NCBI RefSeq assembly: GCF_006345805.1
Contig: NC_043006.1
Location: 63,860,001 to 63,924,000, forward strand
Origin: Octopus sinensis
Lineage: Eukaryota
DNA length: 64,000 nt
Direction of reading: 5' to 3'
The notes beneath the pieces are model-generated. The model ran no database searches and was not told the origin of the DNA. It saw nothing but the letters and a program-made list of their open reading frames with translations. Both the position numbers and the translations under genes were made by a program. Below are positions 1-64,000 of this stretch, piece by piece (position 1 is the first letter of the stretch; every line of letters begins with the position of its first letter).

Positions 1-344
1 TAGTAGAAGACATCTGCCAAAGGTGCCATGCACTGGAACTGAACCCGGAACCATGTGGTTGGTAAGCAAGCTACTTACCACACAGCAACACCTAGAAATA
101 TTTTACATACTGCCAGTTTAAACAATGTAGGGCAGTAAACTGGCAAAATTGTTAGCTTACTAAACAAAATGCTCAGTGTCATTTCGTCCATTTTTATGTC
201 CAACCCATACCAGCATGGAAAATGGACGTTATATGGTGATGATGATGTAAAATTATTCAAACATTATGCATACACTGGTTTAGACATTGTAAGCACAGAG
301 GCTTAAATGCTGTGAAGATGTTGGTTTAGACCCGATGAGCACCA

Positions 345-772
345 TTCATGCATGTGTTGTTGCCAGTGCTGCCTAACTGGCTCCCCATGCTGGTGGCACA
401 TAAAAAGCACCATCTGAATGTGGTCGATGCCAGCCCCACCTTCCAACCCAACTGGTTCATATGCCGGTGGCACGTAAAAAGAACATGGCCAATGCCAGTG
501 CCACCTTACTGGTTCCCGTGCCAGTGGCATGTAAAAAGCACCATCTGAACATGTCTGTTGCCAGTGCCACCTGACTGGCTCCCATGCCAGTGGTACATAA
601 AAAGCACCCACTACACTCTCGGAGTGGTTGGCGTTAGGAAGGGCATCCAGCTGTAGAAACATTGCCAGATTTGATTGGAGCCTGGTGCAGCCTCCTGGCT
701 TGCCAGTCCCCAGTCAAACTATCCAACCCATGCCAGTATGGAAAACGGACATTAAACAATGATGATGATAAT
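345..772 (+). mobile_element. RTE-LINE 3' UTR/tail fragment (representative of many copies)
   Basis: Carries the AAAAAGCACC...GGAAGGGCATCCAGCTGTAGAAAC...CCAACCCATGCCAGCATGGAAA tail ending in (GAT)n. The same tail follows the RT-encoding fragment at 29212-30952. Confidence 0.75.
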
Positions 773-1995
773 GAATACGCTGATTTAAATACTATCGTGA
801 CACTAGTTTAACTTCTACAGAAACCTGTATATCAATGCCATAAGTACCAACACCAACACTGTAGATTTGCAAATACTCATAGTACAATGACACTAATGCC
901 AACACTGCAACCACACCAATACTACCACTGTAACAATGCTGATGCACCTAGCGATAGGAGTCACCACTTTACACATTGTCCATTTACTGTTTGATGATCT
1001 GTATTTGATCGTGATATTTGTTTAATTCATGGCCAAGTACACAATGTGAAAGGTGTATCATTATCATCGTTTATTGTCTGCTTTCCATGCTGGCATGGGT
1101 TGGACGATTTCACTGAGGTCTTGAGAGCCAGGAGGCCGCACCAGGCTCCAGTCTGATCTGGCAATGTTTCTACAGCTGGATGCCCTTCCTAAATGCCAAC
1201 CACTCCAAGTGTGTAGTGGGTGCTTTTTATGTGCCACCGGCACAGGAGCCAGTCAGGCAGCCCTGGCATCGATCACATTCGGATAAAATTTACAATGTAC
1301 AGTATTTGGTTTTATTTTACTTTGCATCAATGTTAATGTGAACATGTGTGGCCTAGTTGTTTGGGTGTTGCACTCACAATCACCAGATTGCCAGTTCGAT
1401 TCCTGGAGAGGGCTGCGTGTTGTGTTCTTGAGCAAAACGTTTCATTTCACATTGCTTTATTGCTGTGTGGGGACCAACATGTCAAAGAATGAACCTAGAG
1501 TTTTCTCTGCATGTTGTAAAGACTGACTAAAAGTGGTCGAGGCAGGATTTACACTTCATCTTTGTAAAACATTCACCAACAACCACCCAAACAGACCCAT
1601 GGATGTTTGAAGGGTTGTCACCCGGGTGGTGCAAAAAGTGCCATCCACCAGCAGTAGAAGGGAATTACCAACAAATGGTGGATGCAGTGACATGCTGCTA
1701 CAATGTAGACCTCCTTACTACTACTACTACTACTACTACTACTAATGTTATAACAGTACAACACAAAACAAAATAGTCATTACTGCTTGTATATCACACA
1801 CACACACACACACACACACATTTCAAATGAATACATAGATGCAATCATGTACTAACTGTTTAAATCTGTCATGTATCTCTCTCTCTCTCTCCCTCTTATG
1901 TATTTTACCCTCTTCTCCTCTCTCTCTCTTTCCCTCTTATCCCTCTTTGTATCACTCTATCTATCTATCTATCTATCTCTCCCTGTGCAACTCAG

Positions 1996-2110
1996 ATGAG
2001 AAGCTGATGGAGGACTTCAACTTGACCTTTATCCAAGCTTGGAAGACAACCCATAACTACCGATTGTGGCACAGCTGTAAACACCCTCTTATCGAGTCAG
2101 TCTCGCAGTC
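1996..2110 (+). CDS. AVL9: AVL9 homolog, internal coding exon
   Basis: CTCAG acceptor and GTAAGT donor, phase 1 to phase 2. Encodes (D)EKLMEDFNLTFIQAWKTTHNYRLWHSCKHPLIESVSQ(S), which resembles the AWKxTHNYRxW..KHP block of AVL9 as recalled. Confidence 0.85.
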
Positions 2111-2995
2111 GTAAGTACTGGTTTCTGTACTGGTGATGGTGGTTAGTGGGAGCAGCCGTAGAAGGGTGGGACAATGCTATGGTGACAGCTGTAGTTGTTG
2201 GTATGCTGGTGTTGATGGTTGTAGTGGTGGTGTTTAAAGGGAGGGTGCAGTTCGTAGTAGTAGGCATGAGTTGATGTGGTGATTGCTGAAATGGCAGCAG
2301 TGATCGTTGGAATGGTGTGGTTGCAGTAATTGGGGTTGTAAAGGTGAGGGTTTGAGTAGTAGTTACACTGTTGACCTTTGACCTTTCTCCCTTGAAATCT
2401 TGATCTACTTATCCTATCCCACTTCACCTACACTGCCCTGCCACATAACTAATTCTCTCCACTACTGACACACTAATATCCAGTCAATCTGCTAGAAATA
2501 ACAGTCAAATCTCTCTCAAATCATACCCCACCAGCTTAAATACGGAAGGGAATACATTGGGTAATGTACCTCTATATAAACTTTTAAAAAGGTGGGATGG
2601 TCACAGTTGGAACATCTTACATTATAAATCTACTTAATCAGGGCTGATTTGGAGCTAAACAGCAACAACCTACTGATTCCCATGCTATCTGATCCCTAAT
2701 TCCCTATATTTATTATCCCATTTATCTGAATGATATCACACTATTGCCTCACTAATAATCCCTTCTCTCTTGGCCTTCAACTATTTACATTACAGGAACG
2801 AGCCAAAGAAATGCCACAAAGGACAACACAGAGGCCACATAGAAAGCTCATTGACTTAAAAGGAAACATGACTGATTGGGTTTCAGTAGAATGCTGTTTG
2901 GACTTAGGCTGAGGTTTATTCAGCCAAGTTTGGGTCACTTGAATGAGAGAGTATGTTGAAAGAGCCAACAAACCCATTGATTCTTGAATACAACA

Positions 2996-3701
2996 TCTAT
3001 AAGAGTAAATGCCAAAACAAATTTCTGTGTGTCAGTGTGTCACACTTTGCCCCCACTCTCTCAGTATTCAGTGACATTTCTCCTGCTTAGGTGAGAGTAA
3101 TAGGGAGGTATAGAGACAGTGAGGGTGGTAGTAGATTGACGGTTTTGATAGTAATGGGGTGATAGTAATAGTATGAGCTGTAGTTGTGATAGAGGTGGTG
3201 GTGGTAGCCGAGGCGGTGATAGTAAGCGATGCAAAAGACAGTGGTGATGGTGATGGAGGGGAAGGTAGCGAAGTCAAAGATATTGATGGTGGTGGCGCCA
3301 GAAGTGTGAACTATGTGTATGGCAGTTGTGGTGACAATGGTCGTGGTGGTGGTCTTAGTGATGGTGATGGTTGAAAACAATCAACAGAAAGAGAGAGAGA
3401 GAGAAAGAGGTTAGACAGAAAAAAATGTATTGACCCCCGAATGGGAAGACAAAAAATGTTGTTTATCATGTAGCTTTGCAATAAGTTCCAAGTCGACAAA
3501 TTATATTGTTTTGATGAATATTGTTCATTGCTTGAAAAATATTGGTCAAGTTTAATAAAAATTTAATATGTGCTCAATGCACGAAGTGTCACTGTTGGGC
3601 CCAAAGCCCAATGAAGAGCCCTCCACAGGAATTAGCTTAAAAGCTGCCCGATAGTTGGCAATATGACCTGGTGTTGCATCTGTAGATGTATTTAAAACTA
3701 G
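2996..3701 (+). mobile_element. Non-autonomous Helitron-like element, copy 1
   Basis: A|TCTAT 5' end, CTAG|T 3' end, no TSD. About 650 bp homologous to 31760-32466. Confidence 0.6.
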
Positions 3702-4340
3702 TCACCCCACACCGTCACTATACTAAACCCCTACAACATCCCTAAACACAGTGTGTGTGCATGGTTTTAGGTTCAGTTCAGTTATGCCACACCTTAGGCA
3801 AGTGTCTTCTATGATAGTTTTGATCTGACCAAAGCCTCGAGTGAATTTGGTAAATAAAAACTGAAAGAAGCTTATTGTCTAAATACGTGTGTGTGCATGT
3901 TCATGTCTCCTTGTCGTAACATTATGTGCTGATTGTAAATAGACATCACTGTCATACAGGTGTCATTGTCTGTTTGAAATCTTCCATGAAAAACATGTCC
4001 AGCCATTGTGTTTGAAGGACTTAGGGGATGGGGGGAATTACCTTGCTTAGAAAATAGGTGAGGCTTGGCAACAAGAAGAGTATATGGCCATAGAAAATTT
4101 TCCTCAAATAATTTAGAATTTCATTTGGCCCAAGCAAGTATCGCAAAGTGGACATAATGTCCCTTTCATTGCCATATCTCAGTATAAATCCACTGCCTTT
4201 GTTTCAGTTTAGTAAAATAACTTTGTTGTTAAATTGGTGTTTGGAACAAATTAACATGAAATGACAGAAAGTTTTGGTTTAGATCACATTAAAACGGTAA
4301 TTTGGTGCCATGCAACCATGGGCAGTCTCAGGCAGGTTGG

Positions 4341-5155
4341 GGAGGGGCTAATGCAGTTTCGCACCTCTCCTTGAAAGGTGCATTTTTAAAAAAAAGTTTT
4401 TTCAGATTCCTACGTATAAGATGTTAGAGATTACAAATACGCAAAAAAAAATTGTTTTTTAACCACCACCACCACTACCACCCTCCGCTAAAATTTTGAA
4501 CTTTTCGAAATTTTTTTTCCCTATGCTTTAGATGATGGAGATTCTGAATATGCAAGAAACCACATCATCAAAATTTTAAACTCAATAAGCATATAGATAT
4601 GTGTATAAAGAGATAAATAGATATGAATATCCTCCTGGGGCTAAAAGCAAAAGTAACACCGTCTTCTATAGGACCGCCACATTTAGTTGACATATATATT
4701 TCATGAATAAACGGATAGGGATAAATAGATAGACAGACAAATAAATAAATGGATGAAAAAGTTCAAAATTTAAAATTGGGGAGGGGATGAAATTTGAGCC
4801 CCTTATTAAACTTTATAACATTAATTATTAAACATTAATGTTTGTTTCTCATAAAATGGTGTATATTTAATTTACATTTGATTATTATTTACGATTATTT
4901 AAGGCAAACACAAGTAAAACACAAATTCTTTTCATTTTAATGTTTATGTCTGGATTTAATTTCGATTTGCATGTGTTCAAAAATTTGCTACAATCTCTTT
5001 AAAGTAAACAAAATCAAAAATTTTATTTGGGGTTGGGGAATAAAAATTTTTTTTTGCATATTCGTAATCTCCAACCTCTAAAACATAGGAATCTGAAAAA
5101 AGTTTTTCAAAAAACTGCATTTTTCAAGGAGAGGCGCAAAACTGCATTAAGCCCC
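4341..5155. mobile_element. MITE with ~120 bp TIRs, GG termini and 8-bp TSD
   Basis: TSD CAGGTTGG at 4333-4340 and 5156-5163. TIR begins GGGGCT(T)AATGCAGTTT.GC.CCTCTCCTTGAAA. Confidence 0.8.
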
Positions 5156-5264
5156 CAGGTTGGTACCAAAAGGGTTAAAATGACGATGATGATCATAATG
5201 GTTAATAGTGGTGGGGACAGTGGCCATATATAATGATGATAATGATGATGATATCTACTTACAG

Positions 5265-5318
5265 ACATCCATTCCAAGGGCATTTGAATATGAGTGATCT
5301 TCGTGTGCGGTTGTCACA
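5265..5318 (+). CDS. AVL9: AVL9 homolog, 54-nt coding exon
   Basis: TTACAG acceptor and GTAAGT donor, phase 2 to phase 2. Encodes HPFQGHLNMSDLRVRLS(H), matching the AVL9 HPFQG..SD...R.SH motif. Confidence 0.85.
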
Positions 5319-5356
5319 GTAAGTCTGACTTATTTTCTACTCTCTCTGTCTCTTTT

Positions 5357-5388
<32 letters not shown>

Positions 5389-5475
5389 TCTTATGGTAAC
5401 ACAGTACACATCCTCTTGGCCACACTTATTGTTATATCCTTATGCCTCCAATATCATAGTATGGCTGACATTACA

Positions 5476-5822
5476 GTTCTATATTTAAGAGATGAAGAAT
5501 TATGTACATTATTTACATTTGACGGATATTTGTCCTCATCTTGTTTGTTATTAACACAATGTTTTGGCTGATATACTCTCAAGCTTTCATCAGGTGTCTT
5601 GGGGAAATTTCAAACCTGGGTCCTCATTCCTAAGGTATTTTTCCATGTTATTATTATTATGGTCCCTGCCTGGAATCAAACTCGGAATCTTGGGGTTATT
5701 AGCCCGCACTCTTAACCACTCTACCAAGACACCTGATGAAGGTTGGAGAGTATATCAGCTGAAACGTTGTGTTAACAACAAACAAGATGAGGACAAGTAT
5801 CCGTCAAATGTAAATAATGTAC
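5476..5822 (-). mobile_element. tRNA-headed element with Penelope-like (hammerhead-core) tail and an inverted tail copy
   Basis: tRNA-like head on the minus strand at 5661-5723. ~100 bp inverted repeats at 5504-5602 and 5724-5822 contain CTGATGA followed by GAAAC (right arm) or AAAAC (left arm). Confidence 0.55.
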
Positions 5823-6380
5823 GGTTGTTATTGTCAACGATAGATAAAAAATACATTGTAACAGTGTATTAACAATACAAAATAGAAACAGCGGCAGTAA
5901 CAAACGCAACGAACCAACATCCAACATCCTCACTCGAACTGTAAACTGTAACTGGACTTGGAAGACCAAACTACAAACTGCCAACTATGTCAGACCACTA
6001 CTACTTATATGTAGTGGTCCTGTCTATTCTCATCAGAGGATGTTATACTCTTGCCACAACACTTATACATATTCACGTTTATCAGTATTCCACCACCCAA
6101 ACTACACCACACCACACCATGTCACTAACTGCCACTGTAATGATTATTACAGTTCCATAGAATAGTGACTCTAATGCACAACTGCTCAGTGAAATACCTT
6201 CTACATCAGTGATGTTTAACTGGTGTCCATATGGCTCTCAGAGGTCCATATAAGATTTTGTTTTAAAAATTTATGTACAATAAATTGGTTATACATTTAC
6301 AATACACAAAATATTGTAATAACGTTTTACACAATTTCTAATAATACTTAATTCTTAGTCTACAATAAAGTTTTTTTTAA

Positions 6381-6568
6381 CCCTTTCATTACCGTATTTA
6401 TTTTGAGATGCTCTGTGTTTCTGTCAATAACTTAGTTATCATTAAGCTAGTGTTAGGAATATGGATTGTGACTAAGGTTTGGTGGAAGATTTTAATTCAA
6501 AACTTATGAAAACAAGATGTTTGTACTCAGAGCCAGAGACAGTTTCAGCTGGGTTGGTAATGAAAGGG
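6381..6568. mobile_element. piggyBac-type MITE
   Basis: TTAA TSD on both sides and a 13-bp TIR CCCTTTCATTACC. Confidence 0.8.
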
Positions 6569-7431
6569 TTAAACATTAAATTGCTATAAGGGTCCAATAG
6601 AGTAAAAAAGGAATCAAAGGGGGTCCATAGGTAAAAAAGGGTTGAGAAACACTGTTCTACATGGTCACTCAACCCATTAGAAATAACAACCAAATCTCAA
6701 CATATCACACCCTGCCATCTTTTTCTTGTTTTTTCTTTTATACAATTTTATCCCAAACATATCTTGAAGCCACTGTAGTGTAAGGAACTACAAAAAAGGA
6801 AAAGAAGGAGGTCTGCAAATTCAAAAGATGTTGATTGACATGAAATTTAAAAGTCTGAATATCATAGATTAGAGGAAAACAATATGGTTGTAGTGAGTTC
6901 CAGTGAGCAGAAGTTATTAGAAGAAAAGGTCTTAGGACTAAGAGGAAACTCTTAAAAGAAGATACATTGGAGGCATGCTGTAACAAAAGCTAAACAAGGC
7001 CTCACCACCAGTCATCTTACAGCATTAGGATAAAGATCCTTCCCAAGTCATATAAACTCAGAGGGTCAGTTTCTGGTGCATGTATTCCCCGCTGGACAGG
7101 ATGCTGGTCAGTCACAGGAGAATGCATTTTTGCCAGCTGAGTGGACTGAAGCAATGTGAAATGAAGTATTTTGCTCAAGAACACAATGCATTGCCCGGTC
7201 CAGGAATTGAAACCACAAACTTACGATCATGAGTCCAACACCCTAACCACTAAGCCACGTGCCTCCACTCTTACAGCATTGCCAGAAACTAACACTACTT
7301 CACTATACAACAATACTAAACCCTTTCTAACCCCACTTGCTTTCCTGTACCATCAGTACTATGAAACCTAAGCTACACTGTACAACATTGCTATGCTCCC
7401 TCTAACACATCTGCTTTTCTCTCCCCATCAG

Positions 7432-7520
7432 CACCATGCAGAGCACAGAGAAGGGTAAGAAACTAAATGCTGCTGTGTCCCAAACCGGGAAATATGTTGT
7501 ACAGACTGGCAAAGTATTTG
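7432..7520 (+). CDS. AVL9: AVL9 homolog, 89-nt coding exon
   Basis: Polypyrimidine-CAG acceptor and GTGAGT donor, phase 2 to phase 1. Encodes TMQSTEKGKKLNAAVSQTGKYVVQTGKVF(G), matching the AVL9 ..SE.GKK.....VVQTGK motif. Confidence 0.85.
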
Positions 7521-8267
7521 GTGAGTAGACTCAGTATTTCTTCTTTCTCACTTTGTAGTTTTCGTCTTTCCCCTCCACTTTCCCATCTTCTCCTACTTAC
7601 TTGTTTCTATTTCCTTTTTCTTCTCTTTCAATTTTCTTTCTCCTACTTATGCCTTTCCATTTTCCCATTTTTGTTTCATGGTGGTGATCATAATCATCGT
7701 CAGATAACTGGCTTGCCAGACCTCAGTCAAACCATTCAACCCATGCCAGCATGGAAAGCAGACACAAAAGAATGATGATGATGATGATGATAATTGTTGT
7801 TGTTTTGCTGCTATTACAACTGTCACCTTACCTGTTGCTTCATCTGCAGCCCAGGTGGAGTTCCATTCCAGAACATCATCATATACAACTCTGTCTGTGT
7901 GTGTGTGTGTGTGTGTTTGTGTGTGTGGTACTTGATATCCTTACTGGTGCTGGTGTCACGTAAAAGGTACCCAGTACACTTTGTATAGAAGTTAGCATTA
8001 AAAAGGGCATCCAGCCAGGCCCTTCGCTAGACTCCAAAATATTCTGGGTGAGCTCTAATTGTTGAAAACTGTATTTTCTAAATCTGGGAGTGCACATTTC
8101 GAATAGTGAATGGGGCTGTACTGTCCAATGCACCCTGTTAGTGATGGTCATGCATCCAGCCATAGAAACCATTCCAGAATAGATATTGTAGCATAGTACA
8201 GCTCCTGTTGACCTATCCAACCCACACCATCATGTAAAAGGGACATTGAATGAGGATGAGGATATAT

Positions 8268-8670
8268 ACAGGCATAGATGTGTGGTAAGAACCCTGCTTC
8301 CCAACCACATGGTTCCGAGTTTAGTCCCACTGCGTGGCACCTTGGCCAAGTGTCTTCTACTATAGCCTTGGGGCTGACCAAAAGCCTTGTGTGTGGATTT
8401 GGTGGACAGAAACTGAAAAAAGCCTGTCATATATATATATATATATATATATTTGTGTCTGTGTTTGTCCCTTCCCCCATCACTTGACAACCGATGCTGG
8501 TATGTTTACGTCTCCGTAACTTAGCGGTTTGGCAAAAGAGATCGATAGAATAAGTGCTAGGCTTACAAAGAATAAGTCCTGAGATCAATTTGTTCAACTA
8601 AATCCCCTTAAGATAGTACTCCAGCATGGCCACAGTCAAATGACCGACACAAGTAAAGGAATAAAAGAAT
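8268..8670 (+). mobile_element. tRNA-derived SINE, most abundant family (central AT/GT microsatellite)
   Basis: A-box/B-box-like head, GGCAAGTGTCTTCTACTATAGC core, central (AT)n and GAAACAAGTAAA-like tail. Many other copies on both strands. Confidence 0.8.
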
Positions 8671-9080
8671 GTATATGTATGTAAGTTATGGTATATTCCA
8701 TTTGCCAATGGTCCTTCAGCAACAACACACCCTGATAAACTCAGTGACCACTACTAAATTCAGACCACGACAGACAGAGAGGATGTTTTTGAAGTTGAGA
8801 ATTTGAACTTATGGAGACAACATTTACCTATTACCTGAGAAAACACAACCAGATCTCAAAATGCAGGGAAATGGTTGCATAATCAAATACCTGCACACCT
8901 GGAGAACTACATTGTGTAGAAAAAATTGTAATGATTGAAAATAGATGTCCAACCGTACTCCTTCTTTTTGGCTCCAAAATTTTGCAATTATATATATATC
9001 ACTATATAATAAAAGGGTAAAAATCATTAATGATTTATACCAAGTGGTCAGCGTGGAAATAAAACCTCATAGGTACATTT

Positions 9081-9513
9081 TATAAATAATTATAACAAGA
9101 GCTTGGCTTGTGCCTCACCACACACTGAAAAATAGACGTCAAGAGACACTATTACTACTATAAGTTCTCCGAGAGAAACACACTACATAAAAGGCTAGCA
9201 AAAGAAAGAAAAGGAATCAAATTTTCAGTTAACCGTGTACATGATCGTGTTTTGGACTTAAAGTAATAAAAAACATTACCTTTTGCCTTCATTAGTGTCG
9301 GTACTCCTGGCATAAATGTACAAGTATTTAATTTAAGCCCGAAACACGATCATGTACGCAATTAACGGAAGTCTTGATTCGTTTTCTTTCTTTTGCTAGC
9401 CTTTTATGTAGTGTGTTTCTCTCAGAGAACTTATGGTAGTAATAGTGTCTCTTAACATCTATTTTTCAGTGTGTGGTAAGGCACAAGCCAAGCCCTTGTT
9501 ATAATTATTTATA
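9081..9513. mobile_element. Fold-back MITE with ~185 bp TIRs and TA ends
   Basis: 9081-9265 is the reverse complement of ~9329-9513 at roughly 90% or better identity. TA dinucleotide ends suggest a Tc1/mariner type. Confidence 0.75.
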
Positions 9514-10329
9514 TCACTGTATATTTATCATGATTCCTTTCAGCAATGAGTGTTCTCATATTTCATCTGTTCATTGTTCATTCATTTGAACAACTTCCTT
9601 AATGTGCAAGTGGTTGAGTATACCACAGACCTTTCTACTCTTAAAGTAGTCGAAACAGAATGTTTCTTTGCTGTTTTTTTTCATTTTCATTTGGACAAGG
9701 TTTTTCCAGGTTGTCATGCAACAATGAGATTGGTGCTATTAATGTACCTCTTGAACCTTTGTAAGTCAATACCTGCAGGAATAGTATTTCAGAGAGCCAA
9801 CATTCTAGTGGGTGAAAGGCTATAATGATTAGTGCTGAGCCTGGGGGAGAGGTCACAACAAGGGTGACGTGAGGAGAGAAGAGGGTGGGTATAAAAGCTT
9901 GAGTGGAGACGACATGAGCCCAGCTTGCTCTGTTGAGTAGAGGCCATTTATAGTAGTGAGAGAAAAGGTAGAGAGAAGGAACAGTGTACCCATGGTGGGC
10001 CTGAGGCTGATGTACGTCTGTGACAGAAAATAAGCATGAGACTGTCTCACTGACACTTGTAATGTAACCCTTAAGTAGATTATTGCACAGGGCCTCATGC
10101 CATAAACTAAAATACTCGAGCAGACACAGTATCACACGATACATGACAAGGCTGGCTTTTTGAATTAGATGGAGCAGGTACAGATGTGGCTGTGTGGTTA
10201 AGAAGGTTATTTCCGAACCACATGGTTGAAGATTCAGTCCCACTGCATGCCACCTTGCATAAGTGTCTTCTGTTATAATTTTGGGTTAACAAAAGCCTTG
10301 TGAATTGATGGAGTTAACAGAAATTAAAA

Positions 10330-10591
10330 GGTACCCATTTTATGTGTTGCCGGTAGCACGTAAAAGGCACCAACTGATCATGGATGTTGCCAGCCTCCTC
10401 TGACCCCTGTGCCAGTGGCACATAAAAAGCACCGACTACACTCACGGAGTGGCTGGCGTTAGGATGGGCATCCAGCTGTAGAAATACTGCCAGCTCAGAT
10501 TGAGCCTGGTGCAGTCTCCTGGCTTCCCAGACCCTGGTCAAACCATCCAACCCATGCTAGCATGGAAAACAGACGTTAAACGATGATGATG
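10330..10591 (+). mobile_element. RTE-LINE 3' tail fragment
   Basis: Same tail motifs as 345-772, ending in (GAT)n. Confidence 0.7.
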
Positions 10592-10759
10592 ATATGTATA
10601 TATATGCATGTGTGTATCTTTCTCAACACATAATTATTTTTAATTAGATTTTTTTTTTATGTTTCCTGCATTAAATACTCATTAACTATGATTGATGCTT
10701 TTTGCTTCATTCCAACATCTTTTCTGTTCACCTTTGTGTTTTTTTTTCTTCTCTTGCAG

Positions 10760-10983
10760 GTGGCGCCATCACCTCTGCTAAGTCAGCCATGAGCTCATGG
10801 TTCAGCAGTTTTACCACAGAATGGAAACACCCCGAAAAGGATGGAATAGATGATGATGTTAACTGTGATAGGGAAGAAGACAGCGATGGAAATGGGGATG
10901 GGGATGGAGATGGTGATGGTGCTGATGATGGGAATGTTAGTGGCAAAGATGATGGTGATGATGCTGGCAGTCAACATGACTGA
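10760..10983 (+). CDS. AVL9: AVL9 homolog, terminal coding exon with acidic Asp/Gly tail
   Basis: Strong acceptor TTTTTTTCTTCTCTTGCAG, phase 1. Encodes (G)GAITSAKSAMSSWFSSFTT, matching AVL9 C-terminal GGAFSSAKTAMSSWLSTFTT as recalled. TGA at 10981-10983. Confidence 0.85.
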
Positions 10984-12135
10984 ATCTCTCTCTCTCTCTC
11001 TCACACACACAAACATTCTCTTTATTTCTCTCCTCCTGTCTTCATGCTTTCCCCTCTCCCTTTTCCTTTAAACACTCCATTCTCCCTCTCATCATCACTT
11101 ACCATCTCTCCCTCTCCCTCTAGCCCTCTTCCATCTACATACACGCAACACACACACATACAAATACCTACAATGCCAGTTCATATTTTGGAATTGTTAA
11201 TACAAAAATGAACTTCCATTTTACCCTCACCCCAATCTACAAGATGCAATTTCATAGCCAATGGCAGGTTGGAGATCAAGGGTCAGTGTGAATTTGCAAC
11301 TTTTAGTGCTAGATATCTGGCCCAAGTCCCAGTTATGGGTGAGTTCTATTGAATTAATGCTACATTTGATGATAATAATTGTTAATAGCAATCATATCTA
11401 AATATCGCAAGACAGCTTCTTGAAGCTGAGCCGACCAGCTGGAGACCTAGGGCAAGATGGTTGGATTATTTCTGTAGTCTCAGTTGTTCATTTGTAGGAA
11501 TTCAGCTGGAAAGTGTAATGATGGTTGCTTCGGATAGGACCCCATGGAAGAAGTGCCTAAGGACTCAACTGCCACCCAGGAATTAGTGGGCAGAGAAAAA
11601 AAATGGTCACAAATTTTTGGTAGACGGGTGAGGGTGGGGGAAGTGCAATACGGTTGATTAAATCAATCGACACAGTATATGACTGGTATTTACTTTATTC
11701 ATACCCTACCCTGATTTTTACTTTATTCATACCCCACCCACTCACCCACCTCATCTCTAGAAATCCAAACAGCAAAGGTAACAATCGATGGGATTTGAAC
11801 TGAGAATGTAACAGGATGTATTTAAACATGAATTCTGCCATTTGCTACTTTAATAATAATAATAATGATAATAATAATAGTGATAATAATGGTTTCAAAT
11901 TTGACACAAGGCCAGCAACTTCGGAGGTGAGGATAACTCGATTACTTTGACCCCAGTACTCAACAGGCACTTAATTTATTGACCCTGAAAGGATGAAAGG
12001 CAAAGTCAACCTCAGCTGAATTTGAACTCAGAACATAAAGATGCCACTATGCATTTACCCAACATGCTAATGATTCTGCCAGCTTGTCACCTTATTAATA
12101 ATGATAATTATTATTATTATTGTCATTGTTGTTGT

Positions 12136-12472
12136 GAAGGTGCATGGCTCAGTGGTTAGAGCATCGAGCTTATGATTGTGAGGTTGTGAGTTCGATTCCT
12201 GGACCGGGCTGCGTATTGTGTTCTTGAGCAAGACACTTTATTTCACGTTGCTCCAATTAACTTAGCTGTAGAAATGAGTTGTGACGTCACAGGTGCCAAG
12301 CTGCATCAGTCCCTTTGCCTTTCCCTTAGATAACATCAGTGGTGTGGAGAGGGGAGGCTGGTATGCATGAGCGACTAGTGGTCTTCCATAAACAACCTTG
12401 CCTGGACTTGTGCCTCAGAGGATAACTTTCTAGGTGCAATCCTGTGGTCATTCATGATCGAAGGGGGTCTCT
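12136..12472 (+). mobile_element. tRNA-derived SINE, second family, near full length
   Basis: TGGCTCAGTGG A-box and GTTCGATTC B-box head, followed by the GTGTTCTTGAGCAAG core and a family-specific tail. Confidence 0.75.
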
Positions 12473-14086
12473 TCCTCCTGTTGTTGTAATGTAGGCATAG
12501 GACCTATTTTGTGGAACAAAGCAGTCAATTAATTTATCCCCTAGATTTCACTTTCTCAGAATTTATCTTCTCAAACCTGGAAGGATGAAAGGCTAAGTTG
12601 ATCCAAGCAGTGTTTGGAATTTAGAACATACTAAAGAGCTGGAACTATATCTTGTAGGCATTTTATCTGGTGTCTTTGACAATCAAGACTCTTCAATAAC
12701 ATTTTCTGTAATATTCCACAAGGATGATAAATGAGAGGATATTACAAGGACAAGTTACTATGGAGTTTAAATAGTGTTCATAAGTAATGTGATCTCTCAC
12801 TGGAGTCTGTAGGTCATGTGATGTTTTAGTATTTATCATTATTAAGGCAGTAAGCTGGTAGAATCACAAGCATGCAGACAAAATGCTTGGCGACAGTACT
12901 TTCAGCTCTTTACATTCTGAATTCAAATTTCTCTGGAGTGGACTTTGCCTTTCATCCTTTGTGGGTAGTTAAAATAAATACCAGCTGAGCAGTGGGATTG
13001 ATGTAACCGGCCAATCCCACAAAAATTTCAGGCCTTGTGCCTATATTAGAATATTTATCTATAAAGGTGTATTGGTTGGTGGGGAAGGGATCATGCTCAT
13101 AGGAGACACCAGGCTAAATACTCTGCAGTATTTTTAGTTTTGTCAAATCTTGGTTCTGAGTTCTAATCCTTTTAAGTTAACTTTGTTGTTACTAACAACA
13201 TCAGTCATCATAACACAGTAGTAACAACAATAGTAACAACAACAATAGTAGCAGTAGAAGTAACAGAAGCTGCAATCACAACAATCATCATCATCATCAT
13301 CACCAATGCCAGCTTTCAGAAGAAGAAGAAGAAAATGAAAGAAGACATACACACATCCATAAACCAGAGATAACCTACTAACTACTTAAACATTGAGAGA
13401 GAGAGAGATCAATAAATTCATTTACTAGGAGGAATGTGGAGGCTCCAGTTTCTGACATCACCCTTCATTTGTCTGACAGTGAGGCAAGAAAATAAAAGGT
13501 GGACTTGTCCCTTGATCTGAAGGCAAGTAAAGTGTATCTAGCCCAAGAAATAACACCACTTTTTCTCCCTTTTCCTCATTCGGGAACAAACTGCCAGGCA
13601 TGAAACATTAACCCTTCACTTGTTATGGACTGATTTTGTCAACGCTGATCCATCTCTAGTTTCCTTCTATTCTGGCTTTTACTGTACTTAAAAACTTTGA
13701 AATCATATCATGCTGTATCATGCCATATCATAATATTGTTGTATGTGTCCATTTGGTGACCAGCTGACTGACTGACCAAAGTCAGCAGCAGGAATATCTT
13801 AATGTCTTAATTAAAAGTACTGAAGAGAGAAAGCAGGTGGTTTTTTTTTCTTCTTTTTTCCCCCACTTTGTTCTCTTGTAGATGGAACCAGGGCAGACCA
13901 ACATGTGAGTATTCAGTGCTCTGGCCCAGTTCTACCAAGTGCCAGTTAGGACTGTTTGCTGTATACTACCAAACAAAAGACATTGGTTTCAAATTTTGGC
14001 ACAATGCCAGCAATTTTGGGGGAGGGGATGAGTATTAAATTGATGCCAGTGCTCAACTAGTATTTGTTTTAAGAGTTTTCCTTTAT

Positions 14087-14906
14087 GGTCCTTTTTCGAT
14101 ATGACTCGACAAAATCGAAACACTTCAATTCGGCTGTTTCCGTGAAAGCACGTGTCTGTGTCTTGTCAACTGTCAGTTGATGAAATTGGAGGAAGAGAAG
14201 AAAGCTAAAGGGTTGTACATGCATGCTGCTTGTTCTTGTCTGTGCCTGTTCTGTTTTTGTGTTTTTATGTGTTGTGGAATATAGATATAATGAAATTATG
14301 CCCAGCTATGTCTCATTTTAAACTTGAAGAAAAAAAGCCTTGCGTTATTTTCAACATATCTGTTCGAGTTTAGTTGGCGACAATTCAACAGAGACAATGC
14401 TTTTATGAATTTCATAAAATGCATTAGGCAATATTATACTGTCTAATTTAAGCTTCAAGAATGTTTTTTATGAAATTCATAAAATGCGTTGTATAGTCCA
14501 TCCTTTTCTCCATGCATGTTGCAATATTTCTGCTCTTTAGTGGTTAAAAAAAAAAACATGGACTACTATAATTGATTCTCGTTTTCTGCTTGGAAATTTA
14601 CGGATTTTACATTACAGACATGAAGCAGGTAAGAACAAATATGCAAGGTTTTTTTTTCTTCAAGTTTAAAATGAGACATTGCTAGCATAATTTTGTTATA
14701 TCTATATTCCACACCACATATTTACATAAAAACAGAACAGGTACACACACAGACAAGAACAAGCACACACACACATACAACCCATTAGCTTTCTTCTTCT
14801 CCTCCCATTTCGTCAACTGACAGTTGACAAGATACAGACATGTGCTTTCACTGAAACAGCCAAATTGAAGTGTTTTGATTTTGTTGAGTCATATCAAAAG
14901 AATACC
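14087..14906. mobile_element. MITE with ~260 bp TIRs, GG termini and 8-bp TSD
   Basis: Perfect TSD TCCTTTAT at 14079-14086 and 14907-14914. Long inverted arms at ~14087-14350 and ~14640-14906. Confidence 0.85.
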
Positions 14907-15709
14907 TCCTTTATTCCCAAGCCAGCTCTAGACCTGCTGAACAAGCTTTAAATTGTGCTTGGCTCAGAGATATTGATCCTGCTAAAAGTTGTGATGAAAG
15001 AGTACAGCAGGGTCAGCACCGACCCCTTGCCGAAGCCTTGTGGAGCTTTGTTTTCACTCAATAAACACTCACAACGCTCATCTGGGAATCGAAACCGTGA
15101 GTTTGCTGCCCTAACCACTGGGCCATTGCACCTCCACATATAGATATATATGAAGCATGATTTGTTCGTGATCAGAAGCATTCGTAAACTGAGGTACTAC
15201 TGTATTAAATAAATTTGAGAAAGACAAGAGGTAAAGTATGATTTATTCGTGACCAGAGTTGTTCAAAAACTGAGGTTCTACTGTAATTTCAACATGGCAT
15301 GGTAGGTGGGGTTTGGGGAGAACTAGAAGAGGTAAACCACCATAGGATGGGCATAGGGAGGGGGGAATGGAGAGGAAGTCATATATTTGGACCATGCATG
15401 TCAGACCAGATCTGGAGTACACCAAAATAATGGTGGTCAGAAGGGTTTTCACTTTTTGACTGTTGAGTAACAGCAATTCAAAATCTTATGTTTATCAATA
15501 AAATTCTATTTAGAAACTTACTATTTTTAAATCTCACAACATGAGATATTCAACAACAGTACTTTATAGTAAAGATTGTTTGCCAACATAACATGGTAGT
15601 CCTGGTCTAGGACAAATGTTGCTGTAATTTATCCTCAGAAGACATCATCATATAGCCATCACAGTCAATCAGGAAATGATGGATTCTGTTATAGTTTGGA
15701 TTTAATCTT

Positions 15710-16100
15710 TTATTCTTTTATTTGTTTTAATCATTTGACTGCGGCCATGCTGGAGCACCGCTTTTAGTCAAACAAATCAACCCCAGGACTTATTCTTTGT
15801 AAGCCTAATACTTATTCTATCGGTCTCTTTTGCCAAACTGCTAAGTTACAGGGATGTAAACACACCAACATCAGTTGTCAAGCGATGCTGTGGGGACAAA
15901 CACAGACACACAAACATATACATATAGATATATATATGACAGGCTTCTTTCAGTTTCCGTCAACTAAATCAATTCACAAGGCTTTGGTTGGCCTGATGCT
16001 ATGGTAGAAGACACTTCCCCAAAGTTCCACGCAGTGGGACTGAACCCAGAACCATGTGGTTGGTAAGCAAGCTTCTTACCACACAGCCACTCCTGCGTTT
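15710..16100 (-). mobile_element. tRNA-derived SINE, most abundant family
   Basis: Reverse complement of the 8268-8670 family, head to tail. Confidence 0.8.
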
Positions 16101-16254
16101 GTATAAAAATCTTATATTTTTATTTGGTAATGGGGATAGTTGCAGTAATATGACAAAAGTTTTATGCTTGCATAGACCCAAATTATATAAATAAAATTTA
16201 AAACATACAGATATTAAATTAAAACACACACATATATACACAGGTACAATAAAC

Positions 16255-17225
16255 ACTGAAAATGTACAGAAAAGAGATTCCATCAACTGCCAGGTGGGTA
16301 AGCTAGAGGTAGTAGGTAGCTTCATTATCCAAATGACCAAGTTAGTAGTGGAGCTGGATGCTCTGAGAGCGTTGCTGTGAGAATAAGAATAGGCTGGGCA
16401 AAGTTCAGAAAGCTCCTATCTTGGCTGGCAACAAAGGTAGATTGTATGATAACTGTGTGTGAACAGCTATGCTACACAGCAGTGAAACATGGGCTGTGAC
16501 TACAGAGGACATTCATAGGTTTCAAAGAAATGAAGCTAGTTTGCTTCATTGGAGTGCAATGTCAGTGTGCATATACGACAGAGTGTAAGCATCTTGAGAG
16601 AAAAGTTTGTCATAAGAGGCATCAGATGTGATGTGCAAGAGAGATGACTGCACTGGTATGGTCATGTGATGTGTATGGACAGCTGTGTAAAGAAATGCTG
16701 ATCGCTAACTGTGGAGGAAACCTGTGGTAGAGGTAGACCCAGGAATACATGGGACAAGGTGGTGAAGTATGATCTTCGAACTTTGGGCCTCAAAGAGGCA
16801 ATGACTTGTGACTGAGACCTTTGGTTATATGCTGTGCTTAAGAAGACCCATCAATCCGAGTGAAATCACAGTTGTGGCCGATACTGGTGTCACGCAAATG
16901 GCACCCATACTGGTGGCACATGAAAAACTCCTTTTGAGTGTTGAGCCTCACGCAAGCAATGACGAATGACCGAGACCTTTGGCATTATGCCATGGTTGAG
17001 AAGAAGATCCAGTCATGGCAGATACTGATGTCATCCAAATGGGACCCCTGTCAGTGGCATATAAATACACCTGTTACACTCTCAGAGTGGTTAGTGTTAG
17101 GAAGGGCATCCATCTGTAGAAACCATGCCAAATCAGACTGGCATCTGGTGCAGCCTTCCACCTTGCCAGCCCTGGTCAAACTGTCCGACCCATGCCAGCA
17201 TGGACAACAGACATTAAATGAATGA
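16255..17225 (+). mobile_element. Degenerate 5'-truncated RTE LINE (RT C-terminus plus 3' UTR)
   Basis: Decayed equivalents of LEVV-SF, RIRIGW-KFR, SETWAVT, RL-WYGHV and RGRPR, with many stops and frameshifts. Confidence 0.8.
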
Positions 17226-17609
17226 ATATATATATATATGCCATGATAGATCGTTAGCTCCTACACGCATTTTTTCTCTCCTTTTTTTTCCTGTGTATCT
17301 TTCTGTCGAAAAGCGTAGGCTCAAAACGTAAAAGACTTGTTCTATTTCTATTCCTGAGCACCATAGTAATATATTTGTTTGTTTGTACTTCACCTGCCTT
17401 CGTCTTTTGTTTATTTTCGTAAACTTTCCCGTTATATATATATATATATATACACGGGGGTGGTTGGTGTTAGGAAGGACATCCAGCCATAAAAACCATG
17501 CCAAAACAAACACTAAGCCTGGTGCAGTCTTCTGCTTGGCCAACTCCTATCAAACCATCCAACCCATGCCAGCATGGAAAGCAGACGTTAAATGAGGATG
17601 ATATCATCA

Positions 17610-18240
17610 TCATCATCATCATCGGTTGACTTCTGCTTTCCATGCTGGCATTGGTTGGACAGTTTGACTGAGGACTGGCGAGCCAGATGGCTGTACCAGG
17701 CTCCAATCCGATCTGGCAGAATTTCTAGAGCTCGATGCCCTTCCTAACGCCAACCACTCCGAGAGTGTAGTGGGTGCTTTTACGTACCACCGTCATGAGG
17801 GCCAGTCAAGCAGTACTGGCAAAGGCCATGCTCAAATGGTGTTTTTTACGTGCCACCTGCACAGGAGCCAGTCCAGCGGCACTGGCAACAACCTTGCTCG
17901 AATGTTGCTTTTCACATGCCACCGGCACAGGTGCCAGTAAGGCAATGCTGGTAACGATCACACTCAAATGGTGCTTCTTGTGTGCCACCGGCACGGGAGC
18001 CAGTCAGTGACCCTGGCAACAATCACACTCGGATGGTGCTCTTAACATTCCACTAGCATGGATGCCAGTCATGCGGTACTGTCATCAAATTTGATTTCAA
18101 TTTCATTTGCCTCAACAGGTCTTCACAAGCAGAGTTTAGTGTCCAATGAAGGAAAGGTACATGTAAGTGGACTGGTTACACCACTGGCATAGGCCACGGG
18201 TTATGGTCTTACCTGGCTTGTCGGGTCTTCTCAAGCACAG
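17610..18240 (-). mobile_element. RTE-LINE 3' UTR fragment
   Basis: (ATC)n start followed by the reverse complement of the RTE 3' UTR, including internal GTGCCACCGGCAC sub-repeats. Confidence 0.75.
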
Positions 18241-18248
18241 CATATCTA

Positions 18249-18281
<33 letters not shown>

Positions 18282-19068
18282 CTCAAACTCTTTTACTTAT
18301 TTCAGTCGTTTGACTGTGCCCATGCTGGAGTACCACCATTTGTCAAGCAAATGCTGGAGCACCTCTTTTAGTCAACCCCAGGACTTATTCTGTGTAAGCC
18401 TAGTACTTATTCTATCGGTCTCTTTTGCCGAACTGCTAAGTTACAGAGACGTATACACACCAGCATCGGTTGTCAGGCAATTTTGAGGGAATAAACACAG
18501 ACACACAAACCCACACACATATATGTACGATGAGCTTCTTTCAGTTTCCGTCTATCAAATCCACTCACAAGGCTTTGGTCAGCCTGAAGCTATAGTAGAA
18601 GACACTTGCCCAAGGTGCCATGCAGTGAGACCGAACCCAGAACCAAGTGGTTCATATATATGTATATATATGTATATATATATATATATAAGAACGCAAG
18701 TGGAGTTGAGTTTAAACATTCAAAACATTTGTTTCAGCATAATCTTTTTATTGATAAATAATTTTATCATTACAATTACATTATGAAAAACACCCACTAT
18801 CATGAGGTGATTTTAAACATAGATAGGATAAGAAAATCTAAACCAACCCACTTTTCGAAGCCATTAACAATGCGAGTAAGTGGTGCAAAAAAAAATAAAA
18901 CACAAAGATGAGATTAAAATAAACAAACAGTGGGAAATAGCTTGGGAAAGAATGTTTTTTTACATTTCAAGCAGTCACTCTTCTTTTGAAAGCTAGAACA
19001 GACATGGAGAGAAAAGAGCAGAAAATGTAAAATGGAGAAATAGAAACTCATGTTTATGCAACTATCAC

Positions 19069-19071
<3 letters not shown>

Positions 19072-19161
<90 letters not shown>

Positions 19162-19190
19162 ATGTATATATATATATATATATACATAAA
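19072..19190. repeat. Compound (AT)n(GT)n(AT)n microsatellite
   Basis: Read directly from the sequence. Confidence 0.95.
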
Positions 19191-19670
19191 CATATATACG
19201 TCGCTAAAGTGAAGAAGGGCACTAATGAGCACCAGCATTGCTAGAAATAAGAGTCAAAACAGCTCAATAGCCACAGAAACACTGTCTTAATGAGCTGACA
19301 AGGGAGACAAACTCCCTACGTTTGCAGACAGAGCTAGATCACCAATGATTTCACATTTTGATGCTTAAAGCTCATCAGTGGCTCTCACCATGCCTGAGGT
19401 TAAACTCATTTTACTTTGTCAGCTTATAAGATTTCAATGGAATGATTATATATATGTATATATATATTTTGCTACATGGACACTATTTCGTTTTGCAACC
19501 ATAATGTACTACCTAATATGTTACAGATTTACAAGTCAATACTGTATTTTACTTGGTGTTAGCAGTGCAATATTCTCTCTTGGAAGTTTATAGATTTTCT
19601 ATAGAATTCAAAGCCAGCACTGCAAGTTATGTTTTGTATACAGATATGTCTACGTAAACTGTATGACTGA

Positions 19671-21056
19671 TATGCTGATGACCTTGCTCTTATAGCAGAA
19701 TTGGAGAAGGAATTTCATGTATGGAGGCAAAACCTGAAATCAAAGGGCCTTAAAGTTAATCTAGTGAAGACCAAAGTTGCTGTTAGCAAGAAAACTCTCT
19801 TTCTGTTGGGTAAACGGCCATGCTCAGTATGTAGGAAGAATTGTTGGAAGAAATTCCATTCTTCGCACCCAGTAGAAGTTATAGGCACAAGAGGTACAGT
19901 GAAACCACAGGTAGGTTAACAGAGAAAGTTTGCTTCAGATTTGCAGGAACAATGAGCACTAAGGACCCATGGAAATTAGACTCTCTCGAGGTTGTAGATA
20001 GTTTCTGTTACCTAGGTGACCAAATTAGCAGTGATGAAAGATACTCAGAAAGTATTGTTGCTAGAATAAGAATAGGATGGAGGAAGTGCAGACAGCTATT
20101 ACCTCTGCTGACAACAAAATGACTCTCTCTCAGAGTGAAAGGCAGACTGTATGAGGTTTGTCTACTAACAGTATACTCCATGGTAGTGAGACATGGGCTC
20201 TGAATGCAGAGGATATGAGTAGACTACAGAGCAATGAAGTTAGTGTGCTTGTACAACAAAGTGCAAATGTGCCGAGAGAAAAGTTAGGTGTAAGAGGAAT
20301 CAGATGCAGTATGCGAGAGAGAAGATTATGTTGGTTTGGACATGTGATGCATATAAATGAAGACAGTTGTATAAAGAAGTACTGATCACTGAAATTGGAT
20401 GGCACCTGTGAAAGAAGGAGACCCAGGAAGACATGGAATGAAGTACCTTGAGAGTATACCCTCGTACATCACCATCTTCTCTCTTGCTCCCTCTCACTTT
20501 TGCTCTCTCTCTCTCTCTTCCTCTAACTGGGGTAACCATGTATCTTCTCTGCAGCAAGACACTTGCCCCTGTCCCTCTGTCACACTCTAACCCCTCATCA
20601 CTTGGCACAAAGCCATCTCCTTCAACACCTACCCCCTCTGAAAGGATCTTGTCTTGCAAGTTACTTGGTGACCTTGTTAGTGTAGGTGTCACAAAAAAAT
20701 CATCCAGTCCACTCTGTAAAGTGGTTGGCATTAGGAAGGGCAGCCACCATGTGCCGGTGGCACATAAAAAGCACCATCTGAACATGGCCGATGCCAGCAC
20801 CGCCTTGACTGTCTTCCATGCTGGTGACATGTAAAAATCACCAACCAATCGTGGCTGTTGCCAGCCACCTCTGGCCCCTGTGCTGGTGGCACGTAAAAAG
20901 CACCCACAGAGTGGTTGGCATTAGGAAGGGTATCCAGCTGTAGAAACACTGCCAGATCAAACTGGAGCCTGGTGCAGCCTCCTGGCTTCCCAGACCCTGG
21001 TCGAACCATCCAACCCATGCTAGCATGGAAAACGGATGTTAAACGATAATGATGAT
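19671..21056 (+). mobile_element. Degenerate RTE LINE fragment (YADD to 3' tail), interrupted
   Basis: YADDLALIAE at 19671, then KGLKVN..KTK, LEVVDSFCYLGDQIS and SETWAL. The 3' tail resumes at ~20650. Confidence 0.8.
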
Positions 21057-24000
21057 TTACTGATCAGACAGGAAATTTTCTTATATATTCTAGCAAAGAC
21101 AGTTTGAACTTTATATCTCCAGTAAAGCTGAAATAGTATTTTCTTTCTTTAAAACTGTTTCCTTTTGAAAATAAATCTAAATTTTTAAGTTATACTATCT
21201 GAAATAAAGTTCTTTTCCAAATATTGGTTTCAAATTTTGGCACAAGGCCTGGAAAACTAGGGGAACAGGGCTTGTTGATTATATAGTGGGCCCCATGTTC
21301 CACTGGTTCTTATTTTTATGAACCCTGAAAAAATAAAAGGTAAAGCTGACCGTACTAGAATTTGAACTCAGAACATTAAAATGGACAAAATGCTACTAAG
21401 CATTTTCCCCAGCATGCTAATGATTCTGCCAGCTCGCTGTTTTAGTCTGTCTAGATATTAACCATAAAAGTCATTTACAAATTGAAAAGTTAAAAAAAGA
21501 AAATGATTAAAAAGACTGTTTTGTATCTAAAATCACTTTGGGAATGCGATCACATGATCGATCAGACTATTGAATGTTGTTATACATCACTGGTCACAAT
21601 GCGCTTTGCATCGTTTTAGCTTTAGATCTAATATCCTCCCTAACCAGAAAGCTTGTATGTTGCAGTGTTACTCATTTACAGCTGAGTGGACTGGACCAAC
21701 GTGAAATTAAGTGTTTTGCTTCTGAACACAATGCACTGCTTGGTCTTGGAATTCTACCCACAGTCTTGCAAACATCTATTTTGTGAATGTAAGAAGAAAT
21801 AGGAAGGAAAAAAAGCTTTGTAGGTACCGCTATGGTTTTGTTCCGAAGAAGCTCGTATTGCAAGCCATGCGGTTTCAGGTTCAGTCCCACTACATGGCAT
21901 CTTAGGCAAGTATCTTCTACAATAACCGTAGACTAACTAATGCCTTTTTTTATTTTTGTTTGTCATTTGACTGCGGCCATGCTGGAGCACCACCTTTAGT
22001 TGAACAAATCAACCACTGGACTTATTCTTTGTAAGCCTAGTACTTATTCTATCAGTGTCTTTTGTCGAGCTGCTAAGTTACAGGGATGTAAACACACCAA
22101 CATCAGTTGTCAAGCAATGATGGTAGGGACAAACACAGATACACACATATATATATATATATATATATGTGTATACAATGGGCTTCTTTCAGTTTCCATC
22201 TACCAAATCCACTCACAAGGTTTTGTGACATTTGCCCAAGGTGTTACTGAACCTGGAACCATGTGGTTGGGAAGTAAGCTTCTTACCACACAGCCACTCC
22301 TGCCAGATGGCAACTGTGTGAAGGCCAATAGAAATACACACACACATTCTGTTGTGCCTTGGTTTATGAATACCACTTTTCACAAACAAATCGGTTTATG
22401 AATAATTTTTCAAACATAAAATGTCTCAGGTGACAAACATTGCCTGAGTAATGAACACACAAGCTGACAACAGTGACTGGTGACAAGCTGGGATTATCAG
22501 CAGGAATGTGTCAGTTGCTGTCTAGCTTTTGCTTGGTGCATACATATCCCTGCTTGGCCTTGCCATGCTTTCTTCTCAAGGAGAAATAGTTTCAGGTTAT
22601 GAACATGTCAGATAATGAAAGGCCTTCGTTCCACCTGTCATTGCTTGGCAACCAGTTTTGATCTGTTTACACACCTGTAACTTAGATTTTGGGCAAAGAG
22701 ACCAATTCAACAAGTACATCAGCAGTATCATTTAACATCCGTTTTCCATGCTGGCATGGGTTGAACAGCAAGGCCAGGGTCCACACCAAGATCCATTGTC
22801 AGTTTTGGCAAAATCTCTACATCTGGATGCCCTTCCAAATGCCAACCACTTTACAGAGTGTACTGGGTGCTTTTTATGTGGAACTAGTGGCACCAAACTT
22901 AAAAATAAGTCCTGGGGGTTGATTAGTTTAACCCCTCCAAAGCAGTGCTTCTGTATGGCTGTAGTCCAGTGACTGAAACAAGTAAAAGATAAAAGATTTA
23001 AAACATTTATTACAGCAATAAATCTTAAGAAATGATAGACCTGGTTGTAAAGTTTAAAAGTTTGCTTTACAACCATGTTGATTCAAGTTCAATCCCATAA
23101 TGCAGCAGCTTGGGCCAAAGGAAAAGAAGCCTGTTGTATATATATATATGTATTTATGTGTGCATGCTTATATGTATGAATTAATGTGTCTATGTATGTA
23201 TGAATGCATGTGTGCATATATATATATACATCAATTAATGCGTGTGTGTGTGTGAGAGAGTATTAATATGTGTGTATGCTTGTATGTATGAGTGTACTAT
23301 GAATGTATGTGTGTATACGTGTATTTTTGAATTATGTATGAGTGTATGCCTGTGTGTGTGTGTCTCCTTGTTTTTTAAATCTAAAATCAAGCTTCTCTGT
23401 CATACAGTGAATGTTATACACAACCGTCATATAAGCACCGATTGCTTGCAATCTTTTGTGAAAACATTCAAATTAATGAAAAATATTTCCTCGCTTGGAA
23501 ACAGGTGAAAATTGGTAACAAAATTATTCCAAAAGGTATTCAGTACCTCAACGAATCTCATTCTATCCATGAAAGCATGGAAAAAGCATACAAATATATT
23601 AGTGCACACACATGTATTGGATTTATAAGTATACACACATGTATGTATATATATATATATAGCAGTTCAGCAAAACAGACCGATAGAATAAATACTAGGC
23701 TTACAAAGAATAAGTCCTGGGGTCAATTTGTTCGACTAAAGGCAGTGCTCCAGCATGGTCAGTCAAGTAAAAAAATTTATATATACACATATATATACAT
23801 ACATATGCACATATATATATACATATACTTATATATATACACGCACACACATATGTATATGTGTATATATATATATATATACACACATACATATATATAT
23901 GTATGATCCATTCTTGTTGCTTATTTTTTGGTTTACATATATATATATATATATATACATACACACACGACAGTCTTCCACAGTTTCTGTCTACCAAATC

Positions 24001-24490
24001 CCCTCTCAAGGCTTGGATCAGGCTAAAATAGAAGACGCTTGCTCAAGGTACAACGCAGTAGGACTGAACCCGAAACCATGTGGTTGGGAAGCAAACTTGT
24101 GGTCACATAGTCACACCACTACCTATACATATCTCTTTATAATATATATATACATACAAGCACGCGCGCCAAGTTAGAGATGCGTAAAACGCAAGACGAA
24201 GATAACAAAAAAAAACACAAAGGAAGTAAGGGGTGGGAGGGAAGAAGGCGGCAGAGGAATTGAGTTGTGCATTAATTAAATAAGATAGTTGTGTCTCTCA
24301 GTAATAACATTTGCCGCAACCACCATCATGTCGAACAAAGAGAGAGAGAGAATACAAGAGAAAGTACTGTAGCAGTTCCAACAGCTAGAATAATTTTACA
24401 TGCTGACTGACATCAATAAGGCGGGACTAATGTTTGTAGTATCAGACGTGTTTCAATAGATGGTCGTAGCCGAATAGTCTATTAGCATCT

Positions 24491-24664
24491 CTGATTGGTT
24501 AAAATGTTTCTCAGTATGAGCCTTCACTTTGTGAACGCTATATGAATAAGCACGGTCGATGCTTCCTCGCGCTATACAAGCCGTGGCGTCTAAGCTGCAC
24601 ACTGATTGGTTAAAATTGCTTTTGTAAGCGTCAGTCGGCTGGAGCCTATCGGAAGGTATTTAAA
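24491..24664 (+). promoter_or_regulatory. H2A promoter
   Basis: Two copies of CTGATTGGTTAAAAT (inverted CCAAT) at ~24491 and ~24602, CTGGAGCCTA at 24639-24648 and TATA-like TATTTAAA at 24657-24664. Confidence 0.65.
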
Positions 24665-24725
24665 GGAAAATTTCAGCCATTTTACTACAGTTGTTAATTG
24701 AGAAACACCGTAGCTAAACCAAAAT

Positions 24726-25103
24726 ATGTCAGGACGTGGTAAAGGAGGTAAAGTGAAGGGAAAGAGCAAGACCCGGTCGTCTCGTGCCGGACTTCAGTTT
24801 CCAGTCGGCAGGATCCATCGTCTACTCCGCAAGGGTAACTACGCCCAGCGTGTTGGTGCCGGTGCCCCAGTCTACCTGGCTGCCGTGATGGAGTACTTGG
24901 CCGCAGAAGTGTTGGAATTGGCAGGTAATGCTGCCAGGGACAACAAGAAGTCTCGAATCATCCCCCGTCACTTGCAGTTGGCTATCCGCAACGACGAGGA
25001 ATTAAATAAACTCCTGTCTGGAGTGACCATTGCCCAGGGAGGTGTCTTGCCCAACATCCAGGCCGTCCTTCTACCAAAGAAGACACAGAAGGCTGCCAAG
25101 TAA
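24726..25103 (+). CDS. H2A: Histone H2A, canonical, intronless
   Basis: 125 aa containing [47 protein letters not shown] and [21 protein letters not shown]. Confidence 0.99.
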
Positions 25104-25177
25104 AAAAAAAAAAGAAATGGAGAAAAAGAAACGAGTCGTGGCACCAATCTTGCTGTTAAAGCATCAATCAATCCAAC

Positions 25178-25193
25178 GGCCCTTCTAAGGGCC
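25178..25193 (+). terminator. Histone 3' stem-loop of H2A
   Basis: AAC-GGCCCT-TCTA-AGGGCC-ACCCA, matching the SLBP-binding consensus (UYUN loop). Confidence 0.95.
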
Positions 25194-26874
25194 ACCCATG
25201 TCTTCATGAAAGTTTTGTCATGGTCCCTATCGTCATTTTGCGATATACTTTTTTTCACTTATATTTCATGCCTTTTAAATTCACTTGACTCTCTTCAGTA
25301 TTTTCACTTAAAAGAACTTTTTTTCCCTCGAAGACTTAAGACCAATAACTTTTTCTAGGGTCAAGACCTCCCTCATCTTTCTTCAGAAGAGGATAATAGG
25401 GGAACAAATGTGATACTAACATTCTGAACTTTTTTGACTTTGATTCTGTATATTACAGAAAAGAGCTTATTCAGCTTGGAATCGTAAAAAGATGTTTTCC
25501 GAAAACAGATCAGTGCTAAATGTTTTTTTCGTCTTTTTTTTTTTTTTTGTGCTGTGTGACCCTCTTACAGATATAATAATTCCACCTCCATAGAACCAAT
25601 ATAAACACCATTCATTCTATACACAACAATCTCTCCTCTTTATTACTACACGTGATTTTTGTCTTAATTGTAAACAAATATTATAAATGTAAACATTCTC
25701 ACCTCCACTCTCTTCCCAGCATCGGACCAAGTATCTTCATTGATCACACAGGAACTTAACACGGAATATTTTATATAATGTACGTTTTACAAAAATATAT
25801 ATTTCATACATTCTTCTAGGTTCGATATTTGGCTCAATTCAAGCTCGAGTTTACAATCTAAGAAGACATCCCTATGGCTTTGTACCAATGTTCTGTCCAT
25901 TTTTATTAATAGACATGCATTTTTGCAATTGCCAATATTCTCTGCCCATTTAATTCTGTAAGAGTTTCAACGTAACGATTTTTTTAGTTTTTCGGCAAAT
26001 AAAGTTTTTGTTATGGTCATTATTATTCATATTGTCATTGCGAGTTCATATCGTGTCGATTGTTCACATGTAAACCATATATATATACAAACATATTGTC
26101 AGTAAATCATAAATCCGAAAGAGAAACAGATTCTAAGTTATAAAAGCAGTAGAGTAATTAAAGATAATTAACGACCGGTCTGTGGGGTTACCCTGGATTT
26201 CGCGGCCATAAAACGCTTAGCTTTACGGTTTTTCTTTAGACCCTAATGACCGATCTGAAGAAAGCTAAACGCTTTATGCGAACTCCATAGACCGACCACA
26301 ACTAATATATATATATATAACACAGTTCAAAATTTGAATTTAAACTAGTAAACGTATCACTTCAATATGTCCTTTAAAAACAAAAATAAGTTCATCTTTT
26401 TCTTCTATATTCTGTAATTTTTTTTGTTCTGTCTGTCTTATAATCAACTTTTTTTCTGATTTCGGCTGAGTTTTCCTTTTATTCATTCTCTTTATTGAAA
26501 TAACCGTTTCTGTCCACCTTCTATGATTAAAAAATAATACTGCGTCATAAGTGCGAACCGGTCCTCCTTCAGTGTGGTGGTACCAGCTGGTATTTTGCAT
26601 ACCTTGTATCCTTCAAGCTGTTTTCTCCCAGGACCAATACAGTATTTTCATACATCTATAGATTCTATCATTTGCTTGTTTCCGTCATGCTGGAGCACTG
26701 CTTCGAAAGAATTTAGTCAAACAAAATGATCGCAGTACTTACGAGATTTTTTTTTTCGAATCGGATACTTATTTTATCAGTCTCTTGCTAAGTTACGAGG
26801 GACAAACCAACATCGGTTGTCAAGCACTGGTAGTGGGGGGTTGCAAGAATCTATCTGGCACGCGTGTGTGTGTA

Positions 26875-26908
<34 letters not shown>

Positions 26909-27659
26909 GCACACAATGGGCTTCATTCATTTCTGTCTACCAGTTTCACTCATGGTTATAGAAATCACTTTCCTAAAGTGCTAAACATGGGATTGAATCT
27001 GAAACTCAATGTTTGCATAACAACCTTCTGAACCACATAGCTAAGCCTGCTTAAAAAAAAAAAACTTGCTTGACTACTTAGCTGATTTTTTTTTTTTTTA
27101 ATCACTTCTCTTCATACCCTCCCCAAATTGAAATTATATTTGGAGCTACCAAATAAAATAAAGTTAGCTCTCATATACAGACTGGGTTTTAATTGATTAT
27201 ATCAGGCGTTTGGGAACCCTCTATACTAAAGGTAAGAATTCCATACCCTTTGGAAAGGGTTGCCTTGGGCCAAGGAAATTCATAGATCTTTAGATTAATA
27301 TTTATACATTGTCTACTCTAGGCACAAGGCTCGAAATTTGGGGGAGGGGGCCAGTCAATTAGATCGACCCCAAAATGATGAAAGGCAAAGTTGACTTCGG
27401 CTGAGATTAATATTTAGATATTTCAGTCAATTTTAGAGTTATGTACAAGTAAATAAGTTTTGGTTTAACTGATTAAGCTGCGATGGTGGTAAGAGAATTT
27501 ATAGCCATTTTCCCCAAACTCATCCATCAATTGGTGGTGGTTTGATATGCTAAAAGTAATAGCTATACTGCAATCAATACATAGCTGTCTCTCTGTCTTT
27601 ACCCTCTCTTTCTCATATATATGAGTGCATTTATGTGTATGTGTGTGTGTGTGTGTATG

Positions 27660-27691
<32 letters not shown>

Positions 27692-28377
27692 GGTGTTTTT
27701 TGTTTGCTGGAGACTGCTATAATGGCAGTGACAGATGCATACACATGAATACTAACACGTGTATATTCACACATGTGTATATATATATATATATATACAG
27801 AGAGAGAGAGAAGTATATACACAACACTATATAGCCTATAACATATACAACACTATACTGAATATATGTGTGTGTATAGATACTCGTATTCCTAAATTCA
27901 TATATATGTGTTTATATACACATGTATAATATATATATATCCTATAACATATATACAACTCTATGTGTGTATATATATATATATACACTCATATTCATAA
28001 ATTCTTATATATTTGTGTGTATTTATACACATGTATAATGTATACGTCCACAGGTGAAGTGTGTGTGTTGATGTATGTAAAATGTAGGCAGGTGTTACTG
28101 TGAAGTTTATAAAACTGCTTCTTAATCAACCAGTTCAATCCCATAATGCAACACCTCGCTCAAATGTCTTCTACCAAAGCCTGAAGTTGACCAATAACTT
28201 GTGAGTGGAAAATTAGTCAACAGAAACTGTGTGGACCAGTGAGTGTGTGTGTGTGTGTGTTGATGTTTGCACCATTCAAGAAGCTGAAGTTATGTTGTCA
28301 CCTTTTGCCCTGTAACATAGCAGTTCAACAAAGAGATAACATCATTATCATCATTGTTTCAATATCCACATTTCCAA

Positions 28378-28815
28378 AGGCAGTGAGTTGGCAGAGTCGT
28401 TAGCACACCGGTCGAAATGCTTAGTAGTATTTCGTCTGTCTTTACATTCTGTGTTCGAATTCTGCAGAGGTCGGCTTTGCTTTTCATCCTTTCAGGGTAG
28501 ACAAATTAAGTACCACTTGCATACTGGGGTTTCATCTAATTGCCTGCCCCCTCCCCCAAAATTTCGGGCCTTGTGCCTAGAGTAGAGAAAAATATTGTTT
28601 ATTCTCAAGGTGGCGAGATGTCAGACATGTTAGCATGCCGGGCGAAATGCTTAGCAGTATTTCATCTGTCTTTCTGAGTTCAAATTCTGCCAAGGTCAAC
28701 TTTACATTTCATCCTTTTGGGGTCAATAAATTAAGTATAGTTGCATACTAGGGTTGATCTAATTGACTGGCCCCCTCCCCCAAAATTTCAGGCCTTGTGC
28801 CTAGAGGAGGAAAGG
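28378..28815 (+). mobile_element. Two tandem copies of a third tRNA-derived SINE family
   Basis: Repeated GGCAG/CAG..GTTAGCA..GAAATGCTTAG..GGTC.ACTTT..CCTCCCCCAAAATTTC.GGCCTTGTGCCTAGAG units. Confidence 0.75.
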
Positions 28816-29211
28816 ATATCTTCTTTCCATGCTTGCATAGCTTTGGGCAGAATTTGTTCAAGCAGATTTTTTTCTATGGCCTGATGCCCTTCCTGTCATC
28901 AATGCTCACCTTTTTCCAAGCAAGGTAATATTTCTCCAAGACCAGACATTTTCATGCAAGACTAGAAATGAAGGAAGGACACTGCTTGTATGACAGGGAT
29001 GCTCGTTTACATGGCATCAAAGGCAAAACACTACCTAAATATATATATGTATAAATATATACATATATACACTTTGTATGCCCAGTACTTCTATTAGTAT
29101 CTTTTGCTGAACCACTAAGTTATAGGCACATAAACACACCAACATTGGTTGTCAAGTGACAGTGGTTGGACAAACACAGAGGCACAAACATATATGTATA
29201 TATATGTACAT

Positions 29212-30952
29212 AAGGGTAAAGGTGATGCTTTAGATAGGAATAACTACAAGGGTATTAAACTGCTGGATCAGGTGATGAAGGTCACAGAGAGGGTCATAGT
29301 CCATCTCATTAGGGAGAGAGTCTGCTTAGATGAGATGCAGTTTGGTTTTGTTCTGGGTAGAAGCACCACATGCCATATTCCTGGTTCGACAACTGCAGGA
29401 GAAATACCTAGCTAAAGATAAACCCCACTACTTAGCTTTTGTGGACTTGGAGAAAGCCTTTGACAGGGTCCCCCGATCCCTTATCTGGTGGGCAATGCGA
29501 AAACTGGAGATTGACAAATGGTTGATAAGGGCTGTACAGGCCCTATACAGAGAGGCTGTTAGTAAGGTTAGGATTGGCAACGAGTATAGTGAGGAATTCC
29601 GGGTAGAAGCAGGAGTGCACCAAGGTTCAACCCTTAGTCCCCTTCTATTCATCTTAGTCCTCCAGGCAATAACAGAGGAATTCAAGACGGGTTGCCCCTG
29701 GGAGCTCCTCTACGCTGATGACCTGGCCCTCATAGCAGAATAATTACCAGAACTAGAAAAGAAATTTCGGGTGTGGAAGCTAGGTTTAGAATCAAAGGGC
29801 CTTAGAGTAAATGTAGCAAAGACCAAAGTTATAGTAAGCAGGAAGGCGAACTCATCACACACCCTCTTGGGCAGGTGGCCCTGCTCAATCTGTAGAAAAG
29901 GTGTAGGTAGAAACTCCATAAGATGTACCCAGTGTAAGCTATGGACACATAAGAGATGCAGCAACATCAAAGGAAAATTAACCAAGAAGATAGCTTTCAT
30001 GTGCGGCAGATGCACAGGGGCAATAGACATCACAGATACTCAGAAAACAGATTCTATCACACTCCAGGGGGAGAAACTAGAAGTAGTTGATAGTTTCCGC
30101 TACCTAGGTGACCAAGTTAGTAGTGGAGGTGGATGTTCAGAGAGTGTTACCACTAGAATACGAATAGCCTGGTCAAAGTTTAGAAAGCTCCTACCCCTAC
30201 TGGTGACAAAGGGTCTCTCGCTCAGAGTGAAAGGTAGATTGTATGATGCATGTGTGCGAACAGCCATGCTTCACAGTAGTGAAACATGGGCTGTGACTGC
30301 AGAGGACATGCGTAGGCTTGAAAGAAATGAAGCTAGCATGATCCGATGGATGTGTAATGTCAGTGTGCGCGCACGACAGAGGGTAAGCACCCTGAGAGAA
30401 ATGCTGGACATAAGAAGCGTCAGATGTGGTGTGCAAGAGAGACGTTTGCGCTGGTATGGTCATGTACTGCGGATGGGTGAGGAGAGATGTGTGAAGAAGT
30501 GCCACTCTGGAGATATGCTGTGACTGCAAAGACCCAACAAATAATGTGAGTTCATGGCTGTTTCCTGCACCAGTTTCGCATAGCCCCAGCCCATCCAAAG
30601 TACCTTGGATTGCAGAATGACCTGCTGTGCTTGAGGAGACCTATTGAGTCAAGTACATCAACATCAAAATAAATATCAAATGGAAATTGTAGTTGTGATA
30701 CCTGTGCCAGTGGCACGTAAAAAGCACCATCTGAACGTGGCCGATGCCAGCCTCCCCTGGCTCCTGTGCTGCTGGCACATAAAAAGCACCTACTACACTC
30801 CCGGAGTGGTTGGCATTAGGAAGGGCATCCAGCTATAGAAACACTGCCAGATCAGACTGGAGCCTGGTGCAGCCTCCTGGCTTCCCAGACCCTGGTTGAA
30901 CCGTCCAATCCGGGCTAGCACGGAAAACGGATGTTAAAACGATGATGATGAT
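29212..30952 (+). mobile_element. 5'-truncated RTE-clade LINE pseudo-ORF (RT plus PHD-like finger) with 3' UTR
   Basis: YKGIKLL, QFGF, AFVDLEKAFDRV, GVHQGSTLSPLLF and YADD (29711-29722). Frameshift near 29370, premature TAA at 29741-29743, (GAT)n tail. Confidence 0.92.
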
Positions 30953-31704
30953 AATGGGCCTCTTTCAGTTTGTTTCTACCAAATCCACTAACAAAGCTTT
31001 GGTCGGTCCGAGGTTATAGTAGAAGACACTTGCCCAAGGTGCCATGCAGTAGGACTGAACCTGGAACCATGTGGTTGGAAAGCAAGCTTCTTACCACATA
31101 GCCACGCCTCTATATATGTCTGTATATGATGGGTTTCTTACAAATCCACTCACAAGGCTTTGATTTGCCCATGGTTTCACACAGTAGGATTGAACTCAGA
31201 ACCAAGTGGCTGGAAAGCAAACTTCTTAACCACACAGCCATACCTGCATAGTGATGAACAAATTTTGTTAGACCTCTGAGATGAGATGGAGAAAGTATCT
31301 CCCTCTCACTGGAGACCAAGGTGCCTGGTGGTGATGAATTAAACCAGGTGATGGATATGGTGGGATTTAGACTGAAAAGTACAAACAACTGAATCAAATT
31401 TCACGTAGCACCAACTCTGACATTTTCAAAGTTCAGCTAATCCACTATGGCACAACCTCTGTGGCACAACAACAGAATCACCTGCAGACCTACTGCCACT
31501 AACACAAACACCAGACTAAAACGGGGTCACTGCTCATCTGGCTATTCAAATGGCAGGATCTACTCAGATGCACATTTCTTTGAAGATGGGCCCTTAAGCC
31601 TGAAATATATAAAGGTTTTTCAACTTTCATCTCCACATTATTAATAACTTCCCTCACCTCCTTCTCCATTTATTATTCTAATCCACTCTCCTCCTTTACT
31701 TTAA

Positions 31705-32628
31705 CCCTTTTGATACCAACCTGGCTGAAATCCCCTCTGGCTCTCTAGCATGAATGTCTTCTATAATAATAAATGCCAAAACAAATTTGTGTGTCAGTGT
31801 GTCACACTTAACTACCTCTCTCACTATTCATTGACACTTCTTCTACTCCTCTTGCTGGGGTAAGAATAATAGAAGGCACAGTGAAGGTGAGGGTGATAGT
31901 GGATTGACAGTTGAGATGGTGACGGGAGGGGGGTGGTAGTAATAGTATGAGCTGTAGTTGTAATAGAGGCAGAGGTGATGGTGATAATGGTGGTGGTGGT
32001 GGTTGTGGTAGCTGAGGCAGTCAAACTTGATGGTGATAGTAGGGAATGTGAAAGACAGTGGTGAAGGGGAAGGTGGCGAAGTCAAAAGTGTTGCCGGTGG
32101 TGGCATGAGAAGTCTGAATGGTGTGTGAATGGCAGTTATAGTGGTATTGGTGACGGTGATGGTTGAAAACAATCAACAGAAACAGAGAGAGAGAGAAAGA
32201 AAGAGGTTAGGTTAGACAGAATAAAATTGTACTGACCTACCCCACTCCCCGAATGGGAAAACAAAATATGTTGTTTATCGTGAAGCTTTGCATATTATAT
32301 CATTGCTTGACAAAAATTGTACATTGCTTGAAAAATATTGGTCAAGTTTAATAAAATTTAATATGTACTCAATGCATGAAGTGTCATTATTGGGCTCAAA
32401 ACCCAATGAAGAGCCCTCCACAGGAGCTAGCTTAAAAACTGCCCGACAGGGCGGCTTTTAAGCTAGTGTTTTCATGTTTTGAATTAAAATCTTCCACCAA
32501 ACCTTAGTCACAATTTGTTCCTAACACTAGCATAATGATAACTAAGTTATTTTACTAAATTCTTTGTTATATTTAAAATCAATTGAAAGAAACAAAGAGC
32601 ATCTCAAAATAAATAGTCATAAAAGGGG
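31705..32628. mobile_element. piggyBac-type MITE (same family as 6381-6568) split by a Helitron-like insertion
   Basis: TTAA|CCCTTT start and GGG|TTAA end. The two halves rejoin to match the reverse complement of 6381-6568. Confidence 0.75.
31760..32466 (+). mobile_element. Non-autonomous Helitron-like element, copy 2
   Basis: TCTATAATAATAAATGCC start, terminal 18-bp hairpin ending in CTAG, no TSD, homologous to 2996-3701. Confidence 0.65.
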
Positions 32629-33674
32629 TTAAGCTCTTCACAGCACAGATCATCAATGATTTTTCTCTGCTGTCCTCAACTCTGGGCTGTCTTTCCTGCT
32701 TCTCTCCATTGGGATCCCTGCATTTTCCTTTCAGATTTTCATGCATCATGTAACAGTTTCCCTAGGCAAAGACTTTCCCCTTCCCTCCCAGATTTTGTTG
32801 GTTTTGAATTGTCCTTGATGTTTCTGTAACTTTGCTTCTTTTTTTTTTCTTTTCCTATATAGGGCTGTTGGCTCTATGCAAACCCATTTTTACCTCTCAA
32901 AAGAGGGCAATCTATATTTGACCTGTCCTATATGGATAGATCAAATATGCAGCCCTGGTAGGGCCTCCCATGCAGGCATGGAAAATGCATGTTAAATGAT
33001 GATGATAATCCATGTATTCAGGCATGTCTTTTCTCAGATCCTTGTCTTGCGAGCTCATGGGTGCTGGTGTCACATGCTGGTAACTTGTAAAAAGCACCCA
33101 GTACACTTTGTAAAGCGGCTGGCATTAAGAAGGGCATCCAGCCTTAGAAACCATGCCAAAACAGACAATTGGAACCTTGTGCAGCTCTCTATCTGGCCAG
33201 CTCCTGTCAAACCGTCCAACCCATGCCAGCATGGAAAACAGACATTAAATGATGATGATGATATATGTTCACCTGTTTCTTTCACTTCTATTTGCTGTCG
33301 TGATAATTCCTCGGCTGTTATTTGTGTTGCTTTCTTTTGGGATGGAGAGAGAGAGAGTGAGAGAGGTAGGTGGGAGTCAGAGTAAAAGAAAGTGGATAAA
33401 CTAAACAGAGGGGAAGGATGTGAAAATAGGGAGGAGGTGAAAATAGGGAGGAACAGGCAATAGAAACCCAACGGACATGTAAAGGAGTAAGAGAAATGGG
33501 AGATGGAATAAGAAACAAAGAGATTTGAAGAGGAGGAGGAGTAACAGCAAGACTCAGAGAGAGACAAGAGTAAGGTAAGAGATGTGGTGGGAGAGATGGA
33601 GTTATAGTGAGAGACGAATAGAAAGTGAGGGAATCAGAGAGAGAGGGAGAAAGAAATGAAGGGCATCGCTGCTA

Positions 33675-34080
33675 TACTCTTTACTTGTTTCAGTTATTTG
33701 ACTGCAGCCATGCTGGAGCACCGCCTTTAGTCAAGCAAATCGAGCCCGGGACTTATTCTTTGTAAGCCTAGTACTTATTCTATTGGTCTCTTTGGCTGAA
33801 CCGCTAAGTGATGGGGACATAAACACACCAGCATCGGTTGTCTAGCAATGCTAGGGGGACAAACACAGACACACAAACATACACACACACATATATATAT
33901 ATATATACATATATATGACGAGCTTCTTACAGTTTCCATCTACCAAATCCACTCACAAGGCTTTGGTCAGCCCAAGGCTATAGTAGAAGACACTTGCCCA
34001 AGATGCCACGCAGTGGGACTTAACCCAGAACCATGTGGTTGTTAAGCAAGCTACTTACCACACAGCCACTCTTGCACCTA
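33675..34080 (-). mobile_element. tRNA-derived SINE, most abundant family, full length
   Basis: Complete reverse-complement copy of the 8268-8670 family. Confidence 0.85.
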
Positions 34081-34669
34081 TAATGATGTTAAATGTTTTC
34101 CAGTCCAACAGACAGACATAAGATGATCAAATATTTACAATAAATTTATTGTGCCCTCTCATTTTTGTTCGATATTGTCATAGATGCAGCATTGCCCAGG
34201 TCACTTGACAAATCGGTATAAATGAGGGATTATTCACCACTGACCATTGAGTGGTCTTTAGCCTTAATAGAGGAGATTTAGAAACAGATAGATAGATAAG
34301 TAGGGAGATGGTCAGAAATAAAGAGAGAGAGATAAGCAGACATATTATACGTGTGCATACATACATACGGACATACATATATAAAATGCACCCAGCACAC
34401 TCTGTAAAGTGGCTGGCATTAGAAAAGGCATCAAGCTGTAGAAACCATGCCAAAACGAGGGTAGATCTTGGTGCAGTTCCCTGTTAAATGATGATGATGA
34501 TGATAATATATATAGGTGCAGGTGCGGCTGTGTGGTTAGAAGCTTGCTTCTCAACCACATGATTCCAGGTTCAGTCCCACTGCATGTCACCTTGGGCAAG
34601 TGTCTTCTACTATAGCCTTGGGCATACCAAAGCCTTGTGATTGGATTTAGTAGACAGAAACTGAAAGAA

Positions 34670-34900
34670 GGCAGTGAGGTGGCAGAAACGTTAACACGCG
34701 GGGCGAAGTGCTTAGCAGTATTTCATTTGCCATTACATTCTGAGATCAAATTCTGCCGAGGTCAACTTTGCCTTTCATCCTTTCAGGGTCGATTAAATAA
34801 GTACCAGTTACGCACTGGGGTTGATGTAATCGACTTAATTTGTTTGTCTGTCCTTGTTTGTCCCCTCTATGTTCAGCTCCTTGTGGACAGTAAAGAAATA
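34670..34900 (+). mobile_element. Third-family SINE nested in an abundant-family SINE, with 14-bp TSD
   Basis: TSD AGAAACTGAAAGAA at 34656-34669 and 34901-34914. The host SINE resumes after the second copy. Confidence 0.85.
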
Positions 34901-35836
34901 AGAAACTGAAAGAAACCCATCGTATATGTGTGTGTGTGTGTGTTTGTCCTTCACCACCACTTGACAACCAGTGTTGGTGTGTTTACATCCCCATGACTTA
35001 ACAGCTTGGCAAAAGAGACCTATAGAGTAAGTACTAGGCTTTAAAAAACAATAAGTCCTGGAGGTCAATTTGTTTGGCTAAAACCCTTCAAGGTGGAGAT
35101 CCAGCATGGCCACAGTCAAATGACTGAAACAAGTAAAAAAGATAAAAAGATATATATATATATATACACACATATATATATATATATATGTATGTAAATA
35201 GCTTGCTTACCAACCGCATGGTTCCAGGTTCAATCCCCCTGCATGGCACCTTAGGCAAGTGTCTTCTACTATGCCTTTTGAGTCAACCAAAGCCTTGTGA
35301 GTGGATTTGGCAGATGGAAACTGAAAGAAGCCTGTTGTATATATATATATATATATACACATACATATATATATGTGTATGTGTGTGTGTAAATTTTGTG
35401 TGCCTGTATTTGTCCCCACATCATCGCTTAACAACCGATGTAGGTGTGTTGACGTTCCTGTAACTTAGTGGTTCGGCAAAAGAAGCTGATAGAATAAGTA
35501 CTAGGCTTACAAAGAATAAGTCTTGGGGTCGATTTGTTTGACTAAAAGTGGTGCTCCAGCATGGCCACAGACTGAAACAAATAAATGAGTGAAAGAGTAA
35601 TATATTGGTAGACTGACTGAGAGACAGAGAGAGAAGGAAATAGATAGATATTCATATAGCTGGATAGGTAGGTTTGTGGTGCCTGCATATCTAATTAATC
35701 TAAAGGGCTTAATTAATGGGCATTAAGAATTTGTCTCCTGTTATGTTACATTTAGAAACATGGACCAATCAACATATATATGTGTGTATGAGTGTGCATA
35801 TATATATAATGTATATATATATGTATATATATATAT

Positions 35837-36596
<760 letters not shown>

Positions 36597-37130
36597 TGCC
36601 ATCATTTTAAAATCCTCATTCCATTCTGACAGAGGCTGGATGGGTTATGGTGAGAGTCAGCTCTTATTATGCTGTTGCTGTCTATCTGTCTGCCTATCTA
36701 TTTATATGTCTGTCTGTTTATTTATATGTCTGTCTATCTATTTATCTATCGATCTAGCTACTTATCTATCTACCCATCTATTTATCTGTCTATCTATCTA
36801 TCTATCTATTTGAAATTTTCTGCTTATATGTGTGTGTGCATATATCTTTATATACTCCTATTTCTCTCTCTCTCCCTACTCACCTCTTTCTAAATCTCTT
36901 CTATAAAGGCTGAATCCTTCTTGTAACATCGAGATGTATCTAGTGACCAGACGAGAGGTGTGTCTTATGACGATATCGAATGAGTGGACAGAGGGAATTT
37001 ATAGCTGACATTTTTGTAGCAGTCTTCTTGATTAAAGAAGACACGACATCATTATAATTGCTCAAATATTCCTATTTCATTCGGCATTGTCTTCTTTTTT
37101 TAACCTTTCTTTCTCTCTCCTGCCTTTCTA

Positions 37131-37171
<41 letters not shown>

Positions 37172-37639
37172 TTCTCTCTCTCTTTGTCTGTCTGTCTTTC
37201 TCTCTCTCTCTCGCTTAATCTCACACTCTCCCTCTCTCTTTCTGTCTGTCTGTCTCCCCCTCTCCCTCTCTGCATCTATAGCACATTTTCTCAAATTCTC
37301 AGTTTCCAGCTCTTGTACATATCTTTAATTCTCTCAACTTCTACCTCCATTTTTTATACTATCACTACTTCTTCATTTTTCTCTTTAACTCCATCGTATC
37401 ACTACGCCTATCACTCTTACGCTAGAGAAAAAAAGGGTGAGACAAGAACAGACACATACGAGGCAAGAACATGACATAAATAACATAGTAACACTAACGT
37501 TGATGACTAATACTTTTGGAAGGGAGGTAACTATGTTGAAACTTAATGAACTTCAGATACAGGGGAAGGAAGTATATAACGTCTTGGGCAACCACAATAC
37601 ACGCTCATGTCAGACTCTCCTCAGAATCGTGTGACGTGT

Positions 37640-38393
37640 CTGCTTTGTCCGAATGGTTTGGGGGTCTGGGTCTGCGCAAGTGCTCATCTCCATCTCTTTC
37701 CTTTTATCTTTCCGCCATCCACGCTTGCTTCCCTTTGATAGGCAACAGCCTCTCCTCTCCAATATAGACTAGTTCCAACAGGGAGATGGATGATACAGTT
37801 GAGGATGTGGAACAATCTGTGTTCAGGTGCCACTTTCAATTCTCTCCTTGATCAATCTGATCAATTTCCAAGGTGTCACCTACTTTCCGCCAGTGCAAAA
37901 TTCTCAGGGGACTGGATTGATGCCCTGCCTGTGGCCAACATTAGAGGTCTACTCAGTCTAGATGAGCTCCACATCTCCATCTTGCTCAGAGTGGGAGCTG
38001 AGGTCTGTAAGGGACTGAGACAGCATTGCTCAACTCCACAGGTCTTCGTAGTCTGTTTTGCTGCCTAAACGCTGGTTATTTCGCTCATCACACTAGGTTA
38101 AACTTAATCATTAAGTGGCCTCTGGCTTGGGTTAATAACCCCTCAGTTCTGGAGCTGGCAGGATTATCCAGAAGTGAAGGGGAGAGACCCCCTGTCCCTG
38201 GGTAAGAGGTAGGTGCCACATCTGGGACGCCACAATCTGTGACTGCTTTGTTCCTTTACACATCCTGGATGTTGTGGTAAATGGGTGGGTCAGTGCTTCT
38301 GTAGCTGGAATGAACGAATCATGAAGTATCAGGACCTGTCAGTGAACTATGTCCTCCAGCCTGTGGCATTTGAGACATTTGGAGTGGGCCAGG
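37640..38393 (+). mobile_element. Degenerate CRE-like non-LTR retrotransposon 3' end (restriction-like endonuclease type)
   Basis: Frame-hopping motifs GGLGLR, SGDWIDALP, ISILLRVG.EVC, PWVRG..IWDAT and KYQDL..Y.LQPVAFETFG. Confidence 0.7.
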
Positions 38394-39704
38394 TTGTTAA
38401 CAGTGAAGTTGTTGTCGTCATTAGCAGCTCGCCTTATCAAAGTGTCAGCCGATACCCACGAGGGCACTTGGCTGCCTCGCCATCGCCCGTGGTAATGTTA
38501 TAAGCATGTTGGCTTGCTTCAGTAGGTTCCGTTGAACCTTGTGGTGTGCGACCAATTGTGGCACTTGGTGTTGCATTGATATCTTTTTTCCTTTCTGTTT
38601 TTCTCTATCTTTGTTTTCTCTCTTTCTTTTCCCTTGTTCTTTTTTTTCCATTTTTAGTTTTGGATAAACAAATATGTATACACCAACATTGTATATATGT
38701 TACATGTAACTGAATTTAATGATATCATAAAATCATTTATTTTCATTGTAATAAATATTTCTCATATAATATATACATGCCTACATTTGTATGTGTATGT
38801 ATATATATAAAAAATCAATTGAATAATAACAGATGATAGATAATTGTCAGCTCATTACAGCTGTTCCTTACACATTTTTTAATAGAAGAATGAGAACATT
38901 ACTTCACTGCAAAAAACTGTAATGAGCTGACAATTCTCCATCGCCTGCTATTATTCATTTGGTTATAATACACCATAAGGATTTACATGTCAGACACCCT
39001 GGAGTATACCAACAAAGTACAATCAATGTAACGCATGTTTTGGACCAGCCCCTGGGCGTTAAATACTTATGGGGTTGGTTTCTCTGTGTACACAACCAGA
39101 AGATCCTATTTGACATTTATCAGCCATAGGTGGTGACCACAGGTTTATCCAACCTTACCTGGTGCAAATCCTTTCAAGTACTCAATTCTATCTGAATCCT
39201 TATATATGTGTGTGTGTGTGCAAGAGTGGCTATGTGGTAAGAAACTTGCTTCCCGACCATTTGGTATCAGGTTCAGTCCCAATGTGTGGCACCTTGGATA
39301 GGTGTCTTCTAAACATGTGTGTGTGTCTATATATATATATAATATAAATACCTCATACCTCTATTTACTTAATATCAAGGTCTCATTCATTCTTTTGTTA
39401 TACTATTACTAGTAATATATATATTTCGATAGATAGATAGATAGAGAGAGAGACAAAGTTGTATGTATGCATGCATGTATGTATGTATGAAATGTTGAAA
39501 CTTATTGAACTACAGATACAGGGGAAGGAAGTATATAAGAGACATCATGCAACCGCAGTGGTAAGAAGCTTGCTTCCCAATCACATGGTTCTGGGTTCAG
39601 TCTCACTGCATGCTACCTTTGGCAAGTGTCTTCTACTATAGCCTTGGGCTGACCAAAGCCTTGTGAGTGGATTTGGTAGACGGAAACTGAAAGAAGCCTG
39701 TTGT

Positions 39705-40047
<343 letters not shown>

Positions 40048-40309
40048 TCCCCTCCCACCATCACTTGACAATCAATGTTGGTGTGTTTCTTGTCCTGAAA
40101 CTCTTAATATAAATATGTGGATATTGGAATGGAATAATACCTCATGTCCTACATGTGAATTCTGAATTTGCTTGTGTGAATGTTTTAAGAGAAATATCTG
40201 CAATTTGTATCGTATATCAAATTCTATTAATCTTTATCTCATATACAGGCAAAAAAAACAGTTGTGCTATATAGTGGAGCTTTAACTCCATTAAAATTCT
40301 TGTATTATA

Positions 40310-40620
40310 TTAGGTTGTCACGAAAGTTCTTTAAATTCAGATGCACATATTTCAGCTCAAACAAAACTTTATGAATCGAAATAAACATCATCAGAATCAA
40401 CACACTTTTGCCAACACGAAACAAGTTTATTTATGCCAGTAGCATAAAAATCCTGCGTTCTGGTGGTAATGGAGTCGTTGAAGGCGTGTTTCACATTGTC
40501 TTGGGTTTTTGAAGCATTTCTCACGCAGGAAGTTGTTGAGATGCTTGAAAAAGTGGTAGGCGAGAGGTCTGGTGAGTATGGCGGATGAGGCAGAGTTGGG
40601 GGGCAGGGGTTGATGCTACT
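40310..40620 (-). mobile_element. Mariner transposase 3' remnant with TIR
   Basis: Minus-strand LPHPPYSPDLSP and GINKLV..WQKCV...YF. TA|TTAGGTTG mariner-type TIR at 40308-40317. Confidence 0.88.
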
Positions 40621-41795
40621 CAATTCCTTTATGCGAAACCTACAAGATTTAGTATGTGTGTTACATGGTGTTGATTCAGTAATTATCGACCACCTTTAAT
40701 TATACTCAATGTTAGACTCTTTGAGGTGTTTAATATATGATGCTAATGTGGAATTTTTTATATTGGGGTGAATAAATGAATTCTTGCATCCCACATATCT
40801 ATTTTTAAAATCAATAGGACTCCCTATATAAATTTTCCTATGTCACGTAGGGCTTACTCATTTAACTTCGTATATATATATATACGTTAGTTCATGGCTG
40901 TTTCCTGCACCAGCAAATAACATGAGTTCATGGCTGTTTCCTACACCAGCTTCACATAGCAGCCCTAGCCCATCCAAAGTACCTTGGATCACAGGACAGC
41001 CTGCTGTGTTTACCTTGGATTGTAGGGCGACCTGCTGTGTTTGAGAGCTACTGAGTCAAGTATGTATATAAATATATTTATTTCTAGCCCACTTTCTATA
41101 TATGTACATTGCATGCAAATCACAGACATATGAGTGTATATGCATATATACCCCAAGTTCACCAGAGCGCATTTTTTTTCCTTATTTATTTACTACACAT
41201 TTTTGTACACCTATTACACTATTAAATATTGTTTTTTGGCTGTGATGAGATGACTCGGAATATTCACAATGTGAATTTTCCGAGTCCCCCCCCCCCACCG
41301 TTTGCCAGCTCACACTTTTTTCATATTCGTTTACACCTATTACACTACTTTTTATTTTTGTTTTTGCTCGGGTGAAACACTGGAGTTTAAAGGTCAAGGT
41401 CTGACGATGTGAATTTTCCGCGCATTTTTTTTTTTCATATTCGCTTAATGCAAGTTGTTTTACACCTTTTTCCTTTTTTGCTCGGGTCGGGAATCGAACT
41501 CACAGTCTTAAGATGGTGAGCTGGTTACCCCAATGTATATAGTATATACGTGATCGACGTGTCAAAATACTGTGACCGAAAAATTTTCACCAACACATGG
41601 AGAGCGCATTTATGAATTCTATCGAGCATTCCTAAGCAGCAGTGTCGGAAATGATCTCGTAAGCCAAAAGCCCATAATTTCCTTGGCTCTTTTGAAGAAT
41701 CGCCATCTCAGATGTTTGCTTACAATATAAATGTCAAAAGTGAGAAATTACAGAAAATTAGAGGGGCCAAAGATACCCTCATTAAAAAAAAAATG

Positions 41796-42201
41796 AGATC
41801 TTTTTGGTTTGAACGGCAGTTTTTTCTAGCGGTGTCATATGAAATTGTCACCCATAATTATGACCCTAGTATCGATCTATTGCATTTCAATCTGTTTTAG
41901 AGTTAGGGTTAGGGGTGGGAGGAAGGGTATCTTTTTTTTCTTCACAAATGTAAATAAACCCAATCTGTTTCTTAAACGAGGGACATATTCATACGGCATA
42001 GAATGTTTTCACATCAATAGACGTCATTGATTGGTTGAAATTGCAGAAAAAACCTCAAATATCTTACAAACTATAGAATTTTCTCAATAAAGCCAAGAGA
42101 AAAAAATGTTTTATAAACACATTCTACCAATATACGAAGTTTAAGTGTTTAGTTACGTGGAAATTATTTAAAAAAACTGCCGTTCAAACCGAAAAGATCC
42201 A
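41796..42201. mobile_element. MITE with ~30 bp TIRs and 8-bp TSD
   Basis: TIR GATCTTTT(T/C)GGTTTGAACGGCAGTTTTTT. TSD AAAAAATG at 41788-41795 and 42202-42209. Internal TTAGGG-like tract. Confidence 0.85.
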
Positions 42202-42890
42202 AAAAATGTTTTTGTTTTGTTTAGCAGAATCGTAATCTACGATGTTTGAAACGCATTTGAAGAAATTACGCTTTTCAGAGCACTAAAAAAAATTTTCGAC
42301 TCTGTTTTAAATATCGTTCTCGCATAACCATTTTTAGAATGCTTCATCTGAAGGGTCTCGCAATCATATTGTAATTTTATCCTATAATACAATGTTACAA
42401 CTATTCGAAAATTTATTATAGTGATTACGGCAGACTTAATTAATATTTTGTTTAATGTTCAGTAACAGAATGAGATTTGTGTAGTACGGCTCTGCATACG
42501 CGATGCAAATAACTCTAAGAAATGTTCTTGTTTACAGTATTGAATGCACTGTAGCATTTATTTATGGCAAGTGCTTTGAATCGAGATAATGTATTGAATG
42601 TGGAAATCAGTTCATCGTGGGAGAATGGCGAGAGCCATTTTAAAAAAAATACGCACACAAGGTGTTTAGGGTTAGGGCTACGCAAAAACGGATGGTGTGC
42701 GTATTCTTTATATGTGTATGTATGTTTTGAAAAAAAAAATTAGTTGTTTTATAATACCGAAGGAAAACAAATCGAATACTAGTTGAAATATAAACATATC
42801 CTGTTAAAATCTCATTGATTTCACACGAACGAAGAAATAAAAATAGACATTCGAGCGAAAAAAATATGACGGAATGAATCAAGCATTTTC

Positions 42891-43030
42891 ATTGGTTATA
42901 ATTCTCACGTGAGTACATTTTGCTATGATCTCTGCTACGTCCGTGTTAGACTACTTCCTGCCATATAAATACTAATCTTTTTGTTTTGTGTATAACGAAA
43001 CTAGCACGTGAAGTTAAACAATATTACGTG
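42891..43030 (+). promoter_or_regulatory. H4 copy 1 promoter and leader motifs
   Basis: ATTGG at 42891-42895, CTCACGTGAG at 42904-42913, TATAAATA at 42964-42971, CACGTG at 43005-43010, TACGTG at 43025-43030. All are kept in copy 2. Confidence 0.65.
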
Positions 43031-43095
43031 ACATTGTTGGAAAGACGAGCGGTGGTTTCTATTTTGTTCTATCTCTGAATCGAAGCTTTTACTGA

Positions 43096-43416
<321 letters not shown>

Positions 43417-43494
43417 GCAATGTGGCTGGGATTTTAACCTAACATCTAATCATACCCACGATCTTCCGAACTACTTGAAAAAAAAAACATAAAC

Positions 43495-43510
43495 GGCCCT
43501 TTTAAGGGCC
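43495..43510 (+). terminator. Histone 3' stem-loop of H4 copy 1
   Basis: AAAC-GGCCCT-TTTA-AGGGCC-ACAAC. Confidence 0.97.
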
Positions 43511-44210
43511 ACAACATCATCCTGTTTGTCTCACATTACCAAACTCTTTGATATGACCTTAAAAAAAGAAAACTTAATTTTGCCATTATTAAATTTTAAA
43601 TTTCCTTCACACCAAAAAAAAAAAAGTGATGTAAATTTTTGTTGACATTATCACGTACGAAGTTAACTTTTTCATTAAACTATTTTTGCCAATATCTTTT
43701 GGAATCTATATAGTTTTTCCCTTACATGAAAATCGTTATGGAAATACAATAACGACCCCTCCCTTTAATTACACAAAAACTAAGATGTATACATAAATAC
43801 ATCAGACGTGTGTGTGTTAAATGTGTGTATAAAAAAATATATATAATTAACAGGTCCTTATTGATACATAACGCAAAAATGTTTCATCATTTGGGACTCT
43901 GGATTATACGAAGTTTCTTACAAATTCATCATTCATGTCTAACAACATTTTAACGTATCAAAGTAGAGGACTACCTATTGTACTAAAAACTATTTGCATA
44001 CTATATGAAGACATCGGGTACCCTCAACAAGAGGCGATATTTAATTACTAATTGTTACAAACCTTTTTAGAGAGTGTGTAAAACTTAAAAAATGGACAAT
44101 TTGCTTTCAATTGTTTAATAAATAATTATTTTCTGTTAAAGTGAATGTCATTTGTTTTTCTTCCTCTTCATATAGATATTTACAATTTCTAATCAATTGC
44201 AATTACTACC

Positions 44211-44642
44211 GGAAAGACTTCCGTCCGTCCCCACCATTTCTCCCCAATTTTTTTTTTTTTTTTTGTCAGAAACCTCCGTTTTCGGATATGGAGGTTCCGG
44301 AAATTGCCAAAATTTGACATTGTTTAATTTCCCCTTCCCCAAGTTCTTCAATTTTGATTTTTTTTTTTTTCCCCAGCCCTAACCGTAACTATAGAAATAT
44401 TTTGAAATTTTTGTCCGAATCATAATGTCCGTATTTTTCCGCATATTTTGGAATAAAAAATTTTCTGAAAGAAGAAATGGTGGTGGTGGGGGGGGGGGGC
44501 ATTTAAAAATCCCGATTTTTGCCTATTTCTTTTTGCAGATTCGTATTCCCCGAAGCCGAAAAGGCGGGGGTTTGTGTCGGAAAAAAAAAAGAAGACTTTT
44601 AAAACAGGTAGTATTTTGGGGAGGAGGGGAGAAAGTCTTGCC
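44211..44642. mobile_element. GG-ended MITE (here called family E), copy 1
   Basis: TIR GG(A/C)AAGACTT at both ends, internal homology to 49643-50214, absent from the matching site in duplication copy 2, no TSD. Confidence 0.75.
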
Positions 44643-47600
44643 ACCGTTTGAAGAATTGGATTAGCTATGGTTGGAATACCTTTAATCGTGACTAACCTAG
44701 GGATAAAAAGTTGCCGGCCCCATAATGTCTGCACCGTGCAGAAGTCAGGGTGACTGCTCATCTTATGACCCCTTCAGAGATTCATGGTTGGAATTTAACC
44801 TGACCTGAGACCAGGTCTGAATATTTACAAAACAATAAAATCGGCCAAAGAACTTCAACGACGGTGCTAAAACAGGAGACCACGGATTAAGTCAATCCAT
44901 TTTTGAACTATGTAGGCTCGGAGGGGTCACCCAACTTACTAGAAATAACAGCCGGATCGTCCGCAATCCACATTATCTTAAGTGTAACGAAGACGGTTTA
45001 TATGACTAATGTAGATTCCTTTCAAAAATACGGAGGTTCATAGAATGGTGGGATTTTTGTTTTTTTTGTTGTTTTTTTCCGTATATGTTCTGACAGGTTT
45101 GACTTGGTGTTAAATACAATTTAACTGAAAACATCCTGAATTACGAAAATCACAATAAAGGGGTCTTGCAAATGCTTTCCTCTAAATGTTTACCATCAAC
45201 CCCTGCCTCTAGAACTAGGACTGATTAGGGCCGGTTACAAGGTTTTCAAGGACAATTTCCCCCAGACCGAGACGCCAGCTGAGTAGACCGAAGCAACGTG
45301 GAATTGAGTTTTTGTTCAAGAACACAACGCGCTGTCCGCTCTTGGAACCGAAACCACATTCCTGCAATCTAGAGTGCAACACTAACCACGAGGCCACACG
45401 TTTTCATGCTATAAAACATTTCGACATATACAAGTTATAGACTAGATTTATCTCCCTTGCAGTCTTTTATTTTCAAACAATATATGTTGATTATTTAAGA
45501 ATTAAACGTTCAGTTAAATATTTGTAGCAAAGTTCTTTTAATTTGATCTATCATTTTGCATTCAAATATAGATTATATATATTATATTATATATTTTCGG
45601 AATTCCAATCTACACGAACGTCATTAATAATGAATGAAATTCTTTAAATGTGTTGCACTTCCAGAGCTATTTATTGCCATTCAGATTCAACTATAAAGAA
45701 TTTTCCGTAGGAAATGTAACGTAAATTATACCATTAGCGCCACTTCTAAGGTTCATAGTGCCCTGGGCAAGCTGAATTTCAGCAACCTTATGCATTTTCC
45801 CCCAAGGTGTCTAGAAAACAATTCCAGCACAGCATCATTTCAAATTCTTTCCTTACGATATAACACCACCACAATATTCCACTTTCACAATCACAAACTT
45901 GACCTCTCACAGGGAATCCTTACATTATTTTCATATTTTTCTAATTCGTAGAACCTCATGGCGTGATGGTTCGATTTGATTATACCTTCAGCCAGTCCTG
46001 TAATAAATAACGTGTAAAGTTGTTTAACTCCATCATCACTTCGTATAATACAAGACACGTCATCAGGTGTTCAAATCAAAACTAGTCCTTTTTCTGGCAA
46101 GTTAAACAACCACAAAGGTTCATGAGCTGTCTTACAATGTACTATATAAATTATATGTATGTGTTTATTATTATTATTAATACAGGTATATTTTAAAGGT
46201 CCCTGGAGGTTATATATACATAGACAATGTGCAACATGAGTTCATTTTAAGTTTATTTCTTGGATTAAAAAGAAATTCCATAGCTAAAAATGTGGCACTG
46301 AACTGTCATCGCACTTCCATAAAGATTATGTATTTTGTACTCGGGCAAACTAGCATAGCTGGGCTGTTCGTTTCATATATCAGATTCGATCCCAAACTTC
46401 TTGGGCAAAGGTGGTTTACCGTAGCTTCTCGTCAACCCAAATTTAGATATGGAGAAACTTGTCGAATGGACTGTAAATGAAAAGATCCAGCCTTGTTTAC
46501 AATTTGTCACGCGGATTGTGCCTGGGATATTCAACCAACTACACTGAAAATACTCATCGTCGAAAACGACGAAGGCTCCATATGTCTTGAAGAGTTTGGA
46601 CACACAAATCAGTTCTAAATCTAAAATAGAGACTGGAGTCTTTCGCTTGGCAACAAGGTGGTTACAGATTCGACCCGTCACAACTGCGTGCGGGGGGGGG
46701 GGAGCTTAAGTTAGACTTCAGTAGGCGAAAACCCGTTGTGTGATTGTGTATTTATGTTTACTGCTCGACTAATTTCCTGGAAAGCGATATTCAAAAATAA
46801 AATAATAAAAGAATGGGTGTATTTAGTAATAGAATGTGGTTAAATCATTTTCCGAACCTAAGAGTCTGATGCACGAACCAACAAAAAAAAAAAAAAAAAG
46901 AGAGAGGCAGGAGAACACACGTCTAGAAGGAAAAAAATCCTGTCCAAAGCAGAAAAGTCCAATTTATGTAAGTTATTTCAGAAGCCCACGTTGGAATTAA
47001 AATTGAATAACTAAGACTTCCCTTCAAAGCAGAGCCCAAGAAAGTCTTATTAACTGAAACCTTAAGGTATTTGGGAGAAAATTGGGGAGGGACGGGCGGA
47101 AGTCTTTCCGAACTTTGCTACAAATATTTAACTGAACGTTTAATTCTTAAATAATCAACATTATTAAAAAAAAAAAAAAAAAAACCAAGGGGGATTTTTG
47201 CAAGGGAAATAAATCTAGCCTATTAAAAATCTGGCTTTCAAAAAGAAAAGATCCCTTGTTTATGTCGAAATGTTTATAGCTTGGGAACGTGTGGTCTCAT
47301 GGTTAGAGTGTTACACTCTCAATTGCAGGAACGTGGTTTCGGTTCCAAGAGCGGGCAGCGCGTTGTGTACTTGAACAAAAACTCAATTTCACGTTGCTTC
47401 GATCTATTTAGCTCGCGTCACGTTCTGGAGGAAATTGCCCTTGAAAACCTTGTAACCGACCCTAATCAGTCCTAGGACTTGATGGTAAACGTTTATATTA
47501 AGGAAAAAGCGAACTTTTATTTAGAGGAAAGCATTTGCAAAACCTCTTTATTGTGGTTTTCGTAATTCAGGATGTTTTCAGTTCAATTGTAGTTAACACC

Positions 47601-48077
47601 AAGTCAAACTTGTCAGAACATGTAAGGAAAATAAAACCTCACAATTCTATGACTGTCCATCTTTTTAAAAGGAATCTACGTTTGCCATATAAACCGTCTT
47701 CGTTACACTTGTTTAAGATGATGTGGATTGAGGATGATCCGGCTGTTATTTCTAGTAAGTTGGGTGACCCTTCCCAGCTTACATAGTTCAGAAATGGATG
47801 GTTGACTTAATCCGTGGTCTCCTGGCGGATTTCATTGTTTAGTAAATATTCAGACCTGGTCTCAGGTCAGGATAAATTCCAACCATTAATCTCGGAAGCC
47901 CTGAAGGGGTCATAAGACGAGCAGTCACCCTGACTAAAATTTTTTAAATGATTGTGGGTTGTTTGAAACCGTTGAACTCTGTACGGTGCAGACATTATGG
48001 GGGCCGGCAACTCTTCATCCCTAGCTAGTCATGATTAAAGGTATTCCAAACATGACTAATCCAATTTTTCAAAAGGT
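44643..48077. repeat. ~0.9 kb diverged inverted repeat (arms 44643-45535 and 47110-48077) with 1.57 kb spacer
   Basis: Both arms match the single segment 55595-56469 of duplication copy 2. Confidence 0.9.
47071..47109 (-). mobile_element. Isolated ~39 bp terminus of family E MITE
   Basis: Reverse complement GGAAAGACTTCCGCCCGTCCCTCCCCAATTTTCTCCCAA closely matches 44211-44250. Confidence 0.75.
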
Positions 48078-49642
48078 GTCTTGGACATTAGCGCTCCTTA
48101 AGCTTAACACCACAAGAGGGTCAAACCTGCATATAAATCATTGACAGTCTACCATGGTTATAATCTTGACTGCTATTTCTAGCATGTTGGGCGCCAGGAT
48201 ATAAACATGTCCTTTCTTTGTTATTGAAGACGGTAGAGTTCAATTTGAGGAATATTTGACTGATGTTTCTAACAGTGCAGAACGTACTTGTATAATTGTA
48301 ATGTGGATATAATGCCGCATTGCGCTGTAATGTTCCGATGTCGCCAACTTGTAATGAGAGAGCATTCTTAGAAAGTAGGAAACCATAACTTTGGTAGTTC
48401 CTTGCATTTACACATTTGTGGTACAAAAGTACTGGCAGAGCAAGAAATCTAGTCTGTATGAGTTTTATGAAACGATTAAGTCTACAAAAGAGATGTGATT
48501 TTCGACCACTTTCTGATAGAAGGCACTGAGGTTACATTGTCTTTTTCTCCCTAAGAAAGAAAATTTATTTTATAATAGTAATCTCTTTTTACACAATAAT
48601 TTTCTCAATTTATTTCTATATGGGAATGGCGTTTCGCTGTTGTATATGCGATGCAAGAGAGAGAGACTGGGTTGGCAGGGTCGTTAAAACAGCCGACGAA
48701 ATGCGCTGCGTTATTATTCCGGCTCCTTACTTTCCGCGTTCAGATCCAACAAAGATCAGCTTTGTCTTTCAGCTTTCAGGAATTCGATGTAATCAGTTTA
48801 AGCCCTCCTCTCATATTAGAAACCTCGAGCCAATATTAGAAACAACCGATTTTACTCCATAAGAGCCGAGATAATGACAATTGTGTTGTCAACTCAGTAA
48901 ATTTTACGACGCAAAAAATACCGATAACGAAAATAGCAATTTTTCTTTTGAGTGAGAAGCTTGTTGCTTCATCAATGACAATTTTTATTATAAAGATTGT
49001 TTGCCAGCAAACAATCTTTTGTTCTAGCCCCAGGAAACAGCCGTAACATTTATGCCAAACTGGATATTCCCTCATTATGTTGGCAAACAATCTTTCTGTT
49101 GTTTCCTGGGGCCAAAACAACGGTAACAGTCATCCTAACCGGACAATCATTACTGTTACATTACAGTACTGTTACTGTATGTTGAGAGATTTAGAAATAA
49201 TAAAGTTTCTATTCAACTTTTATTATATATTAGCATTAAGGGCATAGATTAGCAGAATCATTGGAAATTCTGATAAAATGCCTTGCGATACTTATTCCGG
49301 CACTTTACGTTCTTACTTCGAATCCTACCGAAGTCAGCTTTGCCTTTCATCCTATCGCGGTTGATAAAATAAGGACCAGTTGTGTACTTTCACTACTTTT
49401 ATCGATTAACCTCTTCCCCTCAAAATTCCTCGCATTTCGCCTAAGTTGACACACAGTTATTATATATTAGTATTGCTTTGTCCTGTGCTCCAGGAGGTTC
49501 TCGGGTTAAAATCCATTTAATTCAACCCCCATTTCGCCCTGCCAACATTGGTGAAATAAACTGTAGAGAGGCCTTGTCAAGAAATATAGCATTTATTTCA
49601 AAAAGGACACTCCTTAAATAGCATATTGTCAGTCAAATCGAC

Positions 49643-50214
49643 GGAAAGAGTTCCGCCTCCCCCATCCACCCATTTTGTTCCTAATTTGTTTATTAAAAAT
49701 TTCTTTTGCCAAAAACTCCCGTTTTCGGATACGGAGATTGCAGAAAATTGCCAAAAATCAACATTGTTAAATTTTCCCCCTTCACCCCCGTCCCCCAAAT
49801 TCTTCAATTTTGACTTTTCCCCCAACACTAACCCTAATCCTAACCTTAAAACCCTAACCCTAACCCGAAAACCGTAGCCCTAGCTGTAACTACAGAAATG
49901 TTTCAAAAATTTTGTCCGAATCATAATATCAGTATTTTTTCGCAAAGTTATAAAAAAAAATTTTACAAAAATTTTTGGAAATTTTTTTCAGAATCATAAT
50001 CTCCGCATTTTCCTGCATATTTTGAGGGAATAAATTCTGAAAAAAGTAAAAAATGAAGGAAATGGAGGTGAGGAAAGGTGGGGTATAATTTAAAATTTCT
50101 GATTTTTGCCAATTTTTTTTGCAGATTCGTATTCCCCGTAGCCGAAAAGGTGGGGGGTCTGTGTCGAAAACAAAGATTTGTTTTAAGTGTGGTTTGTGGT
50201 GGCAGATGTCTTGT
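49643..50214 (+). mobile_element. Family E MITE, copy 2 (right end uncertain)
   Basis: Starts GGAAAGAGTTCCG. Shares CCGTTTTCGGATA, TTTGTCCGAATCATAAT and GCAGATTCGTATTCCCC with 44211-44642. Contains a (CCCTAA)n-like tract. Confidence 0.7.
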
Positions 50215-51129
50215 CGCTGACAGAACCGTTAGCATGCCAGACAAAATGTTTAATGCCATTTCATCCATCTTTATGTTTTGAGTTCAAATTCCGCTGATGT
50301 CAACTTTGCCTTTCATTCTTTCGAGGTTAATGAAATAAGTGCCAGTTATGCATTGAGGTCGATGTAATCGACTAGACCCCTCCCCTGCCTCAAAATTAGG
50401 ATGAGAGTGTAATAACAACATGGGATAGAAATGAGCAATATTCAAGTGTTACTTAACCTGTGATTACATTTTATAATTAGGTCGTCATATTTGTTAATAT
50501 TTTCCTTATCGTCCATTTCAGTGATGCAAAGTGAGTATGCTAGTATACTCGCCATATAGTTTTGCATATTGTACGATCAACCATTTAATAGTGTAATTCA
50601 CGGTCTTTTTGCAAACGCTGAACTATCTTCCTCAATGAAATGTTATTAGCCTCAGCCGCAGACCAAAAGATGGAATAATGATTACATAATCCACCTTAAA
50701 ATCTGTGCTTCATGTACCTACATAAACGCATCTAGACAAGTTAGTAGTAGCCATACACCTATAGACGATGTTTGTAATAAGACATTTATTATCTAAATGG
50801 CTGGGTACTTACATTTGCAACATTGCTTTGTGGATGCAGGTCGGGGGTGATTTCAGATATCATTCCCAGTGTCATGATAGGTTATGTCCCATGTGCCAAC
50901 AGGGCTTTCAGGGAAGGTGTTCCCTATTGTTGGTATCGTCAAGAACACCATCACTATCATATATATCATTGTCAGTTGGCTTTGTAAGAACCTTTGATCC
51001 ACTGTGCTCATGGCCGTGTTGTTTACACAGTTGGTGATGCATATATATACATACATATATATATATTTCGTTTTTGGATTTGGTTTGCAAGATTCTTTAT
51101 ATGAGTTCGTGTGTTGAAGCATATTCTGT

Positions 51130-51296
51130 TGTGTCTGGGGAGAGTCATTCTCTTTTAGTACCTTATTATTAATAGTCAAGACTATTGAAAAGGTTGCAAT
51201 ACGTAACGAAAATAAAAAGACGAAATAAGTGGAAATTTTACCGGTGAGTGTGTTAAATAATAAGGTACTAAAAGAGAATGACTCTCCCCAGACACA
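51130..51296. repeat. Perfect 41-bp inverted repeat with 85-bp spacer
   Basis: TGTGTCTGGGGAGAGTCATTCTCTTTTAGTACCTTATTATT at 51130-51170 and its exact reverse complement at 51256-51296. Confidence 0.95.
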
Positions 51297-51645
51297 TCAT
51301 CGTTTAACGTCCGCTTTCCATGCTAGCATGGGTTGGACGAATGACTGAGGGCTGGCGAACCAGATGGCTGCACTAGGCTTCAGTCTTTATCTGGCAGAGT
51401 TTCTACTGCTGGATGCCCTTCCTAACGCCAACCACTGCGAGAGTGTAGTGGGTGCTTTTACATGCCACCGGCACGGGGCCAGTCAGGCGGTACTGGCAAC
51501 GACCTCGCTCGAATCTTTTACACATGCCACCGGCACAGGTGCCAGTAAGGCGATGCTGGTAACGATCACGCTCGAATGGTGTCTTTTACGTGCCACCGGT
51601 ACGGAGGCCAGGTAGCCCCTCTTGCAACGATCACGCTCGGATGAT
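51297..51645 (-). mobile_element. RTE-LINE 3' UTR fragment
   Basis: Reverse complement of the shared tail, with internal sub-repeats. Confidence 0.75.
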
Positions 51646-51648
51646 GCT

Positions 51649-52002
51649 CTATATAGATTCCGAGAACATAGGAATTTGGTGGGGAGGGGGACAATTGGGG
51701 GTTACTTTGAGGACAGTTCCCCACTCGGGGGTGTTTCGGAACAAGTCGTCCATATTTGTTTCATTTTCTCCGTTTTGTGCATCCGTAGATTTCTAGTCCC
51801 CTCTCTCTCTCTCTCTCACACACATACATATATATATATATGTATAAAAAATATATATAAAAATACAAAATGGGACAAGAACGCAAAACATTCAAATAGA
51901 CGACACAAAAAAAAACGGACGGGTCATTCGAAGCCTCTAATCTTCATCCTCGCAATTTCGGCTGATTAATCTTGAGATCGCTCCGATCCGGCCAGCCCCA
52001 AA

Positions 52003-52045
<43 letters not shown>

Positions 52046-52324
52046 GTAATTAAAAAAGTTCAAACGGGGAATTATTCTATTTAATGTCTTTCTGTTAGAA
52101 ACGGTTAGACCTTTAGCTGGTATTTTTAGCATAACGAGTTTTCTGGTGACAGCTTCATTGCCTGCTGCTGCAGTAGAAATCTATGGATGCACAAACGTAC
52201 AAAACGGAGAAAATGAGACAAATATGGACGACTTGTTCCGAAACACCCCCGAGTGGAGAACGGTCCTCAAAAGAAACCCCCAGTTGTTTCCCCCCAAATT
52301 CCTATGTTCTCGGAATCTACATAG
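51649..52324. repeat. ~147 bp inverted repeat, probable DNA-transposon remnant
   Basis: Arms 51649-51795 and 52174-52324, roughly 85% identical, with a 378 bp spacer. Confidence 0.85.
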
Positions 52325-52982
52325 TTCGAGGTGTATTTCTAGATAATTTCATTAAAAAATATCTATTTTCTTGAAAGTTAATACGAATTGAAGTGGACGC
52401 CGGTGAATTTTCCGAAATTCCCCATCCCACCCCCTCCTAAAATACTTCCCCCCCCAAAAAAGTTTTGTATATTCGGAATCTACATGATATAACACATATT
52501 CGTAGAAATTTTCATTAAAAAATATCCATATTTCTGAAAGTTATGATCAGCCAAAGTCGGTGGGGGGGGGGGATCAGTAATCTGTAGTTATGCCTCTAAT
52601 TCTATCTTATAATACAATGTTACAACTATTTGAAAATTTATTACAGTGATTACGGCAGACATAATTAGATATTTTGTTTAATGTTCAGTAATGGAATAAG
52701 ATTTGTGTAGTACAGCCCTGCATACACGATGCAAATAACTAAGAAATGTTCTTGTTTACATTATTGAATGCATCATAGCATTTATCTATATGTACATATA
52801 TGTGTATGTATGTATTGCAGAAAGTAATTGTTTTATCGTTTTATAATACCTAAGGAAAACAAATCGAATACTAGTCGAAAAATAAGTATATTCTGTTAAA
52901 AACTCATTGATTTCCTACGAACGAAGCAATAAAAATAGACATTCGAGGGGGGGAAAAATGACGAAACGAAACAGGCACTTCC

Positions 52983-53121
52983 ATTGGCTATAAATCTCAC
53001 GTGAGTGCATTTTGTTGTGATCTCTGCTACGTCCGTTTTAGATTACTTCCTGCCATATAAATACTAATCTTTTTGTTTGTGTATAACGAAACTAGCACGT
53101 GAAGTTAAGCAATATTACGTG
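52983..53121 (+). promoter_or_regulatory. H4 copy 2 promoter and leader motifs
   Basis: ATTGG at 52983-52987, CTCACGTGAG, TATAAATA at 53056-53063, CACGTG and TACGTG as in copy 1. Confidence 0.65.
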
Positions 53122-53186
53122 ACATTGTTGGAAAGACGAGCGGTGGTTTCTATTTTGTTCTATCTCTGAATCGAAGCTTTTACTGA

Positions 53187-53507
<321 letters not shown>

Positions 53508-53599
53508 GCAATGTGAGCCACAACTTTTCGGCTGGGTTCTTAACCTAACATTTAATTACACCCACGATCTTCCGAACCACTTGAAAAAAATACATAAAC

Positions 53600-53615
53600 G
53601 GCCCTTTTAAGGGCC
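53600..53615 (+). terminator. Histone 3' stem-loop of H4 copy 2
   Basis: AAAC-GGCCCT-TTTA-AGGGCC-ACAAC. Confidence 0.97.
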
Positions 53616-56600
53616 ACAACATCATCCTGTTTGTCTCACATTACCAAACTCTTTGATATGACCTTAAAAAAAGAAAACTTAATTTTGCCATTATTAAATT
53701 TTAAATTTCCTTCACAGAAAAAAAGTGATGTAAATTTTTGTTGACATTATCACGTATGAAGTTAACTTTTTCATTTAAACTATTTTTGCCAGAATCTATT
53801 TTTTCCCCTTACATGAAAATCGTTATGGAAGTACAATAACGAACCCTCCCTTACTTTTTAAATTCTAATTACACAAAAGCTAAGAAAGCTTTATACATAA
53901 ATACATCAGACGTGTGTGTGTGTGTTAAAACTGTGTATATAAATATAATTAACAGGTCCTCATAAGACGGTACATTACACAAAAATGTTTATTCATTTTG
54001 GGAATCTGGATTATACGAAGTTTTTCATAACGAAGAAGTATTTCTTTCAAATCGACTTGAATTCGTTATGAAAAATTTCTTTATCAAATTCGTCATTATG
54101 TCTAACATTTCAACGTAACAAAGTAGAGGACTACCTGTTGTATTAAAAACAATTTGCATACTATATAAAGACATCGGGTGCTCTCAACAAGAGGCGATAT
54201 TTAATTACAAATTGTCACAAACCTTTTTAGAAAATGTGTAAAACTTATAATAATGGACAATTTGTTTTCTATTGTTAAATAAATAATTATTTTCTGTTAA
54301 AGTGAATGGCATTGTTTATTTTTCTTCCTCATAGATATTTACAATTTCTAATCAATTACAGTTAATACCTTAAGGTTTCAATTAATAGAACTTTCTTGGG
54401 CACTGCTTTGAAAGGCAGTTTTAGTTCCATCGTATTTTAATTCCAACGCGGGCTTCTGAAATAACTTACATAAATTGGACTTTTCTACTTTGGTCAGGAT
54501 TTTTTTCCTTCTAGACGTGTGTTCTCCCGTTTCTCTTTTTTTTTGGTTTGTGCATCAGTCTCTTAGGTTCGGAAAATGATTTAACCACATTCTATTACAA
54601 AATACACCCATTCTTTTTATTATTTATTCTTGAATATCGCTTTCCAGGAAATTAGTCGAGTGGTAAACATAAATACACAATCACACAACGGGTTTTCGTG
54701 TACTGAAGTCTAGCTTAAGCCCCCCCCCCCCCCCCCGCACGCAGTTGTGACGGGTCGAACCTGTTTACCACCTTGTTGCCAAGCGAAAGACTCCAGTCTC
54801 TATTTTAGATTTAGAACTGAATTGTTTGTCCAAACTCTTCAAGATATATGAAGCCTTCGTCGTTTTCGACGATGAGTATTTTCAGTGTAGTTGGTTGAAT
54901 ATCTTATTCACGTAATTATAGGGCACAATCCACGTGACACATTGTAAACAAGGCTGGATCTTTTCATTTACAGTCCATTTGACAAGTTTCTCCATATCTA
55001 AATTTGGGTCGACGAGAAGCTACGGTAAACCACCTTTGCCTTAACTTGCCAGAAAAGGACAGTAGTTTTGATTGGAAAGTGATGGAGTTAAACAGCTTTA
55101 CACGTTATTTTTACAGGACTGGCTGAAGGTATAATCAAATCGAACCATCACGCCATGAGGTTCTACGAATTAGAAAAACGTGAAAATAATGTAAAGATTC
55201 CTTGAGTGAGGTCAAATTAGTGATTGTGAGAGTGGAATATTGTGGTGGAGTTATATTGTAAGGAAAGAATTTGAAGTGATACTGTGCTGGAATTGTTTTC
55301 TAGACACCTTGGGGGAAATGCATAAGGTTGCTGAAATTCAGCTTGCCCAAGGCACTATGAACCTTAGAATTGGCGCTAATGGTATAATTTACGTTACATT
55401 TCCTACGGAAAATACTTTATAGTTGAATCTGAATGGCAATAAATAGCTCTGGAAGTGCAACACATTTAAAGAATTTCATTCAGTTTTGAAGGTGTTCGTG
55501 TAGATTGGAATTCCGAAAATATATATTACACGGTAATATATAATATAATATATATAATCTATATTTGAATGCAAAATGATAGATCAAATTAAAAGAACTT
55601 TGCTACAAATATTTAACTGAACGTTTAATTCTTAAATAATCAACATATATTGTTTGAAAATAAAAGACTGCAAGGGAGATAAATCTAGTCTATAACTTGT
55701 TTATGTCGACATATTTTATAGCATGAGAACGTATGGTCTCATGGTTAGAGTGTTGCACTCTCGATTGCAGGAATGTGGTTTCGGTTCCAAGAGCGGGCAG
55801 CGCGTTGTGTTCTTGAACAAAAACTCAATTCCACGTTGCTTCGGTCCACTCAGCTGGCGACTCGTTCTGGAGGAAATTGCCCTTGAAAACCTTGTAACCG
55901 GCCCTAATCAGTCCTAGTTCTAGAGGCAGGGGTTGATGGTAAACATTTAGAGGAAAGCATTTGCAAGACTTCTTTATTGTGATTTTCGTAATCCAGGATG
56001 TTTTCAGTTCAATTATATTTAACACCAAGTCAAACTTGTCAGAACATATACGGAAAAAAACAAAAACCCACTATGACAGTCCATCTTTTTGCCACATAAA
56101 CCGTCTTCGTTACACTTACGATAATGTGGATTGCGGGTGATCCGGCTGTTATTTCTAGTAAGTTGGGTGACCCTTCCGAAATGGATTGTTGACTTAGTCC
56201 GTGGTCTCCTGTTTTAGCACCGTCGTGGAAGTTCTTTGGCGGGTTTCATTGGTCTCAGGTCAGGTTAAATTCCAACCATTAATCTCTGAAAGCCTGAAGG
56301 GGTCATAAGATGAGCAGTCACCATGACTTAATTTTTTTTAATGACTGAGGGTTGTTTGAAACCGTTGAACTCTGCACGGTGCAGACATTATGGGGCCGGC
56401 AACTCTTCATCCCTAGTTAGTCATGATTAAAGGTATTTCAAACATGACTAATCCAATTTTTCAAAAGGTGTCTTGGACATTAGCGCTCCTTAAGCTTAAC
56501 ACCACAAGAGGGTCAAACCTGCATATAAATCATTGACAGTCTATCATGTTTATAATCTTGACTGCTATTTCTAGCATGTTGGGCGCCAGGATATAAACAT

Positions 56601-59600
56601 GTCCTTTCCTTGTTATTGAAGACGGTAGAGTTCAATTTGAGGGATATTTGACTGATGTTTCTAACAGTGCAGAACGTACTTGTATAATTGTAATGTTCCG
56701 ATGTCGCCAATTTGTTATGAGAGAGCATTCTTAGAAAGTAGGAAACCATAATTTTGGTAATTCCTCGCGTTTACACATTTGTGGTACAAAAGTATTGGCA
56801 GAGCAAGAAATCTAGTCTGTATGAGTTTTATGAAACGATTAAGTCTACAAAAGAGGTGTGATTTTCGACCACTTTCTGATAGAAGGCACTAAGATTACAC
56901 TGTCTTTTTCTCCCTAAGAAAGAAAATTTGTTTTATAATAGCAATCTCTTTTAACAAAATAATTTTCTTAATTTATTTCTATATGGGAATAAACAGGAAA
57001 AATACTGTTTTTGATGCAGTATTTTCTTTTTCTCTTGCCTTTCGTTGTTGTATATGCGATGCAAGAGAGAGTGGGTTGGCAGGGTCGTTAAAACAGACAA
57101 CGAAATGCACTGCGTTATTATTCCGGTTCCTTACTTTCTGCGTTCAGATCCAACAAAGAACAGCTTCGTCTTTCAGCTTTCCGAAATTCGATGTAATCAG
57201 CTAAAGTCCTCCTCTCAAATCAGAAACCTTGAGCGAATGTTAGAAATTACCGCTTTTACTCAATAAGAGCCGAGATAATGACATTTGTATTGTCAACTCA
57301 GTAAATTTTACGACGCAAAAAAATACCGATAACGAAAATAGCAATTTTTCTTTTATTTGAGTGAGAAGCTTGCTGCTTCATCAATGACAATTTCTATTAT
57401 AAATATTGTTTGCTGGCAAACAATCTTATTGTTGTTTTAGATCCAGGAAACAGCCGTAACATTTATCCCACATTACGTTGGCAAACAATCTTTCTGTTGT
57501 TTCCTGGGGCTAAAACAACGGTAACAGTCATCCTAACCGGACAATCTTTACTTTAAAGTACTGTTACTGTAAGTCGAGAGATTTAGAAATAATAGAGTTT
57601 CTATTTAACTTCTATTATATATTAGCATTAAGGGCATAGATTAGCAGAATCATTGGAAATTCTGATAAAATGCCTTGCGATACTTATTCCGGCACTTTAC
57701 GTTCTTACTTCGAATCCTACCGAAGTCAGCTTTGCTTTTCATCCTATTGTGGTTGATAAAATAAGGACCAGTTGAGCACTTTCACTACTTTTATTGATTA
57801 ACCTCTTCCCCTCAAAATTGCTCGCATTTCGCCTCAGTTGACACACAGTTATTATATATTAGTATTGCTTTGTCCTGTGCTCCTGGAGGTTCTCGGGTTA
57901 AAATCCATTTGATTCAACCCCCATTTCGCCCAGCCAACATTGGTGAAATAAACTGTAAAGAGACCTTGTCAAGAAATATTTCATTTATTTCAAAAAGGAC
58001 ACTCCTTAAAAAGTGTGTATATATTGTCAATCAAATCGACATTCGTATATAAATGGTAATTATTATATTTCCTCTGGAGGGGCTGACAGCGGTAGAATTA
58101 AAACGGAACATTAAGTTTATTCAGTACAAGGGATACTTAATCAGGCCGCTTCAACTATCTAACAATCTTTCTTAATAGGAACAGATTAGAATAAACAACT
58201 CGTAGTTATAGAGCATCAAGTCCCTCACTGTCGAAGAAGCACGAATATCGTCAATATGGCAATCTCATTTCTTTATATTATTCTGGGCATTAGTGTAGTA
58301 CGTGCGATTGATTAATCCATCAGTTTTGATAATCAATGCTCCATCAATAAAATTACCTGCTCATCGTTAATGGCTGAGTGTTCCAGACACTTGAAACCCG
58401 TAATGTATCAGACTGTCAACAGCAGGTGTTTACACACACCAAATGCATAATGAGCAGTTGTGCTGTTAAATGAGATTTACTGTCAGTGGTTATGAGTCAT
58501 TATCCTGATTAGACAGTAATGTTTATAACGATAACGAAAGGAGAGAGAGAGAGAGGTGTGGCATGAGAAGGAATGGGTTAGTTTGTATTTTAACTGTGGT
58601 TATTTTTTTAAAAATCAAGGTCTTGGCAAATACATGCATGTATAGTATACGCACTCTTATCTTATTTACAGGTAAGCGGGACATCAAATAATTATATCTA
58701 ATTCATAGGTCATTAAATGAAATATTGCAAGCTTAAATTACTCGGCTATCCGATAAAATTATAATTTTTTGCAAGCTTTATTAAAGTAATTTTACTTTTA
58801 ATTATCACAGTTAAAATACAAAAGTGCCCGAGAATTCATACCAAGAAAATAAAATTGAAGGGAATGGTAAAAAAAAACAATTTTTTTCCAACAAGAATGA
58901 ATTTAGTGAAATGCTTTCTATAGAAAACTTATGAATATCTAATCGCATCTCGCTGCTCATCGCTATTCCCAGATTGCTTCTTTAGTTTGATGTCCAGATC
59001 TGTCTGCACTGATCGAGTGAACCGGATGATAAAAAAAGCGCACCAAACACAACTATACTCTCTTTTTCCTTTTTATCTTTAGCCTAATTTAAACTATCCT
59101 GTATCCTTTGGTTAAGATAGTAAAGTGAACCCAGCCAACTGTTATTGAGAATTAGTTATTTCCGAATATTTATCAGAAAAAAACCCAAAAAAACACAGGA
59201 TCGACATTAGCTGTTTAGTTTTCTACATCAGGGGACTACATTGTATAACGTGTTTTTCCTTCTTATAGACTTATGGTACAATTTGGTTGTTATTTCTGTT
59301 TCGCAGATCATGTAGAGACTCATATTTCTCTTCTGGTACGATCAATTCAATACACACACTGCCAAGTATCAGAATCGTATTATGATAGAATTGCTTTTAA
59401 TTTAGGCACAAGGCCAGCAATTTTAGGGAGAGGTTTTAGTCGATTAAACCGATCCAGTACATGACTGGGATTTGATTTTATCGATCTCAGCAGGATTTGA
59501 ACTCTGGTTAAAGGGCCGGAAAAAATACTGCGAAGTATTTTGTCAAACGTTGCCCTCATATTGTGATACATAATGAATTAATTAGATTTGGGCGGGGGAG

Positions 59601-60754
59601 GAGGTCTACCGACTCGCCTTTGACTTTATTTCCCACGACCACGTCCTTTAAATGACCAAAATCATACTTTCAACAAGCAAAAATAATTTTGTCCGTTTTA
59701 AAATCCTTTCAACCATGTTTTGCGCATTTCATTAAATTTATTCATGATAGCATCACCTAAAAACAAGCCACGGAAATGTTTTTAAATTTTGATAAACTGT
59801 CAAAATAAAATTTATTTTCGAATAATGAAATTTTTTTTGCTCTATTTTGTATTGTTTTGTTTCAAAAGTGAAGATTTTGTTTTTTTCCTCTTAAAAAAAA
59901 AAAAAAGATGATCTGAAACGATTGTAATTAAATATATTAATATATACAATTAATGATATGCACATATTAAAAATGAAGAATTGAACTTTTTGTAAGTGAC
60001 AAAATAAAATCCACTACCAAACATTATTAATCAATAAATGATTTATGGGAGGTGGTAGAAGTAAAATGATGATGACGAAAGGTGGGGCAGAATAGAAAAC
60101 AGAGTTCCAAGGGTACCTTGGAATAGATATAGTTCCAATTTGTTGTTTTGTTTTTTGAAGAGAATAGGATGGAGATACTTGTTACTGGAATAATTATGTA
60201 AACGGTAGTAAATAGTAGCAGATGTATTGAAAGAACCGAATGAAGCTGAAGGTAACCACACTCAACGGGTAATAAATAGCTTCAATATACGTCGTTCAGT
60301 TTTGCACAGATCGGGGTGGGAATGAAGGTGAAAATACAAAGCACCAGAATATCTTGGAATATATGTATCTCTTGGAGAGAGATAAATGGATGGGGTTGGT
60401 ATAGAGTTGGCAGTCACTCATTATTTTCTCCTTATGAACATTTGCTGGCTGTGGTTTCCAAACACAACTACTGATGTTTGTGTTTATATTTGACACATAT
60501 ATACATCATATCTTCAGGTGACAAACATGAAATGTAATAACGGGAGCGATCTAGTTATTACAGTATGTTTGCTTGTAAAATATGTTTAAAAAAGAAAATA
60601 CGATCAGCTCTTTAAAAAAAAACTATGTTTAAATGGATTTAGATTAAATTTATAAGATATTTTAAGCATTCAGAATTGTATTGAAATGTTTATATGCTTG
60701 GATGTGTTGTTAGAATAACAAATGTCAATAGATGTAGGTGTATTGATTTTAGTA

Positions 60755-60760
60755 TTTATT
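60755..60760 (-). terminator. Candidate polyadenylation signal of H2B
   Basis: AATAAA on the minus strand about 250 nt after the H2B stop. No histone stem-loop was found in between. Confidence 0.5.
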
Positions 60761-61009
60761 TTGGAGTTTATATTATATAGAACATTTTAAATCAACTTGT
60801 TGATGTAAACATGAATGTGTTTATGTATGCGAATGTTTATAAATATAAACATTAAATTCTGATGTTAATGTGATGCAATGCATTTTATAAGTTTCCATCG
60901 TGTATCGTCGATTCGTTGAAGTTGAGGAAAATGAAAGTACATCAACATATATGTATGTATGTATGTAAGTCCCCATAAAACGAGGGAGGGAGAATTAAAT
61001 GGTCTTCTC

Positions 61010-61378
61010 TCATTTGCTGCTGGTGTATTTAGTGACGGCTTTGGTTCCTTCTGATACGGCGTGTTTGGCTAATTCACCCGGTAACAAAAGACGAACTGCT
61101 GTCTGCACCTCACGACTGCTAATGGTCGATCGTTTATTGTAGTGGGCAAGGCGGCTGGACTCTGCGGCGATTCTTTCGAACAGGTCGTTGACGAAGCTGT
61201 TCATAATGGACATAGCCTTGCTAGAGATACCCGTGTCCGGGTGCACCTGCTTCAATACTTTATAGATATAGATAGAATAGCTTTCCTTCCTCTTCCTCTT
61301 CCTCTTTTTGTCACCACTGCGGGCCGGTTTCGGTTTCGCAGCTTTCTTAGCTCCTTTGGCACTCACTTTGGGTGGCAT
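61010..61378 (-). CDS. H2B: Histone H2B, variant-like, intronless
   Basis: 122 aa containing [34 protein letters not shown] and [26 protein letters not shown]. Confidence 0.99.
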
Positions 61379-61516
61379 GGTTCAAAATAGAACAGTGGTG
61401 GTGATCGTGGCAGTTGGTTGGCAATGAAACAGTGGTGGTAGCAAGAAAAAAAGGAAGGAATTTCGAAGAGTAAGAAAAAATGTTAAAGCAACGGTTGGAA
61501 CAATGCGTTTCATTTT

Positions 61517-61687
61517 TATTTATATGAAAAGAGTAGGCTCCAGAGATCGTAGTTAAGCGAGTCTAGCCAGCCGATTTCGCTTTAAAGCAATTCAATTGGC
61601 TACAATTAGAAACTGTCATACAACTCAGCCAATCAAAAGATAGCTGTACCTTTTCGTTCCTTGTGTGCTATCGTGGTCTGTGATTGG
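61517..61687 (-). promoter_or_regulatory. H2B promoter
   Basis: TATAAATA at 61517-61524, CTGGAGCCTA at 61534-61543, CCAAT/ATTGG boxes at 61595, 61629 and 61683. Confidence 0.7.
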
Positions 61688-63740
61688 ATAGAATTGCTTC
61701 TCACATGCTGTCTGCTTAGCTGTACGTGAGTGATAATGTGTATGTTTGGCTCTCATTTCCATTCTCTCTTTTAACGTTTCTGTCTGGAAGCATTATGGTT
61801 AAAAAAAAATTTTTAAGGACGAACCACACTAGTTTTATCAATCAAACTGAGCGATTTAATTAATTCCGTCAAGATTCTGCTAGAGCTAATCTGGTATTAC
61901 GATAAACTGAAACAAAATCTAATAAATCATGATTATTTACAATCCTCAGGGTAACGTCCGCGACGAGGCGTGGTTGTGTGGTAAGAAGTTTACTTCCCAT
62001 CCACATGGTTCTGGGTTCAGTCCCACTGCTTGGCACCTTGGGCAAGTGTCTTCTATTATAGCTAAAGCCGTGTAAGCCGATTTGATAGACGGAAACTGAA
62101 AGAAGGCCGTCGTTTGTGTGTGTGTCTTTACTGCTTGACAACTGGTGTTGTTTTGTTTACGTCCTCGTAACGTAGCGATTCGGCAAAATAGACTGATAGA
62201 ATAAGTACCAGGCTTTTAAATAAAAACAAGTAGAGGGGTCGATTCGTTTCTACACTAGGCACAAGGCCCGAAATTTTGGGGGAGGGGGGCAAGTCGATTA
62301 GATCGGCCCCCAGCATGGCTGCAGTCCAATGATTAAAGCCAAGTAAAAAATATAAGATGCTATATATAATGAGGAATTGAATTTGTGATTTCTTTCCCCC
62401 TCAGAATCGTAACATCTGATGTTTAAAACAATGATCTGAATAAATTTTCAGCAAGAAACGGAATAGAACGTTGAAGGTACATGTTCTGATAGAACGTTTC
62501 TCTTCCCAATGTTGTTAAACACTTAACTGGACAGACACAAAAAAAGTTCTGGCTTATTTTTAGTTCGGAAAAATAAGAAGTGGTGACGTTCATAACATTC
62601 ATTTGTGCATAAATGAATTGAATCGATTGGAAATCTAACCTGTCTTGCGAATGCAATTAACCTGGAGATTTAACAACTAACCAAAAAAGAATTGGAATTG
62701 GGCTGGTTACGAACGGAAGGGAACGAGAAAGCCAGCAGACAAGATTTCCAAAGGAAGAACTGTATCAAGCTAGATGAAAGACACGTACGCATAATGATAA
62801 AGAATTTTTCACTCTGAAAACAATTTCGACTTCGGAGTCGCCATATTTCTCTTAGGTGAGGAAATGAGAGTACTCTTAGCCTTTCCAGTTCCCACTGTTA
62901 CTTCCCGGCACCGTTTACGTCCTTTTCTCTGCATAGATAATACCCTATCTTTTAATCACGTGGTAAGGCAGTGTCCAGAACCCTTTTAAGGATTTTCAAG
63001 GATTGTGGGAGGAAAAGAGGAAGATAGCTTCAAACAGGAAACAGTTGAGTAAACTCCGTTAAAGGAACCCGAACTGTTAGGTACGGTAGCGATGTTAAAC
63101 CAACCGTAGCAGTATGGAGGTATGAACTGTAACAGCGCGTCACTGCATCCACCATTTATTGGGGATTCCTGACTACTCTTGTCTCTTGGCATGACACCTT
63201 TGCACCACTCGGGTGACAGCCTTCCAACCCATGGATCTGTTTGGGCAAATCCTACCTGAATCTCTTTTAGTCGCCTTTTACAAGTTATATTCTTTGACGT
63301 GCAGGGTTCCTACACAGAGCAATATGAAACGAAGTGTTTGCTCAAGAACACAACACACCGCCCGATCTTGGAATCGAAACCACGCTCTGACGATCTTGTG
63401 TGCAACATCCTGAGCACTAGGCCTCGCGCCTTAAACCAAGCCAAAGATTAAATCTACTACTGATGTAAGACAATCGTGAGATTTTATCCCCAAACTTTAA
63501 GAACCGGAATAAATACTGCAACGCATTCATCTTGAGGTTCCTACAGTTCTGCCCACCACTACACTCGATTGACAGTTTGTTTTTTTTTGGTGTGTGGGGG
63601 TTCTCGAAAGGATGAAAAGCATAGACGACCTTGGCAGAATTTGAACACAGAGCGCAGAGTGTCAAAACAGATTCCACAAGGCACTCTGTACCCAACAGTA
63701 ATGACTTCGCCAATTCACTATTGAATCAGAATAAATCCTT

Positions 63741-63968
63741 GATCAGAGACTTTCCATCTGTGATCCTCCTGTCTTAAACCAGTTGTTGTTCTTTAGCCCT
63801 CACCAGATCAAACCCTCGATCAGAGACTTTCCATCTGTGACCCTCCTGTCTTAAACCAGTTGTTGTTCTTTAGCCCTCACCCAGATCAAACCCTCGATCA
63901 GAGACTTTCCATCTGTGACCCTCCTGTCTTAAACCAGTTGTTGTTCTTTAGTCCTCACCCAGATCAAA
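63741..63968. repeat. 77-78 bp tandem repeat, three near-identical units
   Basis: Units start at 63741, 63818 and 63896 (GATCAGAGACTTTCCATCTGTGA...). The unit resembles a SINE 3' tail. Confidence 0.9.
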
Positions 63969-64000
63969 GGCCCTCCATCTGTGACGATCCTGACTGTGAT

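Follow-up and report, generated by a model that had tools for sequence, protein, structure and literature searches.

What kind of gene is a histone gene that has no histone stem-loop, and how does its mRNA obtain a 3′ end? We asked this for an H2B gene of Octopus sinensis, located in a 64-kb stretch of genomic DNA that was analysed as a whole (hereafter the window, to which all positions refer). To our knowledge, fewer replacement variants are recognised for H2B than for any other core histone; we know of no universal replacement H2B in animals and of almost nothing described for molluscs. In metazoans, mRNA 3′ ends are formed either by processing with SLBP and the U7 machinery or by cleavage and polyadenylation.

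The H2B gene and its surroundings

By an exact protein match, the gene was placed on chromosome CM016868.1 of the O. sinensis assembly GCA_006345805.1. The corresponding locus (L001) was 100 % identical to the window from 56010 to 64000, and positions in the record equal 63,860,000 plus the window position. The coding sequence is intronless, lies on the minus strand (61010–61378) and comprises 122 codons and a stop codon, as defined by the open reading frame and by Pfam and PDB matches. The protein matched the Pfam Histone family (PF00125) with an E-value of 8.6e-23. In the PDB we recovered 173 H2B chains at E < 1e-30, and the best full-length match was 6pwe_D, a nucleosome chain named 'Histone H2B' (E = 5e-62). 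Identity to H2B proteins of molluscs, bryozoans and echinoderms was 86–92 %, and the protein has a histone fold with H2B-specific sequence, as is characteristic of a core-histone H2B. The gene is an intact and evolutionarily conserved octopus H2B gene. Look-ups of the exact protein returned genomic contigs only, and the Logan contigs among them include promoter and SINE sequence. The gene is already present in public databases (NCBI, UniRef). Searches of the searchable literature gave no account of cephalopod H2B genes lacking a stem-loop, and nothing on octopus histone genes.

Searches of the window by tblastn with H2A, H2B, H3 and H4 resulted in one H2A gene, two H4 genes and a single H2B gene, with no fragments. 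The H2A gene (24726–25100, plus strand) is followed by a canonical stem-loop at 25173–25218, which reaches the gathering score of the Rfam Histone3 model. Both H4 genes are also on the plus strand (43105–43413 and 53196–53504), and their stem-loops at 43490–43531 and 53595–53636 score 28 bits each with the same model. The H2B gene is solitary: it has no divergent H2A partner, its nearest histone gene is an H4 gene 7.5 kb off, and it is surrounded by repeats and transposon fragments. The main histone cluster is located on another chromosome, CM016867.1.

Absence of the histone stem-loop

The preliminary description of this DNA had stated that the H2B gene is without a stem-loop while the H2A gene and both H4 genes have one, and Rfam and a pattern scan agree on this. 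The Histone3 model gave no match over 58000–62000 even at E ≤ 10. The pattern GGYYYTNNNNARRRCC was matched three times in the whole 64 kb, compared with 0.29 matches expected by chance, and each of them lies on the plus strand, one after the H2A gene (25178) and one after each H4 gene (43495 and 53600). As there is no match on the minus strand, no stem-loop is present anywhere downstream of H2B in the window; the use of a stem-loop further downstream, which had been named as a possible objection, found no candidate either within 3 kb of the gene or elsewhere on its strand in the window. Canonical replication-dependent genes are marked by a stem-loop of 16 nt that follows the stop codon at a distance of up to about 100 nt, and this is missing here. 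The lack of a stem-loop and the solitary position away from the main cluster are both as expected for a replacement-type gene. We also rejected a distant or degenerate stem-loop, given that neither Rfam, searched over 4 kb at E ≤ 10, nor the pattern scan of the whole window gave a match on the strand of the gene. The sequence TCTCATGATTGTT, a candidate U7-type element that trails the stem-loop in H2B genes of the main cluster, is absent from 140 nt of the 3′ flank.

In place of a stem-loop, Rfam and the pattern scan leave a 3′ flank (60775–61009, minus strand) with a weak hairpin and an (ACAT)n microsatellite. The hairpin, TCCCT-N8-RGGGA with a stem of 5 bp and a loop of 8 nt, lies at about 60987–60970, 22–40 nt past the stop codon, and is predicted in both octopod species compared below. 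It was considered as a functional stem-loop and rejected, as its stability was not above that of shuffled sequences (z = −1.1 and −0.4) and it does not resemble an SLBP-type stem-loop. The decamer GAGAAGACCA follows straight after the stop codon; it is shared with the paralogue P0150 (see below) and not found in the cluster genes. The microsatellite occupies the place where a stem-loop would be expected.

The H2A protein of the window has an exact match in a classical tandem histone cluster of O. vulgaris (OX597823.1, 35.06–35.12 Mb), in which a 125-aa H2B is divergently paired with H2A over 266 bp, beside H3 and H4. Every H2B gene of this cluster carries GGTCCTTTTCAGGACC(ACCCA) 21–30 nt past the stop codon. 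O. sinensis has a gene for this same 125-aa protein (XP_029640569.1) on CM016867.1; it, too, is divergently paired with H2A, its stem-loop is located 29 nt past the stop codon, and several more 125-aa O. sinensis proteins named 'H2B, gonadal-like' belong to the same cluster. Since GGTCCTTTTCAGGACC is present behind cluster H2B in both O. sinensis and O. vulgaris, the stem-loop pathway exists in these animals and is used for H2B.

An orthologue in another octopod

We found an orthologue of the gene on L002, an independently assembled Logan contig from run SRR11869391 that belongs to another octopod. The alignment of the window with L002 extends over 2.1 kb at 83 % identity and takes in the promoter, the coding sequence and 1.05 kb beyond the stop codon. 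The two H2B proteins are identical over all 122 aa, and the coding sequences differ by 12 synonymous and 0 non-synonymous changes, which gives dN = 0 and dS = 0.205 for the fold. Identity of the coding sequences is 96.7 % versus about 81 % in the flanks (17–19 % flank divergence). This pattern points to strong purifying selection on the gene. No stem-loop was found in the 1.05 kb of 3′ flank in L002.

Synonymous divergence of the window H2B is saturated both against the cluster H2B genes and against genes of the P0150 type. The saturation against cluster genes means that the window H2B is not a recent escapee from the cluster and is therefore an old paralogue, and the sequence comparisons indicate that the loss of its stem-loop is old and maintained. 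Codon composition does not separate the window H2B from the cluster H2B (GC3 of 0.57 vs 0.58). A search for cephalopod orthologues with the N-terminal tail gave nothing above 88 % as a cluster representative.

Candidate polyadenylation signals

Polyadenylation of the window H2B mRNA was deduced mainly by elimination, because only the two routes to metazoan mRNA 3′ ends named above are known. Judged in this way, the mRNA is probably polyadenylated and not processed by SLBP and U7. A cluster of candidate signals is located at 60744–60774 (minus strand) and consists of AATATA/TATAAA (+236/+238), AATAAA (+250), ACTAAA (+257) and AATACA (+266). The AATAAA announced earlier at about 250 nt downstream was found at 60760–60755 on the minus strand, 250 nt past the stop codon. 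This hexamer is specific to O. sinensis, since the 12 nt of the indel in which it falls are not present in L002; neither AATAAA nor ATTAAA occurs in the 1.05 kb of 3′ flank of L002. The positions kept in L002 are AATATA/AATAGA at +236, AATACA at +266 and TATAAA at +169 and +316, and weak hexamer variants are expected by chance in DNA this AT-rich. A U/GU-rich stretch, TTGACATTTGTTAT (60715–60727, minus strand), is identical in L002 and could serve as a downstream element. Conservation of the 3′ flank is about 61–89 % per 100 nt, which is not above that of the upstream flank and so delimits no UTR.

Promoter

The promoter had been described as intact, with a TATA box, three CCAAT boxes and a shared element, and we recovered all of these. 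The CCAAT boxes are located on the minus strand at 61687–61683, 61633–61629 (inverted) and 61599–61595, and all are conserved in L002. Also conserved there is the core promoter (61519–61543, minus strand), composed of CTGGAGCCTA at 61543–61534, a spacer of 9 nt and TATAAATA at roughly 61526–61519 (about 61524). An exact match of CTGGAGCCTA is present in the promoter of the window H2A gene (24639–24648). The arrangement CTGGAGCCTA-N9-TATAAATA is equivalent to CTGAGCCTA-N9-TATAAATA of the cluster H2B genes, and H2A promoters have as a counterpart CTGGAGCCT(A/C) followed by TATTTAAA, 8 nt on in the window H2A and 9 nt on in the cluster H2A genes. The TATA box is at −146 from the ATG in the window H2B versus −45 in the cluster H2B genes, and the 5′UTR would therefore be much longer than in the latter. 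With its start placed from the TATA position, the putative 5′UTR is about 115 nt long (61379–61495, minus strand). With a retained promoter of the histone type, transcription could still take place partly or largely in S phase.

The H2B protein

The translation contains DLF, AAESS, TISS and REVQ, as had been read from the sequence before. At these sites Babylonia, Watersipora, crinoids, a hemichordate and the two best PDB H2B chains have DIF/DVF, AAEAS, TITS and REIQ instead. The preliminary description took the four substitutions for marks of a variant, while allowing that their presence in stem-loop H2B genes would speak against this. They are indeed present there: all four residue sets occur in the 125-aa stem-loop H2B of the cluster, in the same genome (O. 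sinensis, L024) as well as in O. vulgaris (L012–L015 and L023), and the interpretation as variant marks was abandoned. In the ENA assembly ERZ21867824, whose H2A is identical to octopus H2A, the full-length stem-loop H2B has DLF, TISS/TLSS and REVQ but EAS, not ESS; ESS was seen in this assembly only in two truncated H2B copies of 81 aa. By these comparisons, DLF, ESS, TISS and REVQ are features of the cephalopod lineage and no signature of a variant.

Over the 93 residues of the fold and C-terminal region, the window and cluster H2B differ at two positions (L42 vs M and A72 vs S), and both L42 and A72 are common residues in canonical H2B of other animals. The N-terminal tail of the window H2B is unlike MPPAPATASKGAKKASKAKASRPTGDKKRKKKRK of the cluster protein, with A7, A14, P16 and P18 and a length difference of 3 aa, and its KPKP motif is in no other aligned sequence. 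In the alignment with other H2B proteins it shows no SPKK repeats and no extensions. A structurally distinct H2B variant is recognised by a fold or tail clearly diverged from the canonical H2B of its own species, and we did not find such divergence. The alignment indicates that the protein is an essentially normal octopus H2B and not a structurally special variant, and specialisation at the protein level, if any, would lie in the N-terminal tail. The peptides AAKPKPAR and ASKAKASRPTGDK form a tail-specific pair.

A second H2B gene without a stem-loop

Another 122-aa, intronless and solitary H2B gene, P0150, which databases name 'histone H2B, gonadal', is present in O. bimaculoides (XP_014770953.1) and in O. 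sinensis (XP_029641645.1), where its locus is 7.7 Mb from the window H2B on the same chromosome. Its counterpart in Argonauta hians is P0052 (GAB1600986.1). A stem-loop was not found for P0150/P0052 in O. sinensis, O. bimaculoides or Argonauta. P0150 resembles the window H2B in its length of 122 aa, in its fold residues, including all four sets, and in the GAGAAGACCA decamer after the stop codon. It differs in its tail (MPSEISS...TKAKSS), in its promoter, which has a composite of an E-box and a CRE, and in a poly(A) signal, ATTAAA/AATAAA, whose conservation is clear. The P0150 gene of O. sinensis has a single canonical hexamer within 600 nt, ATTAAA at +369, and this aligns with AATAAA at +296 in Argonauta. 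The conserved block around the hexamer reads TATTTTCTG-A-TAAAGC...TTTGTCCCT-TCAC, and its local alignment score was 46 compared with a maximum of 40 in 500 shuffles. The signal was seen by local alignment, as MAFFT misaligned the 3′UTR of Argonauta. Because the signal of P0150 and P0052 is conserved in position, poly(A) signals that are kept between species do occur in octopod H2B genes of this kind. The comparative case for a poly(A) site is good for P0150 and weaker for the window H2B.

In a maximum-likelihood tree of coding sequences, all six stem-loop-less genes were placed on one side and the stem-loop genes with the gastropod outgroup on the other, although the support was weak (79/89). 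With this tree and the shared decamer, a single ancient loss of the stem-loop before the split of Octopus and Argonauta is plausible, not proven.

Interpretation of the locus

We consider the window H2B to be probably a functional, solitary, replacement-type octopod H2B gene, for which polyadenylation, the position of the 3′ end and the timing are inferred from sequence. Without a stem-loop, the pre-mRNA would not be processable by SLBP and U7, and it would be cleaved and polyadenylated, most likely some 240–290 nt past the stop codon. The proposed site would use AATAAA in O. sinensis, or weaker variants in L002, followed by the conserved GU-rich stretch. Being polyadenylated, the mRNA would escape the stability control coupled to S phase and may supply H2B outside DNA replication, e.g. 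in oocytes, embryos or long-lived post-mitotic cells. Of the earlier proposal of a replication-independent or tissue-specific variant, the replication-independent polyadenylated mode is retained as most plausible, and the structural variant defined by its fold is given up.

A polyadenylated mRNA could also come from a gene that is still coupled to replication, i.e. one that has an S-phase promoter, adds to the replicative pool of H2B and encodes no replacement histone. The core promoter, CTG(G)AGCCTA-N9-TATAAATA with CCAAT boxes, matches in type that of the H2B and H2A genes in the cluster, stem-loop H4 and H2A genes are within 8–36 kb, and the fold is near-identical to that of cluster H2B. 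However, a single copy without a stem-loop that has been kept up separately for tens of millions of years, although there are many cluster copies, would seem to have a role of its own, and the long putative 5′UTR sets the gene apart from the cluster genes; replication coupling seems to us rather unlikely. We are considerably more sceptical of a decaying orphon, meaning a dispersed copy of cluster H2B that lost its stem-loop, is poorly expressed or silent and is becoming a pseudogene. The locus does lie outside the main tandem cluster amid repeats and transposon fragments, stray copies do lose stem-loops (one Babylonia H2B copy has a clean stem-loop deletion), and no canonical poly(A) signal conserved between the window and L002 was found. 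Decay is, however, difficult to reconcile with a protein that is identical in two octopods despite a dS of about 0.2 and 17–19 % flank divergence, with promoter elements that are all kept in L002, and with a saturated synonymous divergence from the cluster genes that implies long survival.

Still less probable is a structural H2B variant specific to testis or brain, in which the fold substitutions would alter the properties of the nucleosome. It would agree with the absent stem-loop and with the name 'H2B, gonadal' that relatives bear in databases, a name given by similarity and not evidence of expression. But all four substitutions are found in stem-loop cluster H2B of the same genome, the only differences are those at 2 of 93 fold residues, where the window H2B has the commoner metazoan residue, and SPKK repeats and extensions are missing. 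The missing stem-loop might finally be an artefact of assembly or annotation, such as a collapsed or misassembled region, considering that this is a long-read assembly of a repeat-rich region with (ACAT)n at the expected place of the stem-loop. The independent contig L002 is collinear to 1.05 kb past the stop codon and is without a stem-loop as well, and an assembly artefact is therefore excluded for all practical purposes.

Comparison with known histone genes

On the best-supported reading, the closest functional analogue of the window H2B would be Drosophila His4r, a gene that has introns. His4r is solitary, located outside the tandem cluster, without a stem-loop and polyadenylated, and it encodes a protein with 100 % identity to canonical H4 (PMC8943024). 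In contrast to His4r, which encodes H4 as a canonical protein, the octopus gene is an intronless H2B gene with a distinct N-terminal tail, and the polyadenylation demonstrated for His4r is deduced for the octopus gene.

The mammalian germline H2B variants (H2B.1, H2B.W, H2B.L/subH2B, H2B.K and H2B.N) are germline-restricted and have clearly diverged folds, unlike the octopus H2B, whose fold is canonical for its lineage. Cleavage-stage histone genes of sea urchins are located outside the main repeat and have polyadenylation signals, and their proteins are strongly diverged. The H1 'orphon' genes of Mytilus also carry a stem-loop. These invertebrate orphons lie outside the main repeat and have polyadenylation signals (PMC6210712); they encode H1, whereas the octopus gene encodes H2B. 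Five H2B variants are known in Hydractinia, all with stem-loops (PMC5011920). In mammals, the 3′UTRs of the H2B.L, H2B.N and H2B.K genes contain a poly(A) signal in most cases (PMC8857922). Near-canonical H2B is made from polyadenylated mRNAs of the mammalian genes HIST1H2BK/H2BC12 and HIST2H2BE/H2BC21 in differentiated or non-dividing cells (PMC5100578, PMC3661734). These mammalian cluster genes retain the stem-loop and can alternatively use a poly(A) site further downstream, in contrast to the octopus gene, which is without a stem-loop.

The analysis corrects a tempting error, in which fold residues shared by the lineage are taken for the signature of a variant. If our reading is true, octopus RNA-seq data that are poly(A)-selected or primed with oligo-dT, including single-cell data, would report the two stem-loop-less genes as 'H2B' and miss the cluster genes, and such a signal could be misread as proliferation. 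Octopods would then have met the need for H2B outside S phase by giving up the stem-loop in gene copies dedicated to this purpose. It is quite possible, if somewhat short of probable, that intronless H2B genes without a stem-loop form an ancient lineage of their own in octopods, dedicated to a replication-independent supply of H2B, with at least two conserved paralogues (the window H2B and the P0150 type) dating from before the Octopus–Argonauta split. Such a lineage would be the H2B counterpart of H3.3 or His4r, and it might serve oocytes or long-lived post-mitotic cells, for instance the very large number of neurons.

Duplications and mobile elements around the histone genes

The window carries two copies of the H4 gene (43105-43416 and 53196-53507) with identical proteins and identical stem-loops. 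The stretch at 56010-58010 matches that at 47584-49618 with 83-91% identity. The two H4 genes, with flanks at ~44.6-49.6 kb and ~56-58 kb, appear to belong to a segmental duplication whose tandem copies are spaced ~10 kb apart. ORFs on the forward strand with reverse transcriptase (RVT_1) and PHD-finger matches (29330-30523) are a retrotransposon fragment located between the H2A and H4 genes. A long, near-perfect inverted repeat at 51119-51306 had a match to MIR841 below threshold and looks like a MITE-type hairpin rather than a microRNA gene.

Repeats were also observed close to the H2B gene lacking the stem-loop (61010-61378, reverse strand). A SINE-like element (GGTTCTGGGTTCAGTCCCACTGC), apparently tRNA-derived, is located immediately upstream of its promoter in both octopods, at 61950-62040 in the window and at 1-70 of L002, the contig carrying the orthologue in the other species; similar fragments are dispersed across the window. 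Three copies of a 78-bp unit, 96% identical, form a tandem repeat at 63733-63968, 2.4 kb upstream of the gene.

Stray H2B copies

We found one H2B copy without a stem-loop in Babylonia areolata, on an unplaced scaffold (L020, 2370-2400). Comparison with two chromosomal copies from the same species (L021 and L022) shows that a clean deletion of ~60 nt took out the segment present at +43 in both, so a simple deletion can give rise to stray H2B copies without the stem-loop. An orphon H2B was also recovered from O. vulgaris (L011, 8716-9093; OX597823.1, ~99.36 Mb), where it adjoins an H2A gene. Its C-terminal changes are unusual (LVKNAVSEGTNAVIKYTSSK), the stem-loop is nonetheless kept, and it may be a degenerating copy.

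Promoters of H2A and H2B genes

The promoter of the second H2B paralogue without a stem-loop consists of an E-box/CRE composite (CACGTGGTGACGTCA) followed by CCAAT and TATA boxes (O. sinensis, L003, 2790-2830; CM016868.1, ~71.666 Mb). The CRE and CCAAT are retained in Argonauta (L018, 2830-2860). This promoter sequence hints at a control quite unlike that of the cluster histone genes. A 5S rRNA gene (68 bits) was also identified 1.1 kb upstream of the Argonauta paralogue (L018, 1792-1909, reverse strand).

Octopus H2A and H2B promoters, of cluster and dispersed copies alike, have in common the motif CTG(G)AGCCTA, which precedes the TATA box by about 9 nt and is absent from the H4 promoters. 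It occurs in the window at 24639-24648 and 61534-61543, and in the intergenic regions of the cluster loci L015 (O. vulgaris) and L024 (O. sinensis). We consider CTG(G)AGCCTA a candidate cephalopod histone core-promoter element.
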